Sequence record: MZ956761.1
Reading direction: 5' to 3' (one strand)
DNA length: 64,000 bases
Source of the DNA: a phage
This document shows, piece after piece, positions 1 to 64,000 of the stretch. Position numbers and translations under genes: made by a program. Each line of letters opens with the position of its first letter. Positions within the stretch are counted from its first letter, which is position 1. A model generated the notes under the pieces. It was not told where the DNA came from. It saw nothing but the letters and a program-made list of their open reading frames with translations, and ran no database searches.

Positions 1-249
1 GTTGAGCGTAACATTGAAAGCGCAGTAAGAAACTACGAGCCACGTATTGATAAATTAGCAGTTAATGTAATACCAGTTTATGATGATTATACTCTGATAG
101 TAGAAATACGCTTTTCAGTCATCGATAATCCTGATGATATTGAGCAGATAAAACTACAACTGGCTTCCAGTAACAGAGTATAATGCTTCACGTATAAACG
201 TGGTATAATGAATCTAAGTCCATCCAATAACAATTGAATAGAGAACAAT

Positions 250-663
250 ATGAAATTAGAAGATCTTCAAGAAGAATTGAAGAAAGATGTGTTTATAGAT
301 TCGACTAAATTACAGTATGAAGCAGCTAATAATGTGATGTTATATAGTAAATGGCTCAATAAGCATTCAAGTATTAAAAAGGAAATGCTTAGAATTGATG
401 CGCAGAAAAAAGTTGCTCTTAAAGCTAAATTAGACTACTACTCGGGACGAGGAGATGGTGATGAATTTAGTATGGACCGTTATGAGAAATCAGAAATGAA
501 GACAGTTCTATCAGCTGATAAGGATGTTTTAAAAGTTGATACTTCATTACAATATTGGGGAATTTTATTGGATTTCTGTAGCGGAGCTCTTGATGCTATT
601 AAATCACGCGGATTTGCTATTAAGCATATTCAAGACATGCGAGCATTTGAGGCTGGAAAATAA
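250..663 (+). CDS. uvsY: UvsY recombination mediator protein
   Basis: 137-aa ORF, same length as T4 UvsY; uvsY-uvsW-inh-hoc synteny. Confidence 0.85.
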   Translation: MKLEDLQEELKKDVFIDSTKLQYEAANNVMLYSKWLNKHSSIKKEMLRIDAQKKVALKAKLDYYSGRGDGDEFSMDRYEKSEMKTVLSADKDVLKVDTSLQYWGILLDFCSGALDAIKSRGFAIKHIQDMRAFEAGK

Positions 664-887
664 TGAAATATAGCATTGATGATGCTTTTAATTATGAAGA
701 AGAATTCGAAACGGAAATTCAATTCTTAATGAAAAAGTATAATCTCAAGCGTCAGGATATTCGTATCCTGGCCGACCACCCATGCGGTGAAGATGTACTT
801 TATGTTAAAGGAAAATTTGCTGGATATCTTGATGAATATTTTTATTCTAAAGATATGGGCATTGATATGCATATGAGAGTTATATAA
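663..887 (+). CDS. hypothetical protein (position of T4 uvsY.-1)
   Basis: 74-aa ORF; TAATG overlap with uvsY stop. Confidence 0.55.
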   Translation: MKYSIDDAFNYEEEFETEIQFLMKKYNLKRQDIRILADHPCGEDVLYVKGKFAGYLDEYFYSKDMGIDMHMRVI

Positions 888-890
888 ATA
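883..890 (+). promoter_or_regulatory. T4-type late promoter (TATAAATA)
   Basis: Exact TATAAATA about 25 bp upstream of the ATG at 916. Confidence 0.5.
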
Positions 891-915
891 GATATATAAT
901 TTAGAGGAGACAATC

Positions 916-1083
916 ATGTCAGATAAGATTTGCGTTGTCTGTAAAACTCCAATCGATTCTGCATTGGTTGTTGAAACAGACAAAGGTCCTGTACATCCTG
1001 GGCCTTGTTATAATTACATTAAAGAACTACCAGTTTCAGAAAGTTCGGAAGAACAATTAAATGAAACACAACTTTTGCTATAG
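916..1083 (+). CDS. small Cys-rich protein (position of T4 uvsY.-2)
   Basis: 55-aa ORF below the 60-aa track cutoff; GAGGAG SD; CVVC...C motif. Confidence 0.5.
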   Translation: MSDKICVVCKTPIDSALVVETDKGPVHPGPCYNYIKELPVSESSEEQLNETQLLL

Positions 1084-1106
1084 TGTGACCTTTAGTCTAT
1101 AGTTTT

Positions 1107-1135
1107 GGCCCTTCCTTTTTGGTTGGGCCTTTTTT
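1107..1135. terminator. hairpin plus T-run between convergent genes
   Basis: GGCCC/GGGCC stem followed by TTTTTT. Confidence 0.35.
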
Positions 1136-1138
1136 AAT

Positions 1139-1381
1139 TTAAAAGCTTTCTTCTACTTCATCGTCTGAATCTTCTAATTCAGCTCTTTTTCCTGCCAAAG
1201 CATCTCTCACAGAGATGTCATCAGTATCTTTTAATTCAGTTTCTTTAACTCTTTTCTTATAATAAGCTTCAAGTTCTTCTAGACCTTCTATCGTTTGACA
1301 AGAGGCAATTTTACCCATAAATTCATCAATAGAAGCTTCATAAAGAAATTGTTTAAATTCTAGTAACATCTTTTTCTCCAA
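1139..1381 (-). CDS. uvsW.1: UvsW.1 small ORF downstream of uvsW
   Basis: 80-aa ORF directly after uvsW on the same strand. Confidence 0.65.
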   Translation of the reverse strand: MEKKMLLEFKQFLYEASIDEFMGKIASCQTIEGLEELEAYYKKRVKETELKDTDDISVRDALAGKRAELEDSDDEVEESF

Positions 1382-1394
1382 AGGGCCGAAGCCC

Positions 1395-2906
1395 TTATAA
1401 ATTAACTGTTTTCATTACGTAATTAAATTTTTCATCTGCGTAGCGCTGAATACGATCAATGCCGTGTTTTAAAAGATAGTTCAAATGAACGTATTTCTTT
1501 TTCGTATTAGCAGATTTTGGCTTAACACCGCAATCATCTATGAGGTCCCAGACTGTTGCGATTGTTTTGGAACCATGCTTACGTAATACGCGACCTATTG
1601 TTTGCAATACAATAATTTTAGATTTAACACCGTGTGCTAAAACAACGTGATGCAGATTTTTAACTGAAATACCGGTAGAAAATACACCATAACTAGCTAC
1701 TATAATTATTCCTTTACCGTTTTCAGCTAAGGTTTTCATTATATTGCGGGTTTCGGTATCAACTTCCCCTGATACGTAATAAACTTTATCGTATTCATTT
1801 TTAATTAAATCGAAAATAGCTTTACCGTGCGATACGTGTTTAAACATGACAAAAGCGTTTTCATCTTTTTGTGCAAGCTTAATAGCTAATTTAGCGATCC
1901 ATTTATTTCTTTTACTGAGTCCAGTGATAATTTTTATTTCTTCTTGGTAAGTTTTTCCCTTTAATTTAGTAGTGAACTCATCGGGATAGCGAAGAAAAAT
2001 ACTATTAATTTTTAGCTCAGTTACTTGTCCATCTTCCATTAATTTAGAAGTCGTTACTGGCTTAAATATTTCGCCAAACATTCCAACATACTGCATGATA
2101 TTAGCTTTGCCATCACGTAATGAACCAGACAAACCAAATTTAAACATACAGTTATTTAAACCTGATATGATAGATGAAATACTTTTTCCTGTAGCAAGAT
2201 GACATTCATCATTCATCATCATTCCAAACTGTGAGAACCATTCTTTCGGTTGTTTTACTACAGTTTGCCATGTACCAACAACGACTGGTGCATCATTTTT
2301 ATATTTATCATCTTTTGATGCTCCGCCGCCAATTTTCTTTATCATTGCATGACTGAATAAACGATAGTCGACGAAGTCATCAGCCATCTGAGTTGTCAGA
2401 GCAGTTGTTGGAACAATGATAAGAATTTTACCTTCATAATTTTCCAAATAATACCGCGCAAGCAAAGCTTGAATTAAAGATTTACCTGCGGATGTTGGAA
2501 GATTAAGAATTCTACGACGATTAACTAATCCTTCGAACACTGCATCTTTTTGATACCAGTGTGGTTCAATTCTTTTATTTCCTGAATAGATTTCTAATTT
2601 AGAAAGCCATTCATCAAAATCTTTTCTTGATAATTCTTCTTTTTCGTTAATCTGTGGGTCAATCCAGGCTTTATAGCCAAAGTTATCACAGAACTTTTTA
2701 ATTTGCCCGACTAAGCCGAATGGAAGAAGACGATTATAATCTAAAAGACGGATTCGTCCATCCCAGTGACCATATTTGTACTTCGGATTAAAACGATACC
2801 CATCAGCTTCAAAGCTAAAGAAATCACGGAGTTCATGAAATGTACTTTCTTCACAATCAATTCTCACGTGACTAAAATCATAAAAATGTACTTTAATGTC
2901 AGTCAT
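1395..2906 (-). CDS. uvsW: UvsW SF2 helicase
   Basis: 503 aa; Walker A LPTSAGKS and DECH box (MNDECH). Confidence 0.92.
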   Translation of the reverse strand: MTDIKVHFYDFSHVRIDCEESTFHELRDFFSFEADGYRFNPKYKYGHWDGRIRLLDYNRLLPFGLVGQIKKFCDNFGYKAWIDPQINEKEELSRKDFDEWLSKLEIYSGNKRIEPHWYQKDAVFEGLVNRRRILNLPTSAGKSLIQALLARYYLENYEGKILIIVPTTALTTQMADDFVDYRLFSHAMIKKIGGGASKDDKYKNDAPVVVGTWQTVVKQPKEWFSQFGMMMNDECHLATGKSISSIISGLNNCMFKFGLSGSLRDGKANIMQYVGMFGEIFKPVTTSKLMEDGQVTELKINSIFLRYPDEFTTKLKGKTYQEEIKIITGLSKRNKWIAKLAIKLAQKDENAFVMFKHVSHGKAIFDLIKNEYDKVYYVSGEVDTETRNIMKTLAENGKGIIIVASYGVFSTGISVKNLHHVVLAHGVKSKIIVLQTIGRVLRKHGSKTIATVWDLIDDCGVKPKSANTKKKYVHLNYLLKHGIDRIQRYADEKFNYVMKTVNL

Positions 2907-2935
2907 GTCTAAATACCATGTAATAAATATATCTA

Positions 2936-2943
2936 TATTTATA
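2936..2943 (-). promoter_or_regulatory. T4-type late promoter (TATAAATA on minus strand)
   Basis: TATTTATA on plus strand about 30 bp upstream of uvsW start. Confidence 0.5.
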
Positions 2944-2956
2944 CTGAGGAAATATT

Positions 2957-3637
2957 ATGATAGATAAAGATTATATTGCAGAGCTGAAGGCTCTTGATGA
3001 TAATAAAGAAGCTAAAGCTAAATTAGCTGAATATGCTGAACAGTTTGGTATAAAGGTCAAAAAGAATAAATCTTTTGATAATATCGTTAATGATATTGAA
3101 GAAGCCCTCCAGAAGCTCGCTAGTGAACCTATGCCAGAGACTGATGGGTTATCTATTAAAGACTTAATTGATGCTGCTGATGCTGCAGACGGATTAAAAT
3201 ATGACGATGAAGAAGTCAATCCAGAGGCAGCACTTCTGATTGATTCTCCGGTTAAATCTGACATTAAAATTGAAGTAGTAGAAACGGATAAAATTCTTGA
3301 AAATACCGATGTTTTGATTGAAGATACTCCTTTTGTTGAAGAAAAATTCGAGCAGGCTGTAGCTGAGATTATTGAATCTGAAAAGCCGTCTGTATTTACT
3401 CTTCCGGAAAACTTTAGTCCGAATCTTCAGCTGATTGGAAAAAATCCAGGATTCTGCACTGTTCCTTGGTGGATTTACCAGTGGATTGCTGAAACTCCGG
3501 ATTGGAAATCTCACCCAACTAGTTTTGAACATGCGTCGGCACACCAAACTTTATTTAGCTTAATTTACTACATTAATCGTGACGGATCAGTTCTAATTCG
3601 TGAAACACGTAATTCTTCTTTCGTAACATTAAAATAA
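2957..3637 (+). CDS. inh: Inh, inhibitor of prohead protease
   Basis: 226 aa, matches T4 Inh length and position next to hoc. Confidence 0.75.
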   Translation: MIDKDYIAELKALDDNKEAKAKLAEYAEQFGIKVKKNKSFDNIVNDIEEALQKLASEPMPETDGLSIKDLIDAADAADGLKYDDEEVNPEAALLIDSPVKSDIKIEVVETDKILENTDVLIEDTPFVEEKFEQAVAEIIESEKPSVFTLPENFSPNLQLIGKNPGFCTVPWWIYQWIAETPDWKSHPTSFEHASAHQTLFSLIYYINRDGSVLIRETRNSSFVTLK

Positions 3638-3646
3638 GGATAACTT

Positions 3647-4777
3647 ATGGCTTTTACAGTTGATATAACTCCTAAAACACCTACTGGAGTTATAGATCAG
3701 ACTCAGCAGTTTACTGCTACACCCAGTGGTCAAACTGGAGATGGACCTATTACATATGCTTGGACTGTAGACGACGCTCCGCAGGAAGAAACGTCAGCAA
3801 CTTTTAGTTATGTACTAAAAGGACCTGCCGGTCAAAAGACTATTAAAGTCGTTGCAACCAATCAAGTTGCAGAATCTGAACCTGAAACAGCTGAAATTAG
3901 TACAACTATCACGGTTCAAAATAAAACACAGACAACTACCTTAGCAGTAACTCCTGATAGTCCTTCAGCTGGAGTAATTGGAACCCCAGTTCAATTTACT
4001 GCTGCCTTAGCTTCACAGCCGCCAGGTGCATCTGCTACGTATCAATGGCACGTTGACGGTTCTCCTGTAAGCGAAGCAACTGACGCTACATTCAATTACA
4101 CTCCTGACACAAGCGGAGTTAAAACAATTAAGTGTGTAGCTCAAGTAACCGCGACAGATTATGATACAAAGGAAGTTACTTCCAATGAAGTGTCACTGAC
4201 TGTTAATAAGAAGACAATGAATCCACAAGTTACATTGACTCCTCCTTCTATTAACGTTCAGCAAGATGCTTCGGCTACATTTACTGCTAATGTTACGGAT
4301 GCTCCAGAAGAAGCACAAATCGAATATTCATGGAAGAAAGATTCTTCTCCAGTAGAAGGGTCAACTAATGTATACACGGTTGATACATCATCTATTGGAA
4401 GTCAAACTATTGAAGTTACTGCAACTGTTACTGCTACTGATTATGATAGCAAAACTATCACAGCAGAAGGTCAAGTTCAGGTAACTGATAAAGTTGCTCC
4501 AGAACCAGAAGGTGAATTGCCTTATGTTCATCCTCTTCCACATCGTACTTCAGCTTATATCTGGTGCGGTTGGTGGGTTATGGATGAAATCCAAAAAATG
4601 ACCGAAGAAGGTAAAGATTGGAAAACTGAAGATCCAGATAGTAAATACTACCTGCATCGTTACACCCTTCAGAAGATGATGAAAGACTATCCAGAAGTTG
4701 ATGTTCAAGAATCACGTAATGGATACATCATTCATAAAACTGCTTTAGAAACTGGTATCATCTATACCTATCCATAA
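3647..4777 (+). CDS. hoc: Hoc outer capsid decoration protein
   Basis: 376 aa; tandem Ig-like repeats with recurring (V)TATDYD(T/S)K motif. Confidence 0.85.
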   Translation: MAFTVDITPKTPTGVIDQTQQFTATPSGQTGDGPITYAWTVDDAPQEETSATFSYVLKGPAGQKTIKVVATNQVAESEPETAEISTTITVQNKTQTTTLAVTPDSPSAGVIGTPVQFTAALASQPPGASATYQWHVDGSPVSEATDATFNYTPDTSGVKTIKCVAQVTATDYDTKEVTSNEVSLTVNKKTMNPQVTLTPPSINVQQDASATFTANVTDAPEEAQIEYSWKKDSSPVEGSTNVYTVDTSSIGSQTIEVTATVTATDYDSKTITAEGQVQVTDKVAPEPEGELPYVHPLPHRTSAYIWCGWWVMDEIQKMTEEGKDWKTEDPDSKYYLHRYTLQKMMKDYPEVDVQESRNGYIIHKTALETGIIYTYP

Positions 4778-4782
4778 TCATA

Positions 4783-4805
4783 AGGGGCTTCGGCCCCTTT
4801 CTTCA
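4783..4805 (+). terminator. intrinsic terminator after hoc
   Basis: GGGGC-TTCG-GCCCC hairpin followed by T-rich tract. Confidence 0.55.
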
Positions 4806-4866
4806 TTTTGAAAGCACACAAAACACACTCAGAAAATGATGTATATAATGGCACCAACTCGATAAC

Positions 4867-5082
4867 ATGAGATTGATTATGAGAACTGAGGTTGTGGTGT
4901 TTACTCTTCATGAGTCTGGAAAGTCATTCATTGAAATTGCTCGTGAATTGAACTTACAGGCAAAGGAAGTGGCTGTATTATGGGCTCGAGCTATGACTGC
5001 TAAGAATAAATTTGAAACTCGAGAAAAAGTTGTCTATAGAAAAAGGCATATTAATAAAAAGGTGAAAAATGGAACAGTATGA
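4867..5082 (+). CDS. hypothetical protein (position of T4 24.3)
   Basis: 71-aa ORF; true start may be the internal Met at 4879. Confidence 0.45.
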   Translation: MRLIMRTEVVVFTLHESGKSFIEIARELNLQAKEVAVLWARAMTAKNKFETREKVVYRKRHINKKVKNGTV

Positions 5083-5347
5083 TCTTTATGAAAATGAATC
5101 TTTTGCTAATCAATTACGTGAAAAAGCACTTAAAAGTAAACAGTTTAAACTAGAGTGTTTTATTAAAGATTTTTCGGAACTTGCTAATAAAGCAGCTGAA
5201 CAAGGTAAAACATATTTTAGTTATTATTGTACTGCTCGCGATAAATTGATTACTGAAGAAATTGGTGATTGGCTGAGAAAAGAAGGATTTAGCTTTAAAG
5301 TCAATAGTGATCAGCGTGATGGTGATTGGTTAGAAATTACATTTTGA
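5069..5347 (+). CDS. hypothetical protein (position of T4 24.2)
   Basis: 92-aa ORF overlapping the previous stop. Confidence 0.5.
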   Translation: MEQYDLYENESFANQLREKALKSKQFKLECFIKDFSELANKAAEQGKTYFSYYCTARDKLITEEIGDWLRKEGFSFKVNSDQRDGDWLEITF

Positions 5348-5356
5348 GGATTAATT

Positions 5357-6361
5357 ATGTTTAAAAAGTATAGCAGTCTTGAAAATCATTACAACTCTAA
5401 ATTTATTGAAAAACTTTACAGTTTAGGATTGACTGGCGGCGAATGGGTAGCTCGTGAAAAGATTCATGGTACAAATTTCTCGCTAATTATTGAGCGTGAT
5501 AAAGTAACTTGTGCTAAACGTACTGGTCCTATTCTTCCTGCTGAAGATTTCTTTGGGTATGAAATTATTTTGAAGAATTACGCTGATTCCATTAAAGCAG
5601 TACAAGAAATTATGGAAACTTCAGCGGTTGTATCTTATCAAGTCTTTGGTGAATTCGCCGGACCTGGCATTCAGAAGAATGTCGATTATGGTGATAAAGA
5701 TTTTTATGTATTTGACATTATTGTTACTACCGAAAGTGGTGATGTGACTTATGTCGATGATTATATGATGGAATCATTCTGTAATAAATTTAAATTTAAA
5801 ATGGCTCCACTTTTAGGTCGCGGTAAATTTGAAGAGCTGATTAAATTGCCAAATGATTTAGATTCTGTCGTACAGGATTATAATTTTACGGTAGACAATG
5901 CTGGATTAGTTGATGCAAATAAATGCATTTGGAATGCCGAAGCAAAAGGCGAAGTATTTACCGCTGAAGGATATGTATTGAAACCTTGCTATCCTTCTTG
6001 GATGCCTAATGGTAATCGCGTAGCTATCAAATGCAAGAACTCTAAATTCAGTGAAAAGAAAAAGTCTGATAAGCCTATTAAAGCTAAAGTTGAGTTGTCA
6101 GAAGCTGATAATAAATTGCTGGGAATTTTAGCTTGTTACGTTACACTGAACCGAGTAAATAACGTTATTTCTAAAATTGGCGAAATTGGTCCAAAAGATT
6201 TTGGAAAGGTGATGGGACTAACGGTTCAAGATATTTTGGAAGAAACTTCTCGTGAAGGTATTACTCTAACTCAAGCGGATAATCCTTCTTTGATTAAGAA
6301 GGAATTAGTTAAAATGGTACAAGATGTACTTCGTCCGGCTTGGATTGAATTGGTAAGTTAA
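5357..6361 (+). CDS. rnlB: RNA ligase 2
   Basis: 334 aa; nucleotidyltransferase motif I KIHGTN. Confidence 0.9.
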
Positions 6362-6368
6362 ATAAAAA

Positions 6369-6392
6369 GGGACCTTTCGGTCCCTTTGTTTT
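6369..6392. terminator. bidirectional hairpin terminator between rnlB and gene 24
   Basis: GGGACC-TTTC-GGTCCC stem-loop flanked by A-run and T-run. Confidence 0.55.
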
Positions 6393-7674
6393 ATTCATCA
6401 ATGATAATTTTTGGTAGTTTAACACCTAATAAAACAGACAAATCTGAACGACCCGCCATTTTATCCATGTCTCCACCGTCAATTACTCTTGCTTCTTTTT
6501 CATCTTTTGCTACAGTGTAAGGATTTGCAGATAAAGCATATCTAACTAATAAACCGATAGATGGCTGCAAACTTTCTGGATCGACTACAACTTTAAATGC
6601 ACCTACATGTTCAGGGTCATCTAAGTCAAGACCTTCTGTATACGGAGCATAGAAAATTGACCCAACAATTTCTTTTTCACCGATATTTTCTACTACGCCA
6701 ACGATTACATAATCTAATGGGCTGTTGGTATCGCAATAAAGTGGTAAACCATTAGCTAAGAACCCGTAGGCATTTTGTGAAAGATATTTGTCATCTTCTG
6801 GTTTATGTTTTAACCAACCTGATGCAGCAAGAATCGCAGCAGCACGAGCTGAAGCAACACAGAACGTTGCAGTATAAGTTGATTCTTTTTGGATATGCGA
6901 AACCATTTCACATACCATTCGGTATAATGAACGACCAGCTTCAGGCGCAGATGCATAACTCAAATCAATGAATCCAGTATCAGTAATTCCTGTAACTTTA
7001 TAGCGTTTTGACACTGTAATCAAAGACTGCAGAATATCTTTATTGATTTCATCTGCCATTTCGGTTGCAAGCAAATCTTCCAAGAAATTAGGAGCATCGA
7101 ATCCGTTTGCTTCTAAATCTTGTGCTAATTCAACTGTGATGCCAGTTTTAAGTTTACGAGATTTAACTGCGGTTTGCCATTTATTAATCTGGAATCTAGC
7201 ATCCGCAATTTCACTATCAGAGCTTTCAAATTTGCTTGTTACTGCAGCATCAGAAAATAGACGAACCTTTAAAAGAACAATTGCAATCTGAAGAGCTAAT
7301 TCTAAATCACTTTCTTCAATATCAGCAAATGGTGTATCTTCTAATACTTTATAAACGATATTATTATATTTGAATAAATCGCCTTTATTGAGAGTTAATT
7401 TAGACTCTTCTGTTAATTCTGTGATTTGTTCTCGGTCTACGTATCCAGCTTCGCCGGCGTAAGTAGCACCAGTTTTAAATGTAAATTCGTTATCTGGGTT
7501 AAGGTATTTGATACCATAAAAAGCAGCAACAGGTTGATTAGTTCTTTGCGTTGCTACAATGTCAGAATATATTAATTTAGTGGTAGCGCGAGTCAAAGCA
7601 ACGAGATTTGGGCGACCGATTGAGTTGCTATTCGTTGTGGTTGATTCGCGCAGAAGTTCGTTGATTTTAGCCAT
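6391..7674 (-). CDS. 24: gp24 capsid vertex protein
   Basis: 427 aa; next to gene 23. Confidence 0.9.
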   Translation of the reverse strand: MAKINELLRESTTTNSNSIGRPNLVALTRATTKLIYSDIVATQRTNQPVAAFYGIKYLNPDNEFTFKTGATYAGEAGYVDREQITELTEESKLTLNKGDLFKYNNIVYKVLEDTPFADIEESDLELALQIAIVLLKVRLFSDAAVTSKFESSDSEIADARFQINKWQTAVKSRKLKTGITVELAQDLEANGFDAPNFLEDLLATEMADEINKDILQSLITVSKRYKVTGITDTGFIDLSYASAPEAGRSLYRMVCEMVSHIQKESTYTATFCVASARAAAILAASGWLKHKPEDDKYLSQNAYGFLANGLPLYCDTNSPLDYVIVGVVENIGEKEIVGSIFYAPYTEGLDLDDPEHVGAFKVVVDPESLQPSIGLLVRYALSANPYTVAKDEKEARVIDGGDMDKMAGRSDLSVLLGVKLPKIIIDE

Positions 7675-7701
7675 TGCGCTTTCCTTTTGGTTTATATGAT
7701 T

Positions 7702-7709
7702 TATTTATA
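7702..7709 (-). promoter_or_regulatory. T4-type late promoter for gene 24
   Basis: TATTTATA on plus strand about 28 bp upstream of gene 24 start. Confidence 0.5.
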
Positions 7710-7725
7710 CCATAAAAACAACTAA

Positions 7726-7743
7726 AGGGACCCGAAGGTCCCT
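7726..7743 (-). terminator. hairpin after gene 23
   Basis: AGGGACC-CGAA-GGTCCCT inverted repeat just downstream of the gene 23 stop. Confidence 0.5.
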
Positions 7744-7757
7744 TAAATCGTCAAAGA

Positions 7758-9323
7758 TTAGATACCTTTAACATATACACGGCGGAAGTAAGCGTTTTTA
7801 CCAAGGCTATTCAGAATAGAAGGCATACCGCTCTGGATGCGAGAAGCCGGAGCCTGAGCAGCGGATTCTGCAAATGGGTTGATACCGATACCGTAACGAG
7901 TTTTGAATCCCATTACTGGTTGGAAGTTCTTCGGATCGGAACCACGCAGCGGAGTCAGAGCTACATATGGAGCGTAGTAAATACCAGCATCCATTTCGTT
8001 CGGACCTTTATAACCTACAGTGAAATAATCCTGTTTAGCATACTGGTCGATATATACACGGTATTTACCACCCAGAACACCAGCAAATACTGACTTGGTA
8101 GTATCAGTGTTAAAGCCGGTAGCCAGACCCTGTGCAGCATAAGAAATGCCAGTATCAACTGAAGCCAGAACGTTAACTACGTTACGGGAAGCGATAATGA
8201 AGTTACCTTCACCACGACCGGTCTGACGAGCAATTTCAACTGCTTCTTTGTCAATCTGGAACAACAGAGCTTTAAAGGATTCACCCGCCCAGCGAGCACC
8301 ACGAATATCAATCGGATCCTGGAAGTCAAATACACCAGCTTTAGAACCCGGAGTCAGGGTCATACCAGATTTACCAACCTGAGCTGAGTAGTTAATCCAA
8401 TCAACAACTTCACGGTTGATTTCCAGCATGATTTCGGTAGCCAGAATACCAGACAGTTCAGCATCAGCATCCATACCGTGAACAGCGCGGAGGTCTTGTG
8501 CTAATTCGATAGAGTAAGCAGCTTTCAGCTGACGAGATTTAGCTTCGATAACTTGTTTATCAATACGGAAGCCCATTTCATTCCATGGGTTATCGGTAGA
8601 ACCGTTGAAACCTTCCTGAAGTTCAGCGATAGAAGTAGCCATACCTTCAGCGATTTCTACCAGTACACCAGCTTCCATTTGTTTCTTAATTTCAGCATCT
8701 AATTTAGCTGCGTCATCTGCAGTAGAACTAATTGTTACTTGAGCAGAAGCTTGCAGATACACAGTACCAGTGTCCTGGAAGAAGTGAGTATAGATATCAC
8801 CTACTGTAGTTTGCGTGCTAGCAGCCAGAGCTGGGAATTTCTTAGCAGCACCCTGACCAGAGAACATTGCATCTGGACCATACATTGGGTGGAATGCTTC
8901 TTTAGCACCGGCAGCGATTGGGTCTTTACCATATACTGCGCGCAGTGCGAATACCTGGCCAGTCGGGCTGTTCATCGGCTGAACACCGCAAATATCGAAA
9001 GCAATCAGGTTAGGAATAGCACGACGTACCATACCCATAACAGCTGGGCCAATCTGAGTTACTGCGCCAGAAGTCTGACCAGCAGCGATGTTAGTAGCGT
9101 TGTAACCGTGGTCACCACCGATTTCAGCTTCTGTTAAGAAAGAACCAAACGCCTGAGCGATTTTTTCGTCTTTGTATTCTGGAGCTGTCTGGAAATCTTT
9201 TTCCTGGTTTTCAAAGATTTTAGCGATAATCGCTTGTTTGCTATTAGCAATTTCCGGTAAACCTTCACCTTCCAGTAATGGCTTCCATTTGTTCAAAAGT
9301 TCAGCTTTAGTTTTGATAGTCAT
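7758..9323 (-). CDS. 23: gp23 major capsid protein
   Basis: 521 aa; MTIKTKAELLNKWKPLLEGEG N-terminus recognised as T4 gp23. Confidence 0.95.
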   Translation of the reverse strand: MTIKTKAELLNKWKPLLEGEGLPEIANSKQAIIAKIFENQEKDFQTAPEYKDEKIAQAFGSFLTEAEIGGDHGYNATNIAAGQTSGAVTQIGPAVMGMVRRAIPNLIAFDICGVQPMNSPTGQVFALRAVYGKDPIAAGAKEAFHPMYGPDAMFSGQGAAKKFPALAASTQTTVGDIYTHFFQDTGTVYLQASAQVTISSTADDAAKLDAEIKKQMEAGVLVEIAEGMATSIAELQEGFNGSTDNPWNEMGFRIDKQVIEAKSRQLKAAYSIELAQDLRAVHGMDADAELSGILATEIMLEINREVVDWINYSAQVGKSGMTLTPGSKAGVFDFQDPIDIRGARWAGESFKALLFQIDKEAVEIARQTGRGEGNFIIASRNVVNVLASVDTGISYAAQGLATGFNTDTTKSVFAGVLGGKYRVYIDQYAKQDYFTVGYKGPNEMDAGIYYAPYVALTPLRGSDPKNFQPVMGFKTRYGIGINPFAESAAQAPASRIQSGMPSILNSLGKNAYFRRVYVKGI

Positions 9324-9341
9324 TTGTGTTAACCTTTAAAA

Positions 9342-10151
9342 TTAGAAACGAGATGCGACTTTCGCATATACACTTACAATATCTTCTGCACCAGGTGCAG
9401 CTTTATCTTCTACAGCTTCAGTGACGAAATTCAGTCCGGCTGCTTCAGTATCAGGAGTATTTATACCCTCAGTAATAGTGCTTTCATCTTTATTAGACTT
9501 CTTCACCATTTCTACGATGGCACTCAATTTACTTGAGAATGCATCTGAATAATCCATACCTTCGACCAGAGCAGAGACTTTTTCTTTTTGAGACTCAGTC
9601 AGATCTTTAGTACTTTCGCTCAATGCCACTTCACGCTGCACATAATTGATATATGCGTCGCGCATATTGAGTTCTTCGAACAGACGAGCTGATTCTTCTT
9701 TATGTTCTTGCAGCTCTTCTTCCATTTCAGCTACAACATCAACTGATTCTTCTGGAACAACAACGTTGTGTTCAACAAAGAGCTCTTTTAATCCACCAAG
9801 CATGGATTCAAACAGTTCGGCTTTGATGCCTTTATCAACTGCTAATTTATTTTCAGCGAGCCATTCTTTCGCAAGATGGTCGATGAATTTAGAAGCTTGC
9901 TCAGCGATTTTCTTCTCAGCTTTTTCTTCGGCTTCTTCTTTATTTTTTTCTACTTCTTCTTCTGCTTTTTCAGCAATTTTAGCGATATGAGATTCAGCTA
10001 ATTTAACGGCGTGCTGCTTGACGGTAGCTTCGAATACAGTGCCGAAAGTTTCTTTTGCTTCCGGAGAAATATTAACTGATTCGAAAATACTATCAAGAGC
10101 AACGGAAGCATCAATTTTTTGCGCTTCAGCAATCAGTTGTTCTTTAAGCAT
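9342..10151 (-). CDS. 22: gp22 prohead core scaffold protein
   Basis: 269 aa, acidic and helical; between genes 21 and 23. Confidence 0.85.
   Translation of the reverse strand: MLKEQLIAEAQKIDASVALDSIFESVNISPEAKETFGTVFEATVKQHAVKLAESHIAKIAEKAEEEVEKNKEEAEEKAEKKIAEQASKFIDHLAKEWLAENKLAVDKGIKAELFESMLGGLKELFVEHNVVVPEESVDVVAEMEEELQEHKEESARLFEELNMRDAYINYVQREVALSESTKDLTESQKEKVSALVEGMDYSDAFSSKLSAIVEMVKKSNKDESTITEGINTPDTEAAGLNFVTEAVEDKAAPGAEDIVSVYAKVASRF
9458..9465 (-). promoter_or_regulatory. T4-type late promoter inside 3' end of gene 22 (P23)
   Basis: TATTTATA on plus strand about 135 bp upstream of gene 23 start. Confidence 0.45.
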
Positions 10152-10178
10152 TTTGTAGTCCTGTTGTTTAGATAATAA

Positions 10179-10186
10179 TATTTATA
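10179..10186 (-). promoter_or_regulatory. T4-type late promoter for gene 22
   Basis: TATTTATA on plus strand about 28 bp upstream of gene 22 start. Confidence 0.5.
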
Positions 10187-10820
10187 ACGCTTTTTTCATG
10201 GCCTCTGCGAGAGCCATATAGGCGTCATCGGCACTTGTATCGGCTTCCGCCGTCTGTGATTCGGTAATTTCCTTAGGAGTTACCCATGCATCTGGAGCAC
10301 TTGGACCCCATACTGCATCAACACCTACAGTTAATTTGAATCCTTCGTTTACGATACGATAACCTTTATTTGTGTCAGTCAATGAACCTAATCCACGAGA
10401 AGAAACTCCTGGAATCCATCCGGCACGAATATTAGCTGCTAATTTATCTCCAGGACCATGGTCACCTTCAATAACACGAGCTCGTCCGTATACGTCATTT
10501 CCTTTCCACCACATATCTTCTATAATGATAGCGGCTTGCATCGGGTCAACATTAGCGCGTGGAGGATGATTTAATTCTCCGAGAGCTTGTTTAGTTAAAA
10601 CTTGCTCATTGATATAGTCTTTTACCGCTTTTTCTAATATGCGTTTTGGATAAAGACGTTTATTTCTATTGACGACTTCCGCTTGCATGAATATTCCTTC
10701 GATGTATAAACCAGGTTTTAAACCTAGGTCTTTTCCATCATGAGATTCAAGCATTGGCACGCCATCAATAATTTCGCCAGGTTGACCCCAAGTTTCAATT
10801 AGTAATTGGGGTTCATTCAT
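10182..10820 (-). CDS. 21: gp21 prohead core protease
   Basis: 212 aa; synteny. Confidence 0.9.
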   Translation of the reverse strand: MNEPQLLIETWGQPGEIIDGVPMLESHDGKDLGLKPGLYIEGIFMQAEVVNRNKRLYPKRILEKAVKDYINEQVLTKQALGELNHPPRANVDPMQAAIIIEDMWWKGNDVYGRARVIEGDHGPGDKLAANIRAGWIPGVSSRGLGSLTDTNKGYRIVNEGFKLTVGVDAVWGPSAPDAWVTPKEITESQTAEADTSADDAYMALAEAMKKAL

Positions 10821-11245
10821 TAGCTTAATCCTAATGCTTTACGGCGTTTAAGAGCTTTTTTACGCTTACGCTGAGCACGAGATTGACCTGCTGGGTTGGC
10901 AATCTTCGTTTTGGTAGCTTTGCGAGCAATTTGTCTACGTTTTGCTTTAGACAGCCCGGTGGTTTGAAATGCATTACGTTCACGCGTTTTGCGGTCTTTG
11001 GTACGTGTAATTTCACCACGAGCAGAAACATGTTTAACGATGAATTCGTTTAGCGGCATATCTTCATTAATAGAAGCTAATGCAATTGCTAAATCAGTTT
11101 CATCATCAAGCATATTCTCGACAATTGTATTTATATCGTCTTTATTTAAAGCAGAAGACAATTCGTCAAAGCGACCCTGTGCTTCAGGAATAAGTGCTTC
11201 GACATTCTCGAGAACTAATTCATGAGTTTCAGGGATCAGAAGCAT
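10820..11245 (-). CDS. 68: gp68 prohead core protein
   Basis: 141 aa; basic C-terminus; synteny. Confidence 0.75.
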
Positions 11246-11501
11246 TATTCATCATCCTCGTCTTCGTCATCTTCGTCAGAGTCTTTGTCTTTTTTGTCGT
11301 CTTTATCATCGCTATCTTCGTCATCATCCTCGTCTTCATCATCCTCATCATCGGGTTCTTCACCTTCGATTAAGAAATTACGAGCGATAGCGATTTTTTC
11401 TTCTTTAATTAAATCAATCGTTCTTGCAGCCATGGCTTCAGCAAAGAATTTACGAGCGGCTACGAGGTCGTTTGATTTAATAGCTTCAATTAAACCTTCC
11501 A

Positions 11502-11502
<1 letters not shown>
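11245..11502 (-). CDS. 67: gp67 prohead core protein
   Basis: 85 aa with poly-acidic D/E tail; synteny. Confidence 0.7.
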
Positions 11503-13154
<1,652 letters not shown>

Positions 13155-13159
13155 TCATT

Positions 13160-13651
13160 TTATTCCCAATAATCGAGAGCAAGAGTTACTTCAAATGTTT
13201 GGATTTCATTGTTTGAATCCCAATCTAATTGAAGTTCACCCACGTTAGTAGGCCACAGGCCTTTAATTTCGACTTCTTTTGTTACAGTTTTAGCGTCACG
13301 AGCATATTGGCGAACAACAGCGCTCTTTTTATATTCTGCTGGTTTTCCACCAGTAATTTCGTTCCCTTGCCCAGCAGCAATGCTTTGCCAATCAACAAAC
13401 TTCTGGCGAGCATCATGTGCCTCATCGTTCATTACTGTAACAGTCCAGTCATCGAATGTACGATCGCCTGCTACGTTAATTTTACGGTTCATGAATCCGA
13501 CTGGAATTTTTTCTACAATACCAGCTGGTAAAGCAGTGGCTTTACATTGAAACGTAAAATTTTGTCCAAGATAAGAAATTTCTACTTGGAATAAGTTAGG
13601 TCGAGCAAAATCACCAGATTCAAACGCTCGTGTTACATCATCTACAAACAT
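13160..13651 (-). CDS. 19: gp19 tail tube protein
   Basis: 163 aa; synteny. Confidence 0.9.
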   Translation of the reverse strand: MFVDDVTRAFESGDFARPNLFQVEISYLGQNFTFQCKATALPAGIVEKIPVGFMNRKINVAGDRTFDDWTVTVMNDEAHDARQKFVDWQSIAAGQGNEITGGKPAEYKKSAVVRQYARDAKTVTKEVEIKGLWPTNVGELQLDWDSNNEIQTFEVTLALDYWE

Positions 13652-13665
13652 ATTAGCCTCTGTAG

Positions 13666-13673
13666 TATTTATA
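13666..13673 (-). promoter_or_regulatory. T4-type late promoter (proximal copy) upstream of gene 19
   Basis: TATTTATA on plus strand 15 bp upstream of gene 19 start. Confidence 0.4.
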
Positions 13674-13724
13674 TCCCTATGTTTAACCTAGGGCATATAG
13701 AATTAAAGAATTAAGGATATAGTG

Positions 13725-13732
13725 TATTTATA
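13725..13732 (-). promoter_or_regulatory. T4-type late promoter (distal copy) upstream of gene 19
   Basis: Second TATTTATA about 75 bp upstream of gene 19, adjacent to a hairpin. Confidence 0.45.
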
Positions 13733-13758
13733 TGGCCTGCCGAAACAGGCCTTTAGAA

Positions 13759-14376
13759 TCATTCTAGTAAATCCCAAAGATCTACACTATTTCTTTTTGA
13801 TTTTTCTCGGTTAGATTCCCAAGTGATTATTTCTAAATTATTAATACCACCAATTATTTTAGCAGGAATTAAATTATCAAAACCGTATTTGATAGATACC
13901 TTATGATCAAGTTGGTAAGCACCTTTTGTACCGCACACTCCTATTTTATCAGCATTTGGCCATTTTGACCAAATTTTCTTATGCTTACGAGTTTCTTTAT
14001 ATACCAATGAAATATATTCACGCATTTCAGATTTATTTGGGTTCCATCTTGGATGATTTACGCCATGCATACATTCTACTGTTTTTCCTTTATTCGCGGA
14101 ACCATATGAATTATTGCGCATTTTATCTTTATGACGGCAATCACGACAAATATCAGTGTTTCTTCCAATGCGTTGGTTATATTCAATTCCACATTTATCG
14201 CAACGGCATTTTACATACGCGGTACTACCTTTAATGTCTTCAACTTTAACATCAATTTCATAATACCTAAATCCATGTTTAACCGCTCCAAGAGGTGTTA
14301 ATTTATAACCCTTTGATTGATAATGTTTAAAATTTGATGGTACAATTTTCACTTTAACAAACTTAGAAATAATCAC
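13759..14376 (-). CDS. free-standing HNH homing endonuclease with N-terminal zinc ribbon
   Basis: CRCDKCG...CRDCRH Cys4 cluster and HNH motif QLDHKVSIKYG...GGINNLEIITWESNREK; start taken as GTG with GAGGAA SD (track ORF extends to 14415). Confidence 0.6.
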   Translation of the reverse strand: MIISKFVKVKIVPSNFKHYQSKGYKLTPLGAVKHGFRYYEIDVKVEDIKGSTAYVKCRCDKCGIEYNQRIGRNTDICRDCRHKDKMRNNSYGSANKGKTVECMHGVNHPRWNPNKSEMREYISLVYKETRKHKKIWSKWPNADKIGVCGTKGAYQLDHKVSIKYGFDNLIPAKIIGGINNLEIITWESNREKSKRNSVDLWDLLE

Positions 14377-14392
14377 TTGTTTCCTCGAGAAT

Positions 14393-14408
14393 AGGGGCCG
14401 AAGCCCCA
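14393..14408 (-). terminator. hairpin directly after gene 18 stop
   Basis: GGGGC-TTCG/CGAA-GCCCC stem-loop. Confidence 0.4.
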
Positions 14409-14415
14409 TAATCAA

Positions 14416-16395
14416 TTAACCTGCAAGACCAGTTAACTCATCGAAATCTGCACCAGTAGCAGTTGCGACGAAATTCAAAGTAATATAATTTATACTGCGC
14501 GCCGGTTGGATGTAGAATGTTGCAACAAACTCATTTCTATCAATTACTGACGGAGTGTTATTTGTTGTATCGCAAACTACACGATATTCATAAATTCCAC
14601 CGAGAGCTTTAATTCCCTGCAAGTACTGGGAAGTTTCTGTGCGGAATGATGAACGAGTAAACGCGTTGTTTAATTCGAACAAACGATATTTTGAACTACG
14701 TCCAATATTCGTTTTCAACATATTAAACAGACGACGAACGTTAATACGATCAAATGGAGAAGGAACAGAAGTAGCTGTTTTATCACCATACAATACGTAA
14801 CCATCACCACCTGTACCAGTTACTGGGTTGATAGCTTCTTGGTATAAACGATCGCGCTGCGCCTGGCGAGTTTCAATAGCAAGTTTAATAACGTTCAAAA
14901 TTTGGCCACGATTATAACCAGCTGGGGACATCCAAGTCTGAGAAACGTTATCTGTTCTCGCGCATAAACCAGCAATATCAGCTGCTAATGGAACCCAACG
15001 ATTCACATCATTATATTTGTCATACTGATACTTGTAGTTACCATCAATTGCTGCGTAGGTTGAACTGATATTAAAGTTATTATCAGTGTATGAACCTGCT
15101 GCAGTTCTCCAATTGACTAAGTTATCAACAGCACGAGTTACAGGAATTCCAACTACAGTTTCACGCGGTGGTGAGCACAGTACTAAGCAATCTTGGCGAG
15201 CATCCCCAATTGAAACGACGTGTTTTTGGACAGTAGATGCTGTTTCTAAAGATTCACCGGCACAAGAACCCGCAATAAACAACTGAACATCAACAGATTC
15301 ACGGTCAGCAAAGAAGTCCCAAGCTTCCATCAAATCTCCTGCTGTCACTTCAGCATTTGATGATAAACCACCAGACAGAGTTAAAATTCCAGAGAAGCCT
15401 TCTGGCCAGTTTTGTGCAGTTGCGAAAATATATTCTGAACCACCTTTTGCGAAAAAGTCATCAATATAGATGTTACTATCGTAAATATCTTTTTCACCAC
15501 GCTTTGTTGAAAGAACAACGCTTTGAACAATAGCATCATTGCGACGAACTATAATAGCGTATTGTGAATCAGTTTGTGGTCCATATCCAAACACTGCTTT
15601 GGCAGTAGATGCGCGTGTGCCGCCGCCTGGATAAATTGGAAGTAATGCAGAAGCACCTTTTGCGTAGTCAGCTTTAGATACGATTTCAATTTCGATTTTA
15701 TCGCCCAACTCGCCTGGATAAAGAGCTACTACTCCTGGAATTCCATATTTTTCGAGATTTGCTTGAAAGTCAACAGCTGTCATGGCAGCTTCGGCATTTT
15801 CAATTTCAGCTAATAAAATACCAGAATCGGTAATAATTTTTCCAAGAGTTATTACTGCAGCTAAACCAGAGGAAGACGAAGAAATTTCCGCGGTCCAGTT
15901 AGAACCTAATTCTGGATATTCGCCTACTTCTTTCGCTTTAGCGATAATTTTTGCGGTAGGAATATTAATTTTCTTAATTTTTCCATCAGCATCTACTTCG
16001 GTAACTTTACATTCTGTTTCAACATCTTCTGAAACATACTTAACCGTGATTTTATCTCCAACCGCGTAGTTACTACCTGGGGTAGAAATAGTGTATTCAA
16101 TATTACCGGCAATCGGAGATGAGTTTTTAGCGGTATCTCTATCGACAACACGCACAACTCGCAAATCATTTCCGTATTGTAAGAAATTCATTGCAGACAT
16201 AAAATAGTCAGCAGTTTCAGCTGTAGGTTGACCAAAAGTATTAACTAAATCTACTTCATTCGTAACCTGTTTAATTTGAAAAGCAGGACCCCACTGGAAT
16301 TTACCGGCCAAAGCTGCTGTACCAGTAGAGTTATTAACCACGGTGCTTTGAACCGTAGTTTCTTTGAGCTCAATGCCCGGAGATAATAAAGTCAT
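14416..16395 (-). CDS. 18: gp18 contractile tail sheath protein
   Basis: 659 aa; synteny. Confidence 0.92.
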   Translation of the reverse strand: MTLLSPGIELKETTVQSTVVNNSTGTAALAGKFQWGPAFQIKQVTNEVDLVNTFGQPTAETADYFMSAMNFLQYGNDLRVVRVVDRDTAKNSSPIAGNIEYTISTPGSNYAVGDKITVKYVSEDVETECKVTEVDADGKIKKINIPTAKIIAKAKEVGEYPELGSNWTAEISSSSSGLAAVITLGKIITDSGILLAEIENAEAAMTAVDFQANLEKYGIPGVVALYPGELGDKIEIEIVSKADYAKGASALLPIYPGGGTRASTAKAVFGYGPQTDSQYAIIVRRNDAIVQSVVLSTKRGEKDIYDSNIYIDDFFAKGGSEYIFATAQNWPEGFSGILTLSGGLSSNAEVTAGDLMEAWDFFADRESVDVQLFIAGSCAGESLETASTVQKHVVSIGDARQDCLVLCSPPRETVVGIPVTRAVDNLVNWRTAAGSYTDNNFNISSTYAAIDGNYKYQYDKYNDVNRWVPLAADIAGLCARTDNVSQTWMSPAGYNRGQILNVIKLAIETRQAQRDRLYQEAINPVTGTGGDGYVLYGDKTATSVPSPFDRINVRRLFNMLKTNIGRSSKYRLFELNNAFTRSSFRTETSQYLQGIKALGGIYEYRVVCDTTNNTPSVIDRNEFVATFYIQPARSINYITLNFVATATGADFDELTGLAG

Positions 16396-16423
16396 TTTTA
16401 ATCCTCTTTAATATGCTTTAATA

Positions 16424-19564
<3,141 letters not shown>

Positions 19565-19605
19565 GATTTCTCCTAATCTGGGCTTTAATTAGTTTATAAT
19601 ATTTA

Positions 19606-21307
<1,702 letters not shown>

Positions 21308-21319
21308 TTAAAATCCTTT

Positions 21320-21335
21320 GGGGCCTTGCGGCCCC
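21320..21335 (-). terminator. hairpin after wac
   Basis: GGGGCC-TTGC-GGCCCC palindrome between wac stop and gene 13 start. Confidence 0.45.
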
Positions 21336-21338
21336 ATG

Positions 21339-22802
21339 TTATGCTGGTGATAAAAAGGTAGAAAGCAATACCCATTCGCCGTCTTTACGAACGTAAGCTT
21401 GCCCATCTCTTGGAGCTTCAGGAATATAACCGGCTTCTTGGAGAGCTTGAACATCACCTTGTAAAGAAGATATATTGCCTTTGGCTGTATTCACTTCTTG
21501 TGTAACTGATGCAATGTTGGTTTCGTTAGCTTTTATTGAATTGGTTAATCCGCGTTCTTCAACAGTTGAGCCGTTTGGATTAGTTCCATTTACTAAAGTA
21601 TTTAACGCTACAACTTGCCCTTTAATTCCTGTGCTGTTATTACCAATCTCTACTTGTAGGTTTTGAACATCATTATTCAAGCCTGAAACAGAAGTTTCAA
21701 TTGCAGAAACTCGGTTTAAAAGAGACCCAGGAGGAGAAGGTTGTCCACCGCTAGAATCAGTTCCAACAATTTGGTTTAACCATGAAACATTCGCTCTTAA
21801 ACCAGATGAAGTGTTTTCACCGACGATTCCATTTAGAGATTCGATTGAAGTTGTATTATCTTTGATTTGACCTTTAATACTCGAAGGAATATCATCTGAT
21901 CCAATAGAAGTTTCAATAACGGTTAAACGCTGTTTAATACCTCCACTTTGATTTAGTTCTAAATTAATAGATGCAATATTATCAGTGTTTGTATTAACAC
22001 TCGTGATAATCGAATTATTTCCTGGATATCCTATTGAGGTCTTAATAGCACTAATGTCAGACTCAACTGTTGTCTGTTTAGTGTCAATTTCATTTAAACG
22101 ACTGTAAACGTTCTGCGAAAATGACGGCGGTTTTGGTCCAAGCTCTTCGCGAAGATTACCAACTTCAATAGTCAAAGAACCTACATCAGATTCAATAAAT
22201 TTTGTTTCTAATTCGCTTAAACGTATTCCCTGTGAAGTAATGACATCAGTATTATTAATAATGCGATGCTTCATTCCACTACTAGGATTTCCTACAACAG
22301 GAAGACCATTAATATCTTGACCTGTGTATTGTCCAAGTTCACGCTTTATCCATAGTAAATCATTTCTGATCGTTCTGTATACAGAGTTGGCCTCGGAGTT
22401 AAATGGACCAATATCAGCAAGAATGCTGTCAACTGTACTATTAGTCCCATTTAATATTTCTGTATGTTCACTGGTTAGCGTTTTAAGGTCAGAAATATCA
22501 TTTTTATTGATACTTATTTGGGCCAAAGCTTCAATATCACCAGATACATCTAAGATGCCCTGAATTGTTTTAATATCACTATTTGCGGTTTCTAAAGATG
22601 TTTTAAGTATTCCAATGTTTTTATCAAGAACTTCAACATTTCTTAGTACAGAAACTGTAGGTCTATTCATTGAACCTTCACTTCCATACTGTGTGTCAGC
22701 TCCTAATATTTCTTCGCCGTTTTTAATCCAGGAAATGCGGCTCTGGCCCTCTGCAGGAGGGCCGTCAACGAATGGTAAGTCATTCAGTACAATATCTGTC
22801 AT
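21339..22802 (-). CDS. wac: fibritin (whisker antigen control)
   Basis: 487 aa; C-terminal foldon [27 protein letters not shown]. Confidence 0.93.
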
Positions 22803-24382
22803 TCTTTTACCTTAATTATGTAGTTTAAAGAAATGTTCCATGGACGTGTTTCATTTCCAATTAATTCAGGACGATTTAGTGTATATTTGGAATTTCGTTG
22901 TGATGCCGGGTCAATTTCATATCCGTCATTGGTGAAGTATGAACGGTTATCCCAGTCAAGTCCTTTACGTGTACCAACAAAATTTGATCTGCGGGTATTA
23001 CCGAATGCTCCAGAATCATCATGCTCACCAAATCCGCCAGCGTGTTTATGATAAGACATCTGCTGTTTTTGTACTTCGCCAACATATCCACCGGTACAAC
23101 CTACGCCTAATCTAGGCTTACCAAATTGGTCATTACCATTAACATTTGGATTTGTTAAGTGAGAGCCACGACCAGAGCCACGAACAAAAAGGCCACGCAT
23201 ATCAGGTAATCCAGGATTTGATGAACTTCCGCCGTATCTTGTTCCAATTCTAGAAGCATATAATGGACAATCTGATGCTGAAACAGTTCCGCCATGACAG
23301 AAGCGCCAAGCATCACTAGGAAGGCTATCAGCCGCCCACATCATAATAGCTCCGACAGGAATAGTTCTATCTATTTCATTCTGCGTTACAACACGCTTAC
23401 CTTGAATATAACCACCGGTCATGTTAACTGTTCCGGTAATGTTTGCTCCGCCTGAAGCTATTGTGAGCGTATTATTAATGCGAAGTGTTCCATTAATCGT
23501 TTGACCACCTCTTTGGTGGATAACGTCAGCATTCCAAGCTAGTGCTGATGAAGCATCGCCTCCACTCTGTGAGCCGGCGGTTGTAGTTAATTTAACTACG
23601 CCTCTCATTGACGTTGTAGAACCACGACCATTAAGAGTTGCGCCAGTAACCGCAACAGAAGCATTATTCGAGTTAACTTCTGATTGTGTTCCTAATTTAA
23701 TTACGCCTTTATATTCTTCAGTAGCAGTAGAATTCATTAGCGTATAAGGAGAAATTGCATAGCCTTCTCTTAAGGTTCCTTGACGAACTTGAGCTACTGT
23801 CGCCAATTGAACAACACCTTGGTCCGATTCGGTAGCTGTGGTTTCAGAAGGAGCGATTTGCGCAATTAATTTAATAGCTAACTGCTGTGTTTTTAACGGA
23901 GTCATTGCAGTAGTATCATCTGCGCCAGCTAATGCTTGCGGTAGAGATGAAATTTTAATAACTCCATTTGATGATTCAGTTGAAACACGAGTTTCAAAGG
24001 CATTATTAAGGGCAACAGTAAATTTAGCGGGAGTTATAGAAGATTCATTATTAACTCCGGCAATTGCTTCATCATTGGTTGAATATCTTGTTAATCCGTA
24101 AACAGTTTCAGTTGCGTTTGGATAAGATAATCTTGTTGCCAACGTTGCTGGTGTAACTGCTTTGGTATTATCAGTTCCGTCGATAACTTCCTGTTCAGTG
24201 GCAAGAAACAAAATTCCCTTTGTTGTTGATGATGCGTCAGGAACTCCATTTACGCCAGCAGGAGAAATGGCTGCTATAGCAGCCTGAACATCAGTAATCT
24301 CTGCCGGAAAATTTGTACCAGTTGGATCAAATTTTACATAACGAGATTCATTAGAAACGTGTTGATATGTATTATTACTCAT
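22799..24382 (-). CDS. 12: gp12 short tail fiber
   Basis: 527 aa; synteny. Confidence 0.9.
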
Positions 24383-25038
24383 GCTGTTCTCTCAAAATGA
24401 TAAAATACTGTAGGAGTCTGCTGATTATCTAAAGTTACAGTTTGTGCGCCTAATAAATTCCATGTACCATAGCCAGGTTTAGACTCAGAAATAATTTCCT
24501 GCGAAATAGTTATTCCATATGTAGAATATGTGCTTAATACATGTTTTTGATTATCTAAATAAGTAACTTCTAATTTACTACCATCTGTTGGATGGTCTTT
24601 ATATGAATTGATAGCAGTAAATGACGCAATAGCTTCTTGTAGTGCAACACGAACTTTGGCAACAAACTCGATAGCTGTCATTCCGGTTGTTGCTGAAACT
24701 GGAAGACCAAATACTAATACCGTAACAGGAGAACCAGGAGGAAGAGAATCGTCTGTTACAGTTCCAGAAAATGCCCAATAATCAGTTTGAGAAACGCCCT
24801 CAGGAGAAACACCAGTTTTATTAGTAATAATTGTACCAACGTCTTTTATAGAAAAATTATGAACATCATTAATAGCTGATTCTACGTTTGGTTCATAAAA
24901 TCCTTTCGCTAATTGAGAAATTGTCACTGACCCAACTGATTGACGATTCATTACATCTATATTACCAGCTTTAGGTCTAAAACCAAGAAAATCGGCTAAG
25001 CGGGAAATAACTCCCGCTTTATTATTAAGTAAACTCAT
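24379..25038 (-). CDS. 11: gp11 baseplate wedge / short-fiber attachment
   Basis: 219 aa from internal Met (MSLLNNKAG), TAATG overlap with gene 10 stop; track ORF is 6 codons longer. Confidence 0.8.
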
Positions 25039-26846
25039 TATGCAATCCTTATCCAACGATAAACTGTAATATATGGTTGAATGTTAGTTATTGATGTTGG
25101 CGGAGTGTGAGCAGAGTTAGTAGATGCTTTAGCTTCACGGTATTTCGTGTAAATTGGACCAGATTCATCTGGATCGTATTGACATCCACCAACAATGACT
25201 GATCCATTTTCATCAACTATTAGAACTTCTTCATCTGTCTCAGTTGCAGGAAGATTAGCATTTTCCAGTGTAACAGAAGTAGAACCACCTGTTCCACCTG
25301 CAGTATGTGAAGGATTTCCACCCGAATCTAAATCGTTGTTATTTAGAGCAAAGTTAGGGTCTGAAATATCTTCATTCCATCCAACTAAAACTTTTCCTTG
25401 CCCAAATAATTTCCATGAGCCGAATCCCATATATGTAACAGGGTTATTTGGATTAACGGCGTTTTCATATATAGTTCCAATAGGATAAATCGTATCAAAG
25501 ATATTTGAAACAGCATTAAATTCGCGTTGATAAGATTGAACTGCTTCTACATTTGGCCAACCAATTTTATCGAAGTCTGTTAAATTTACATCACCGGAAA
25601 TATCTACTCCTGGTCCTTGTGATACATAGAGATTATCAGTTTCATCAATAATCTCATCTTTTGTTAATAATGTACCCAAATCATTATTAAACCAGGTGAT
25701 ATTGATAATGTCACCATGCTCAAATACTCTATCGAAATGTAAAATTTCCGGTATGCCGTTTTCATCAGTTTCAACTGAATAATCGGTATGAGATTGTTCC
25801 CAAGTTCCACCTAAAACAGAGCATTCTACTTCATCGTCTGAATCAGCACCAACACAATGAAATAATGGCATTCCAACTGTTCCAGCCAATTCCTGCAAAA
25901 TCCCGTTAAAACGAACCTCAAGAGAATTAGGATTAATAGGTTCTCCTGGAATTAATCCAAAAGCAGAAAATGGAATTGATTTCATTGTTGATAAATCAGC
26001 AACGTAAATACTTCCTTCTAGAGAAGTTTTTGACGTTAATTTTGAATCTAACAATCTAATTTGACGTCTTGTATATGAACTTCTCCACTGCGATACACCA
26101 TCCATAAATGTTTCAATTTGAACAGTGTCACCAATATTACAAGGCTGTCTTAATCGAATATTAAATCCATCAAGAGGAACTAGTTCTCCTTCATTTTCGC
26201 CCGGAGAGCCAAAATCGCTGTTTTCGCTAAATACATCACCGTAATACAATTCGTTACCACGATGTTTTACTCTGATGTTATTTACATTATAACTAGTTCC
26301 ACGGAAAACATCTAAAAAGTCTGTTTGCCCTTGGACTTCGACTAAAAATTCTTTACGAGCTACATTACTAATGTCTGAACTGGTAATTTTGTCAATTTGT
26401 TTATTTTTGACATATTCCCAACGTCCTGGGGCACAATACACTAGTTCTAAATCGCTGAATTGAACATTAATTTCAACTGGTACTGCAGATCCTTTAATCG
26501 TATCGCCGGAAGCAGCTACTAGTGTAACTGGGTTGACGTTCCATGTAGCAAATACGTCTCTAGCTCTAATTACCTTGTTGTAATCATTAACTGTACCCTT
26601 TGGAAGATTTATAGTCACTCTTCCAGAAGATGTATTAATAGCGTATGATTTTCCCCATTCTGCTGTTAATGTTTGTCCTGATGAAGCATTATAAGTTTTC
26701 CAGGCACCGGCTGAATATGGAACATCACCATCACCGAGTTCATAATAAAGCTCATCAAAGTTTTCATTTATTTTTATACCACCTTTACGCAGGTAGTCAC
26801 CGGTACCATCATCTACAACATTACCGATATTAATATTTTGTTTCAT
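25038..26846 (-). CDS. 10: gp10 baseplate wedge protein
   Basis: 602 aa; synteny. Confidence 0.9.
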
Positions 26847-27712
26847 TATTGAGCCACCCCGATTTTCTGCGTAGCGATAACTTTAACTGCTGCTCTCATA
26901 CCGACAGTTGAAGAACTTATAGTCGCCGTTACATAATTTTCTTTAATACTAAATGCAATATTAGCGATTTCGTCTTCTTCGGTTTCATTCCCAACTCGCA
27001 TGACAGCATATTCAGAAGAAATTACCTCTGAATTAACAGTATCCACAAGAATATTTATTTCTGCTGTTTTAATTTTTCTTCCATCTACCGATTGGCACGT
27101 AACTAGCAATTTAGCCATATTATATTCAGTGCGATGAAATAGTGGAATATCAACTGATCCGGATGTAGAAATATTCCATGTACCTTCAGCTGGTGATTCC
27201 TTTTGTCCAAACATACTTTCAATAGAATAATTCCAAACCGAAGTAGAATTATCAGATGAAATACAGCGTAAAGTAACTTTACTATATGGGCTAGTTACTA
27301 CTAAATTACCCGAAACACCTTTAATTGAATCAATAGCTTGAATTGTTAAAGGATTAGTAACTGATATTGATCCATTTGAGTTAATGAATTCAACACAATC
27401 GCCGAGTTCGCCTCTTTCAATGATAACTTTAACACCTACAGTAGAGGTATCAATATCATGCCTAGTGCCAACTTTCACTGGAGTTGCATACTCTGTAATA
27501 GAGTGTTTTTGATAATATCCAGTAGCATGGATAATTTGACCATCTGCTCCAGTGCCATTTGCTACTGCCATTTTACGCTGATCGCCAAACGCATTATAAA
27601 TTGCGTTAAAATCACTATTAATTTTATTACCACCGTCGAATAAGATATCACCAGTAGAAGCGTTACCAATTTCGCCGGTATCAATCAATTTCTTTGGTTC
27701 TTGAATGAACAT
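26846..27712 (-). CDS. 9: gp9 baseplate wedge / long-fiber socket
   Basis: 288 aa; synteny. Confidence 0.9.
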   Translation of the reverse strand: MFIQEPKKLIDTGEIGNASTGDILFDGGNKINSDFNAIYNAFGDQRKMAVANGTGADGQIIHATGYYQKHSITEYATPVKVGTRHDIDTSTVGVKVIIERGELGDCVEFINSNGSISVTNPLTIQAIDSIKGVSGNLVVTSPYSKVTLRCISSDNSTSVWNYSIESMFGQKESPAEGTWNISTSGSVDIPLFHRTEYNMAKLLVTCQSVDGRKIKTAEINILVDTVNSEVISSEYAVMRVGNETEEDEIANIAFSIKENYVTATISSSTVGMRAAVKVIATQKIGVAQ

Positions 27713-27736
27713 AGCGGTTTCCTTATGAGTTTATAG

Positions 27737-27744
27737 TATTTATA
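27737..27744 (-). promoter_or_regulatory. T4-type late promoter for gene 9
   Basis: TATTTATA on plus strand about 25 bp upstream of gene 9 start. Confidence 0.5.
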
Positions 27745-27752
27745 AAGAAAAA

Positions 27753-27770
27753 GGGAGCCCATGGGCTCCC
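27753..27770 (-). terminator. perfect palindrome after gene 8
   Basis: GGGAGCCCATGGGCTCCC 18-bp palindrome. Confidence 0.45.
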
Positions 27771-27775
27771 TTAAT

Positions 27776-28780
27776 TTAAAATGTAAACAGAATATTGATT
27801 TCTTCTGTTTGATCCATTGCCATAATAATAGGTGGCCTATTTTCCATATAAATCATTTCACCCGAATGCCTCATTAAATCTTCTGGGTCATAATAATCCT
27901 TTTCAGCTTTAACGTTTGGGTCATTTGGATGAGCTTTAGCTTCAAGAGGATTCGTGATTATTGATATTTGTCTAAATCCTTTATTTCCTGGCAATGCAGC
28001 TTCAGGAAAATAAACTGAATCTAAATATGCTTTAAAACGGATAGTATTTGCCTTAACACGGTAAATTAATCCAAAATCATCTTGTTGCCAAGTGAGATTA
28101 TCTTCATACCCCCATCTGGTCGGGTCTTCTTTTAATTCCTCAGGCCAAGGAACCACGATATATTCATTCGTGCATCTATTTATAGATACATCAGGCGGAA
28201 TCTCAAATAGATATTCCCACACATACCCGTCTCCGGGTTCAATTGTTCCTTCAGCATCTCCTCGACCTTCAGGCGGAGTCATTGACCTAGCAGAAGGAGT
28301 CCATTTTCCACCTAACTTAAGGCATTCATCTTTATCAGTTAAAGATGCTATTGAACACATTCCGGTATCAGGAACATCTAAACAACGATACACTAACCAA
28401 CCAGCGCCTGATTCAGTAGCGTTGTAAGGAGCTGAGTTACACACTACAATATCGTTAATTCTAAATGTGTATGGATCAGGATATCTAGTATCTCCCCAAT
28501 CTCGACGAGGAATAACTGCGTCAAGCATTGATGGAAGAACTTTTACCGTTCCCATCATATGCGTCCACATGTCAGTTACGCCTAATACAGAATCGGTTGG
28601 ATAAGGTGGGGCAAAGCCCACCTCATTTTCATTTGATGACCACGGTTCTGATCTTCCAAATGTGATAAAGATAGTGTTTTTATCCGGACCACTTCCAATT
28701 GAATTATAAAAATTCAACATTTTTTCTGTTCTAAATTTTGAAGTAACTATCGCACGATAGATAACACTTGAATCATTCAT
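27776..28780 (-). CDS. 8: gp8 baseplate wedge protein
   Basis: 334 aa; synteny. Confidence 0.9.
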   Translation of the reverse strand: MNDSSVIYRAIVTSKFRTEKMLNFYNSIGSGPDKNTIFITFGRSEPWSSNENEVGFAPPYPTDSVLGVTDMWTHMMGTVKVLPSMLDAVIPRRDWGDTRYPDPYTFRINDIVVCNSAPYNATESGAGWLVYRCLDVPDTGMCSIASLTDKDECLKLGGKWTPSARSMTPPEGRGDAEGTIEPGDGYVWEYLFEIPPDVSINRCTNEYIVVPWPEELKEDPTRWGYEDNLTWQQDDFGLIYRVKANTIRFKAYLDSVYFPEAALPGNKGFRQISIITNPLEAKAHPNDPNVKAEKDYYDPEDLMRHSGEMIYMENRPPIIMAMDQTEEINILFTF

Positions 28781-31700
28781 CTATTTTAACCTGTGTTGGA
28801 TTTTCAGGGTCTCTTGGATTTCCTATATTATCTTTTAGACGTTTATCAACTAAATCTCTAAATTGCGCAAATGTTGTTCCAGATGCATCAAATAAAGGAC
28901 TCATTAATTTACGTCGTTCAGACGGCAATTGACCTTGAAATATTGAATTATTATTTTCAGCATTATAGTCATCAGGAAGAGGATATTTTACACCAGCCAT
29001 TGGGCCAGGCTCATAAATTGCTTCGCCTGTTACTGAATCATGCTCAATTTCACCAGTTGGAGTTAATTTAGCTACTCTATCAGCATATTCAGTAGGCAAT
29101 CCAGAATCCCATTTATAGTTTTTGTATTTATTAATTATAGTCTCTGTATGTTTAAGAGTTAAACCAACATTAATAAACATCGTTAAAAGAGTAATTGCTA
29201 TAAATCCAAATCCTACTGGATGAACAAAACGAATAACGTCAGATTTCCAACGAGAAGAAGGTAAATTGGATTTAATTTTCATTACATAGTATGATCTACT
29301 TCTATTAATATAGTCTATATTGTTTTGAAGCAAATCCTTTCCTTTAACGCCACGAATAATTTCGCCTTCAAAACTAGGGAGTCTTTCTGCTTTAACTTCT
29401 TGACCAGCAATTAATCTTCCCAAAAGATTATGAATAGTTACGGTCCATTGCAATTTACCATTAGAATAGCTTCTTTCTATATAAGTAACATTACATCTTC
29501 CTGTGGCTGTATAAATCGTTTGTCCTACTAAGTCTTCAGTCAAAGAATCAGATTGAACGATTATATCATATTCAGTACCAGCCCCAGATTCAATTTCAAT
29601 TTCAACTTCTTCATTATAAAGAACTTTAAAAAGAAATTTGTATGATGCTTCAATTCCTTTAGTAGAATAAAAATCATAGCTACGCGATTCAAAGAATCTC
29701 GCAACAGCATCACGTTTATCAGCATTTAAATAAATGTTTCTTTTATATATCTCTGACCACAAATATTCCCATGCATGCTCTTCTCGTGGATATTGGTTAC
29801 GAATTAAATTTCGTAAATTGTTATACTGAGTTCCATATCCATCAGAAAGATATTGAATATATGCTTCGCAAAATGCCTCAAAATTCGAATCCTGTAACAA
29901 ATAAGAATCAGGCATCATTGTGCCAATTAATGGTCTTAAATCAGGGTCAGCTAATCCACGCTCTTCTTCTGGTGACCAAGGAGTCTCATGCTCTTGGTTT
30001 TGTAAAAATGCTTTTAAAAATACTTCAGTTGGCTTCCAAATAATTTCTACTGTATCTCTCACACGATAGTTAAAATCATAGTAAGAAATTATTTCACCGG
30101 AGGCTTTATAGAAAAGCATTCCTGATGCGTATTTTTTAAATCCAGTGAATTTAACATTTGGCATTACTATAGTACAATCGCCATCATCCCAATATTCATG
30201 AACTAATCTATCTGGTGATGTTTCCGGAATATTTTCTATAACTTTAGTGTATTTTAAATCAGCATAAACTACTACAGCTCTATCAGAGTTGTTTATCCAA
30301 CAACGTGTGTTAGATTTTTTAGACCAGTTAAAGAACGGTTCTGCGTAGTATTTCATTGGTTGAGGAGTAAAAGTCTCCCAATCAGATTTTTCATCCGCTA
30401 TAAATGCCATCATATGATAATGCTTATCAGCTAACCATTCACGAGGAAATTCATATTTAACAGCGCCAATTAACTGATATTTTGCTGCAGTTTCAGGGTC
30501 ATTAACAACATTATCACTTAAAAATTTAAAATTACTCGAAGACAGAGAAACTAATTTACCGTCAGTTGACATATTCGCATATCCGGGTTGAATACGTCTT
30601 CTTTCTTCTTCGGTATTACCAAAAACTCTTTTCCATGTTTTTTCGTCATGATTTAAAACATATATTCCTTTATCAGCGGAATCAATTATTTTTGATGTTC
30701 TCGGATTGGCATTTAATGTTTCAACTTCTCCAATAATAAGAGCAAAAACTTTATCACCGATAGAATCCATTTTATAGCATACTGCTTTAGGATTTCCGGT
30801 TATAGTCATAGTATCAGGTTCAAAAAGTCTTTCCGAATATGTTGGAGATAATGGATCAGAATCTATAGGTGCATTACTCGTTTTTATGTATCTAACTTTG
30901 TCTCTGGCGACAACGTAAATGTAATCATCGGTGCAAGTAATAGCTTCTGCAATGCGGTATACATTCGCTGGCAAAGTCGCGTAAGTGGCAAAAATTTCTA
31001 CATCAAATCCTAGATGTAATTGGTCGCCAAGTTTAGCAAATGTTATATCCTGAGAACTAAATCTGACATCATCGGCTGACCATCTAACATCAGTAGATTT
31101 GCGGCCATAGAAAATCTTGTCGTATCCTAGAACGTATGTTGTGTTCGCAGATTGGTAATATACTGTCTTAGATAAAGGATATCCTACACGGTCATTGAAG
31201 AGCTTCACAGCTTTCCAGGTTTGTCCTTTATCATTAGATACTTTAACTACGGGTTGATAGCGCTCAAAAAGATATAGAATCCCTTCTGATTCCATCAAAT
31301 AAACACGGTTAATATCCTTACATACTTGCTGAATAGAACCTTGTATTTCATGATATTCATTTTCACCAATAATAAAATTACTTATTGATGAAACATCAAC
31401 ATATGATGGGCTGAATTGGAACGATTCATTCATCAATGCAGCCATTATAGTGTCATTATTAAAATTAACATAATCAGAATTATTAAGAGTAAATTTTTCC
31501 TGAATGAATTTATTGGCTAATTGCATTTCAATCATGTTTTGAAATGTATAAGCATTTGTAGCAAAAGTTTCAAACTCTTCAGTATAAATCCAATCAGACT
31601 GCTCAAAATCTTGCGCAGCTGTAGCTACCCTAATAATGTATGATGTCAATGGATCAGCATCATCAAAAAAGAAGCTGTTATTTGCAGTATATCCTAAGTT

Positions 31701-31871
31701 AATCCATCTGTATTGATTACTCGGGAGATTTTCCCCCGAGTTTGTTTTTGTCTCAGCGATTTCTACAAAATAGTAGAAATTAGCACCAACGTCATCCCAG
31801 CGTACTTGCACCTGATTTGCGGATAACTTGGAAATTCTGAGACTAGTGACTGAAGGTGCTTTTACTGTCAT
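28773..31871 (-). CDS. 7: gp7 baseplate wedge initiator
   Basis: 1032 aa; synteny. Confidence 0.9.
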   Translation of the reverse strand: MTVKAPSVTSLRISKLSANQVQVRWDDVGANFYYFVEIAETKTNSGENLPSNQYRWINLGYTANNSFFFDDADPLTSYIIRVATAAQDFEQSDWIYTEEFETFATNAYTFQNMIEMQLANKFIQEKFTLNNSDYVNFNNDTIMAALMNESFQFSPSYVDVSSISNFIIGENEYHEIQGSIQQVCKDINRVYLMESEGILYLFERYQPVVKVSNDKGQTWKAVKLFNDRVGYPLSKTVYYQSANTTYVLGYDKIFYGRKSTDVRWSADDVRFSSQDITFAKLGDQLHLGFDVEIFATYATLPANVYRIAEAITCTDDYIYVVARDKVRYIKTSNAPIDSDPLSPTYSERLFEPDTMTITGNPKAVCYKMDSIGDKVFALIIGEVETLNANPRTSKIIDSADKGIYVLNHDEKTWKRVFGNTEEERRRIQPGYANMSTDGKLVSLSSSNFKFLSDNVVNDPETAAKYQLIGAVKYEFPREWLADKHYHMMAFIADEKSDWETFTPQPMKYYAEPFFNWSKKSNTRCWINNSDRAVVVYADLKYTKVIENIPETSPDRLVHEYWDDGDCTIVMPNVKFTGFKKYASGMLFYKASGEIISYYDFNYRVRDTVEIIWKPTEVFLKAFLQNQEHETPWSPEEERGLADPDLRPLIGTMMPDSYLLQDSNFEAFCEAYIQYLSDGYGTQYNNLRNLIRNQYPREEHAWEYLWSEIYKRNIYLNADKRDAVARFFESRSYDFYSTKGIEASYKFLFKVLYNEEVEIEIESGAGTEYDIIVQSDSLTEDLVGQTIYTATGRCNVTYIERSYSNGKLQWTVTIHNLLGRLIAGQEVKAERLPSFEGEIIRGVKGKDLLQNNIDYINRSRSYYVMKIKSNLPSSRWKSDVIRFVHPVGFGFIAITLLTMFINVGLTLKHTETIINKYKNYKWDSGLPTEYADRVAKLTPTGEIEHDSVTGEAIYEPGPMAGVKYPLPDDYNAENNNSIFQGQLPSERRKLMSPLFDASGTTFAQFRDLVDKRLKDNIGNPRDPENPTQVKIDE

Positions 31872-33850
31872 TGTGATATAGGCTCCAAATCGATAGTTAA
31901 GTATTGCGGACGTAAGTCATTTTCAAATACAATCAGTGAACCATCGCGAGTAAAGATAACATCATCGGTTGGGTCAGAATATAATTCAATAGTCTGAACT
32001 TCAAATTTTTCAGATGTTAAATTAATTTTAGCGATATTCCAATAAATCATGTCAGCCGGATAATTTATTTCACCGATAACATAGTATTTGTCACGTCCAT
32101 CAGAATTTGCTAATTTATTAAAATCATTGCCTGTATACGGCTGAATGTTTTCATTTTCTGTAACATCGCCAGAAGCAAATGGACCAATAATAACTTTACC
32201 AATTCCTTTAGAATCTCGGTCTGTTGATACTATACGAACGTCATATAATACATCTTCTTCTAAACCAGTATTAGGATTTACAACCTTTCGTCCAGAATTA
32301 AATGAAAACGTATTAGATTCCATAGAACGGTCTTTTATTTGATTATTGTATTTAATACCCGCTTCAGGCGTTTTATAGAAGTTTTGTACTTCACGAACCA
32401 TTTGAATAGTCGCTGATGAACCAATGACAGAATGATCTGCATCATCTACATATGTCAACATCTTAGATTTAGCGAAAGACGAGTTAAAAATTTCTACATC
32501 TTCGGTATAATAGCGATCAATTTTATCAATTATTTGACCTTCAAGCCACTGTTCGGATTCTTGCAGTTTATTTAAAGCATATGTGACTTTTAAATTAGTC
32601 TTAATAAAAAGATAATTAGGAGAAATAATTGATGGCGTAATAGGAGCTAAATTATAGTCTTTGAGATAATTTTTAATATCTTCACGCTGTACGGTAGTTA
32701 AATACAGACCTGATTTAGGTTTAGCAGCAATGAATGCATACCCAGGTTTAGTAGAATCAGTGAAAGTTTGAACAGCTTGAATAATAGAACCAAATCTCTC
32801 TGAAACGAATGTATCATAGTCAGTTGCAGTTACGCAGCGTTGCTGGGTTTCGCGTTTAATAGTACCCAATTCGCGAATACGCTCAATATCTTCTGGATCA
32901 CCGCCGCCATCTGCCCCAACAAAATCTGGGTCATCGTTTGGATTTTCATTAATATTGATGACAGTTATATTTGTTAATGTATCTGCGTATGAAAATCCGA
33001 CTGCTCCGTTCGCGTCAGCACCATTAGTACTGATGTACTCAATGACAATCGTAGAGTTCTGAGTAGGTTTAAGACCTCCGATATAATTAGCGGTCAAAGC
33101 TCCTTCAGAAGCATTAACAGAAATTTCACCTTCACCAAAATAGAATTCAGTGTTTCCATCAATAGTTTCACGCATATAGTAAATCGTTGATGTTGAACCA
33201 GCATGAACCATTGACTTTCTCGTCCAGTTAATCCATTCCGCTCCATCAACATATAATTTAACCTGGTTTCTATCAATATTTTTATCATAAATGATAATAG
33301 GTGTTAATTTATCATAAATGATTTCAGTTCTTACTATACGTCCCTGGGCCAATTTTAAACGCGGAAAATATTGGTTATTTTTATCACGAATAGCAATAAC
33401 GTCTTCGGTAGAAACGAAGTTATATGGATTAACAGAAGTATCTTTTGCATATGCTAAAAAGCGAGTTCCGCGAGGAATAGTAATGTAATTCCTATTCAAT
33501 GCGTCGGTGCATGTTAACATAATTTCGGTCTGCGCAGCGGATTTTGAAGTAGGTAAATATCCGTTATCTTGCGCAGCTTGAACAACTGAACTTCGTAAGT
33601 TAGCAGTACGCATAAAGCTTTCATACACAGCAGCATTACCAAACTGCTGAATGTATAATGTATTATAAGCTAAAAGGTCACACAGAACGTTTAATCTTGA
33701 GCCTTCAAAATCATAATCCAAAAATTCATTTTGGCCATTAAGCCATTCAATGAGGTTTTGTTTTATTTCAGCAAACGTACCCCCGACGAATATCTCGGGA
33801 ATAGCATTTGCTGTTCTTGTTAATTGATAATTTACAGGGGTATTTGCCAT
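31868..33850 (-). CDS. 6: gp6 baseplate wedge protein
   Basis: 660 aa; synteny. Confidence 0.9.
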   Translation of the reverse strand: MANTPVNYQLTRTANAIPEIFVGGTFAEIKQNLIEWLNGQNEFLDYDFEGSRLNVLCDLLAYNTLYIQQFGNAAVYESFMRTANLRSSVVQAAQDNGYLPTSKSAAQTEIMLTCTDALNRNYITIPRGTRFLAYAKDTSVNPYNFVSTEDVIAIRDKNNQYFPRLKLAQGRIVRTEIIYDKLTPIIIYDKNIDRNQVKLYVDGAEWINWTRKSMVHAGSTSTIYYMRETIDGNTEFYFGEGEISVNASEGALTANYIGGLKPTQNSTIVIEYISTNGADANGAVGFSYADTLTNITVININENPNDDPDFVGADGGGDPEDIERIRELGTIKRETQQRCVTATDYDTFVSERFGSIIQAVQTFTDSTKPGYAFIAAKPKSGLYLTTVQREDIKNYLKDYNLAPITPSIISPNYLFIKTNLKVTYALNKLQESEQWLEGQIIDKIDRYYTEDVEIFNSSFAKSKMLTYVDDADHSVIGSSATIQMVREVQNFYKTPEAGIKYNNQIKDRSMESNTFSFNSGRKVVNPNTGLEEDVLYDVRIVSTDRDSKGIGKVIIGPFASGDVTENENIQPYTGNDFNKLANSDGRDKYYVIGEINYPADMIYWNIAKINLTSEKFEVQTIELYSDPTDDVIFTRDGSLIVFENDLRPQYLTIDLEPISQ

Positions 33851-33858
33851 TTTAAATC

Positions 33859-34152
33859 CTATTTAATGAATACTTTAGATGATGCCTGAGCCACAGTATC
33901 ACCGCATGATATTGGATCAGCCATTTGAACAGCTTTCTTTCCAGTGACATATACCTTAGAAGTTCGAGGTTGTGTCACTCCGCCATGTGTTTCATACGGC
34001 TTTTTAATTTCTGTATGTTCTGTAATTGGATCGCCTGCTACGAGAACAGCAATTCCTCCAGTGAATACTTTACTTTGCGTAGCATTCACAACTGTTGGAG
34101 GCCACGCTTCATGGCCAGCAGTAACACACTTATCATAACTTAATCCTGACAT
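33859..34152 (-). CDS. 5.4: gp5.4 PAAR-type spike tip protein
   Basis: 97 aa, Gly-rich; between genes 5 and 6. Confidence 0.8.
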
Positions 34153-34710
34153 TTATGGCCTCTCATACACATAGCTTCTTAATTTATTAGCCCAACGACT
34201 CCAATTTCCAACTATAGTTTTAGTATAATTTTTAACTAGAGCTTTTCTCACTGGAGCAGGAGGATCTGTCGGTTCAGTAGTATCAGAAGATGACCTAGAA
34301 TTACTGCCAGAACCACCGGATTCACTTTGTTCTTGGTAGTCATATATTAATGTTACTTCGTAAGTGAATGTCTTCTGGAGATTTTGAGGAGCTTTCCACA
34401 AATACAACTGAGTATCAGAATCAGTAGGAAGTTCTTCCCATGAAGCAGCAGTTTTAAATTCATCGCCTAAACGATATTTCAACGCGTCATTTCCGAAACC
34501 AAATACAGATTCATATGTTCCATATAAGCGATTTTCTTCTACTAAAACCCCAGGAGTTTCTTCGTAACTAGTTATATTTATAGATACTAACGTTTCACCT
34601 GTTTCTAATTGAGCGGTAAAGGTGACGTCGATAGAAGAACCTTCCATGGATTCTCCTAAATCAGCGCTCATTGGAAGTATATTAGCCAATGTCAATCCTC
34701 GATCCATCAA
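34153..34710 (-). CDS. hypothetical protein (position of T4 5.1)
   Basis: 185-aa ORF between gene 5 and 5.4. Confidence 0.55.
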
Positions 34711-36409
34711 TTGTGTATTGACCAGATGAAATAGAATTCATAGATGCCATTTTTTCTGTCCAATCACCACCAACGTCCCAATCAACTGTCCCAGCAACTT
34801 TCCAAGAAAGATTTCCATTTACTGTGTTAGTTTGATTTCCTTCAACTAAAGTGGTAGCATCTCCTTTAACTGTAATGTCAGCATTACCTTCAACTATAAT
34901 AGTAACATTACCTTTAACTAGGATAGTTCCATTACCTTCAACAGTTTTCGTTTCGTCGCCGCGCACAAATATTGTATTGCTTCCATCTATTTGGTGAAGA
35001 CGATTATCCATGTTGTAATAAATTTCTGATCCACCGACGTTAGTCTTTTTATCACCGGCTACCAAAAAATTACCATCAGCATTTGTTATATCATACAAAT
35101 TATCAACAGTTTTTCTTGTTCTTCTTCCTGACGGTGATACTTCTTCATAAGTTCCAGTTGGATGAACTAATCTGTATCGTTCTTGCCCAGGGGTATCATC
35201 AAATTCCTGAATATGTCCGCTTTCAGTTTCCATTGTATGCACATAAGGATATTCGCCTTTATATGAAGAAACTGGTTCTTTGAATAAAATTCTCGAGTCA
35301 TTTGGAATAGGAGGATCAGCAGGGTCAGAAGATTTAGCTACAGTAGCAGCCATTGCAGATAAAGACCTAGCTGGTGTTTTCACTTCAACACCATATGATT
35401 CCAAATTTCCCGTAAGAATAATCATGGTAACACGGGATGCACGACCTTTTGTTTGTTGATACCACAATGAATCACGACCGGCTTTATATGCTTTTTCCCA
35501 ATCTCCTGCTAACATAGCAGTTAACATTGTGTTAAATTTAGCGACACCACCAACACCCATCTGAAATGCCATATTTTCTAATGCCATTTGACGAGAACGG
35601 TTGACAGCTTGCCAGACTGGTCCTACTTTAGAATGTGATTTAATGTCACGTTGCATATCAGCCAAATCACGCTCAAATAAAGCTGTCGCTTCTTCCATTG
35701 TAATAGAACCTGGATTTCCTGTAATTTCACGACCAACTTGTTTTGATAAAACTTTATTAATTTGAGCCATATCACGAACTGGCTGCTTCATGATAAGATG
35801 ACCAATACCAATTGTCGGATATCCTTCGGTATCCCAATAAACTTTTAGTCTTAATCCTTCATCACGGCGAAGCATTTCAGCCATTGACATATTTGGATTA
35901 TCATCGGTTGGAATCTCTGATAGTGGTCTATCATCGGGATTTATTGCGGTGTCTAAGTTACTATCTTGGATAATGTTAGAAGACGAATCATATCCTACTT
36001 CTCCGCCTTGGTTTAGTACGTTCGTATCATTTCCTAAACGTCTAGGATACTGCCCAGTTGGGTCAGAAAATCCTTCAAGTCTATTCGGTTTTTCGCGAAC
36101 TATTCCACCATACGTGCCAAGGACAATTCCGTTAGTTTTCCATTTGTCTAAAAAATGACCATAAACTCTAGTTCCTTCTACTGGCCCTGTAACAGAACCT
36201 CCAATTCCTGACATTGCTGCAGAAGTTATAGGTTGAATAACTGACATCCATGGTAATTTTTCAGTTGGAATACCCATTACATCACCTTGTGCTCTTTGAG
36301 GTGGATGCAAACCAACCACACGAACACGAACACGACCTAATTTTAATGGGTCCATTCTATCTTCAACAACACCAACAAACCAATTAAGGTTATTACTTAT
36401 CATTTCCAT
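34682..36409 (-). CDS. 5: gp5 baseplate hub with tail lysozyme domain
   Basis: 575 aa; internal lysozyme block EGLRLKVYWDTEGYPTIGIGHLI paralogous to gene e. Confidence 0.92.
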   Translation of the reverse strand: MEMISNNLNWFVGVVEDRMDPLKLGRVRVRVVGLHPPQRAQGDVMGIPTEKLPWMSVIQPITSAAMSGIGGSVTGPVEGTRVYGHFLDKWKTNGIVLGTYGGIVREKPNRLEGFSDPTGQYPRRLGNDTNVLNQGGEVGYDSSSNIIQDSNLDTAINPDDRPLSEIPTDDNPNMSMAEMLRRDEGLRLKVYWDTEGYPTIGIGHLIMKQPVRDMAQINKVLSKQVGREITGNPGSITMEEATALFERDLADMQRDIKSHSKVGPVWQAVNRSRQMALENMAFQMGVGGVAKFNTMLTAMLAGDWEKAYKAGRDSLWYQQTKGRASRVTMIILTGNLESYGVEVKTPARSLSAMAATVAKSSDPADPPIPNDSRILFKEPVSSYKGEYPYVHTMETESGHIQEFDDTPGQERYRLVHPTGTYEEVSPSGRRTRKTVDNLYDITNADGNFLVAGDKKTNVGGSEIYYNMDNRLHQIDGSNTIFVRGDETKTVEGNGTILVKGNVTIIVEGNADITVKGDATTLVEGNQTNTVNGNLSWKVAGTVDWDVGGDWTEKMASMNSISSGQYTIDGSRIDIG

Positions 36410-36983
36410 AAGATTTCTCCATTATACGTATAAGGTCGTTCATAAATGAATTGATGTCTGATTTTGCTATTATTTTTATTTGACGAAGTTTTTCATTTTC
36501 AAGAACAGCCGCTTCATACGTATCGACCGCAGCAAGTGCTCCTTCATATTGAGGATATTTTCTAGCTTTATCGCCTTTATCATACCAAACATATGGATTA
36601 TCATCGTATGATATTAAATTATAAAATTTTTCACCGTTCTCATTCACATGATATACTATCTGGTCTCCACCCACATTTTTGTATTTTTGTATAGATGCTT
36701 GATAAGCTGCTTCTTGTGAAGTAATCCATCCATAATATGGATCATAATTATCATTACACATCAATAAAACCCAATACAGCTGTGGATTTCCATATATAGT
36801 ATTTGCTAATTCTTCCGGGCGTGGTGAACCTTTAATATAGTAAGTACGTAAGCGGTATCCCGCAAGAGCGCGTTTAAAATAGTCTTTATAGTTTCTAAAA
36901 ATATCTGTCATAGGAATAGTCGGCGCGTTTTTATTCACCGTTTTGGCCGCATATTCAATCGGATCAAAAAATGTAAAGAGCAT
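36393..36983 (-). CDS. 53: gp53 baseplate wedge protein
   Basis: 196 aa; synteny. Confidence 0.85.
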   Translation of the reverse strand: MLFTFFDPIEYAAKTVNKNAPTIPMTDIFRNYKDYFKRALAGYRLRTYYIKGSPRPEELANTIYGNPQLYWVLLMCNDNYDPYYGWITSQEAAYQASIQKYKNVGGDQIVYHVNENGEKFYNLISYDDNPYVWYDKGDKARKYPQYEGALAAVDTYEAAVLENEKLRQIKIIAKSDINSFMNDLIRIMEKSYGNDK

Positions 36984-36996
36984 GGGCCCTCCTGTT

Positions 36997-37004
36997 TATA
37001 AATA
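36997..37004 (+). promoter_or_regulatory. T4-type late promoter for gene 4
   Basis: TATAAATA about 27 bp upstream of gene 4 ATG. Confidence 0.5.
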
Positions 37005-37011
37005 TATTATC

Positions 37012-37019
37012 TATTTATA
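37012..37019 (-). promoter_or_regulatory. T4-type late promoter for gene 53
   Basis: TATTTATA on plus strand about 29 bp upstream of gene 53 start. Confidence 0.5.
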
Positions 37020-37030
37020 AGGAGAATCCA

Positions 37031-37483
37031 ATGGCATATTCTGGAAAATGGGTTCCTAAAAATATATCAAAATATAGAGGTGACCCTAAAAAAATTACGT
37101 ATAGATCAAATTGGGAAAAATTCTTTTTTGAATGGTTAGATAAAAATCCAGAAATTATTGCATGGGGTAGTGAAACAGCAGTAATTCCTTATTTTTGTAA
37201 TGCAGAAGGGAAAAAACGTAGATACTTCATGGATATTTGGATGAAAGATTCTTCTGGACAAGAATTTTTTATTGAAATAAAACCTAAAAAAGAAACACAA
37301 CCACCAGTTAAACCAGCACATCTAACAACTGCAGCGAAGAAAAGATTTATGAATGAAATTTATACCTGGTCTGTGAACACTGACAAATGGAAAGCAGCAC
37401 AATCTTTAGCTGAAAAGCGTGGAATAAAATTTAGAATTTTAACAGAAGATGGATTACGAGCTCTTGGCTTTAAGGGGGCATAA
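37031..37483 (+). CDS. 4: gp4 head completion protein
   Basis: 150 aa; synteny. Confidence 0.85.
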
Positions 37484-38307
37484 TGGCTATTTTTCAAATA
37501 ATTAATGAAAGCACTCCCAAAGTTCCAAAGGTTAAGCAATCATTAAACGAAAAGAAATGGATTCAGATAGGTCTTGAATATAAAAAGGCCAAAGCAAAAG
37601 GAATGACAGGAAAGCAATTTGCTGAAGAAAGAGGAATCAAATACTCTACGTTTACTTCGGCAATGTCAAAATATGCTTCAGGAATTAAAACGGCTGAAAA
37701 GATTCAAAAGCTTGAATCAAAACCAATGAATAAACTCAATAAGCAAGAAAGACAACTGCTTATGATAAATTCATTCAGACAAACATTGCGCGATAAAATT
37801 CGTAATGAAGGTGCAGCAATTAATAATAAAACCAGAAAGTGGTTTGCTGAAACTATTAAGCAAGTAAAAGGACATAAAGTTGTTCGCCCGCAGCCGGGAC
37901 GAATATATGCTTTTGCTTATGATGCTAAGCACAAGGAAACTCTTCCTTACTGGGATAAATTTCCTTTGATAATTTACCTTGGTTTAGGTAAGCATAATTT
38001 AATGTACGGATTAAACTTGCACTATATTCCACCTAAAGCTCGTCAGCAATTCCTAGAAGAGCTTTTAAAGCAATATGCAAATACACCGACTATTACTAAT
38101 AAAACGAAATTAAAAATTGATTGGAGTCAAGTGAAAGGATTTAGGGGTGCAGACCAAATGATTAAGGCATATATACCTGGTAATATTATGGGTAGCCTTG
38201 TTGAAATCGCCCCGAAAGACTGGGCGAACGTTGTGTTGATGCCACTTCAGCAGTTCGTTTCAAAAGGAAAACGTTTCTCTGCAAACAAAGTCTGGTCAAA
38301 TATCTAA
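37483..38307 (+). CDS. 2: gp2 DNA end protector protein
   Basis: 274 aa; overlaps gene 4 stop. Confidence 0.85.
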
Positions 38308-38413
38308 TTCTATTATCTTCCATTCTTTTCTATTGTTTGTTCTAATTGGAATTGAATGGAAGGGACTTAGACCCATTATACCACCAACATTTATGAAGCA
38401 TTATGAGGAATAT

Positions 38414-38944
38414 ATGTCGCAAGCACTACAACAAATTTTTAACCAAGCAAATACAACTAACTTTGTAGTATCAATACCGCATAGTAATACTACATCTGCT
38501 TTTACTTTAAATGCTCAGTCAGTTCCTATTCCGGGAATTAGGATACCTGTTACTGATACCGTGACTGGGCCGTTTGGACTAGGCCGAGCACAACGTCCAG
38601 GTGTTACATTTGAGTACGACCCACTCATCGTGAGATTTATAGTTGATGAAGAGCTTAAGTCATGGATAGGAATGTATGAATGGATGCTAGGAACTAGTAA
38701 CTATCTTACAGGCGAAAATACTGCCCAAAAAACAGGTCCTGAATACATTACGCTTTACATTTTAGATAATAGTAAAACTGAAATTGTGATGTCAATAAAT
38801 TTTTATAAGCCTTGGGTTTCTGACCTCTCTGAAGTAGAATTTAGCTACACGGAAGATTCAGACCCAGCCTTAGTATGCACAGCAACGATTCCTTATACGT
38901 ATTTTCAAGTAGAAAAAGATGGCAAAATTATAGCAGAAGTTTAA
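38414..38944 (+). CDS. 3: gp3 tail tube terminator
   Basis: 176 aa from Met of MSQALQQ with GAGGAA SD; track ORF is 27 codons longer. Confidence 0.8.
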   Translation: MSQALQQIFNQANTTNFVVSIPHSNTTSAFTLNAQSVPIPGIRIPVTDTVTGPFGLGRAQRPGVTFEYDPLIVRFIVDEELKSWIGMYEWMLGTSNYLTGENTAQKTGPEYITLYILDNSKTEIVMSINFYKPWVSDLSEVEFSYTEDSDPALVCTATIPYTYFQVEKDGKIIAEV

Positions 38945-38993
38945 TGCTTCAGTTTCATGTGTTATAATCTTAACTAAATTTGAGGAGAAACAT

Positions 38994-39706
38994 ATGAAAC
39001 TAATCTTTTTAAGCGGTGTAAAGCGTAGTGGAAAAGATACTACTGCTGATTTTATCATGAGCAATTATTCTGCAGTTAAATACCAACTTGCTGGTCCTAT
39101 TAAGGATGCATTGGCTTATGCATGGGGAGTATTTGTAGCAAACACTGACTATCCTTGTTTAACTCGTAAAGAGTTTGAAGGAATTGACTATGATCGTGAA
39201 ACTAATTTAAATCTGACTAAATTAGAAGTAATTACGATTATGGAACAAGCATTTTGCTATCTTAATAGTAAAAGCCCAATTAAAGGTGTGTTTGTTTTTG
39301 ATGACGCAGTTAATTTCGTAGCATTTAACAAGATTGCTGACGTTATAAATAATATTGAAGATCAATGGTCAGTCCGTCGTCTGATGCAAGCCCTAGGTAC
39401 GGATTTGATTGTTAATAACTTCGACCGCATGTATTGGGTAAAATTATTTGCTTTAGATTATCTTGATAAATTTAACTCAGGTTATGATTATTATATCGTT
39501 CCTGATACTCGTCAAGATCATGAAATGGATGCGGCTAGGGCGATGGGTGCTACAGTAATTCATGTAGTTCGTCCTGGTCAAAAATCCAATGATACTCATA
39601 TTACAGAAGCTGGATTGCCAATTCGTGATGGCGATTTAGTAATTACAAACGATGGTTCTCTTGAAGAACTTTTTTCTAAAATTAAAAATACACTAAAGGT
39701 ACTATA

Positions 39707-39707
<1 letters not shown>
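38994..39707 (+). CDS. 1: gp1 dNMP kinase
   Basis: 237 aa; P-loop GVKRSGKDT. Confidence 0.85.
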
Positions 39708-40404
<697 letters not shown>

Positions 40405-40416
40405 TTTCACAAAGTT

Positions 40417-40455
40417 GTTTACATGCTGATGAGGTAGTGATACTATTACCTCATC
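40417..40455 (+). promoter_or_regulatory. early promoter with stem-loop (PeSL-like), copy 1
   Basis: GTTTAC, 18-nt spacer, TGaTACTAT; -10 sits inside inverted repeat GATGAGGTA/TACCTCATC. Confidence 0.5.
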
Positions 40456-40476
40456 AAAATTAATTAGGAAAATAAA

Positions 40477-40734
40477 ATGAAAACTTTCAAAGAGTTTGCT
40501 ACAAAAACTATTATCACTGAATCTTCTCATGGTATGGAAGTAAAGCTTGGAATGGCTTTAGCTGAAGCTGAGCGTCTTTTCTCTCGTATTAAAGAACTTG
40601 CTGCTGCAGTCGATCCTTCATCTTTTAAAGGAGACCAAACGAAAGTTAAAGCGCTTTTAGCATTATGCTCTGATGCAGGCGAAATCGCTAAGAACGGTTC
40701 TAAGATGAAGAAACGATTAGAAGATTTAAAATAA
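40477..40734 (+). CDS. internal-protein-like small protein with capsid-targeting tag
   Basis: 85 aa; N-terminus MKTFKEFATKTIITE resembles the T4 IP tag with gp21-type (L/I)xE cleavage site. Confidence 0.55.
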   Translation: MKTFKEFATKTIITESSHGMEVKLGMALAEAERLFSRIKELAAAVDPSSFKGDQTKVKALLALCSDAGEIAKNGSKMKKRLEDLK

Positions 40735-40746
40735 TTTCACAAAGTT

Positions 40747-40785
40747 GTTTACACGGGGTTTTAGTAGTGATACTATTACCCTATC
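40747..40785 (+). promoter_or_regulatory. early promoter with stem-loop (PeSL-like), copy 2
   Basis: Near-identical 40-bp repeat of copy 1, offset 330 bp. Confidence 0.5.
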
Positions 40786-40812
40786 AAAACAAATGTGAGA
40801 TTGGAGAATAAA

Positions 40813-41046
40813 ATGAAAACTTATCAAGAATTTATTGCTGAAACTGCTGATGTAAAAGTTGAGTTTATTTATACTGACAAGAAAGATAAAATGGGTGAAA
40901 TGCCTCATGGAGTTCTTCGCGATGCATTAGATAATTTCGGTCAACTCGCTGCAGAAGATTACGGTGATAAAATTGTTGTTACTGGTCCTGCTGCAGTTAT
41001 TGAAAAATGGGCAGCAGAAAATAAATCAATTTTTCGTAAAAAATAA
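40813..41046 (+). CDS. internal protein (IPI-like) with MKTYQEFIAE tag
   Basis: 77 aa from the Met of MKTYQEFIAE; track ORF starts 6 codons earlier at GTG. Confidence 0.6.
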   Translation: MKTYQEFIAETADVKVEFIYTDKKDKMGEMPHGVLRDALDNFGQLAAEDYGDKIVVTGPAAVIEKWAAENKSIFRKK

Positions 41047-41085
41047 GTTTACTTTTAGATAGGGTAGTGATACTATTACCCTATC
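41047..41085 (+). promoter_or_regulatory. early promoter with stem-loop (PeSL-like), copy 3
   Basis: GTTTAC-N18-TACTAT with inverted repeat GATAGGGTA/TACCCTATC around the -10. Confidence 0.5.
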
Positions 41086-41104
41086 AACTACTGAGGAGAA
41101 TAAA

Positions 41105-41290
41105 ATGAAACGTTGTGAATTAATTCGAAATGTTGCTATTGCAATTTCTGCTTCTGCTTTTAGTTTTTCAATGTTTGTTGGATTTATATGCGGATTATTG
41201 ACTACAGCAGAAAATGTTTTTTCACTTGTAGTAGCATTTTTAATTGGTTTAATTGCTATCGTTATGGATAAAATTTCTAAAGGTGAATAG
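41105..41290 (+). CDS. small two-helix membrane protein
   Basis: 61 aa, two hydrophobic stretches; GAGGAG SD. Confidence 0.45.
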   Translation: MKRCELIRNVAIAISASAFSFSMFVGFICGLLTTAENVFSLVVAFLIGLIAIVMDKISKGE

Positions 41291-41701
41291 ATGAGTATTA
41301 ACGAATATTATGTTTATGCTGGGGATTATGCAAATCCTTCTCATTTTGAAGGTAATTTAATACCTGATAAAGTTTTTAATACTCCTTTTGAAGCGTGGAG
41401 TTGGATTGAAAGTAAAAATGGATTTTCTTACCGTTATGTTGAAGTAACTGATTGGAGAGGAACTAAATATCCTAAAGACCATTATTACGTAAATCCATCT
41501 AAGGTAAATTTTCTTTTATTCGCAGGTGATAATTATTACCCTTGTGGTGGATATGATGATTTAATTGCGTATGCTGAAACAGAAGATAAACTGCGTGATA
41601 TCATTAAAGAAAATGAAAATAAACCAGATTATGGTTCTAATCGCTTTGACTGGTGGCAAATCGTAAATGCCCATACTCATGCTATTGTTGATAGAGGTTG
41701 A
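41291..41701 (+). CDS. hypothetical protein
   Basis: 136-aa ORF, start overlaps previous stop. Confidence 0.5.
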   Translation: MSINEYYVYAGDYANPSHFEGNLIPDKVFNTPFEAWSWIESKNGFSYRYVEVTDWRGTKYPKDHYYVNPSKVNFLLFAGDNYYPCGGYDDLIAYAETEDKLRDIIKENENKPDYGSNRFDWWQIVNAHTHAIVDRG

Positions 41702-41991
41702 TAATGATACTTTATGCGAAAGTATCGTCCATTGAAAATGGATATAAATATGATCAAGAAGCAGCTAAAGCCTTGATTGATGATTATGGCATTTTAACAT
41801 GTTTTGAAGTTGAAAAGGTTTACATTGATCGTTCATCTTCTCAAGTTAAATTAGTGAAGGAAGACCGTAAATTTAATACAGTAAATTTTGATTTCTTTAT
41901 TGAAACAGAAAAAGGTCCTCTTGAATATGATATTTTCAAGAATCCTTTGAGTCTTGAATGTATCGTAAATACGTATCATCATAAATGGTAA
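41698..41991 (+). CDS. hypothetical protein
   Basis: 97-aa ORF, ATGA overlap with previous gene. Confidence 0.5.
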   Translation: MIMILYAKVSSIENGYKYDQEAAKALIDDYGILTCFEVEKVYIDRSSSQVKLVKEDRKFNTVNFDFFIETEKGPLEYDIFKNPLSLECIVNTYHHKW

Positions 41992-42088
41992 ATATGCTTT
42001 AAGAATTATTTGTTATTATTAACTCATACCACACTGATTAATACCCTCTATCATCAAGGGTTCTTGTTAGAGAGCCTTTGTTAATAAT

Positions 42089-42161
42089 TGGGAATTAGCC
42101 AAGTTGGTAAGGCATAGCACTTTGACTGCTAGATGCAAAGGTTCGAGTCCTTTATTCCCAG
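42089..42161 (+). tRNA. tRNA-Gln (anticodon TTG)
   Basis: Hand-folded cloverleaf: acceptor TGGGAAT/ATTCCCA, T-loop TTCGAGT, anticodon loop CTTTGAC. Confidence 0.7.
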
Positions 42162-42162
42162 C

Positions 42163-42249
42163 GCGAGAATGGTCAAATTGGTAAAGGCACAGCACTTAAA
42201 ATGCTGCGGAATGATTTCCTTGTGGGTTCGAGTCCCACTTCTCGCACCA
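42163..42249 (+). tRNA. tRNA-Leu (anticodon TAA)
   Basis: Acceptor GCGAGAA/TTCTCGC, long variable arm, encoded CCA. Confidence 0.75.
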
Positions 42250-42254
42250 AATTT

Positions 42255-42328
<74 letters not shown>

Positions 42329-42338
42329 ATTTAATCTA

Positions 42339-42412
42339 CTCCGTGTAGCTCAGTTTGGTAGAGCGCCTGATTTGGGATCAGGAGGTCCAAGGTTCAAATC
42401 CTTGTATGGAGA
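42339..42412 (+). tRNA. tRNA-Pro (anticodon TGG)
   Basis: D-arm TAGCTCAGTTTGGTAGAGC, anticodon loop TTTGGGA, T-loop TTCAAAT. Confidence 0.7.
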
Positions 42413-42414
42413 CT

Positions 42415-42504
42415 GGAGGCGTGGCAGAGTGGTTTAATGCACCGGTCTTGAAAACCGGCAGTCGCTCCGGCGACTCATAGGTTCAAATCCTATCGCCTCC
42501 GCCA
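42415..42504 (+). tRNA. tRNA-Ser (anticodon TGA)
   Basis: Acceptor GGAGGCG/CGCCTCC, long variable arm, anticodon loop CTTGAAA, CCA. Confidence 0.75.
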
Positions 42505-42509
42505 GTTTT

Positions 42510-42585
42510 GCTGATTTAGCTCAGTAGGTAGAGCAACTCACTTGTAATGAGAAGGTCGGCGGTTCGATTCCGTCAATCAGCACCA
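42510..42585 (+). tRNA. tRNA-Thr (anticodon TGT)
   Basis: Acceptor GCTGATT/AATCAGC, anticodon loop CTTGTAA, CCA. Confidence 0.75.
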
Positions 42586-42586
42586 A

Positions 42587-42661
42587 GGCCCTGTAGCTGG
42601 AAGGTTCAAGCAAGCGACTCATAATCGCCAGATGGTGGTTCAATTCCACCCAGGGCCACCA
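42587..42661 (+). tRNA. tRNA with CAT anticodon (Ile2-type or Met)
   Basis: Acceptor GGCCCTG/CAGGGCC, anticodon loop CTCATAA, CCA. Confidence 0.65.
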
Positions 42662-42674
42662 AATTAAGAATTAA

Positions 42675-42761
42675 GGGGAGTTATCCCGTAGAGGTAGCGG
42701 TGTGGACTGTAAATCCATTGTCATTGCGACTCGGGTGGTTCGACTCCATCACTCCCCACCA
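42675..42761 (+). tRNA. tRNA-Tyr (anticodon GTA), type II
   Basis: Perfect 7-bp acceptor GGGGAGT/ACTCCCC, anticodon loop CTGTAAA, long variable arm, T-loop TTCGACT, CCA. Confidence 0.6.
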
Positions 42762-42765
42762 ATTT

Positions 42766-42840
42766 GGATGTGTAGCTCAATGGCAGAGCGATCGCCTGTT
42801 AAGCGATTGGTTATAGGTTCGAATCCTATCACGTCCGCCA
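42766..42840 (+). tRNA. tRNA-Asn (anticodon GTT)
   Basis: Acceptor GGATGTG/CACGTCC, anticodon loop CTGTTAA, T-loop TTCGAAT, CCA. Confidence 0.65.
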
Positions 42841-42954
42841 AATTTGTGACAACTGTCACATTAATATCTACTTGACGCGATTATAGGGGTTGAACTGATC
42901 ACTCTTCTCTTAATTTCGTGTGAAGACATCTTGATTGTTGGAGTAGGTATTAAT

Positions 42955-43030
42955 GTGGCCGTAGTTCAGTTGGTAGAACTCGAGATTGTGATTCTCGTAG
43001 TCATGGGTTCGACTCCCATCGGTCACCCCA
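42955..43030 (+). tRNA. tRNA-His (anticodon GTG)
   Basis: Acceptor GTGGCCG/CGGTCAC, anticodon loop TTGTGAT, T-loop TTCGACT, CCA. Confidence 0.6.
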
Positions 43031-43034
43031 ATTA

Positions 43035-43110
43035 CGGGGCATAGCTCAGAAGGAAGAGCAAGGACCTTCTAAGTCCTAGGTCGTAGGTTCGATCCCTACT
43101 GCCTCGACCA
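43035..43110 (+). tRNA. tRNA-Arg (anticodon TCT)
   Basis: D-arm TAGCTCAGAAGGAAGAGC, anticodon loop CTTCTAA, T-loop TTCGATC, CCA. Confidence 0.7.
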
Positions 43111-43126
43111 ATTAAGTGAGGAAAAT

Positions 43127-43477
43127 ATGAAAGGTAATGTTTATTTAGTAGTTCATGATTTAACATTCTATTTTAATCATAATGACACTGTTATTTCTGA
43201 ACGTGTAATTAATTTGCTTTATCAGCACGCAGATTATGTTTATGTCGAAAACGAATATGGTCATTGGCAATTTCTTAAAAATCGTTCATTTGGCTTAGAT
43301 GGTTACGAATACTTTGAACGTAAAGACCTTTTAGATAAAATTCCGTTATCTACACAATATCAAAATCACAAATCTTTATATAAATGCCGACCAATTCGAA
43401 ATGTTGAATCCGCGTATGAAGCAATTGATTTATGGCGTAAACGCCGTGAACAGATTGATGCTTTAAAAGAATATTAA
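43127..43477 (+). CDS. hypothetical protein downstream of tRNA cluster
   Basis: 116-aa ORF with GAGGAAAA SD. Confidence 0.5.
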   Translation: MKGNVYLVVHDLTFYFNHNDTVISERVINLLYQHADYVYVENEYGHWQFLKNRSFGLDGYEYFERKDLLDKIPLSTQYQNHKSLYKCRPIRNVESAYEAIDLWRKRREQIDALKEY

Positions 43478-43479
43478 GA

Positions 43480-43785
43480 AACCGGGTCGCTACCGGTAAG
43501 TCGTCGGACTGATGTTCCCTGAGTAAGGAATTGTGTTAATAAATCTTTATGATTTGTTGATGCCCTCTTACATCACAGCAGAAACGGCGCACCGAATTAT
43601 CGATTCGAGGAAATATCTTTGCCATAAGCCGAGTAGCGTTTTTGACGGAACGTTCGGATATGGTCGAGATATGGCCTTTTAAAAATATTGAGTAGCGTCA
43701 ACTACTTAATAACCGGGTTCGAATCCCGGCGTTTCGTACAAACACTTGCCTTAGCAGGTGGAACCCCGACAAGGTTGCCGCAAGG
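43480..43785 (+). ncRNA. putative small stable RNA(s) (T4 species 1/2-like), tRNA-like elements
   Basis: About 300 bp without ORF; canonical T-arm-like CCGGG-TTCGAAT-CCCGG; ends at a terminator hairpin. Confidence 0.3.
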
Positions 43786-43816
43786 CTTAGCCCCGACCGA
43801 AAGGTTGGGGCTTTTT
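43786..43816 (+). repeat. 31-bp direct repeat with terminator hairpin (left copy)
   Basis: CTTAGCCCCGACCGAAAGGTTGGGGCTTTTT, identical to the copy at 44341. Confidence 0.7.
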
Positions 43817-43818
43817 AG

Positions 43819-43826
43819 TATAAATA
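43819..43826 (+). promoter_or_regulatory. T4-type late promoter (TATAAATA)
   Basis: Exact TATAAATA about 37 bp upstream of the ATG at 43863. Confidence 0.45.
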
Positions 43827-43862
43827 AGTATATTAAAACCACGAATTAAAACAGGAAATAAG

Positions 43863-44336
43863 ATGAAATCATATGCTCAATTTTTAAATGAAGCGGTGTT
43901 AAATGAAGCATCTAGCACCGAAATTCAAGCTGTTGCAAAAGCTGCCATTGCCGCGGGTAAATATTCCTATAAGGATGCTTCCGATGAATCACGATTCCAA
44001 TTTGCTCGTGATATGAAAGCCGAAGGATTTACAGGGAATGCAGTTAGTATGGCTTGGAAAAGTTTAGTTGCTACTGGAGCTGCTTTTGCAAAGGCTTCAG
44101 GTAAACCTGCTCCTAAGGCTGACCCTAAAGCAGCACAAGAAAAAAATATTGCTAAAGGAATTATCTCTAGGTATGAAGCAATTCTTAAAGAACTTTTGAT
44201 AATTAAGACCGAAGGCCAGAAACTTGCGCGAGCTCATAGTTTCAAAGATAATCCACATGCTCATGACCTAGAGTATGTTGAAGACATCCAAAAAATTATT
44301 AAAGACCGCATTTGGTCTGCTAAACAAATCAAATAA
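43863..44336 (+). CDS. capsid-targeting-tag protein (internal-protein-like), 157 aa
   Basis: N-terminus MKSYAQFLNE resembles the IP tag MKTYQEFIAE; late promoter upstream; flanked by identical 31-bp repeats. Confidence 0.5.
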   Translation: MKSYAQFLNEAVLNEASSTEIQAVAKAAIAAGKYSYKDASDESRFQFARDMKAEGFTGNAVSMAWKSLVATGAAFAKASGKPAPKADPKAAQEKNIAKGIISRYEAILKELLIIKTEGQKLARAHSFKDNPHAHDLEYVEDIQKIIKDRIWSAKQIK

Positions 44337-44340
44337 CATT

Positions 44341-44371
44341 CTTAGCCCCGACCGAAAGGTTGGGGCTTTTT
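44341..44371 (+). repeat. 31-bp direct repeat with terminator hairpin (right copy)
   Basis: Identical 31-mer immediately after the stop of the 43863 ORF. Confidence 0.7.
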
Positions 44372-44503
44372 GGTATCTAGGCCTTTCCGGGCCTCTCTAG
44401 GCATCATTTAGTTTATACCCTTTATAATATATTATCCTACCTTTTAATTGCCCCTCCTGACCCTAGAATTCCCTAAAAATTTTTAAAATTTTTTCACAAA
44501 ACG

Positions 44504-44546
44504 GTTTACATCCCCGTTCTTCCATGGTACTATACAACTATCAACT
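44504..44546 (+). promoter_or_regulatory. T4-type early promoter
   Basis: GTTTAC-N18-TGgTACTAT followed by conserved ACAACTATCAACT; AT-rich upstream element. Confidence 0.5.
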
Positions 44547-44576
44547 ACTGATATAGAAAACAACTTGGAGAACGAA

Positions 44577-44840
44577 ATGGATAATTACGGCGAACTGTTC
44601 AACTTCTTTATGAAATGCGTTTCAGAAGATTTCGGTCGTACAGTGAATGATATTAAAGTTATCGGTCCTGATCATCCGATGTTTGAAACTTACGCAGTAA
44701 TGGGTAATGAAGATGGTCAGTGGTATACTGTAAAGGTTGTGATTAATATGTTCACGGCAGAAGGTTATGTTAAACTGTCTTCTAAAGTTTACCATGATAA
44801 CGATGAAATCGCAGAAGAATATTTCAATAATATGAAATAA
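44577..44840 (+). CDS. hypothetical early protein
   Basis: 87 aa from ATG with GGAG SD (track ORF begins at TTG 44565). Confidence 0.5.
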   Translation: MDNYGELFNFFMKCVSEDFGRTVNDIKVIGPDHPMFETYAVMGNEDGQWYTVKVVINMFTAEGYVKLSSKVYHDNDEIAEEYFNNMK

Positions 44841-44842
44841 TT

Positions 44843-44872
44843 GTGTACAAACACCAAGGACGGTGTTATTAT
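44843..44872 (+). promoter_or_regulatory. early-promoter-like element (variant -35)
   Basis: GTGTAC-N18-TATTAT followed by AGACTTATCA box shared with the 45062 copy. Confidence 0.35.
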
Positions 44873-44908
44873 AGACTTATCAAAACAAATACAGAAACGG
44901 AGAAATAA

Positions 44909-45073
44909 ATGACTACTTTAATTATTTGGTTTGACGAAAATGAAGAAACATACTGCGTGAACATTGGCGAAAGCCCAATGCCAGAATTTGAATCTTCGGA
45001 TAAAAACTCGGTTGTATCTTGGGCTGAAGGTTATAAAGCAGCAAAAGGCGATGTTGAAATAGTTTACAACTAA
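44909..45073 (+). CDS. small hypothetical protein
   Basis: 54-aa ORF with GGAG SD, below the track cutoff. Confidence 0.4.
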   Translation: MTTLIIWFDENEETYCVNIGESPMPEFESSDKNSVVSWAEGYKAAKGDVEIVYN

Positions 45074-45091
45074 GTATGAAGGCGTTACTAT
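45062..45091 (+). promoter_or_regulatory. T4-type early promoter
   Basis: GTTTAC-N18-TACTAT followed by AGACTTATCA. Confidence 0.45.
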
Positions 45092-45117
45092 AGACTTATC
45101 ATCACAAGGAAAACATT

Positions 45118-45453
45118 ATGAAACGTAACTTTAGTAAAGCTTTTTGTAATAGAAATGATTATCCTGAAGAGCTTTTTGAATCTAAGGAATTTAAAGAGTT
45201 TAACGAACGTTCTCAAAACATGCCTATACAGTGGGTATTGGATTATGCTAACCGTATCTTTGAAGGCGTACGTTTCGTTGGCCCCGATGATGAAGCTCCT
45301 TATTTTAAAAAGGCTTGGGAACTCGCCAACCAAGCATATATCAATGCTTTAGAATCTTCTAAAGGTACTGACGATGATTTTATTTTATTGGCTATCAATG
45401 ATGCCGTTGTCGAGGCCATCGACGCCTTTATCGACGAGCTAGACGAAGAATAA
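45118..45453 (+). CDS. hypothetical acidic protein
   Basis: 111-aa ORF with AGGA SD. Confidence 0.5.
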   Translation: MKRNFSKAFCNRNDYPEELFESKEFKEFNERSQNMPIQWVLDYANRIFEGVRFVGPDDEAPYFKKAWELANQAYINALESSKGTDDDFILLAINDAVVEAIDAFIDELDEE

Positions 45454-45483
45454 GTTTACAATCTATTAGAAACGTGATATTAT
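45454..45483 (+). promoter_or_regulatory. T4-type early promoter
   Basis: GTTTAC-N18-TGaTATTAT. Confidence 0.45.
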
Positions 45484-45510
45484 CTAATTATACCAACCTA
45501 AGGAAATACT

Positions 45511-46104
45511 ATGAACACACTGAAGAAAATTGTTGAGTTTATTCGCACTAAACTTGGTTCTGCTATGGCTAAAAATTTATCTGTTGAAGAACAGTATACT
45601 GCTGCGGCAGCAAAACTGCTTGATAAAATTAAAGATCTAAAAACTGCTTCTGTTAAATCTATTAATGAAGAAAAGCGTATTCGTGAACTTATTGTCGAAA
45701 AGAATAAGCAGGCCGAATCAAAAGAGCGTGAAATTCGCAAGCTTCTTTCCGAAGGTCAAGATGTAACAATGCATGCTAAACTCGGCTTGCTATATCGTCG
45801 AACAGCTGAGCAGTTGACTACTAAAGCTGATGGTTATGCTGAAATGCGAATTGAAATCGCTAAGAAAGTAGTTGAATTGGATGATGCACGCCAAGAACTT
45901 GCGGTTAAATTGGAATATATCCGTGAAACTCGTGCAGCAAATGCCCTTGGAATTAGTACTGCTGATGATGTAGTTGAAATTGCAGCACTGACTAAGGTTG
46001 ATATTGAAGATACTCTTGCTCGAGTTGAAACCTTTAACGGTAATATTTCTGGGGTTGAAACTACTTCTGCTGATGTTCAGGAATACATTAATTCTCTGAA
46101 ATAA
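45511..46104 (+). CDS. coiled-coil protein, possibly PspA/IM30-like
   Basis: 197 aa, heptad-rich helical sequence; family assignment is impression only. Confidence 0.45.
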
Positions 46105-46109
46105 TGATA

Positions 46110-46125
46110 AGGGGCTTCGGCCCCT
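46110..46125 (+). terminator. hairpin terminator
   Basis: AGGGGC-TTCG-GCCCCT after the stop at 46104. Confidence 0.5.
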
Positions 46126-46145
46126 ATTACTTGGAGTAAATAGGA

Positions 46146-46754
46146 ATGAAAATGCAAAGTGATTTCAATTCAATGTTTGAAGAGTTCCAAAGACAGGTTG
46201 ATGTTCCAGACCAATTACTAAATGCTCTTAAACGTATGGCAGAAGGACGTAATTATTATTGGGGTTCTTCATATGAAACTGATGAAAGTCTTTCTGGAAG
46301 ATTTTCCAGAGGTAAAAAGTCTTTAATACGTCCTGGAATACTTATTAACAGTATTGAATCAATTCATTCATTGACATGTGATTTTGATGTTGAATTTACT
46401 GATTTCATTTCTCCTGAATGGTCAGTTTGTTATTTAAACGACGATTTTGATTATCTCGGTGTTTATAGTTTAAGTGACGCATGGTTTAAACGTAACTTAC
46501 AAAAGTCAAATTTATTTTATATTGATACTACGGTAAAATTTCAGGGCAAGAAATATTTTTTTACTCTTATAGTTGATTCTGAAACGAAGTATGAAAATAA
46601 ACGTATTCTTAGTAAAAAGAATATCTTAACTATTGTTGATGATCTTTTTGATAAATTCGTAGAAAATCCCAATTTTGAAAGCGATTTATTACTAGAAAAA
46701 TTTGTGAAGGAATGTAGAGAATATGTCAAAGCCATCAATGTATCTTCCAAGTAA
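46146..46754 (+). CDS. hypothetical protein, first of four coupled genes
   Basis: 202 aa; C-terminal FVKECREYVK overlaps next gene start. Confidence 0.5.
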   Translation: MKMQSDFNSMFEEFQRQVDVPDQLLNALKRMAEGRNYYWGSSYETDESLSGRFSRGKKSLIRPGILINSIESIHSLTCDFDVEFTDFISPEWSVCYLNDDFDYLGVYSLSDAWFKRNLQKSNLFYIDTTVKFQGKKYFFTLIVDSETKYENKRILSKKNILTIVDDLFDKFVENPNFESDLLLEKFVKECREYVKAINVSSK

Positions 46755-47115
46755 ACCGTTGAAGTATGAATTAAAGCGCCAGCTAATTTCTACTGATGTA
46801 TTAATAGGTCCTGTAATAGCTGTATCATTTGTAATTCTACTGGGGGTTGGAATAGTTATAGATGTTATGACTGATATTGAATCTAATATAATATTTGCGT
46901 CAACATTAATTCTTCCAATGATAGTTCCATTTTTATTAGTACCTGTAAATTGGGTAGGATACTGGTATCAAGGAAGGCATTATCGTAAACGCGTACGTGA
47001 TTGGAAAGCACAGTGTAAAAAGATTAAAAAGGAACATCAGCTTAAACTTGCTGCGTATGAATTTGATGAAATTATGAAATTTGTTAAGGAATCACGATGC
47101 AAAAGCCAAAACTAA
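46723..47115 (+). CDS. small membrane protein
   Basis: 130 aa with hydrophobic segments; C-terminal FVKESRCK. Confidence 0.5.
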   Translation: MSKPSMYLPSKPLKYELKRQLISTDVLIGPVIAVSFVILLGVGIVIDVMTDIESNIIFASTLILPMIVPFLLVPVNWVGYWYQGRHYRKRVRDWKAQCKKIKKEHQLKLAAYEFDEIMKFVKESRCKSQN

Positions 47116-47459
47116 ATAAAGTCAAATATTCGCTTCCTGAGTCATTTTTAATTTTTGCTGTGGCGTTGGCTGCAGCTCTTGCGGGTAGTCTTTTTGGATT
47201 GTTAATTGACTGTCTTATTTTAAACATTGACGGCACAGTAAATATAATAGAAGTTTGGAGTGAACTTCACTATACTAAAATTATTTCATTATTTTCATTC
47301 TTTGGTACCATGTTATATTTTCATTATGATAATTTTAAAATAAATTGGCAAAGAAAAAAAGATTACAAAATACAATTAAAAGAATATAATAGCTACATGT
47401 CTTATATTGAAAAAGAATCAATGGAAGAGTTTGTGAGTGATTGTAGGAAAATTAAATGA
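47097..47459 (+). CDS. small membrane protein
   Basis: 120 aa, two hydrophobic segments; C-terminal FVSDCRKIK. Confidence 0.5.
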   Translation: MQKPKLNKVKYSLPESFLIFAVALAAALAGSLFGLLIDCLILNIDGTVNIIEVWSELHYTKIISLFSFFGTMLYFHYDNFKINWQRKKDYKIQLKEYNSYMSYIEKESMEEFVSDCRKIK

Positions 47460-47944
47460 TTTTAAAAACTCGCTGGTATGATTTAGATGATGGGGATGAT
47501 GGCATTTCAGTTGATAGAGTTGACTGGAATGGTTGTTCCGAAGATATGAAAAATTTGTTGATTAGGGAGTTTAGAATGGGATATCAAGCAGCTAAGCCAT
47601 TTACTGTAACAGATGATAAGTTCGTATGTATTCAAAACGGTCGCGCTAAGTTAACGAATGCTGATTGGTTCACAGATAAGAAGGTTCTTCTGTGGTATAT
47701 CATTAGTCTTCCTATATCATCGTTCGTATTTTACTTTTTTATAAAAAATCCAATGGACAGAATAGGAGATTGGGTTCTTTTAACTATACTTGTTAATATT
47801 TTTACAGCAGCAGTATTATCAGGAATATGGTACATGTTCATTGAAATGCCATGGCGGTTACGCAGACAGCAAAAGATTTTTGATGAAAAGAAATATACTC
47901 AAAATTTAAATAACTTTATCACTGAATGCAGGAAATTAAAATGA
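47456..47944 (+). CDS. small membrane protein
   Basis: 162 aa, hydrophobic segments; C-terminal FITECRKLK. Confidence 0.5.
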   Translation: MILKTRWYDLDDGDDGISVDRVDWNGCSEDMKNLLIREFRMGYQAAKPFTVTDDKFVCIQNGRAKLTNADWFTDKKVLLWYIISLPISSFVFYFFIKNPMDRIGDWVLLTILVNIFTAAVLSGIWYMFIEMPWRLRRQQKIFDEKKYTQNLNNFITECRKLK

Positions 47945-48381
47945 AAACACTATCAGCTGGTATTATCTTTATGACAGAAGATAAAGATTTATTTATGGGT
48001 CGGGTTACTGGTTCTCGTAAGCCTGGAATGATGGCACACCGCTGGGATATTCCAAAGGGCCGTGTAGAAAATTCTGATTTAAGCGCATTAGATGCAGCAC
48101 GAAGAGAATGTTTAGAAGAGACTGGTTTTAGCAATTATAATCCAGACCTTCTAGAAGACCTAGGTGTATTTAAATATTCTAGTAATAAAGACCTACAGTT
48201 ATTTTATTATACGATTCCAGTAGAGCATGAGATGTTTAGAAATTGCCATTGCGAGTCTTATTTTGAAAATAAAGACGGTGTTATGATTCCAGAGATGGAC
48301 GCTTTTGCTCTTATTCCTCGTACTCAGTGGCAATATGTGATGGGTCCTTCACTTTACCGAATAATGAACAACCTCTTTTAA
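47926..48381 (+). CDS. nudE: NudE Nudix hydrolase
   Basis: 151 aa; Nudix box GRVENSDLSALDAARRECLEETGF; start could also be the Met at 47941. Confidence 0.8.
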   Translation: MQEIKMKTLSAGIIFMTEDKDLFMGRVTGSRKPGMMAHRWDIPKGRVENSDLSALDAARRECLEETGFSNYNPDLLEDLGVFKYSSNKDLQLFYYTIPVEHEMFRNCHCESYFENKDGVMIPEMDAFALIPRTQWQYVMGPSLYRIMNNLF

Positions 48382-48912
<531 letters not shown>

Positions 48913-48916
48913 AGTT

Positions 48917-48946
48917 GTTTACTTTCTCCTAGAATTGTGATAGTAT
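48917..48946 (+). promoter_or_regulatory. T4-type early promoter
   Basis: GTTTAC-N18-TGaTAGTAT upstream of the internal-protein gene. Confidence 0.45.
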
Positions 48947-48983
48947 ATTCACAGTTACTAATTAAAATATTTAAAGGAAACAC

Positions 48984-49301
48984 ATGAAAACGTATAAAGA
49001 ATTTATTGCAGAATCTGCTGCAGGACAACGTGTAGAAGGCGGTTATATCTGGATTGAACAAGTTGAGCCGCCGAGTCGCACTTCTACGGGTAAATGGAAA
49101 ATCACTGTTGATGGTCCTGGTGGTAAACGTAGGACTCTTAAAGAAATTAACGGGTACTATGAAGAAGCTCTTTCTGACGCGGGTACTTATATGATGCAAA
49201 TCATGATTAAAAACCCAGAAAATCGTTTTGCGGCTAGAGTTTTCCGCCGTATTGGAAATAAGCTTTATGATGCATATTCTAAAAACTTTCCTAAAGAATA
49301 A
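48984..49301 (+). CDS. internal head protein (IPII/IPIII-type)
   Basis: 105 aa; N-terminal MKTYKEFIAE capsid-targeting tag. Confidence 0.7.
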   Translation: MKTYKEFIAESAAGQRVEGGYIWIEQVEPPSRTSTGKWKITVDGPGGKRRTLKEINGYYEEALSDAGTYMMQIMIKNPENRFAARVFRRIGNKLYDAYSKNFPKE

Positions 49302-49317
49302 AAATTAAAGGATACAC

Positions 49318-49791
49318 ATGAAAACATATCAAGAATTTATTACTGAAGCAGCTATTAATTCTCAAATTATTGCTGAATCTTTTACTGATCTTTTGAAATT
49401 TAAAAAAGGTCAAAAAATCACTGCTGTATTGGATGATGGTACAGAAGTTGAGATGGATGTACAGGGATATAATTATGCAGTAGATGGAAAACTGTATAAT
49501 AAATCTCATGCTAAATTTGATTCATTTGACGACTTTGTTAATACAGTTGAAGATGAAAAAACTCGTAGATCCATTGCAACTGGTGATGCTAAGGTTCTTA
49601 TGGCACATGGTCATGAACGCATTCGCGCTAAACAGAATAAAATGGGTGAAGATAATTTTGCATTAGTTGGTTATCAATCTGGTAAACAAACTTATGGCTA
49701 TCAGCGTACTGCTACCATGTATAACAAAAATGGTAAAATCGCTTTCGTGAATAGCAAAGGCTCTATTCAGTACGTCAAATCATTCAAATAA
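49318..49791 (+). CDS. internal head protein (IPII/IPIII-type)
   Basis: 157 aa; N-terminal MKTYQEFITE capsid-targeting tag. Confidence 0.7.
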   Translation: MKTYQEFITEAAINSQIIAESFTDLLKFKKGQKITAVLDDGTEVEMDVQGYNYAVDGKLYNKSHAKFDSFDDFVNTVEDEKTRRSIATGDAKVLMAHGHERIRAKQNKMGEDNFALVGYQSGKQTYGYQRTATMYNKNGKIAFVNSKGSIQYVKSFK

Positions 49792-49944
49792 GCAAATAAG
49801 AAATATGGGAACAAGCTGGACCTCATGATTCTATGAGGGATTCCCGCCAACCTGTAATAAGGTCGAGCCCAAGCGCGGTAATGGGTAAATACAGAAATGG
49901 ACAATTCATGCGCCATGGAATGGCCCAAATTTAGAGAGAATAAA

Positions 49945-50484
49945 ATGAGAACATTTTTAACTGGTCCTTATCTATCCCTGATGAATGCTTTTACACACCA
50001 TTCTGATGCTAGAGTAGAAGAAATTTGTAAAAACGAATATATCCCGCCATTTGAAGACTTACTCAAACAGTACTGCACACTTCGCATAGATGGTGGACGT
50101 CAATCCGGCAAATCAATTGCTGTGACTAACTTTGCTGCTAATTGGCTGTATGATGGCGGAACAGTTATTGTTCTTTCTAATACTTCAGCTTACGCTAAAA
50201 TTTCTGCAAATAACATCAAAAAGGAATTTTCGCGTTATTCTAATGATGATATACGTTTTCGTTTATTTACTGATTCTGTGCGCAGTTTTATTGGTAATAA
50301 AGGAAGCAAGTTCAGAGGTTTATCGCTTTCGCGAATTTTGTATATAATTGATGAGCCTGTCAAATCTCCTGATATGGATAAGATTTATAGTGTCCATATT
50401 GACACTGTACACTACTGCTGTAATAGTAAATGTTGCATTGGTGGTATTACTCGTCCGCAGTTTTTCGTAATCGGAATGCAATGA
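49945..50484 (+). CDS. small P-loop NTPase-like protein
   Basis: 179 aa from ATG with GAGAG SD; Walker A-like GGRQSGKS and Walker B-like ILYIIDEP. Confidence 0.5.
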   Translation: MRTFLTGPYLSLMNAFTHHSDARVEEICKNEYIPPFEDLLKQYCTLRIDGGRQSGKSIAVTNFAANWLYDGGTVIVLSNTSAYAKISANNIKKEFSRYSNDDIRFRLFTDSVRSFIGNKGSKFRGLSLSRILYIIDEPVKSPDMDKIYSVHIDTVHYCCNSKCCIGGITRPQFFVIGMQ

Positions 50485-50810
50485 TGACAGATACACAGCT
50501 TTTCGAATATCTCTATTTTTCGCCAAAAACTATTAAAAATAAATTGGTAAATCATTTTGAAATTTTGGCAAATAACAACATTTTGAGCGAATTTTATCCC
50601 AAGCAATACAAATTACAAAAAGGTGTATTCAAAGGATGCAGAGTTTTGTGCACTGCTCCTAATGCACGGCTAATGAATAAAATTCCATATTTTACCATGG
50701 AATTTATTGATGGACCTTTTAAAGGATTAATTACGCAAAGTTTAATGGCATATGATTCTGAGCCGTTTTTAATTAAAGAACAATCTTGGATAAATTTATT
50801 TTCTAATTGA
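50481..50810 (+). CDS. hypothetical protein coupled to the P-loop ORF
   Basis: About 110 aa; ATGA start/stop overlap. Confidence 0.45.
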
Positions 50811-50817
50811 GGTTTAT

Positions 50818-51180
50818 ATGAAAGCATATCAAATTCTTGAAGGCACACATAAAGGTACTATTTATTTTGAAGATGGTATTCAGGCACGAATTATTGTCTC
50901 TAAAACCTTTAAAGAGGACTCTTTTGTAGACCCAGAAATTTTCTATGGTTTGCACGCCCGTGAAATTGAAATTGAAACACAACCTACAGTTAAAATTGAA
51001 GGTGGTCAGCACCTGAACGTTAACGTTCTGCGTCGTGAAACTTTGGAAGATGCAGTTAAGCATCCGGAAAAATATCCGCAGCTGACCATCCGTGTATCCG
51101 GTTATGCAGTTCGCTTTAACTCTCTGACTCCGGAACAGCAGCGCGACGTTATCGCTCGTACCTTTACTGAGAGTCTGTAA
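50818..51180 (+). CDS. autonomous glycyl-radical cofactor (GrcA/YfiD-like; T4 Y06I type)
   Basis: 120 aa; C-terminus [29 protein letters not shown] carries the glycyl-radical motif and matches E. coli GrcA as recalled. Confidence 0.85.
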
Positions 51181-51401
51181 TGGCAAAGATAATTATTGAA
51201 GGTTCTAAAGATGTGCTAAATGCTTTCGCAGAATGGTTTAGTAATTCAGGCGAACAGCAATTTAATGAAGCGTGGAATATGGGTGATATTAGTGGAATTT
51301 ATCCTACGACAGAAATTTCTGTTCAGGGATATGGCATTCATGAACCTATTCGTTTAGTTGAATATGATTTATGTACTGGTGAGGAAGTCAAATATGATTG
51401 A
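51180..51401 (+). CDS. hypothetical small protein (vs.5 position)
   Basis: 73-aa ORF, start overlaps previous stop. Confidence 0.5.
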   Translation: MAKIIIEGSKDVLNAFAEWFSNSGEQQFNEAWNMGDISGIYPTTEISVQGYGIHEPIRLVEYDLCTGEEVKYD

Positions 51402-51660
51402 AGATATTAAAGGTTATAAGCCACATACTGAAGAGAAAATCGGTAAAGTAAATGCTATTAAAGACGCTGAAGTTCGTTTAGGACTTATCTTTGATGCTTT
51501 ATACGATGAATTTTGGGAAGCATTTGATAGCTGTGAAGATGATGAACTCGCGAAGAATTATGCCGAAAGCCTCGATCAGTTAACTATTGCTAAAACGAAA
51601 CTCAAAGAAGCCAGTATGTGGGCTTGTCGTGCAGTGTTCCAACCAGAGGAAAAATACTAA
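51394..51660 (+). CDS. hypothetical small protein (vs.4 position; candidate Acb2-type)
   Basis: 88 aa from Met of MIEDIKG with GAGGAAG SD; position corresponds to T4 vs.4 by gene counting. Confidence 0.45.
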
Positions 51661-51938
51661 TGGCTCAATTAAGTGCAGGGTTTGGTTATGAGTATTATAC
51701 TGCACCTCGTCGTGTATCTGCCGCTCCTAAGAAAATTCAAAGTCTTGATGACTTCCAGGAAGTAGTCCGTAAAGCTTTCCAAGACTATGCACGTTATCTT
51801 AAAGAAGATTCACAGGACTGTCTCGAAGAAGATGAAATTGCTTACTATGAGCAGCGTCTTGAACAGCTTAAAAACTTACATGAGGTTCGTGCAGAAGTTT
51901 CAAAGTCTATGAATAAATTGATTAGATTTAAAGAATAA
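51660..51938 (+). CDS. hypothetical small protein (vs.3 position)
   Basis: 92 aa from Met of [13 protein letters not shown] overlap. Confidence 0.5.
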
Positions 51939-51940
51939 CT

Positions 51941-51989
51941 GTTTACTTTTCCTCTTGACTGTGGTATAATTTTTCTATCAGTTAAGAGG
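51941..51989 (+). promoter_or_regulatory. T4-type early promoter with flanking inverted repeat
   Basis: GTTTAC-N18-TGgTATAAT; CCTCTTGAC/GTTAAGAGG arms around the -10. Confidence 0.55.
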
Positions 51990-51997
51990 AGAATAAC

Positions 51998-52459
51998 ATG
52001 ACTATCAATACAGAAGTTTTTATCCGTCGAAATAAGCTTCGTCGTCACTTTGAGTCGGAGTTTCGTCAAATTAACAATGAGATTCGTGAGGCATCAAAAG
52101 CAGCAGGGGTCTCATCGTTTCATCTAAAATATTCTCAGCATCTTCTTGATCGCGCAATTCAACGGGAGATTGATGAGACATATGTTTTTGAATTATTCCA
52201 TAAAATAAAAGACCATGTTTTAGAAGTTAATGAATTCCTGAGTATGCCTCCGCGTCCTGACATTGACGAGGATTTTATTGATGGGGTTGAATATCGTCCT
52301 GGACGTTTAGAAATCACAGATGGAAATCTTTGGCTTGGATTTACAGTTTGTAAACCTAATGCGAAGTTCAAAGACCCGTCACTTCAATGTAGGATGGCAA
52401 TTATCAACAGTCGTCGTTTACCAGGAAAGGCTTCTAAAGCAGTAATTAAAACTCAATGA
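51998..52459 (+). CDS. regB: RegB endoribonuclease
   Basis: 153 aa, same length as T4 RegB; own early promoter; position between the vs cluster and vs.1. Confidence 0.7.
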   Translation: MTINTEVFIRRNKLRRHFESEFRQINNEIREASKAAGVSSFHLKYSQHLLDRAIQREIDETYVFELFHKIKDHVLEVNEFLSMPPRPDIDEDFIDGVEYRPGRLEITDGNLWLGFTVCKPNAKFKDPSLQCRMAIINSRRLPGKASKAVIKTQ

Positions 52460-52466
52460 GGTAAGC

Positions 52467-53012
52467 ATGAGAAAAGCACTACTCGCTGGTCTATTGGCCA
52501 TTTCAATGATGGCACATAGCTCCGAGCATACTTTCAGTAATGTCCAACTCGATAACATGCGTTACGCGTATCAATTCGGGGAACAATTTTCTAAGGATGG
52601 AAAATATAAAACACACAAAAATATCCACAAGAGCGGATTAGGTCATATAATGGCAGCCATTTTATGGCAAGAAAGCTCTGGCGGAGTTAATTTAAAATCT
52701 AAACCAAAGCATCACGCCTACGGAATGTTCCAAAATTATTTGCCTACTATGCGAGCAAGAGTTAAGGAACTTGGTTATAATATGACCGATGCTGAAATAA
52801 AAAGAATGTTGAATAAACGATCCAATTCAGCTTCCTGGGCGTACATTGAACTTTATTATTGGTTAAATATACATAAGGGCGATATAAGAAAGGCGATATC
52901 CTCTTATAATTCGGGATGGAATGTTAAAGCAGGTTCTAAATATGCTTCTGAAGTCCTAGAAAAGGCTAATTACCTTAAAAATAATAAACTTTTGGAAATA
53001 GTAAATGACTAA
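52467..53012 (+). CDS. secreted lytic transglycosylase-like protein (SLT domain)
   Basis: 181 aa; signal peptide; SLT motifs ILWQESSGG and YGMFQ. Confidence 0.55.
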   Translation: MRKALLAGLLAISMMAHSSEHTFSNVQLDNMRYAYQFGEQFSKDGKYKTHKNIHKSGLGHIMAAILWQESSGGVNLKSKPKHHAYGMFQNYLPTMRARVKELGYNMTDAEIKRMLNKRSNSASWAYIELYYWLNIHKGDIRKAISSYNSGWNVKAGSKYASEVLEKANYLKNNKLLEIVND

Positions 53013-53352
53013 AATTTTGGTTTTATGTATAGGATTAATTTCATTTTCTGCTTCTGCGTCAGCAGATACATCATATACTGAAATTAGAGAATATGTAAAC
53101 CGCACTGCGGCAGATTATTGTGGGAAAAATAAAGCATGCCAAGCTGAATTTGCACAGAAATTAATATATGCATATAAAGACGGAGAAAGAGATAAATCAA
53201 GCAGATACAAAAACGATACATTATTAAAACGATATGCTAAAAAGTGGAATACATTAGAATGTTCAGTTGCGGAGGAGAAAGATAAAGCCGCTTGTCATTC
53301 AATGGTTGACCGTTTGGTAGATTCTTATAATCGAGGATTGAGTACTAGATGA
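53005..53352 (+). CDS. small secreted Cys-containing protein
   Basis: 115 aa; Sec-type signal peptide MTKILVLCIGLISFSASASA; four Cys. Confidence 0.5.
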   Translation: MTKILVLCIGLISFSASASADTSYTEIREYVNRTAADYCGKNKACQAEFAQKLIYAYKDGERDKSSRYKNDTLLKRYAKKWNTLECSVAEEKDKAACHSMVDRLVDSYNRGLSTR

Positions 53353-53816
53353 TTGTAAAATATATCAAGGGCGATATTGTCGCCCTTTTCGCTGAAGGTA
53401 AAAATATTGCGCATGGATGCAATTGTTTTCATACTATGGGTTCAGGCGTAGCGGGTCAATTAACCAAAGCTTTCCCTAAAATTTTGGAAGCTGATAAATT
53501 ACAGACTGAATGGGGTGATGTGACTAAACTTGGTTCTTATTCAGTCTATGAAAAATACTTTAGGACTCATAAAGCGTATTGCTTCAACCTTTATACTCAA
53601 TTTCAGCCAGGGCCAAATTTTGAGTATTCCGCTTTAATGAATTGTATGTTAGAATTAAATGAGTTTGGTGAAAATAAACTAATTAAACCTACAATCTATA
53701 TGCCTAGGATTGGTGCAGGCATAGGTAAAGGGAACTGGGATATTATTGAGGGGATTTTAGATGCATATTCCTCTAAATTAGAAATTGTGATTGTTGATTG
53801 GGAACCATTATTATGA
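53349..53816 (+). CDS. macrodomain-like protein (ADP-ribose binding/processing)
   Basis: 155 aa; N-terminal IKGDIV...IAHGCNCFHTMGSGVAGQL matches the macrodomain ligand-binding pattern. Confidence 0.55.
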   Translation: MIVKYIKGDIVALFAEGKNIAHGCNCFHTMGSGVAGQLTKAFPKILEADKLQTEWGDVTKLGSYSVYEKYFRTHKAYCFNLYTQFQPGPNFEYSALMNCMLELNEFGENKLIKPTIYMPRIGAGIGKGNWDIIEGILDAYSSKLEIVIVDWEPLL

Positions 53817-54025
53817 ATATACATTATCCACATCCGTTTGATCCTAAAAACAAAGCAGTAATTATTCGTCAATGGGAACGCATTTGCCGTACTAAATGTC
53901 CAATTAATAGTCAACATGATGTAAATAAAGACTATATTGGAACATTCGTTGAATATACCTTTATTGATAAGAAAGGTCGTAAACAGCATGTAGAAGAATA
54001 TTGCTTAAAGGTTACATGGTTATGA
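53813..54025 (+). CDS. hypothetical small protein
   Basis: 70 aa; ATGA overlap with previous gene. Confidence 0.45.
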   Translation: MNIHYPHPFDPKNKAVIIRQWERICRTKCPINSQHDVNKDYIGTFVEYTFIDKKGRKQHVEEYCLKVTWL

Positions 54026-54228
54026 GCCAAACTAGTATTCTTAAAAATGCCCATTGTGAAAAGTGTAAATGGCCTGTTGTTTTTGCTTTATGTAATGATG
54101 AAATGGCTTGTGATTTCGATTATTGGTGCTATTGTTCTAATAAAGGATGCATCAATCATAAAGGTGAAGGATTTTATTCGGGATTTTATCCTTATCCTGA
54201 TTTCGTTAAAGAAGGTAAACCAAAATGA
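54016..54228 (+). CDS. small Cys-rich (zinc-ribbon-like) protein
   Basis: About 70 aa with CEKC...C...C...CYC...C; start Met at 54016 or 54022. Confidence 0.45.
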   Translation: MVMSQTSILKNAHCEKCKWPVVFALCNDEMACDFDYWCYCSNKGCINHKGEGFYSGFYPYPDFVKEGKPK

Positions 54229-54401
54229 ATGATGATTTAAAATATCAATTATTACGTGAACTTGATGTTTTGATTGAACTTTCTGCACAAAAAGGATTTA
54301 TAATTGGATCGGGTCAAAAAGACCCTAACGGTCATTCAATCGTAGCGGTTATGAATCAGAAACGAGTCATTTTAAAACTTTTGGGGATTGACATACTGTG
54401 A
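54225..54401 (+). CDS. hypothetical small protein
   Basis: 58-aa ORF below track cutoff; ATGA overlap upstream and GTGA overlap downstream. Confidence 0.4.
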   Translation: MNDDLKYQLLRELDVLIELSAQKGFIIGSGQKDPNGHSIVAVMNQKRVILKLLGIDIL

Positions 54402-54583
54402 GTCTAAGCAAAGAACAAAAAGATAAATTGTTTGAGCTTATCCATGAACTTCTAGATGAGCATACAGAAGCAAACACCTTTTATGATGAATACGGCCCGC
54501 TATCTCCCGAACAGCAGGAAGAATTTGCTGATCGGTTTGATAAGAAAGAAAATGAATTAATAGCTTATGTGAATACGCTTTAA
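54398..54583 (+). CDS. small acidic helical protein
   Basis: 61 aa, GTG start; resembles the small paralog family at 56402-57315. Confidence 0.45.
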   Translation: MSLSKEQKDKLFELIHELLDEHTEANTFYDEYGPLSPEQQEEFADRFDKKENELIAYVNTL

Positions 54584-54592
54584 GAAGGTGAT

Positions 54593-55174
54593 ATGGCGAG
54601 TTTAATTTTTACTTATGCAGCAATGAATGCTGGAAAATCTGCTTCTCTTTTGACTGCTGCACATAATTATAAAGAACGTGGAATGAGTGTATTAGTTCTT
54701 AAGCCTGCTATTGATACTCGCGATTCTGTCTGTGAAGTCGTTTCTCGCATTGGAATTAAGCAGGAAGCGAATATTATTACAGATGATATGGATATTTTCG
54801 AGTTCTATAAATGGGCTGAAGCACAAAAAGATATTCATTGCGTATTTGTAGATGAAGCTCAGTTTTTAAAAACTGAACAGGTGCATCAATTGAGCCGAAT
54901 TGTTGATACATATAATGTTCCTGTTATGGCTTATGGGCTAAGGACTGATTTCGCTGGAAAATTATTTGAAGGTTCTAAAGAACTTTTAGCGATTGCAGAT
55001 AAACTTATTGAACTAAAGGCAGTTTGTCATTGTGGTAAAAAAGCGATTATGACAGCTCGATTAATGGAAGATGGAACACCAGTTAAAGAAGGTAATCAAA
55101 TCTGTATTGGTGATGAAATTTATGTTTCTTTGTGTAGAAAACATTGGAATGAATTAACTAAAAAGCTCGGTTAG
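54593..55174 (+). CDS. tk: thymidine kinase
   Basis: 193 aa; P-loop YAAMNAGKS and C-terminal Cys zinc site. Confidence 0.9.
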   Translation: MASLIFTYAAMNAGKSASLLTAAHNYKERGMSVLVLKPAIDTRDSVCEVVSRIGIKQEANIITDDMDIFEFYKWAEAQKDIHCVFVDEAQFLKTEQVHQLSRIVDTYNVPVMAYGLRTDFAGKLFEGSKELLAIADKLIELKAVCHCGKKAIMTARLMEDGTPVKEGNQICIGDEIYVSLCRKHWNELTKKLG

Positions 55175-55216
55175 TGCAAAAGTTATAAATAGGTTTATCT
55201 AACTAAAGGGGTATAT

Positions 55217-55429
55217 ATGCTACAATTAACTGAAAAGCAACTTCGCAATCTTACTGTGCTTCAATTAGATGAAATTCGTAGGGAAGTTGGAAATATCATT
55301 TCAGCTTTGCGTCGAGAAGTATCACTCAACCAATCTCCGGCAGACTATACTAGATTGCGAAATTTTGAAAAATACCTTGATAAAGTTAAGGCCGTGCATC
55401 GGCATAAAGTAAATACAGGACAAAAATGA
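55217..55429 (+). CDS. hypothetical protein (position of T4 rI.1)
   Basis: 70-aa ORF between tk and rI. Confidence 0.5.
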
Positions 55430-55441
55430 TAGGAGGCCTTT

Positions 55442-55735
55442 ATGGCCTTAAAAGCAACGGCACTATTTGCCATGCTAGGATTGTCATTTGTTTTATCTCC
55501 ACCGATTGAAGCGAATGTCGATCCTCATTTTGATAAATTTATGGAATCTGGTATTAGGCACGTTTATATGCTTTTTGAAAATAAAAGCGTAGAATCGTCT
55601 GAACAATTCTATAGTTTTATGAGAACGACCTATAAAAATGACCCGTGCTCTTCTGATTTTGAATGTATAGAGCGAGGCGCGGAGATGGCACAATCATACG
55701 CTAGAATTATGAACATTAAATTGGAGACTGAATGA
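55442..55735 (+). CDS. rI: RI lysis-inhibition regulator (antiholin)
   Basis: 97 aa with N-terminal signal-anchor MALKATALFAMLGLSFVLS; matches T4 RI length and position. Confidence 0.8.
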   Translation: MALKATALFAMLGLSFVLSPPIEANVDPHFDKFMESGIRHVYMLFENKSVESSEQFYSFMRTTYKNDPCSSDFECIERGAEMAQSYARIMNIKLETE

Positions 55736-56118
55736 AATTCAGCGACTTTTCACAAAGTGGAAAACCTTCAAAGGCAGATGAATACTTAGGTTTATTAATG
55801 GCTGCACAAGCTTATTTTCATTCTGCACATTTTGAAACTAAAAGTTATGCTAGACACAAAGCATACGATTTTATTTTCTCTGAGTTACCAGATTTGATTG
55901 ATAAATTTGGTGAGCAATATTTGGGGTATTCTGGTAGAAAATACACACCTTCAATTCCAGATGCCAGTAAACTTCCTACCGACACAATTAAAATGATTGA
56001 TCGCATACTAGACCAATCTAACAGCATTTATAAAGAAATGCCTCCAGCCATCCAAAGCACGATAGATGATATTACTGGAATGTTTTACCAAAGTAAGTAT
56101 CTTCTTTCCCTCGAATAA
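55732..56118 (+). CDS. hypothetical protein (position of T4 rI.-1)
   Basis: 128-aa ORF, ATGA overlap with rI. Confidence 0.5.
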
Positions 56119-56122
56119 CATT

Positions 56123-56146
56123 AGTCTCCTTCGGGAGACTTTTTTC
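56123..56146 (+). terminator. intrinsic terminator
   Basis: AGTCTCC-TTCG-GGAGACT hairpin followed by TTTTT. Confidence 0.6.
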
Positions 56147-56155
56147 ATTTTACCG

Positions 56156-56185
56156 GTTTACTTTCCGTTTGAGCTGTGGTACTAT
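56156..56185 (+). promoter_or_regulatory. T4-type early promoter
   Basis: GTTTAC-N18-TGgTACTAT. Confidence 0.5.
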
Positions 56186-56213
56186 ACAACCATCGGATAA
56201 AGAGGAGAACATC

Positions 56214-56402
56214 ATGAAAATTGAAGCACTTAATCAAGAAGGAAATATCTACGTCATCATTAATGGTGATTTTTTCGTCGACATGGATGAAGTTACTAGT
56301 GAAGAACTTGTAGAACTTCTTAAGAAACGCTATAATATGTGTGATGAAGTTGCAACTCGCATGGCATGTGCAATATTCTCTCTTTCATATGTGGTGGAAT
56401 AA
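56214..56402 (+). CDS. hypothetical small protein
   Basis: 62 aa from ATG with GAGGAG SD (track ORF is 5'-extended). Confidence 0.5.
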
Positions 56403-56605
56403 TGATTAGTATCGAACAAGCGGATAAAATTAAGGAATTGGTAGCTTTAATTCGTAAAGCAGATGAGGAACTTAGTGACTTTGCTTGGTTTTCATCAGGC
56501 ATTGCAAATAAAGGTATTGAAGAATTTGAAGCTAAAGTTGATAATGCTTTAGAAGCGTTAGATATGTTTCTTGATGAAATTATCGATCATAATACGAGAG
56601 TTTAA
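56402..56605 (+). CDS. small helical protein, paralog family member
   Basis: 67 aa; TAATG overlap. Confidence 0.5.
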   Translation: MISIEQADKIKELVALIRKADEELSDFAWFSSGIANKGIEEFEAKVDNALEALDMFLDEIIDHNTRV

Positions 56606-56607
56606 GT

Positions 56608-56802
56608 ATGCTAACACGTGAACAGTTTGAAAAAATCATTAAATTAGCACGTGATATTGAAATAGATTCATATCAATTAGCAGTTGAGCATTGTGAAGGA
56701 TATTCATACGACGGTATAGAAGCAGCTAAAAGAGATTTGGATAAATCCAAAGCTAAGTTAGTTCAATATCTTGAAATGATTAGGTGGAATAATGAAAACT
56801 GA
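56608..56802 (+). CDS. small helical protein, paralog family member
   Basis: 64 aa. Confidence 0.5.
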   Translation: MLTREQFEKIIKLARDIEIDSYQLAVEHCEGYSYDGIEAAKRDLDKSKAKLVQYLEMIRWNNEN

Positions 56803-56965
56803 AAAGCAGATGTTTTTAATGAAGCTAATTGAAGAATATGCTAATGCAGTTTCTGACTATGAGTATTCTGCTCGGGAAAGAGGTACGGCTTTCGCTAAAG
56901 AAGAATTGAAAATCATGGTTGATGCTCATACAAAGCTTCAGAATTTTATCGAAAATGTCATTTAA
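56792..56965 (+). CDS. small helical protein, paralog family member
   Basis: 57-aa ORF below track cutoff, overlapping previous stop. Confidence 0.4.
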   Translation: MKTEKQMFLMKLIEEYANAVSDYEYSARERGTAFAKEELKIMVDAHTKLQNFIENVI

Positions 56966-56967
56966 TG

Positions 56968-57010
56968 GTTTACAAGTTGACAAGGTTATGGTATAGTAAT
57001 CTTGTCAACT
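56968..57010 (+). promoter_or_regulatory. T4-type early promoter with flanking inverted repeat
   Basis: GTTTAC-N18-TGgTATAGT; AGTTGACAAG/CTTGTCAACT arms around the -10. Confidence 0.5.
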
Positions 57011-57129
57011 GCCAAGGAGAAGAGAATGAAAGTTTTGTTTGTTGTGTATGTGATGATTCAATATAATTACCCAATGTTTACTTATAATTTGGTAAACAAC
57101 ATTATTGATATGATTCAGAGGAGTATGTA

Positions 57130-57315
57130 ATGACAAGTGAGCAGGCTTTTAAATTAAGAGAATTAATTGAGACGTATAGTAAAGCTGTTCATACATCAAC
57201 AATTATTGATGAATCAGCTTTCTCCGGACATGCTAACAAGATTAAATACAAAACTCTTATGGAAGAAGCTAAAGTAAATCTTGATTCTTATATTGAAACT
57301 TTAATTGGTAAATAA
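57130..57315 (+). CDS. small helical protein, paralog family member
   Basis: 61 aa. Confidence 0.5.
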   Translation: MTSEQAFKLRELIETYSKAVHTSTIIDESAFSGHANKIKYKTLMEEAKVNLDSYIETLIGK

Positions 57316-57316
57316 T

Positions 57317-57859
57317 ATGAAAGCTGTAATTGAAACAACTGATTTGTTCGGTGACCTGGTTATCGAAAAACGTGATAATGTATACGTTCTGACGCAGGAA
57401 GACGATAGTATTACTATTCTTCCTATGGAATTGCCTGCGATTTTATCTTATGCTCCCTCAGGAGTTACCGGTGTAACTAATATTACAGACGACCTCCAAG
57501 TTCGTTTTTATCGTGGCACTCACGGTGGTAATATTGAAACTGAACTTGCGTGTCTTTCTATCAACAATTGGGCAACATTCGTTGCCAAGGTGAAAGAATT
57601 CTTGGAATCTGAAACAGTCGAAACACCCGAAAAGGCTAAACTTCAATGGGCTAAAGATCGCGGTGCTAGCATTATTAATCCAGTAGCTGCAAATTATACT
57701 ACGACTTTGGATGTCAAGACTTCTTATGAAGATGGCGATGTCGTACTTGTTCGCCAAATTGATGATTCTCGAGCACATATTGTCACATTTACCAAAGACG
57801 AAGCTATTGCACTAAAGACTTATCTTGATTCTGTTATTCCAACTATGATTTCAAAGTGA
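57317..57859 (+). CDS. hypothetical protein, tandem paralog A
   Basis: 180 aa from Met of MKAVIET; C-terminus AIALKTYLDSVIPTM. Confidence 0.5.
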   Translation: MKAVIETTDLFGDLVIEKRDNVYVLTQEDDSITILPMELPAILSYAPSGVTGVTNITDDLQVRFYRGTHGGNIETELACLSINNWATFVAKVKEFLESETVETPEKAKLQWAKDRGASIINPVAANYTTTLDVKTSYEDGDVVLVRQIDDSRAHIVTFTKDEAIALKTYLDSVIPTMISK

Positions 57860-57865
57860 GGAAAT

Positions 57866-58387
57866 ATGTTTATTTCAAGTGGAAGTGGTTTAATTCGTGT
57901 TGAATTTAAAAATGACATCTTCCTTAGTCAAGGAGATGATATTATTAAAATGAGTTATGACGAAATCAAGAAAATTTGTCATGCTCTTGAAAGTCATGGA
58001 AAAGTGAACGCTGTTATTGATATTGGCGATTTATGGGTGACACTTTATGAAGTATCCGAAGGATTTAACATTGAAGATGAAAATAACATTTTAGCTATTG
58101 ATAAAAGAAGTGATTTGTTTGATGTATTAAAAGTTTATGAACAGTCAAATGGCGGAAGAAAAGCTGCATTGATTTATCAAAAACCGCATTCATGTGGAAC
58201 TGCTTCAATCATTTCAAATATTGAAGATGAAGTTGATACTTATATGTGTGTTTTAAAAGCTGGTGGTGACCGTCATCCGGATTTTATTTCTATTCGTCAA
58301 AACAATGGAGAAATTTCATTATCAAAATCAGAAGCTGAAGCTATGATTAAGTATTTAACAACTGTTACGCCTTCAATGAAAGGATAA
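57866..58387 (+). CDS. hypothetical protein, tandem paralog B
   Basis: 173 aa; C-terminus AEAMIKYLTTVTPSM. Confidence 0.5.
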   Translation: MFISSGSGLIRVEFKNDIFLSQGDDIIKMSYDEIKKICHALESHGKVNAVIDIGDLWVTLYEVSEGFNIEDENNILAIDKRSDLFDVLKVYEQSNGGRKAALIYQKPHSCGTASIISNIEDEVDTYMCVLKAGGDRHPDFISIRQNNGEISLSKSEAEAMIKYLTTVTPSMKG

Positions 58388-58389
58388 TT

Positions 58390-58851
58390 ATGATTATTAA
58401 TGAAAACTCTTGGCATTATAAATTATTCAAATTGTTTAACGATGAATGGCAACGACCTAAGACACTATGCGCATATTTTTGGTCTATTGTCATTCCTACA
58501 TTTTTCGTTTCTATTTTTGGGTGTGCTATACTCGTAGGGCTAACAATTATTTGTGCAGAAAGCCTACAACGTTGGCTTATTTTCGGTAGTTTATGGACTC
58601 TTCTTCCATCGGCATTTATACTTGCGCTTTTGGTTGTTTTACTTATTATCGGTTCATTTGTTATTCCTGCACATTTGCGTGAAAAATATAAAGATTATAA
58701 ATGGAAAAAGGATTATGCTTTACACGTAGAAAATATTGATAGAGCGTATAAAGGTTTACCTCCTATTCAACCCAAGAAATCGGTTATCGTTGAATTTTTA
58801 AAAGCTCGTAAAGCTAAAGTATGTCCTGTTATTGAATATAAGGCTGAATGA
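58390..58851 (+). CDS. two-TM inner-membrane protein
   Basis: 153 aa; two long hydrophobic helices and a basic C-terminal tail. Confidence 0.5.
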   Translation: MIINENSWHYKLFKLFNDEWQRPKTLCAYFWSIVIPTFFVSIFGCAILVGLTIICAESLQRWLIFGSLWTLLPSAFILALLVVLLIIGSFVIPAHLREKYKDYKWKKDYALHVENIDRAYKGLPPIQPKKSVIVEFLKARKAKVCPVIEYKAE

Positions 58852-59861
58852 TGAAAACAGTAATGAAAAGCTATTTTGGTAGTCATCTTTATGGAACTTC
58901 TACCCCAGAATCTGATGTAGATTTTAAAGAAATTTTTGTTCCTCCTGCTCGCGATATTCTTATCGGAAATGTTAAAGAGCACATGAGTAAAAACACCAAC
59001 AACACATCATCTAAAAACACTAAAGATGATATTGACCATGAACTATACAGTCTTAAGTATTTCTTTAAATTAGCAGCAGATGGTGAAACTGTAGCATTGG
59101 ATATGCTCCACACTCCACCTGAACTAGTGGTTAAATCTGATTTACCTGATGTATGGAAATTTATCCAAGACAATCGTTCACGGTTTTATACAACTAACAT
59201 GAAATCCTATTTAGGATATGTCCGCAAGCAAGCTTCTAAATACGGTGTCAAGGGTTCTCGTTTGGCCGCATTACGTGATGTATTGAAAGTAGTTAATCAA
59301 ATCCCTGACCAGTGGGTTGATTATCAAGAAGACGGTTCTATTAAGCAGCGTCGCACTAAAGTTGAAGATATTAAGCATCGTCTTCCAGAGAACGAATTCT
59401 GTGAATGGGTATTCCATAATCATGAGAAAACCGGTCCACAAACGTTCTACACTGTGTTGGGTCGTAAATATCAGACAACACTTTCTCTTATTGAGCTTAA
59501 GCAGTCACTGAACAAATTAGATGCTGAATACGGCGAACGTGCTCGTAAGGCTGAAGCGAATGAGGGCATTGACTGGAAAGCTCTGAGTCATGCTTGTCGT
59601 GGTGGACTCCAACTATTGGAAATTTACAAAACTGGTGACTTAGTCTATCCACTTCAAGACGCTCCATTTATTCTCGACGTGAAGCTGGGTAAACACCCAT
59701 TTAAAACTGTTCAAGAGTTTTTGGAAGATGTGGTCGATCAAGTAGAAGCAGCATCCATTGAAGCTTCTAAGAACGGTATGCAGCAAAAAGTAGACATGGG
59801 TTTTTGGGATGACTTCCTTGAGAGGGTTTATCTTGAAAACCACCGAAGTTATTATAAATGA
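58848..59861 (+). CDS. Pol-beta-superfamily nucleotidyltransferase
   Basis: 337 aa; N-terminal motif FGSHLYGTSTPESDVDF (hG[GS]-x10-DhD); ATGA overlap with the upstream membrane protein. Confidence 0.55.
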   Translation: MMKTVMKSYFGSHLYGTSTPESDVDFKEIFVPPARDILIGNVKEHMSKNTNNTSSKNTKDDIDHELYSLKYFFKLAADGETVALDMLHTPPELVVKSDLPDVWKFIQDNRSRFYTTNMKSYLGYVRKQASKYGVKGSRLAALRDVLKVVNQIPDQWVDYQEDGSIKQRRTKVEDIKHRLPENEFCEWVFHNHEKTGPQTFYTVLGRKYQTTLSLIELKQSLNKLDAEYGERARKAEANEGIDWKALSHACRGGLQLLEIYKTGDLVYPLQDAPFILDVKLGKHPFKTVQEFLEDVVDQVEAASIEASKNGMQQKVDMGFWDDFLERVYLENHRSYYK

Positions 59862-59864
59862 TAA

Positions 59865-59888
59865 GGGAGCCTTCGGGCTCCCTTTTTT
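59865..59888 (+). terminator. intrinsic terminator
   Basis: GGGAGCC-TTCG-GGCTCCC hairpin followed by TTTTTT. Confidence 0.6.
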
Positions 59889-59912
59889 ATTTCAAAAATT
59901 TTTCACAAAACT

Positions 59913-59955
59913 GTTTACAAGCATAAAGCTTTATGGTACTATACAACTATCAACT
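59913..59955 (+). promoter_or_regulatory. T4-type early promoter
   Basis: GTTTAC-N18-TGgTACTAT plus ACAACTATCAACT; palindrome CATAAAGCTTTATG in the spacer. Confidence 0.5.
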
Positions 59956-59976
59956 GATACGGATTTGGAGAATAAA

Positions 59977-60945
59977 ATGAAAACTGTAACTATCAATAAG
60001 GGTATCTACTTCGGTAAAGAAATCTCTGGAACTTTTGAGCTCTTAGGTGAATGGTTCCCAGATAATGCTCCGGTAGATGCACAAGGAGATGGTAAAGTTT
60101 TTGTTGAAATTGACGGTAAACGTCGCGGTGTTTGGGTTTACAAATCAGACATTTCATATGATGGTGTAAAAGTTGAAGAAGTTAAAGAATCATATGAAGA
60201 TATGAAAACCCGCATTAATAAAAGATTTAATGTTATGGGAATGATGACGAATGGTATTATTAACGGAAACATTCGTTCATTAATTATCTCTGGTGCGGCA
60301 GGTATTGGTAAAACGTATTCTTTAGATAAAGCTTTAAATAAAGCAAATGATATTGGATACATTGAGTATAAAAGCATTAATGGTAAAATCTCTGGTATCG
60401 GTCTTTATGAACAGCTCTGGAATAATCGTGAAGAGAATTCTGTCCTTTTGATTGATGATGTGGATGTTTTCTCTGATATGGACATTCTTAATCTTCTGAA
60501 AGCTGCTTTGGACACTGGAGAGACCCGTAAAGTCTGCTGGAGCACTGCATCTTCTTACTTAGAAGAAAAAGGCATTGAGCGTGAGTTTGAATTTAAAGGA
60601 ACGATTGTTTTTATCACAAACGTTGATATTGACCGCGAATTAGACCGTGGTACTAAACTTGCTCCACATTTACAAGCATTAGTGTCCCGCTCAGTTTATT
60701 TAGATTTGGGTGTTCACACTAATGAAGAAATTATGGTCAGGGTTGAAGATGTTATTCTTTCAACCGACATGATGCAAAAGCGCGGTCTTTCTGATGAAGA
60801 AACTTATAAAGCATTATCATGGATGAAAGTCAATGTTAACCGTTTACGCAATGTTTCACTGCGTACTGCTCTTTATCTTGCTGACTTTATTATGACCGAC
60901 AAAAATGGTTGGGAAGAAATCGCTGAGGTTACTCTTCTGAAATAA
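59977..60945 (+). CDS. P-loop ATPase (AAA-like)
   Basis: 322 aa from Met of MKTVTINKG; Walker A SGAAGIGKT and Walker B VLLIDDVD. Confidence 0.55.
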   Translation: MKTVTINKGIYFGKEISGTFELLGEWFPDNAPVDAQGDGKVFVEIDGKRRGVWVYKSDISYDGVKVEEVKESYEDMKTRINKRFNVMGMMTNGIINGNIRSLIISGAAGIGKTYSLDKALNKANDIGYIEYKSINGKISGIGLYEQLWNNREENSVLLIDDVDVFSDMDILNLLKAALDTGETRKVCWSTASSYLEEKGIEREFEFKGTIVFITNVDIDRELDRGTKLAPHLQALVSRSVYLDLGVHTNEEIMVRVEDVILSTDMMQKRGLSDEETYKALSWMKVNVNRLRNVSLRTALYLADFIMTDKNGWEEIAEVTLLK

Positions 60946-61046
60946 TTCATAAGAGGACTTCTATGACAAAAAGGCAGTTCAGAAATAGATTATATGGACT
61001 GCCATCAAAAAGATGACTAGAATTAAACTGGTAAATGGAGGTAGTG

Positions 61047-61349
61047 ATGTTATACTCAAAGGCTCGTGAAATTTACGAAACTAAAATTAAAGAAGCTGTA
61101 CTTCAATTCGCAACAACGATGCGATGGACAAATGATTGGGAGTATTCAAAAAATCATAAGAAGCCCATGGTGACAAGAAAGGCTCATATGTTAGTGTTAA
61201 TAGACCGTGAGCAGATTAAAGCCCGAGAAGCCCTCCAGAATCATAAAAAGGCTGCTTTTGAATGGTTTATGGATAACACTGCTCCTGAGACTAAGAAAGC
61301 GGTGAGCGCGTGGTTCAGTGGAAAAAATTGTGAAAGAAGTTTCTTTTAG
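61047..61349 (+). CDS. hypothetical protein
   Basis: 100 aa from Met with GGAGG SD (track ORF starts 4 codons earlier). Confidence 0.45.
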   Translation: MLYSKAREIYETKIKEAVLQFATTMRWTNDWEYSKNHKKPMVTRKAHMLVLIDREQIKAREALQNHKKAAFEWFMDNTAPETKKAVSAWFSGKNCERSFF

Positions 61350-61351
61350 TG

Positions 61352-61394
61352 GTTTACAAGACTGTTCCTTTGTGGTACTATACAACTATCAACT
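61352..61394 (+). promoter_or_regulatory. T4-type early promoter
   Basis: GTTTAC-N18-TGgTACTAT plus ACAACTATCAACT. Confidence 0.5.
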
Positions 61395-61409
61395 ACGGAG
61401 GAACACAAA

Positions 61410-61937
61410 ATGAACGCTAAAGATATTTTCAACCTGGTAAATTACAATGATGGTAAATTTAAATCTGAAGCACAAAGCAAGTTCTTTAACGACATCTCAA
61501 TCGGAGGTGAAATCACAGTTGATGGAGGACAAATTTACAAATCCCGCTGGAATTGGATCGTTATTATTGATGAGATTGGTATTGTAGAAATTTACAAAAA
61601 TACGAATAAAAATCGTACATTACACTGGTCTCGTGATACTAACGAACAGTACAAAAAGGATAAAGCATCTAAATTATCTCGTGTAACTCAAGAAGATATT
61701 GAGTTCATCAAGAAAGATATTTTAATGTATGATAACTTAATTGCTGAAGAGCAAGCTGTTATTGATAAATTTGATGAGATTAAAGCTTCTCGTGAAATTC
61801 CTGATTTTATGAAAGAATCAGTAAATGAACGATACTCTCTCATTTCAGAGCGTATTGAAACTTACAAAAAGCAAAGAGCTGAACGCCAAAATACTCTTCG
61901 GAAGTTTGAAGAACGGTTAAAGACGGTACTCGCATAA
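61410..61937 (+). CDS. hypothetical protein
   Basis: 175-aa ORF with GGAGG SD; charged helical C-terminus. Confidence 0.5.
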   Translation: MNAKDIFNLVNYNDGKFKSEAQSKFFNDISIGGEITVDGGQIYKSRWNWIVIIDEIGIVEIYKNTNKNRTLHWSRDTNEQYKKDKASKLSRVTQEDIEFIKKDILMYDNLIAEEQAVIDKFDEIKASREIPDFMKESVNERYSLISERIETYKKQRAERQNTLRKFEERLKTVLA

Positions 61938-61992
61938 CCGCTTTATACCAAGGATGGTATAATGGTTCTAAGCCCTTTTAATTGAGATTATT

Positions 61993-62400
61993 ATGAAACA
62001 GTTGATAATTAAAAGATTGAATTTATTGATATGTTGTTTATGTGTAGTAGTTGCATATGGTTATTACGCAATTAATGATTATATGCATTATAAAGATTAT
62101 GATGTTACTGTAGTTAATACTATTACAGGAACACAAGGAAAGGGGTCTAGTTTATCGTTTATTGCCGTATATGAACTCAAAGACGGTTATAGATTTAGTG
62201 AATATATTTCCCCAGAGATGTATTCTTCAATAGAAAAAGGTGATAATATTACTGTAAGTTTACGTCCTTTCGACGTAAAACAGACATTGTTTGATAATAT
62301 TGTTTGGTTCTTTGGAATGGTATTAGTTCAATCTGTATGCGGTGCTTATATAGTCTGTTCCATCTTATTCTGTATATTTAGTAAAATTGAAATTGAGTGA
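61993..62400 (+). CDS. membrane protein
   Basis: 135 aa; N- and C-terminal hydrophobic helices. Confidence 0.5.
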   Translation: MKQLIIKRLNLLICCLCVVVAYGYYAINDYMHYKDYDVTVVNTITGTQGKGSSLSFIAVYELKDGYRFSEYISPEMYSSIEKGDNITVSLRPFDVKQTLFDNIVWFFGMVLVQSVCGAYIVCSILFCIFSKIEIE

Positions 62401-62407
62401 GGAAAAT

Positions 62408-63295
62408 ATGTCAGTCGTAATTAATAATGTCAATGCAGTAATTAAATCTTTAGTTAATAAAAAATTGAATGAATGGACTGTACTTCGTCGTGGAGAGCCA
62501 GATAAATTTTTTCATAGATTTAACCCAGTACTAAATTTAAATGTTATTGACAGAGATGTTCATGCAGAAATTTTAGATAAGTTTAAAGTTGATATTGGAT
62601 TTGGATTAGAAAAACATTTACAGCGAACAAATGGGTCTGGAATGGGTTTATCTAATCGCATCATGAAAGCCCTTAATAAAATTGGAGCATTGTCTCATAT
62701 TAATGCAAGTGAAATTCTTCGCAATTATAATAAAGGCTATGATCTTTACGGTCGACTAATGCCGAAATTATCATTCGACCAAATGATTACGGATTTGTGG
62801 GAAAATCAACGACGATTATTAGCATTAGGCGCTCGATTGGCTAAAGGTCTAGATAAACAAATGATTTTTAAAACTAATAATACAGAAGACCTTAAATGCT
62901 TTAAATTTAGTACACGCGGAATTGATTATTATATCAGAGCTCACTCTACAGATTATGTTAATATGGGGCATCATCTCTGTTTAGCTTTTGAAATTTTAAA
63001 AGAAGCTGGAACATTAGAATATGTGTCTGGTGCTAAATGCCCGATTGGTTCAAATTGCATTTTAATTTATCGCCCGGATGAATCCAGTTCAACTAAATTG
63101 CCTACAAAACCTGTACCAGTTCGTAGTAACGAAAAACATTCTGAACAAATTGATTATTTTAATAAACAGATTGAAGAGCTGAATATTTCTATTCAACAAT
63201 ATGATGATGAAATTTTCAGACTATCTGGACTGAGTAGTAAAGCTAAATCTGAGCGTGAAAAGTTAATTAAAATTGTCGATTTACTTAAATCTTAA
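62408..63295 (+). CDS. hypothetical protein
   Basis: 295 aa from Met of MSVVINN with GAGGAAAA SD. Confidence 0.5.
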   Translation: MSVVINNVNAVIKSLVNKKLNEWTVLRRGEPDKFFHRFNPVLNLNVIDRDVHAEILDKFKVDIGFGLEKHLQRTNGSGMGLSNRIMKALNKIGALSHINASEILRNYNKGYDLYGRLMPKLSFDQMITDLWENQRRLLALGARLAKGLDKQMIFKTNNTEDLKCFKFSTRGIDYYIRAHSTDYVNMGHHLCLAFEILKEAGTLEYVSGAKCPIGSNCILIYRPDESSSTKLPTKPVPVRSNEKHSEQIDYFNKQIEELNISIQQYDDEIFRLSGLSSKAKSEREKLIKIVDLLKS

Positions 63296-63303
63296 GGAAC
63301 ACC

Positions 63304-64000
63304 ATGAAAACTCGTTCTCAAATTGAAGATATGGTTCGTAATGCCAGCTATACTCGTGATGTTATGACATTTTTGTGCCAAAATAATTTAGACCCTGATA
63401 AAGTTAATCGTGATATTCACTTTAAATATATGAATAGCAGTGAATGGTTACGTCATTTTAGTAAAGCGGGGTATATTACACAAATGACGGCTCGTGAGCA
63501 GCTCACCGATTTCTGTAAAACTATTGATTATAAAAATCCTCTATTTGTTCAAGGCGTTGGTCAGAGTAAGGTTGATTTATCATCTGGATTTTTTAATCCA
63601 AATCATTATCGTATTGAATGGAGATTTATTGCTCTATTCCGTAAACAATTAAAGCAAATTTTGTCGACGGCTAGTCGATTAAAAGGTTCTGACATTAACT
63701 TAAAGAACCTGAAATTTGATGGTTATACTCTTCAGATGGAAGTAAGACCATTAAAAGAAAATAACAGAACTGCACGAATTAGCTTTAAACCTAATACAAA
63801 AAATTCTCTTTCAATTTGCGAATGCCTTAAATCGCAGTTGACAGAAGCATTTAAGTATATGGATGTTGTTGCCGCTGTTCAGTCTAAGATTTTACCTCGT
63901 TTTGAGCGATTTAAATTAGACACAACAACATATGAACTTGATATGATCGTTTCATTTAAATACGATTTTTTGAGAAAGGACGAAGTCCCGCAAGAGAAAA
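63304..64000 (+). CDS. hypothetical protein (3'-truncated by window end)
   Basis: Open frame from ATG at 63304 with AGGAA SD, running to the window edge. Confidence 0.45.
   Translation, partial: MKTRSQIEDMVRNASYTRDVMTFLCQNNLDPDKVNRDIHFKYMNSSEWLRHFSKAGYITQMTAREQLTDFCKTIDYKNPLFVQGVGQSKVDLSSGFFNPNHYRIEWRFIALFRKQLKQILSTASRLKGSDINLKNLKFDGYTLQMEVRPLKENNRTARISFKPNTKNSLSICECLKSQLTEAFKYMDVVAAVQSKILPRFERFKLDTTTYELDMIVSFKYDFLRKDEVPQEK

What the first reader, a model, noticed from the sequence alone, without database searches (positions are those of the whole stretch)
56402..57315. Tandem family of roughly 60-aa helical paralogs
Four consecutive ORFs (56402, 56608, 56792, 57130), plus a fifth at 54398, share an N-terminal pattern [S/T]xEQxxK[I/L]xxLI and a C-terminal Lxx[Y/F][I/L]E-like helix end ([17 protein letters not shown]...LDMFLDEII; MLTREQFEKIIKLARDI...LVQYLEMI; MKTEKQMFLMKLIEEYA...LQNFIENVI; MTSEQAFKLRELIETYS...LDSYIETLIGK; MSLSKEQKDKLFELIHELL...LIAYVNTL). 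Repeated duplication and divergence of a small two-helix protein suggests a family diversifying against host targets.
Basis: seen in the sequence. Interest (0 to 1): 0.5.

Follow-up and report, generated by a model that had tools for sequence, protein, structure and literature searches.

The report
Small helical-hairpin paralogs in T4-like phage

Summary
The window is a Tequatrovirus genome, 100% identical to Escherichia phage ADUt. The five ORFs are real, annotated genes. All five match Pfam DUF7438 (57-70 bits, cut-off 25). Profiles built without each gene's own orthologs still find it (E 2e-7 to 2e-12; best unrelated ORF 0.14).

They correspond to T4 tk.2, mobD.4, mobD.3 and an intact mobD.2a, which is frameshifted in the T4 RefSeq. 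The fifth gene is absent from T4 and is wrongly labelled 'helicase loader' in some databases. AlphaFold2 predicts a two-helix hairpin (pLDDT 83 and 95). That fold is too generic to indicate a function.

The family is small: 33 clusters among 1.84 billion proteins, almost all from T4-like enterobacterial phages. It sits at two hot-spots around tk and rI, behind conserved T4 early promoters.

- **Copy number:** 2-5 per locus. It changes by frameshift, cassette swap and in-register paralog chimeras.
- **Age and selection:** the paralogs are old and under purifying selection (dN/dS 0.06-0.36), not gene-wide diversifying selection.
- **Essentiality:** published T4 transposon data call them non-essential.

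My best inference is that they are redundant early accessory proteins that bind host factors. That is unproven. Novelty: already known as a family. Interest: low to moderate.

The parts
54398..54583 (+). Paralog A, 61 aa, GTG start overlapping the stop of the upstream ORF. It is the ortholog of T4 tk.2 but a divergent allele: 54% identity to T4 tk.2 and 79-87% to the Gaprivervirus/Dhakavirus copies.
   Evidence: DUF7438 E 2.9e-19; phrog_653; ortholog identities; annotated CDS in ADUt
56402..56605 (+). Paralog B, 67 aa, ortholog of T4 mobD.4. It is the long-loop variant; T4 has a 60-aa form. Very acidic (pI 4.3, net charge -9). The loop is the variable part.
   Evidence: DUF7438 E 5.3e-16; per-site variability; dN/dS 0.32; charge
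56608..56802 (+). Paralog C, 64 aa, ortholog of T4 mobD.3 (98% identity). It is the most widespread and best conserved member, with an almost invariant loop AVEHCEGYSY.
   Evidence: DUF7438 E 2.7e-17; AF2 hairpin H4-28/H34-63, pLDDT 82.6; 589 phage records; dN/dS 0.07
56792..56965 (+). Paralog D, 57 aa, overlapping the end of C by 11 nt. It is the intact form of T4 mobD.2a, which in T4 RefSeq is cut to 38 aa by a 1-nt deletion.
   Evidence: DUF7438 E 1.8e-15; phrog_2758; DNA alignment with T4; both halves found in two frames in T4; dN/dS 0.06
57130..57315 (+). Paralog E, 61 aa, absent from T4 and present in about a third of related genomes. It carries the unsupported database label 'helicase loader' (phrog_4859).
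   Evidence: DUF7438 E 1.4e-15; AF2 hairpin H3-28/H34-58, pLDDT 95.2; 193 records; no similarity to gp59
56123..56185 (+). Composite element heading the B-C-D operon. It comprises a terminator-like stem-loop (56123-56140) after rI.-1 and a T4-type early promoter TTTACT-N17-TACTAT (56157-56185). It is identical to the T4 mobD.5 promoter region except for one T in a T-run. It is PeSL-like.
   Evidence: mobD.5 promoter detected by primer extension in T4 (PMC1702504); PeSL consensus TTTACW-N17-TAYWAT (PMC4122927)
56214..56402 (+). mobD.5 ortholog (62 aa), the first gene of the operon. Its stop overlaps the start of B. It is not a family member.
   Evidence: phrog_3024 and no DUF7438 hit; T4 map
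56969..57010 (+). Second early promoter (TTTACA-N17-TATAGT with an upstream TG), overlapped by a 14-nt inverted repeat (56975-56988 / 56997-57010). It matches the T4 Pe57.9 region at 70 of 71 bases and drives mobD.2 and E.
   Evidence: Pe57.9/Pe57954 named as T4 early promoters (PMC6024815)
57026..57130 (+). mobD.2 ortholog (34 aa, hydrophobic). Its stop overlaps the start of E. It is not a family member.

Best explanation
Shown: the five ORFs are protein-coding members of Pfam DUF7438. This is a small family found almost only in T4-like (Tevenvirinae) phages of enterobacteria. Each protein is a roughly 60-residue antiparallel two-helix hairpin.

The start of helix 1 (an [ST]xxE capping box followed by hydrophobic positions 10, 13, 14 and 17) packs against the end of helix 2 (positions 51, 54, 55 and 58). 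This forms a conserved clasp. The half of the hairpin nearest the loop, and the exposed faces, differ between paralogs.

The genes sit at two conserved hot-spots, upstream of tk and downstream of rI.-1. They form tightly packed, translationally coupled strings behind conserved T4 early promoters. They are old paralogs, each kept by purifying selection. Copy number is reshuffled by frameshift, deletion, in-register recombination between neighbours and cassette exchange. In T4 they are individually dispensable on E. coli K-12.

Inferred: they are early accessory proteins that act stoichiometrically by binding other macromolecules. The most likely partners are host proteins involved in take-over or anti-phage defence. 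In this reading the conserved clasp is a stable scaffold. The paralog-specific loop and helix surfaces set target specificity, and partial redundancy hides single-knockout phenotypes. Most members are strongly acidic (median pI 4.4, net charge -8), so basic or nucleic-acid-binding partners are plausible.

The confidence given is for the inferred function. The family identity and fold are near certain.
For: - Family membership.
- Fold. Conserved core positions.
- Restricted distribution: 33 clusters at 50% identity in 1.84e9 proteins. Named sources are all T4-like phages of Escherichia, Shigella, Yersinia, Salmonella, Citrobacter and Edwardsiella.
- Two hot-spots conserved across Tequatro-, Gapriver-, Dhaka-, Moon- and Gelderlandvirus.
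- Early promoters conserved with T4 and experimentally active in T4 (PMC1702504; PMC6024815).
- Overlapping stop/start junctions.
- Purifying selection, dN/dS 0.06-0.36, and cross-genus conservation.
- Paralog-specific conservation patterns: variable loop in B, invariant loop in C.
- Copy-number change; chimeras P0098 and P0127.
- Non-essential in T4: the nrdC.11-mobD.3 block is deletable (PMC9825161), and transposon insertions are tolerated in tk.1, tk.2, mobD.2a, mobD.3 and mobD.4 (HIDEN-SEQ supplement).
- Acidity.
- No enzyme or DNA-binding domain.
Against: - No partner, phenotype or localisation is known for any member.
- The two literature terms mobD.3 and mobD.4 retrieved only a deletion study, and no paper held DUF7438.
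- In the one HIDEN-SEQ comparison table I read (T4 reference versus the ΔrnlA library), none of these genes changed significantly (adjusted p 1.0). They are not among the hits named in the main-text passages I read. I did not read the RexAB, clinical-isolate and Mokosh tables.
- dN/dS gives no sign of an arms race at the whole-gene level.
- D and E are not acidic.
- Location among early accessory genes is only guilt by association.
Confidence: 0.4

Rival explanations
1. Rop-like nucleic-acid binders. The hairpins would dimerise into four-helix bundles that bind structured RNA or DNA, and so tune phage early mRNA stability, translation or replication rather than targeting host proteins.
Confidence: 0.1
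2. Phage-internal adaptors or chaperones. Each hairpin would bind and modulate a phage protein, for example members of the dNTP-synthesis complex around Tk, lysis-inhibition proteins rI/rI.-1, or the neighbouring y05I-like factors.
For: The family is stably linked to tk, rI and mobD.1 across five genera. Purifying selection with little sign of an arms race fits a conserved internal partner.
Against: Copy number and paralog content vary while the neighbours stay 99-100% identical. Members are lost or frameshifted without loss of neighbours. Single disruptions give no defect on K-12.
Confidence: 0.15
3. The database labels are right. E would be a helicase loader, and mobD.3/mobD.4 would be molybdopterin-guanine dinucleotide biosynthesis proteins.
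For: Only the labels themselves: phrog_4859 'helicase loader', propagated to RefSeq records; and 'MobD' product names.
Against: E has no similarity to the genome's own gp59 helicase loader (best BLASTP E 0.84) and no Pfam hit other than DUF7438. It is a 61-aa hairpin, against a 212-aa two-domain protein. The molybdopterin label is a confusion with the T4 gene name mobD, a homing endonuclease. No cofactor-biosynthesis domain is present.
Confidence: 0.01
4. Functionless filler. The ORFs would be remnants carried along by recombination at promoter and stem-loop cassettes, with no selected protein function.
For: The genes are non-essential. They are frequently lost or frameshifted and lie in a hyperplastic region flanked by PeSL-like elements.
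Against: dN/dS of 0.06-0.07 for C and D, and 0.3 for A and B. Orthologs are conserved across genera as well as thymidine kinase is. The structural core is conserved in all 43 diverse members.
Confidence: 0.05

Closest known systems
Pfam DUF7438 (PF24219); T4 genes tk.1, tk.2, mobD.3, mobD.4 and mobD.2a; PHROGs 653, 2758 and 4859
   Same: This is the same family. All five ORFs score 57-70 bits against the full-length profile. B and C are 79-98% identical to T4 MobD.4 and MobD.3, and D is the intact version of mobD.2a.
   Different: This genome carries the intact D plus a fifth type (E) that T4 lacks, and it lacks tk.1. Its tk.2 is a divergent allele. PHROGs splits the family into three groups, one of them with a misleading name.
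Rop/Rom of ColE1 (63-aa alpha-hairpin that forms a homodimeric four-helix bundle and binds RNA kissing complexes)
   Different: There is no detectable sequence homology. The family is acidic rather than RNA-binding in character. Dimerisation and RNA binding are untested.
Small early host-takeover and counter-defence proteins of T-even phages (from my own knowledge: AsiA, Arn, Dmd, Stp; from the HIDEN-SEQ preprint: NrdC.1 as a Septu inhibitor)
   Same: They share early expression, small size, dispensability on laboratory hosts, and location in variable accessory regions of the same genome arm.
   Different: Those proteins have defined targets. No target is known here, there is no sequence or specific fold relation to any of them, and no other is a five- or six-fold paralogous set.
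SSV1 D-63 (helical hairpin that dimerises to a four-helix bundle)
   Same: It is a viral alpha-hairpin of about 60 aa and appears in the Foldseek list (1skv).
   Different: The match is not significant (E 1.6, TM 0.47), the virus is archaeal, and its function is also unknown.
PeSL cassettes (early promoter plus stem-loop) of T4-type phages
   Same: The rI.-1/mobD.5 junction carries a stem-loop followed by TTTACT-N17-TACTAT. This matches the published PST/T4 consensus (PMC4122927).
   Different: This concerns how the gene sets are shuffled, not what the proteins do. I did not show recombination at these particular elements.

Membership tests
Pfam DUF7438 (PF24219) | Whole-protein score above the curated gathering cut-off (25 bits) over the full 57-position profile | tested here: met
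   The scores are 59.2, 63.3, 57.5, 57.8 and 69.6 bits, with profile coverage 1-56/57. All 20 distant relatives also match.
Pfam DUF7438 (PF24219) | Homology detectable without the gene's own orthologs, as a guard against circularity of the Pfam seed | tested here: met
   Leave-one-orthogroup-out HMMs give E 2e-7 (A), 2e-12 (B), 8e-11 (C), 5e-6 (D) and 3e-9 (E). The best unrelated segment scores 0.14 or worse.
Pfam DUF7438 (PF24219) | A single-domain protein of about 60 residues forming a two-helix hairpin | tested here: met
   The ORFs are 57-67 aa. AF2 predicts two helices with a short loop for C (pLDDT 82.6) and E (pLDDT 95.2).
T4 gp59-type helicase loader (the label on phrog_4859 and on E in RefSeq) | Sequence similarity to gp59 or to the Pfam gp59 domains | tested here: not met
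   BLASTP of E against this phage's own gp59 gives a best E of 0.84 over 8 residues. At E up to 1, Pfam lists only DUF7438 and a weak Toast-rack hit.
T4 gp59-type helicase loader | A two-domain protein of about 215 aa | tested here: not met
   E is a 61-aa single hairpin. The gp59 gene in this genome encodes 212 aa.
Molybdopterin-guanine dinucleotide biosynthesis protein (the label on mobD.3/mobD.4 in RefSeq) | A nucleotidyl-transferase or P-loop domain of the Mob proteins | tested here: not met
   No such Pfam hit is found. The name derives from the T4 gene mobD, a homing endonuclease.
Rop/Rom | Alpha-hairpin monomer of about 60 aa | tested here: met
Rop/Rom | Sequence homology to the Rop family | tested here: not met
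Rop/Rom | Homodimeric four-helix bundle that binds RNA loop-loop complexes | not testable with these tools
   Only monomer prediction is available, and there are no binding data.
Phage early accessory / host-takeover proteins (a functional class) | Transcribed from early promoters | tested here: met
   Promoter sequences are conserved with T4. The T4 counterparts are experimentally active early (PMC1702504; PMC6024815). Expression in this phage is inferred, not measured.
Phage early accessory / host-takeover proteins (a functional class) | Dispensable on a laboratory host | tested here: met
   This rests on the literature for the T4 orthologs only: the HIDEN-SEQ supplement classes them 'Non-essential', and the nrdC.11-mobD.3 block can be deleted.
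Phage early accessory / host-takeover proteins (a functional class) | Binds or inhibits a defined host factor or defence system | not testable with these tools
   No interaction data were found. There is no match to PADLOC models.

The most novel reading that the evidence does not exclude
The DUF7438 hairpins are a paralogous battery of decoys or inhibitors. Each paralog would neutralise a different host factor or anti-phage defence protein through its own loop and helix surface. Gain, loss and chimera formation at two recombination hot-spots would then tune which hosts a T4-like phage can infect. Redundancy would explain why single knockouts in T4 show no phenotype.
Probability: 0.25. Interest if true: 0.55.

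Novelty: already known. Interest (0 to 1): 0.25.

Why it matters
T4 is the best-studied phage, yet close to half of its genes have no known function. This family alone accounts for four to five of them, and it is conserved across at least five genera.

Showing that a minimal 60-residue hairpin scaffold has been copied and specialised would give a compact, easily synthesised set of candidate host-factor or defence inhibitors. It would also explain part of the variable 'accessory' content that distinguishes otherwise near-identical therapeutic T4-like phages.

On the practical side, two database labels attached to these genes are wrong and should not be propagated: 'helicase loader' and 'molybdopterin-guanine dinucleotide biosynthesis protein MobD'.

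Tried and rejected
- **rI.1 as a sixth member.** This 70-aa protein (55217-55429) has look-alike N- and C-terminal motifs, but hhalign gives probability 1.7% and no HMM hit. Rejected.
- **Further members elsewhere.** I scanned the window and the whole ADUt genome. The only weak hits were L017 10231-10458 (E 0.034), L003 23329-23550 (E 0.09, which is DUF5495) and window 41063-41287 (E 0.14 or worse). Pfam confirms none of them as DUF7438.
- **PADLOC.** No meaningful hit.
- **Literature.** Searches for DUF7438, mobD.2-mobD.5 and tk.1/tk.2 found no functional study.
- **The search for related loci.** It failed with the family alignment because no stretch was conserved enough. With mobD.3 alone it returned only 7 viral contigs.
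- **Gene-wide positive selection.** Not found. Site-level tests were not possible with so few DNA sequences.
- **Distant metagenomic members.** Their contexts (L019, L020) were too short to be informative. L020 carries a PolA fragment and an SNF2 helicase.

Full report
**What the window is.** The region 54200-57900 is 100% identical to Escherichia phage ADUt and 97-99% identical to hundreds of Tequatrovirus genomes. The window's + strand corresponds to the minus strand of the T4 reference.

Using the T4 map and the annotated relatives, the gene order is as follows:
- vs, tk.4 and tk.3.
- Two small ORFs that T4 lacks: 54022-54228, a Phage_zn_bind protein, and 54225-54401.
- Paralog A (54398), then tk, rI.1, rI and rI.-1.
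- A stem-loop and an early promoter, then mobD.5.
- B (56402), C (56608) and D (56792).
- A second early promoter, then mobD.2 and E (57130).
- Two mobD.1-like genes, a membrane protein and nrdC.11.

Pairwise local alignment against 1000 shuffles is significant for six of the ten pairs (z 2.9-6.6) and at chance for four. Pairwise comparison alone would therefore leave D's link to A, B and C, and the C-E link, in doubt.

Profiles remove the doubt:
- An HMM built from any four ORFs ranks the fifth first among 909 six-frame segments of the window.
- HMMs built from 31-40 relatives in other phages, with everything at least 35% identical to the tested ORF removed, detect A-E at E 2e-7, 2e-12, 8e-11, 5e-6 and 3e-9. 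The best unrelated segment scores 0.14 or worse.
- All five pass the Pfam DUF7438 gathering score over the whole profile.
- Distant members bridge the paralog groups. P0135, for example, is 38% identical to tk.1, 41% to mobD.3 and 30% to mobD.4.

The whole ADUt genome contains exactly these five members.

**Correspondence with T4.**
- A is the ortholog of tk.2, but a divergent allele. It is 54% identical to T4 Tk.2 and 79-87% identical to the copies in Gaprivervirus and Dhakavirus.
- B is mobD.4 in a long-loop form: 67 aa against 60 aa in T4.
- C is mobD.3 (98% identical).
- D is the intact form of mobD.2a. The T4 RefSeq has a 1-nt deletion that splits the gene into two frames. The T4D annotation in the HIDEN-SEQ supplement lists a 174-nt mobD.2a, so the frameshift is specific to the reference sequence or stock.
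- E has no T4 counterpart.
- T4 tk.1 is a sixth type that this genome lacks.

**Structure.** AlphaFold2 predicts an antiparallel two-helix hairpin for C (H4-28, H34-63; pLDDT 82.6) and for E (H3-28, H34-58; pLDDT 95.2).

In a 43-sequence alignment the strongly conserved hydrophobic columns are 2, 10, 13, 14 and 17 in helix 1, and 44, 51, 54, 55 and 58 in helix 2. The two ends of the chain therefore clasp each other, while the half nearest the loop is free to vary. The conserved [ST]xEQ at the N-terminus has the form of a helix capping box; this is my inference.

The fold is too common to be informative:
- Foldseek finds nothing significant in the PDB.
- BFVD returns only uncharacterised proteins of T4-like phages.

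Most members are very acidic, with median pI 4.4 and net charge -8. D and E are near neutral.

**Distribution.** An exhaustive HMMER scan of 1.84 billion representative proteins finds only 33 clusters at E 0.001 or better. Apart from truncated fragments, two fusion products and one unrelated repeat protein, they are 50-65 aa long.

Named sources are Tevenvirinae phages of enterobacteria: Tequatro-, Mosig-, Gapriver-, Dhaka-, Moon- and Gelderlandvirus, plus Edwardsiella phage PEi20. One weak member lies on a short contig with a PolA fragment and an SNF2 helicase. It may belong to another phage type.

In every genus examined, the genes sit at the same two places: between tk.4 and tk, and just after rI.-1.

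**Dynamics.** Copy number per locus ranges from 2 to 5. In the phage collection, tblastn finds mobD.3 in 589 records, D in 492, E in 193 and tk.1 in 195.

Mechanisms visible in the data:
- The frameshift in T4 mobD.2a.
- Replacement of the tk.3-tk interval by alternative cassettes carrying different tk.2 alleles.
- In-register tk.2/tk.1 chimeras: P0098 from phage UFV-AREG1 and P0127.
- Loop indels in mobD.4.

Both sub-clusters are headed by early promoters with stem-loops or inverted repeats. The first matches the published PeSL consensus for the PST/T4 pair (PMC4122927). PeSLs have been proposed to mediate modular shuffling in T4-type hyperplastic regions. An identical 13-nt ribosome-site/start junction, GGTGGAATAATGA, precedes both B and D.

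**Selection.** Pooled Nei-Gojobori estimates over eight Tequatrovirus loci are shown below.

| Gene | dN/dS |
|---|---|
| C | 0.07 |
| D | 0.06 |
| B | 0.32 |
| A (two alleles) | 0.36 |
| Neighbouring genes tk, rI.1, rI, rI.-1, mobD.5 | 0.02-0.16 |

The genes therefore encode selected proteins, and there is no gene-wide diversifying selection.

The conservation pattern differs by paralog. B varies in its loop and keeps its C-terminal helix invariant. C keeps its loop AVEHCEGYSY invariant and varies on the helix faces. A varies at the loop and the start of helix 2. This fits old paralogs with distinct functional surfaces.

**Expression and dispensability.**
- The promoter regions are essentially identical to T4's.
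- In T4, a mobD.5 promoter transcript is seen by primer extension early in infection (PMC1702504).
- Pe57.9/Pe57954 are listed among T4 early promoters (PMC6024815).
- Stop/start overlaps suggest translational coupling.
- The T4 orthologs are non-essential. The nrdC.11-mobD.3 block can be deleted (PMC9825161).
- Transposon insertions are tolerated in tk.1, tk.2, mobD.2a, mobD.3 and mobD.4. None showed a significant change in the one comparison table I read (HIDEN-SEQ preprint supplement).

**Function.** Nothing in the literature I could search assigns a function.

Two database labels are wrong. 'Helicase loader' for E comes from phrog_4859, yet E has no similarity to this genome's own gp59. 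'Molybdopterin-guanine dinucleotide biosynthesis protein MobD' is a confusion with the gene name.

My best inference, at about 0.4 confidence, is that these are early accessory proteins that act by binding other macromolecules, most probably host factors or defence proteins. A conserved hairpin scaffold would carry paralog-specific surfaces, and redundancy would mask single knockouts. The rivals are a Rop-like RNA-binding role, adaptors for phage proteins, and functionless filler. The filler rival is contradicted by the selection data.

**Verdict.** The family is already catalogued as Pfam DUF7438 and as T4 ORFs known since the 1986 sequence X04567. Novelty is therefore 'already known', and interest is low to moderate.

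Noticed in passing
window 57317-57859 and 57866-58387 (+): These are two adjacent paralogs of the T4 MobD.1 / y05I-like 'putative transcription factor' family. Both match T4_y05I_N and T4_y05I_C. T4 has one copy followed by the mobD HNH homing endonuclease, which this genome lacks.
   Followed up: partly
window 54022-54401 (+): Two small ORFs fill the interval between tk.3 and paralog A: a Phage_zn_bind protein of 68 aa and a 58-aa phrog_3452 protein. T4 has tk.1 after tk.2 instead. This is an alternative cassette at the same hot-spot, linked to the divergent tk.2 allele.
   Followed up: partly
L002 (T4 NC_000866) 7997-8178, equivalent to window 56792-56965: T4 RefSeq mobD.2a (38 aa) is a frameshifted copy of a 57-aa DUF7438 gene, caused by a 1-nt deletion. 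The T4D annotation in the HIDEN-SEQ supplement lists a 174-nt mobD.2a, so the reference may carry a stock-specific mutation or a sequencing error.
   Followed up: yes
window 56975-57010 (+): A 14-nt inverted repeat (93% complementary, 8 nt between the arms) overlaps the -35 and -10 hexamers of the early promoter upstream of mobD.2. The sequence is conserved in T4 (70 of 71 bases). It may be a PeSL-type stem-loop or an operator-like site.
   Followed up: partly
window 56123-56185 (+): A GC-rich hairpin with a T-run lies right after rI.-1, and reads as terminator-like on both strands. It is followed by TTTACT-N17-TACTAT. This composite terminator-promoter matches the published PeSL consensus for T4/PST.
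   Followed up: partly
proteins P0098 and P0127: These are natural chimeras joining the N-terminal helix of Tk.2 to the C-terminal helix of Tk.1. P0098, from phage UFV-AREG1, is joined in register. P0127 has a shortened loop. Both look like deletions between adjacent paralogs.
   Followed up: partly
public records: Misleading product names are being propagated: 'helicase loader' for E-type genes and 'molybdopterin-guanine dinucleotide biosynthesis protein MobD' for mobD.3/mobD.4. In the ADUt record there are also 'thioredoxin' for the whole nrdC.x series, 'prohead core protein' for a membrane protein, and others.
   Followed up: partly
L020 1056-1232 (Logan contig SRR30224738_45879): The weakest family member examined (P0137) lies between a family-A DNA polymerase fragment and an SNF2-type helicase. 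This is not a T4-like arrangement, so the family may reach beyond Straboviridae.
   Followed up: partly
window 1 and 50012 versus OQ466432: The window runs across the arbitrary linear ends of the ADUt GenBank record. Window position 50012 equals record position 1, and window position 1 equals record position 116795. This leaves about 99 bases of the record's end unaccounted for, probably from circular permutation or terminal redundancy in how the record was cut.
   Followed up: no

Follow-up and report, generated by a model that had tools for sequence, protein, structure and literature searches.

The two adjacent genes that begin at positions 57317 and 57866 of the phage sequence record MZ956761.1 could be identified from their sequences as real, co-oriented and tightly packed members of the T4 MobD.1 family. 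Copy 1 and copy 2, as they are called here, both contain the two domains of the MobD.1/y05I family, in N-to-C order and over their full length. The complete analysed stretch of DNA, designated the window, comprises 64,000 nucleotides and can be assigned to Tequatrovirus; the 1.8 kb around both genes show 100% identity with Escherichia phage ADUt and 98% identity with many other Tequatrovirus genomes. The features of the locus are listed below with their window coordinates, strand (where assigned) and description.

56123-56140: rI.-1 terminator
~56156-56185: second early-like promoter site, GTTTAC/18 nt/TGgTACTAT, found by eye, just after the rI.-1 terminator
56969..56997, + strand: T4 early-type promoter-like site, TTTACA/17 nt/TGgTATAGT, top score of the scan
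57130..57315, + strand: DUF7438 gene, 61 aa, directly upstream of copy 1 (Pfam DUF7438, E = 1.4e-15)
57317..57859, + strand: copy 1, positional orthologue of mobD.1, 180 aa (Pfam T4_y05I_N and T4_y05I_C)
57317-57613, + strand: N-terminal domain of copy 1 (predicted repeats I and II), aa 1-99
57638-57844, + strand: C-terminal domain of copy 1 (predicted repeat III), aa 108-176
57725..57884, + strand: resumed DNA homology to T4 (90%, blastn), from the 3' end of copy 1 across the spacer into copy 2 (first 19 nt)
57866..58387, + strand: copy 2, divergent paralogue of the RB32ORF097c type, 173 aa (both Pfam domains)
57869-58150, + strand: Pfam N-terminal domain of copy 2, aa 2-95
58169-58378, + strand: Pfam C-terminal domain of copy 2, aa 102-171
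58390..58851, + strand: membrane protein, 153 aa, with a basic C-terminal tail (hydropathy scan; phrog_944 'membrane protein')
58848..59861, + strand: NrdC.11, Pol-beta nucleotidyltransferase of the RlaP family (PF10127; Pfam RlaP E = 3.4e-11; phrog_388 E = 7e-137)
59863..59884, + strand: intrinsic terminator-like hairpin (9 bp stem, 6 GC pairs, T-run), directly after nrdC.11

Genomic context and transcription unit

The gene pair lies between the rI.-1/mobD.2-5 genes and nrdC.11, and on either side the flanking DNA shares 96% identity with T4. Upstream are thymidine kinase, rI, rI.-1 and small mobD.x genes; nrdC.11 and nrdC.10 are found downstream, and the same gene order is present at the locus in phages G4498, RB32, phiD1 and Kha5h. 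Copy 1 starts with the ATG at 57317, one base past the preceding stop codon, and ends with the stop codon at 57857-57859; public records annotate the same start. A preliminary description of this DNA had reported two adjacent paralogous genes here. Its coordinates were right (the proteins are 180 and 173 aa long), and the peptides that it quoted are present.

From the DUF7438 gene through copy 1, copy 2 and the membrane protein gene to nrdC.11, successive genes are spaced by 1, 6, 2 and -4 nt. The DUF7438 gene is absent at the equivalent position of T4, to which blastn homology ends at 57141, and the nrdC.11 region again shares 96% DNA identity with T4. The promoter-like site at 56969-56997, with 10 of 12 matches and in addition an extended -10 TG, is likely to be the start of the transcription unit. 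Nothing terminator-like was found on the + strand between this site and the hairpin at 59863-59884, which is an annotated terminator in phage G4498. There is one MotA-box-like site at 56545, and no late promoter (TATAAATA) was found on the + strand past 55191. The two genes had been placed directly upstream of a membrane-protein/nucleotidyltransferase pair in the same transcription unit. The membrane protein (58390-58851) and NrdC.11 (58848-59861) do follow directly, and a common unit is consistent with the early-type promoter upstream, the tight spacing and the presence of a terminator only after nrdC.11.

Paralogy of the two genes

BLASTP aligned copy 1 and copy 2 end to end, with 28% identity over 173 aligned positions (pairwise E = 3e-8). 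Significance was also assessed by setting the Smith-Waterman score of the pair (91) against 2000 shuffles, which scored 30 +/- 4.9 with a maximum of 57 (z = 12.4). The N-terminal halves (z = 7.0) and the C-terminal halves (z = 6.9) are each significant alone, but cross-comparisons of N- and C-terminal halves are not (z = 1.2 and -0.6), and the similarity is thus colinear and not compositional. The likeness noted earlier at both termini is borne out by these values, and the pairwise alignment suggested at the time scored well above shuffled sequences; similarity at background level was not seen. In the Pfam scan, T4_y05I_N (gathering cut-off 24.9 bits) matched copy 1 with E = 8e-33 (113.5 bits) and copy 2 with E = 2.4e-34 (118.4 bits), and T4_y05I_C (cut-off 27 bits) matched them with E = 7e-17 (62.0 bits) and E = 1.4e-22 (80.2 bits), respectively. 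Both copies also match phrog_1502 with an E-value of ~1e-67.

Metagenomic contigs contain a natural in-frame fusion of copy 1 and copy 2, joined at homologous codons, which shows that the two have recombined as homologues at least once. This chimera, P0011, is the single gene at the locus in some metagenomic Tequatrovirus-like contigs. At the DNA level, its 5' two-thirds correspond to a T4-type copy 1 (92% identity to RB32) and its 3' third to copy 2 (87%), with an overlap of 9 nt at the junction in the homologous '...DET...' codons. P0011 is the product of unequal recombination between the paralogues.

The paralogy itself is not new, as the annotations of RB32 and Kha5h precede our analysis. 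In RB32 (2006), RB32ORF097c is described as 'similar to mobD.1' and the next gene as one that 'replaces mobD' (GenBank), and the Kha5h GenBank record names the second gene 'MobD.1-1'. Copy 2 and the RB32 gene are 96.5% identical and lie among the same neighbours, i.e. they are one gene from two isolates. Four other product names found in the records lack support from Pfam or PHROG and were rejected as errors of annotation transfer or name confusion: 'thioredoxin', 'prohead core protein', 'molybdopterin-guanine dinucleotide biosynthesis protein MobD' and 'helicase loader'.

Pairwise dN/dS ranged from 0.04 to 0.25 in copy 2 and, when both allele types are considered, from 0.10 to 0.54 in the position-1 gene (0.22-0.54 for the window type of copy 1); the membrane gene gave 0.07-0.54. 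From the values of the two copies we conclude that both are functional genes under purifying selection. It could be objected that one copy is a redundant duplicate in decay, or that the similarity arose by chance or from composition: both genes are fragmented in T2, T4 is without copy 2, and the region is dispensable in the laboratory. We consider this highly improbable. In the window both genes are intact, and chance similarity and decay were rejected there on the basis of the z-score of 12.4 against shuffles, the Pfam matches of both domains (E < 1e-16), the low dN/dS and the conservation of copy 2 at the level of at least 90% identity in 433 genomes.

Distribution of the copies and history of the locus

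Copy 2 was found in 433 phage records with at least 90% amino acid identity and in 434 with at least 80%, and two copies are the normal state in Tequatrovirus. A count in relatives, which the preliminary description had proposed, yielded two copies in Tequatrovirus genomes, one in Mosigvirus ATK47 and Dhakavirus Bp7 (in both followed by the membrane protein and then nrdC.11), one recognised copy each in the metagenomic T-even contigs L010 and L011, and one in T4. The T4 state is derived. By blastn, the window is 96% identical to T4 up to 57141, has no homology until 57725-57884 (90%) and is 96% identical again from 58847. Where the window has copy 2 and the 153-aa membrane gene, T4 has the HNH homing endonuclease gene mobD. 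After the mobD.1 stop codon, T4 has the sequence GGAAAT-ATGTTTATTTCAAGTGGAA, which equals the ribosome-binding site and the first six codons of copy 2; then the homology breaks, to resume exactly at the start of nrdC.11. Since T4 has kept this remnant of copy 2, its single-copy state is derived, and the mobD cassette has replaced copy 2 and the membrane gene. Only 47 phage records contain mobD at an identity of at least 95%.

T4 MobD.1 (Y05I_BPT4; PF24449 and PF24448; phrog_1502) shares both domains with the window proteins, and its gene is syntenic with copy 1. However, copy 1 groups with Mosigvirus alleles, and copy 2, which is 25% identical to T4 MobD.1, belongs to a separate lineage that T4 lacks. 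Copy 1 as a whole shares 47% identity with T4 MobD.1, compared with 67-77% for Mosigvirus-type alleles; its final 19 residues are the same as in T4 MobD.1. When the comparison with T4 MobD.1 is made by segment, the identity is 40% for aa 1-100, 35% for aa 101-136 and 80% for the last 44 aa, i.e. the N-terminal domain is variable and the C-terminal end constant. The corresponding values for Mosigvirus ATK47 are 70% (aa 1-100) and 55% (aa 101-136), and the first 136 codons show 74% identity at the DNA level (GC 40%). Copy 1 is a mosaic in which the first 136 codons are Mosigvirus-like and the last 44 are T4-like, and the stretch 57725-57884 marks both the junction of this mosaic and, on its left side, the border of the mobD replacement in T4. 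That the 3' end of copy 1 is conserved could simply reflect a recombination junction and not a constraint at the protein level. Position 1 is polymorphic among phage records: 73 have the window type (at least 90% identity), 153 a type of 60-80% identity, and ~500 the T4 type (~48%).

The pair had been interpreted as a tandem duplication that has since diverged. Adjacency on the same strand with a 6-nt spacer and full-length colinear similarity agree with paralogous tandem copies, but a simple duplication in situ is not supported by the bootstrapped neighbour-joining tree, a distance method in which identities of 25-30% are prone to long-branch effects. Here the two copies are not each other's closest relatives. 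Copy 2 and a T2-type relative form a deep lineage of their own (98%), Tequatrovirus and Mosigvirus genes at position 1 group together to the exclusion of copy 2 (97%), and the Dhakavirus-type genes form a separate clade, also without copy 2 (97%). Copy 1 of the window joins the Mosigvirus alleles (92%) and not the T4-type allele; in the set of sequences used for the tree it is 34% identical to the Dhakavirus orthologue versus 30% to copy 2. A recent in-situ duplication within Tequatrovirus was rejected because copy 2 falls outside the mobD.1 clade of Tequatrovirus and Mosigvirus. Its placement suggests that the split between the copies is old, or that copy 2 evolves fast, or that it was captured from another phage.

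Capture would mean that copy 2 did not arise as an in-situ duplicate in the Tequatrovirus ancestor but was acquired as an already divergent allele, through unequal or illegitimate recombination between co-infecting T-even phages with different mobD.1 alleles. Such an origin would explain why copy 2 lies outside both the Tequatrovirus and Mosigvirus clade and the Dhakavirus-type clade (97% each), and it is in line with the mosaic structure of the locus, where a Mosigvirus-like copy 1 allele is spliced to a T4-like 3' end, with the several position-1 alleles (48%, 67% and at least 90% identity) that circulate among phage records, and with the P0011 chimera, which shows that the paralogues do recombine. 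The GC content also differs between copy 1 (39.2%) and copy 2 (31.2%), but this gap is gone when T4-type copy 1 genes are considered (28.4-28.8%, against 31.8% for copy 2 of RB32). Moreover, no copy-2-like gene at position 1 that could represent the donor lineage was found among 1.84 billion representative proteins, and fast evolution after duplication would look alike in distance trees at 25-30% identity. We thus regard capture as possible, but as the less probable origin of copy 2.

Predicted fold and architecture

Structure prediction, another of the checks proposed for the pair, was carried out with AF2 for both proteins. For copy 1, a diverse alignment of 39 sequences yielded a three-repeat model with a pLDDT of 86.3; for copy 2, the alignment was shallow (31 sequences) and the model, with a pLDDT of 55, was too poor for a fold search. 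The order of elements in the copy 1 model is b-b-b-b-a, b-b-b-b-a (aa 1-99), a linker, and five strands with a long helix (aa 108-176). In the model, bbbba repeats, two of which make up one domain, conform to the PC4-like/PUR fold. Within the PC4-like superfamily, type I denotes an intramolecular arrangement of two repeats and type II a dimer of single repeats; Pur-alpha has both types, uses its repeat III for dimerisation and may also form heterodimers with the paralogous Pur-beta (PMC7549692). Repeats I and II of copy 1 are predicted to form an intramolecular PC4-like (type I) domain, with the best superposition on Pur-alpha repeats I-II, and repeat III is predicted to be a single (type II) repeat like repeat III of Pur-alpha. 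The predicted architecture of copy 1 agrees with that of Pur-alpha (PDB 3k44, 5fgo, 8chw) and the PC4-like superfamily (Whirly, MRP1/2, PC4/Sub1). Copy 2 has both Pfam domains at the sequence level.

Comparison of the repeats by hhalign indicated that repeat I is related to repeat III (probability 86%, P = 5e-6); repeat II could not be linked to either of them at the sequence level. A Foldseek search of the PDB with the copy 1 model gave no match at E < 1e-3, and repeat III of Pur-alpha was the sole high-probability match (TM 0.63-0.77, E 0.04-0.1). PDB searches with the single sequence and with a profile returned only the chance-level hits MJ223 and TRAP1, the best of them (E = 0.07) being an unrelated protein, and the Pfam scan detected neither PurA nor any nucleic-acid-binding family at E up to 1. 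Because they do not match the PUR profile, the window proteins should not be filed as members of the Pur-alpha family proper, and the likeness is one of fold and architecture only. The PC4 homologue of phage T5 (PDB 4bg7) is a basic single-repeat protein that binds ssDNA and has been implicated in replication and recombination; it is unrelated in sequence to the MobD.1 family and is found in another genomic context.

Stand-alone repeats and the membrane protein

A word-indexed search with copy 2 alone returned close relatives only; the remaining members were obtained with an alignment query and an exhaustive profile search. Among the 1.84 billion representative proteins covered by the latter, only 25 clusters were hit at E <= 1e-3. 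Six full-length types are among them, together with about a dozen stand-alone proteins (65-87 aa) which match only the C-terminal domain. All members for which the genomic source could be traced come from a T-even-type phage or contig. The occurrence of the C-terminal repeat as stand-alone genes of ~75 aa appears to be described here for the first time. We conclude that this single repeat, which in other genera stands alone, is the conserved core of the MobD.1 family.

The second result that seems to be new is the adjacency of MobD.1-family genes and a membrane protein across genera. At nine of nine loci, drawn from eight named genera, the last gene of the family is located directly upstream of a homologous membrane protein. 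The loci are those of Tequatrovirus, Mosigvirus, Dhakavirus, L010, L011, Gelderlandvirus, Jiaodavirus, Kanagawavirus and a Karamvirus-like Enterobacter phage. The membrane protein is ~150-167 aa long, and its homology at every locus examined was established by all-against-all BLASTP (E 1e-12 to 1e-91). In the window, the 153-aa protein has hydrophobic segments at ~aa 25-98 and a pI of 9.4. In Gelderlandvirus SEA1 the membrane protein is preceded by two single-repeat genes in tandem (Pfam E = 6e-25 and 8e-5), in Jiaodavirus by one such gene. When the search was reversed and started from the membrane protein, a stand-alone T4_y05I_C gene was found immediately upstream both in Kanagawavirus (E = 5e-14) and in the Karamvirus-like Enterobacter phage (E = 2e-17). 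A match of the Jiaodavirus membrane protein to KwaB (E = 0.017) was weak and was taken as noise. The pairing is not obligatory, since T4 has retained MobD.1 but not the membrane protein, and as gene order is broadly conserved in T-even phages, the adjacency could in part reflect shared ancestry.

Possible functions

Literature searches for MobD.1 and y05I did not yield functional work. That the block from nrdC.11 to mobD.3 is dispensable to T4 under laboratory conditions (PMC9825161) fits an accessory role in host interaction. The family is acidic throughout: pI values range from 4.2 to 4.9, and the net charge is -3 to -24 for full-length proteins and -9 for N-terminal domains. Q, D, E, N and hydrophobic residues make up most of its invariant and near-invariant positions, and a single Lys is conserved. 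Nucleic-acid-binding proteins within the PC4-like superfamily are typically basic.

The explanation that we consider best combines the fold and core module of the MobD.1 family with a role as dimeric adaptor. Taken as a whole, its chances of being right or wrong seem to us evenly balanced; the mechanistic part is more tentative, and we would not be surprised to see it revised. Copy 1 and copy 2 would dimerise via their C-terminal repeat, as homodimers and possibly as heterodimers of the two copies, following the model of Pur-alpha repeat III and of single-repeat bacterial Pur proteins. This idea is derived from the likeness to 5fgo, 8chw and 3n8b and from the stand-alone single-repeat genes. 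The dimer would work together with the co-conserved membrane protein and may dock on its basic cytoplasmic tail. The acidic N-terminal domain, which varies between alleles, would act as the target-binding module, with a protein, or nucleic-acid mimicry, as a more likely mode of binding than naked nucleic acid. Two divergent copies, together with the polymorphism of copy 1, would provide a wider range of targets.

Alternatively, the copies could be classical single-stranded nucleic-acid binders of the Pur-alpha/PC4-like kind. The type I domain would then bind ssRNA or ssDNA, and the dimer would hand damaged RNA ends (e.g. of tRNA) to NrdC.11 or, in a different role, modulate transcription. This would account for the Pfam label 'putative transcription factor', and beta-sheet surfaces that bind nucleic acids are a shared feature of the PC4-like superfamily (PMC7549692). 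RlaP extends damaged RNA 3' ends by 1-2 nucleotides (PMC12776372) and has been predicted to function in phage RNA repair (PMC7824862), and it belongs to the same unit in Tequatrovirus, Mosigvirus, Dhakavirus, L010 and L011. Its linkage is looser than that of the membrane protein, however, since SEA1 lacks an adjacent RlaP gene, and in Jiaodavirus two genes lie in between. In addition, the acidity of the whole family, the set of conserved residues and the negative Pfam scan argue against nucleic-acid binding, and the same fold class has members without nucleic-acid binding, e.g. SsgA, KhtT-N and PsiB. We therefore consider nucleic-acid binders unlikely, and on account of the acidic family with its one conserved Lys we rank a protein-binding or decoy adaptor slightly above them.

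The adaptor explanation can be extended to a joint reading which is speculative and, in our estimate, quite improbable in its full form. The family would be a phage-specific branch of the PC4/PUR-like proteins, in which a dimerising single repeat, as the conserved unit, is combined with a small inner-membrane protein and an additional acidic two-repeat domain, which varies fast, is polymorphic and occurs twice in Tequatrovirus, serves as a decoy or binder of host factors, e.g. defence or nucleic-acid-binding proteins. Heterodimeric paralogues would widen the set of targets, and the locus would represent an unrecognised membrane-anchored module for host takeover or anti-defence in T-even phages.

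Significance

Paralogy alone matters little, as it is routine in the 'hyperplastic' regions of T-even phages and was already annotated in this case. The predicted Pur-alpha-like three-repeat architecture, however, offers a first structural handle on an uncharacterised T4 gene family. The conserved pair of single repeat and membrane protein adds to this, as does the history of the locus with its derived T4 state, mosaic copy 1 and recombining copies. If the proteins do form membrane-coupled dimers with a variable target domain, they would rank among the small early proteins with which T4 manipulates its host, and the locus would be a natural system in which such functions are diversified through paralogues and allele exchange.

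Copy 2 in related phages

The gene that follows the mobD.1 orthologue (copy 1, window 57317-57859) in the window, its divergent paralogue copy 2 (57866-58387), differs in several relatives. T4 (NC_000866) still has the start of copy 2, namely its ribosome-binding site and its first six codons, just 3' of mobD.1 (record 57258-57283), as part of a 23-codon ORF (MFISSGTDMCYKCKAKLNETKNQ) that precedes the homing endonuclease gene mobD. This remnant is a scar: the mobD cassette took the place of copy 2 and of the membrane gene. A metagenomic Tequatrovirus-like contig (L004, 4001-4540) has one in-frame chimeric gene, in which a 5' part of T4-type copy 1 is joined to a 3' part of copy 2 at homologous DET codons, where the two overlap by 9 nt. 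The same type of gene was found in L005, L006 and L007, and the membrane gene 3' of it is Mosigvirus-like (80% identical to that of ATK47, a Mosigvirus). In T2 (NC_054931; L016 1152-2119), neither mobD.1 nor the copy-2 gene is in one piece: they are represented by fragments (97, 57 and 63 aa), through pseudogenisation or else through frameshifts introduced in sequencing. The T2-type copy 2 shares only 57% identity with the one in the window.

Neighboring genes

Five paralogous DUF7438 genes, 57-67 aa long and with Pfam E-values of 1e-15 to 3e-19, were identified in the window, three of which are in direct tandem and one of which directly precedes copy 1:

54398-54583, DUF7438 gene (Pfam)
56402-56605, DUF7438 gene (Pfam)
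56608-56802, DUF7438 gene (Pfam)
56792-56965, DUF7438 gene (Pfam)
57130-57315, DUF7438 gene (Pfam)

They form a second paralogue array near copies 1 and 2, larger than that pair. One is labelled 'helicase loader' in RefSeq, a designation taken from a PHROG name.

At four other loci, a gene of ~88-92 aa with a Phage_tudor domain lies 5' of the MobD.1 family gene, directly adjoining it in all except the metagenomic T-even contig L010, where one small gene intervenes. In the window, the Phage_tudor gene is missing from the position just 5' of the family gene.

L004 3733-3999, Phage_tudor gene
L010 1286-1546, Phage_tudor gene
L018 997-1275, Phage_tudor gene
L019 963-1241, Phage_tudor gene
phiD1 (L014) 793-1059, 88-aa gene at the same position, in addition to the four

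Annotation of the region

The mechanically listed 378-aa ORF at window 59809-60945 shares sequence with the end of nrdC.11 and continues through the terminator at 59863-59884. It is probably an over-extension, since NrdC.10, which has AAA/STAND-like ATPase matches, begins at about 59976 in other records.

The product names carried by public records that match window 57130-62400 (ADUt OQ466432 among them) are misleading. 'Thioredoxin' is given to NrdC.11 through NrdC.7 in ADUt, where the membrane protein is named 'prohead core protein'. Due to a mix-up with the bacterial mobD/mobA names, MobD.1 and MobD.4 appear in many records as 'molybdopterin-guanine dinucleotide biosynthesis protein MobD'.

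Single-repeat and probable single-repeat relatives

Salmonella phage SEA1 (L012, a Gelderlandvirus) carries an adjacent pair of C-domain-only, i.e. single-repeat, genes (3001-3237 and 3227-3457) at the same syntenic spot as the window family genes, followed by a membrane-protein homologue. This pair may have arisen by a separate tandem duplication, here in the single-repeat format. Small DUF7189 genes also adjoin family members:

L010 989-1189 and 1543-1707, DUF7189 genes
L011 (metagenomic T-even contig) 4339-4557, DUF7189 gene
L013 2814-3005, DUF7189 gene

When compared with the MobD.1 family by hhalign, they matched repeat I with 81% and repeat III with 87% probability, and the signature '...I.Q..d..I.L...Q.e.L' is common to both groups; for repeat I of copy 2, the DUF7189 match was below threshold (E = 2e-4). 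The DUF7189 genes are probably further single-repeat relatives of the MobD.1 family.
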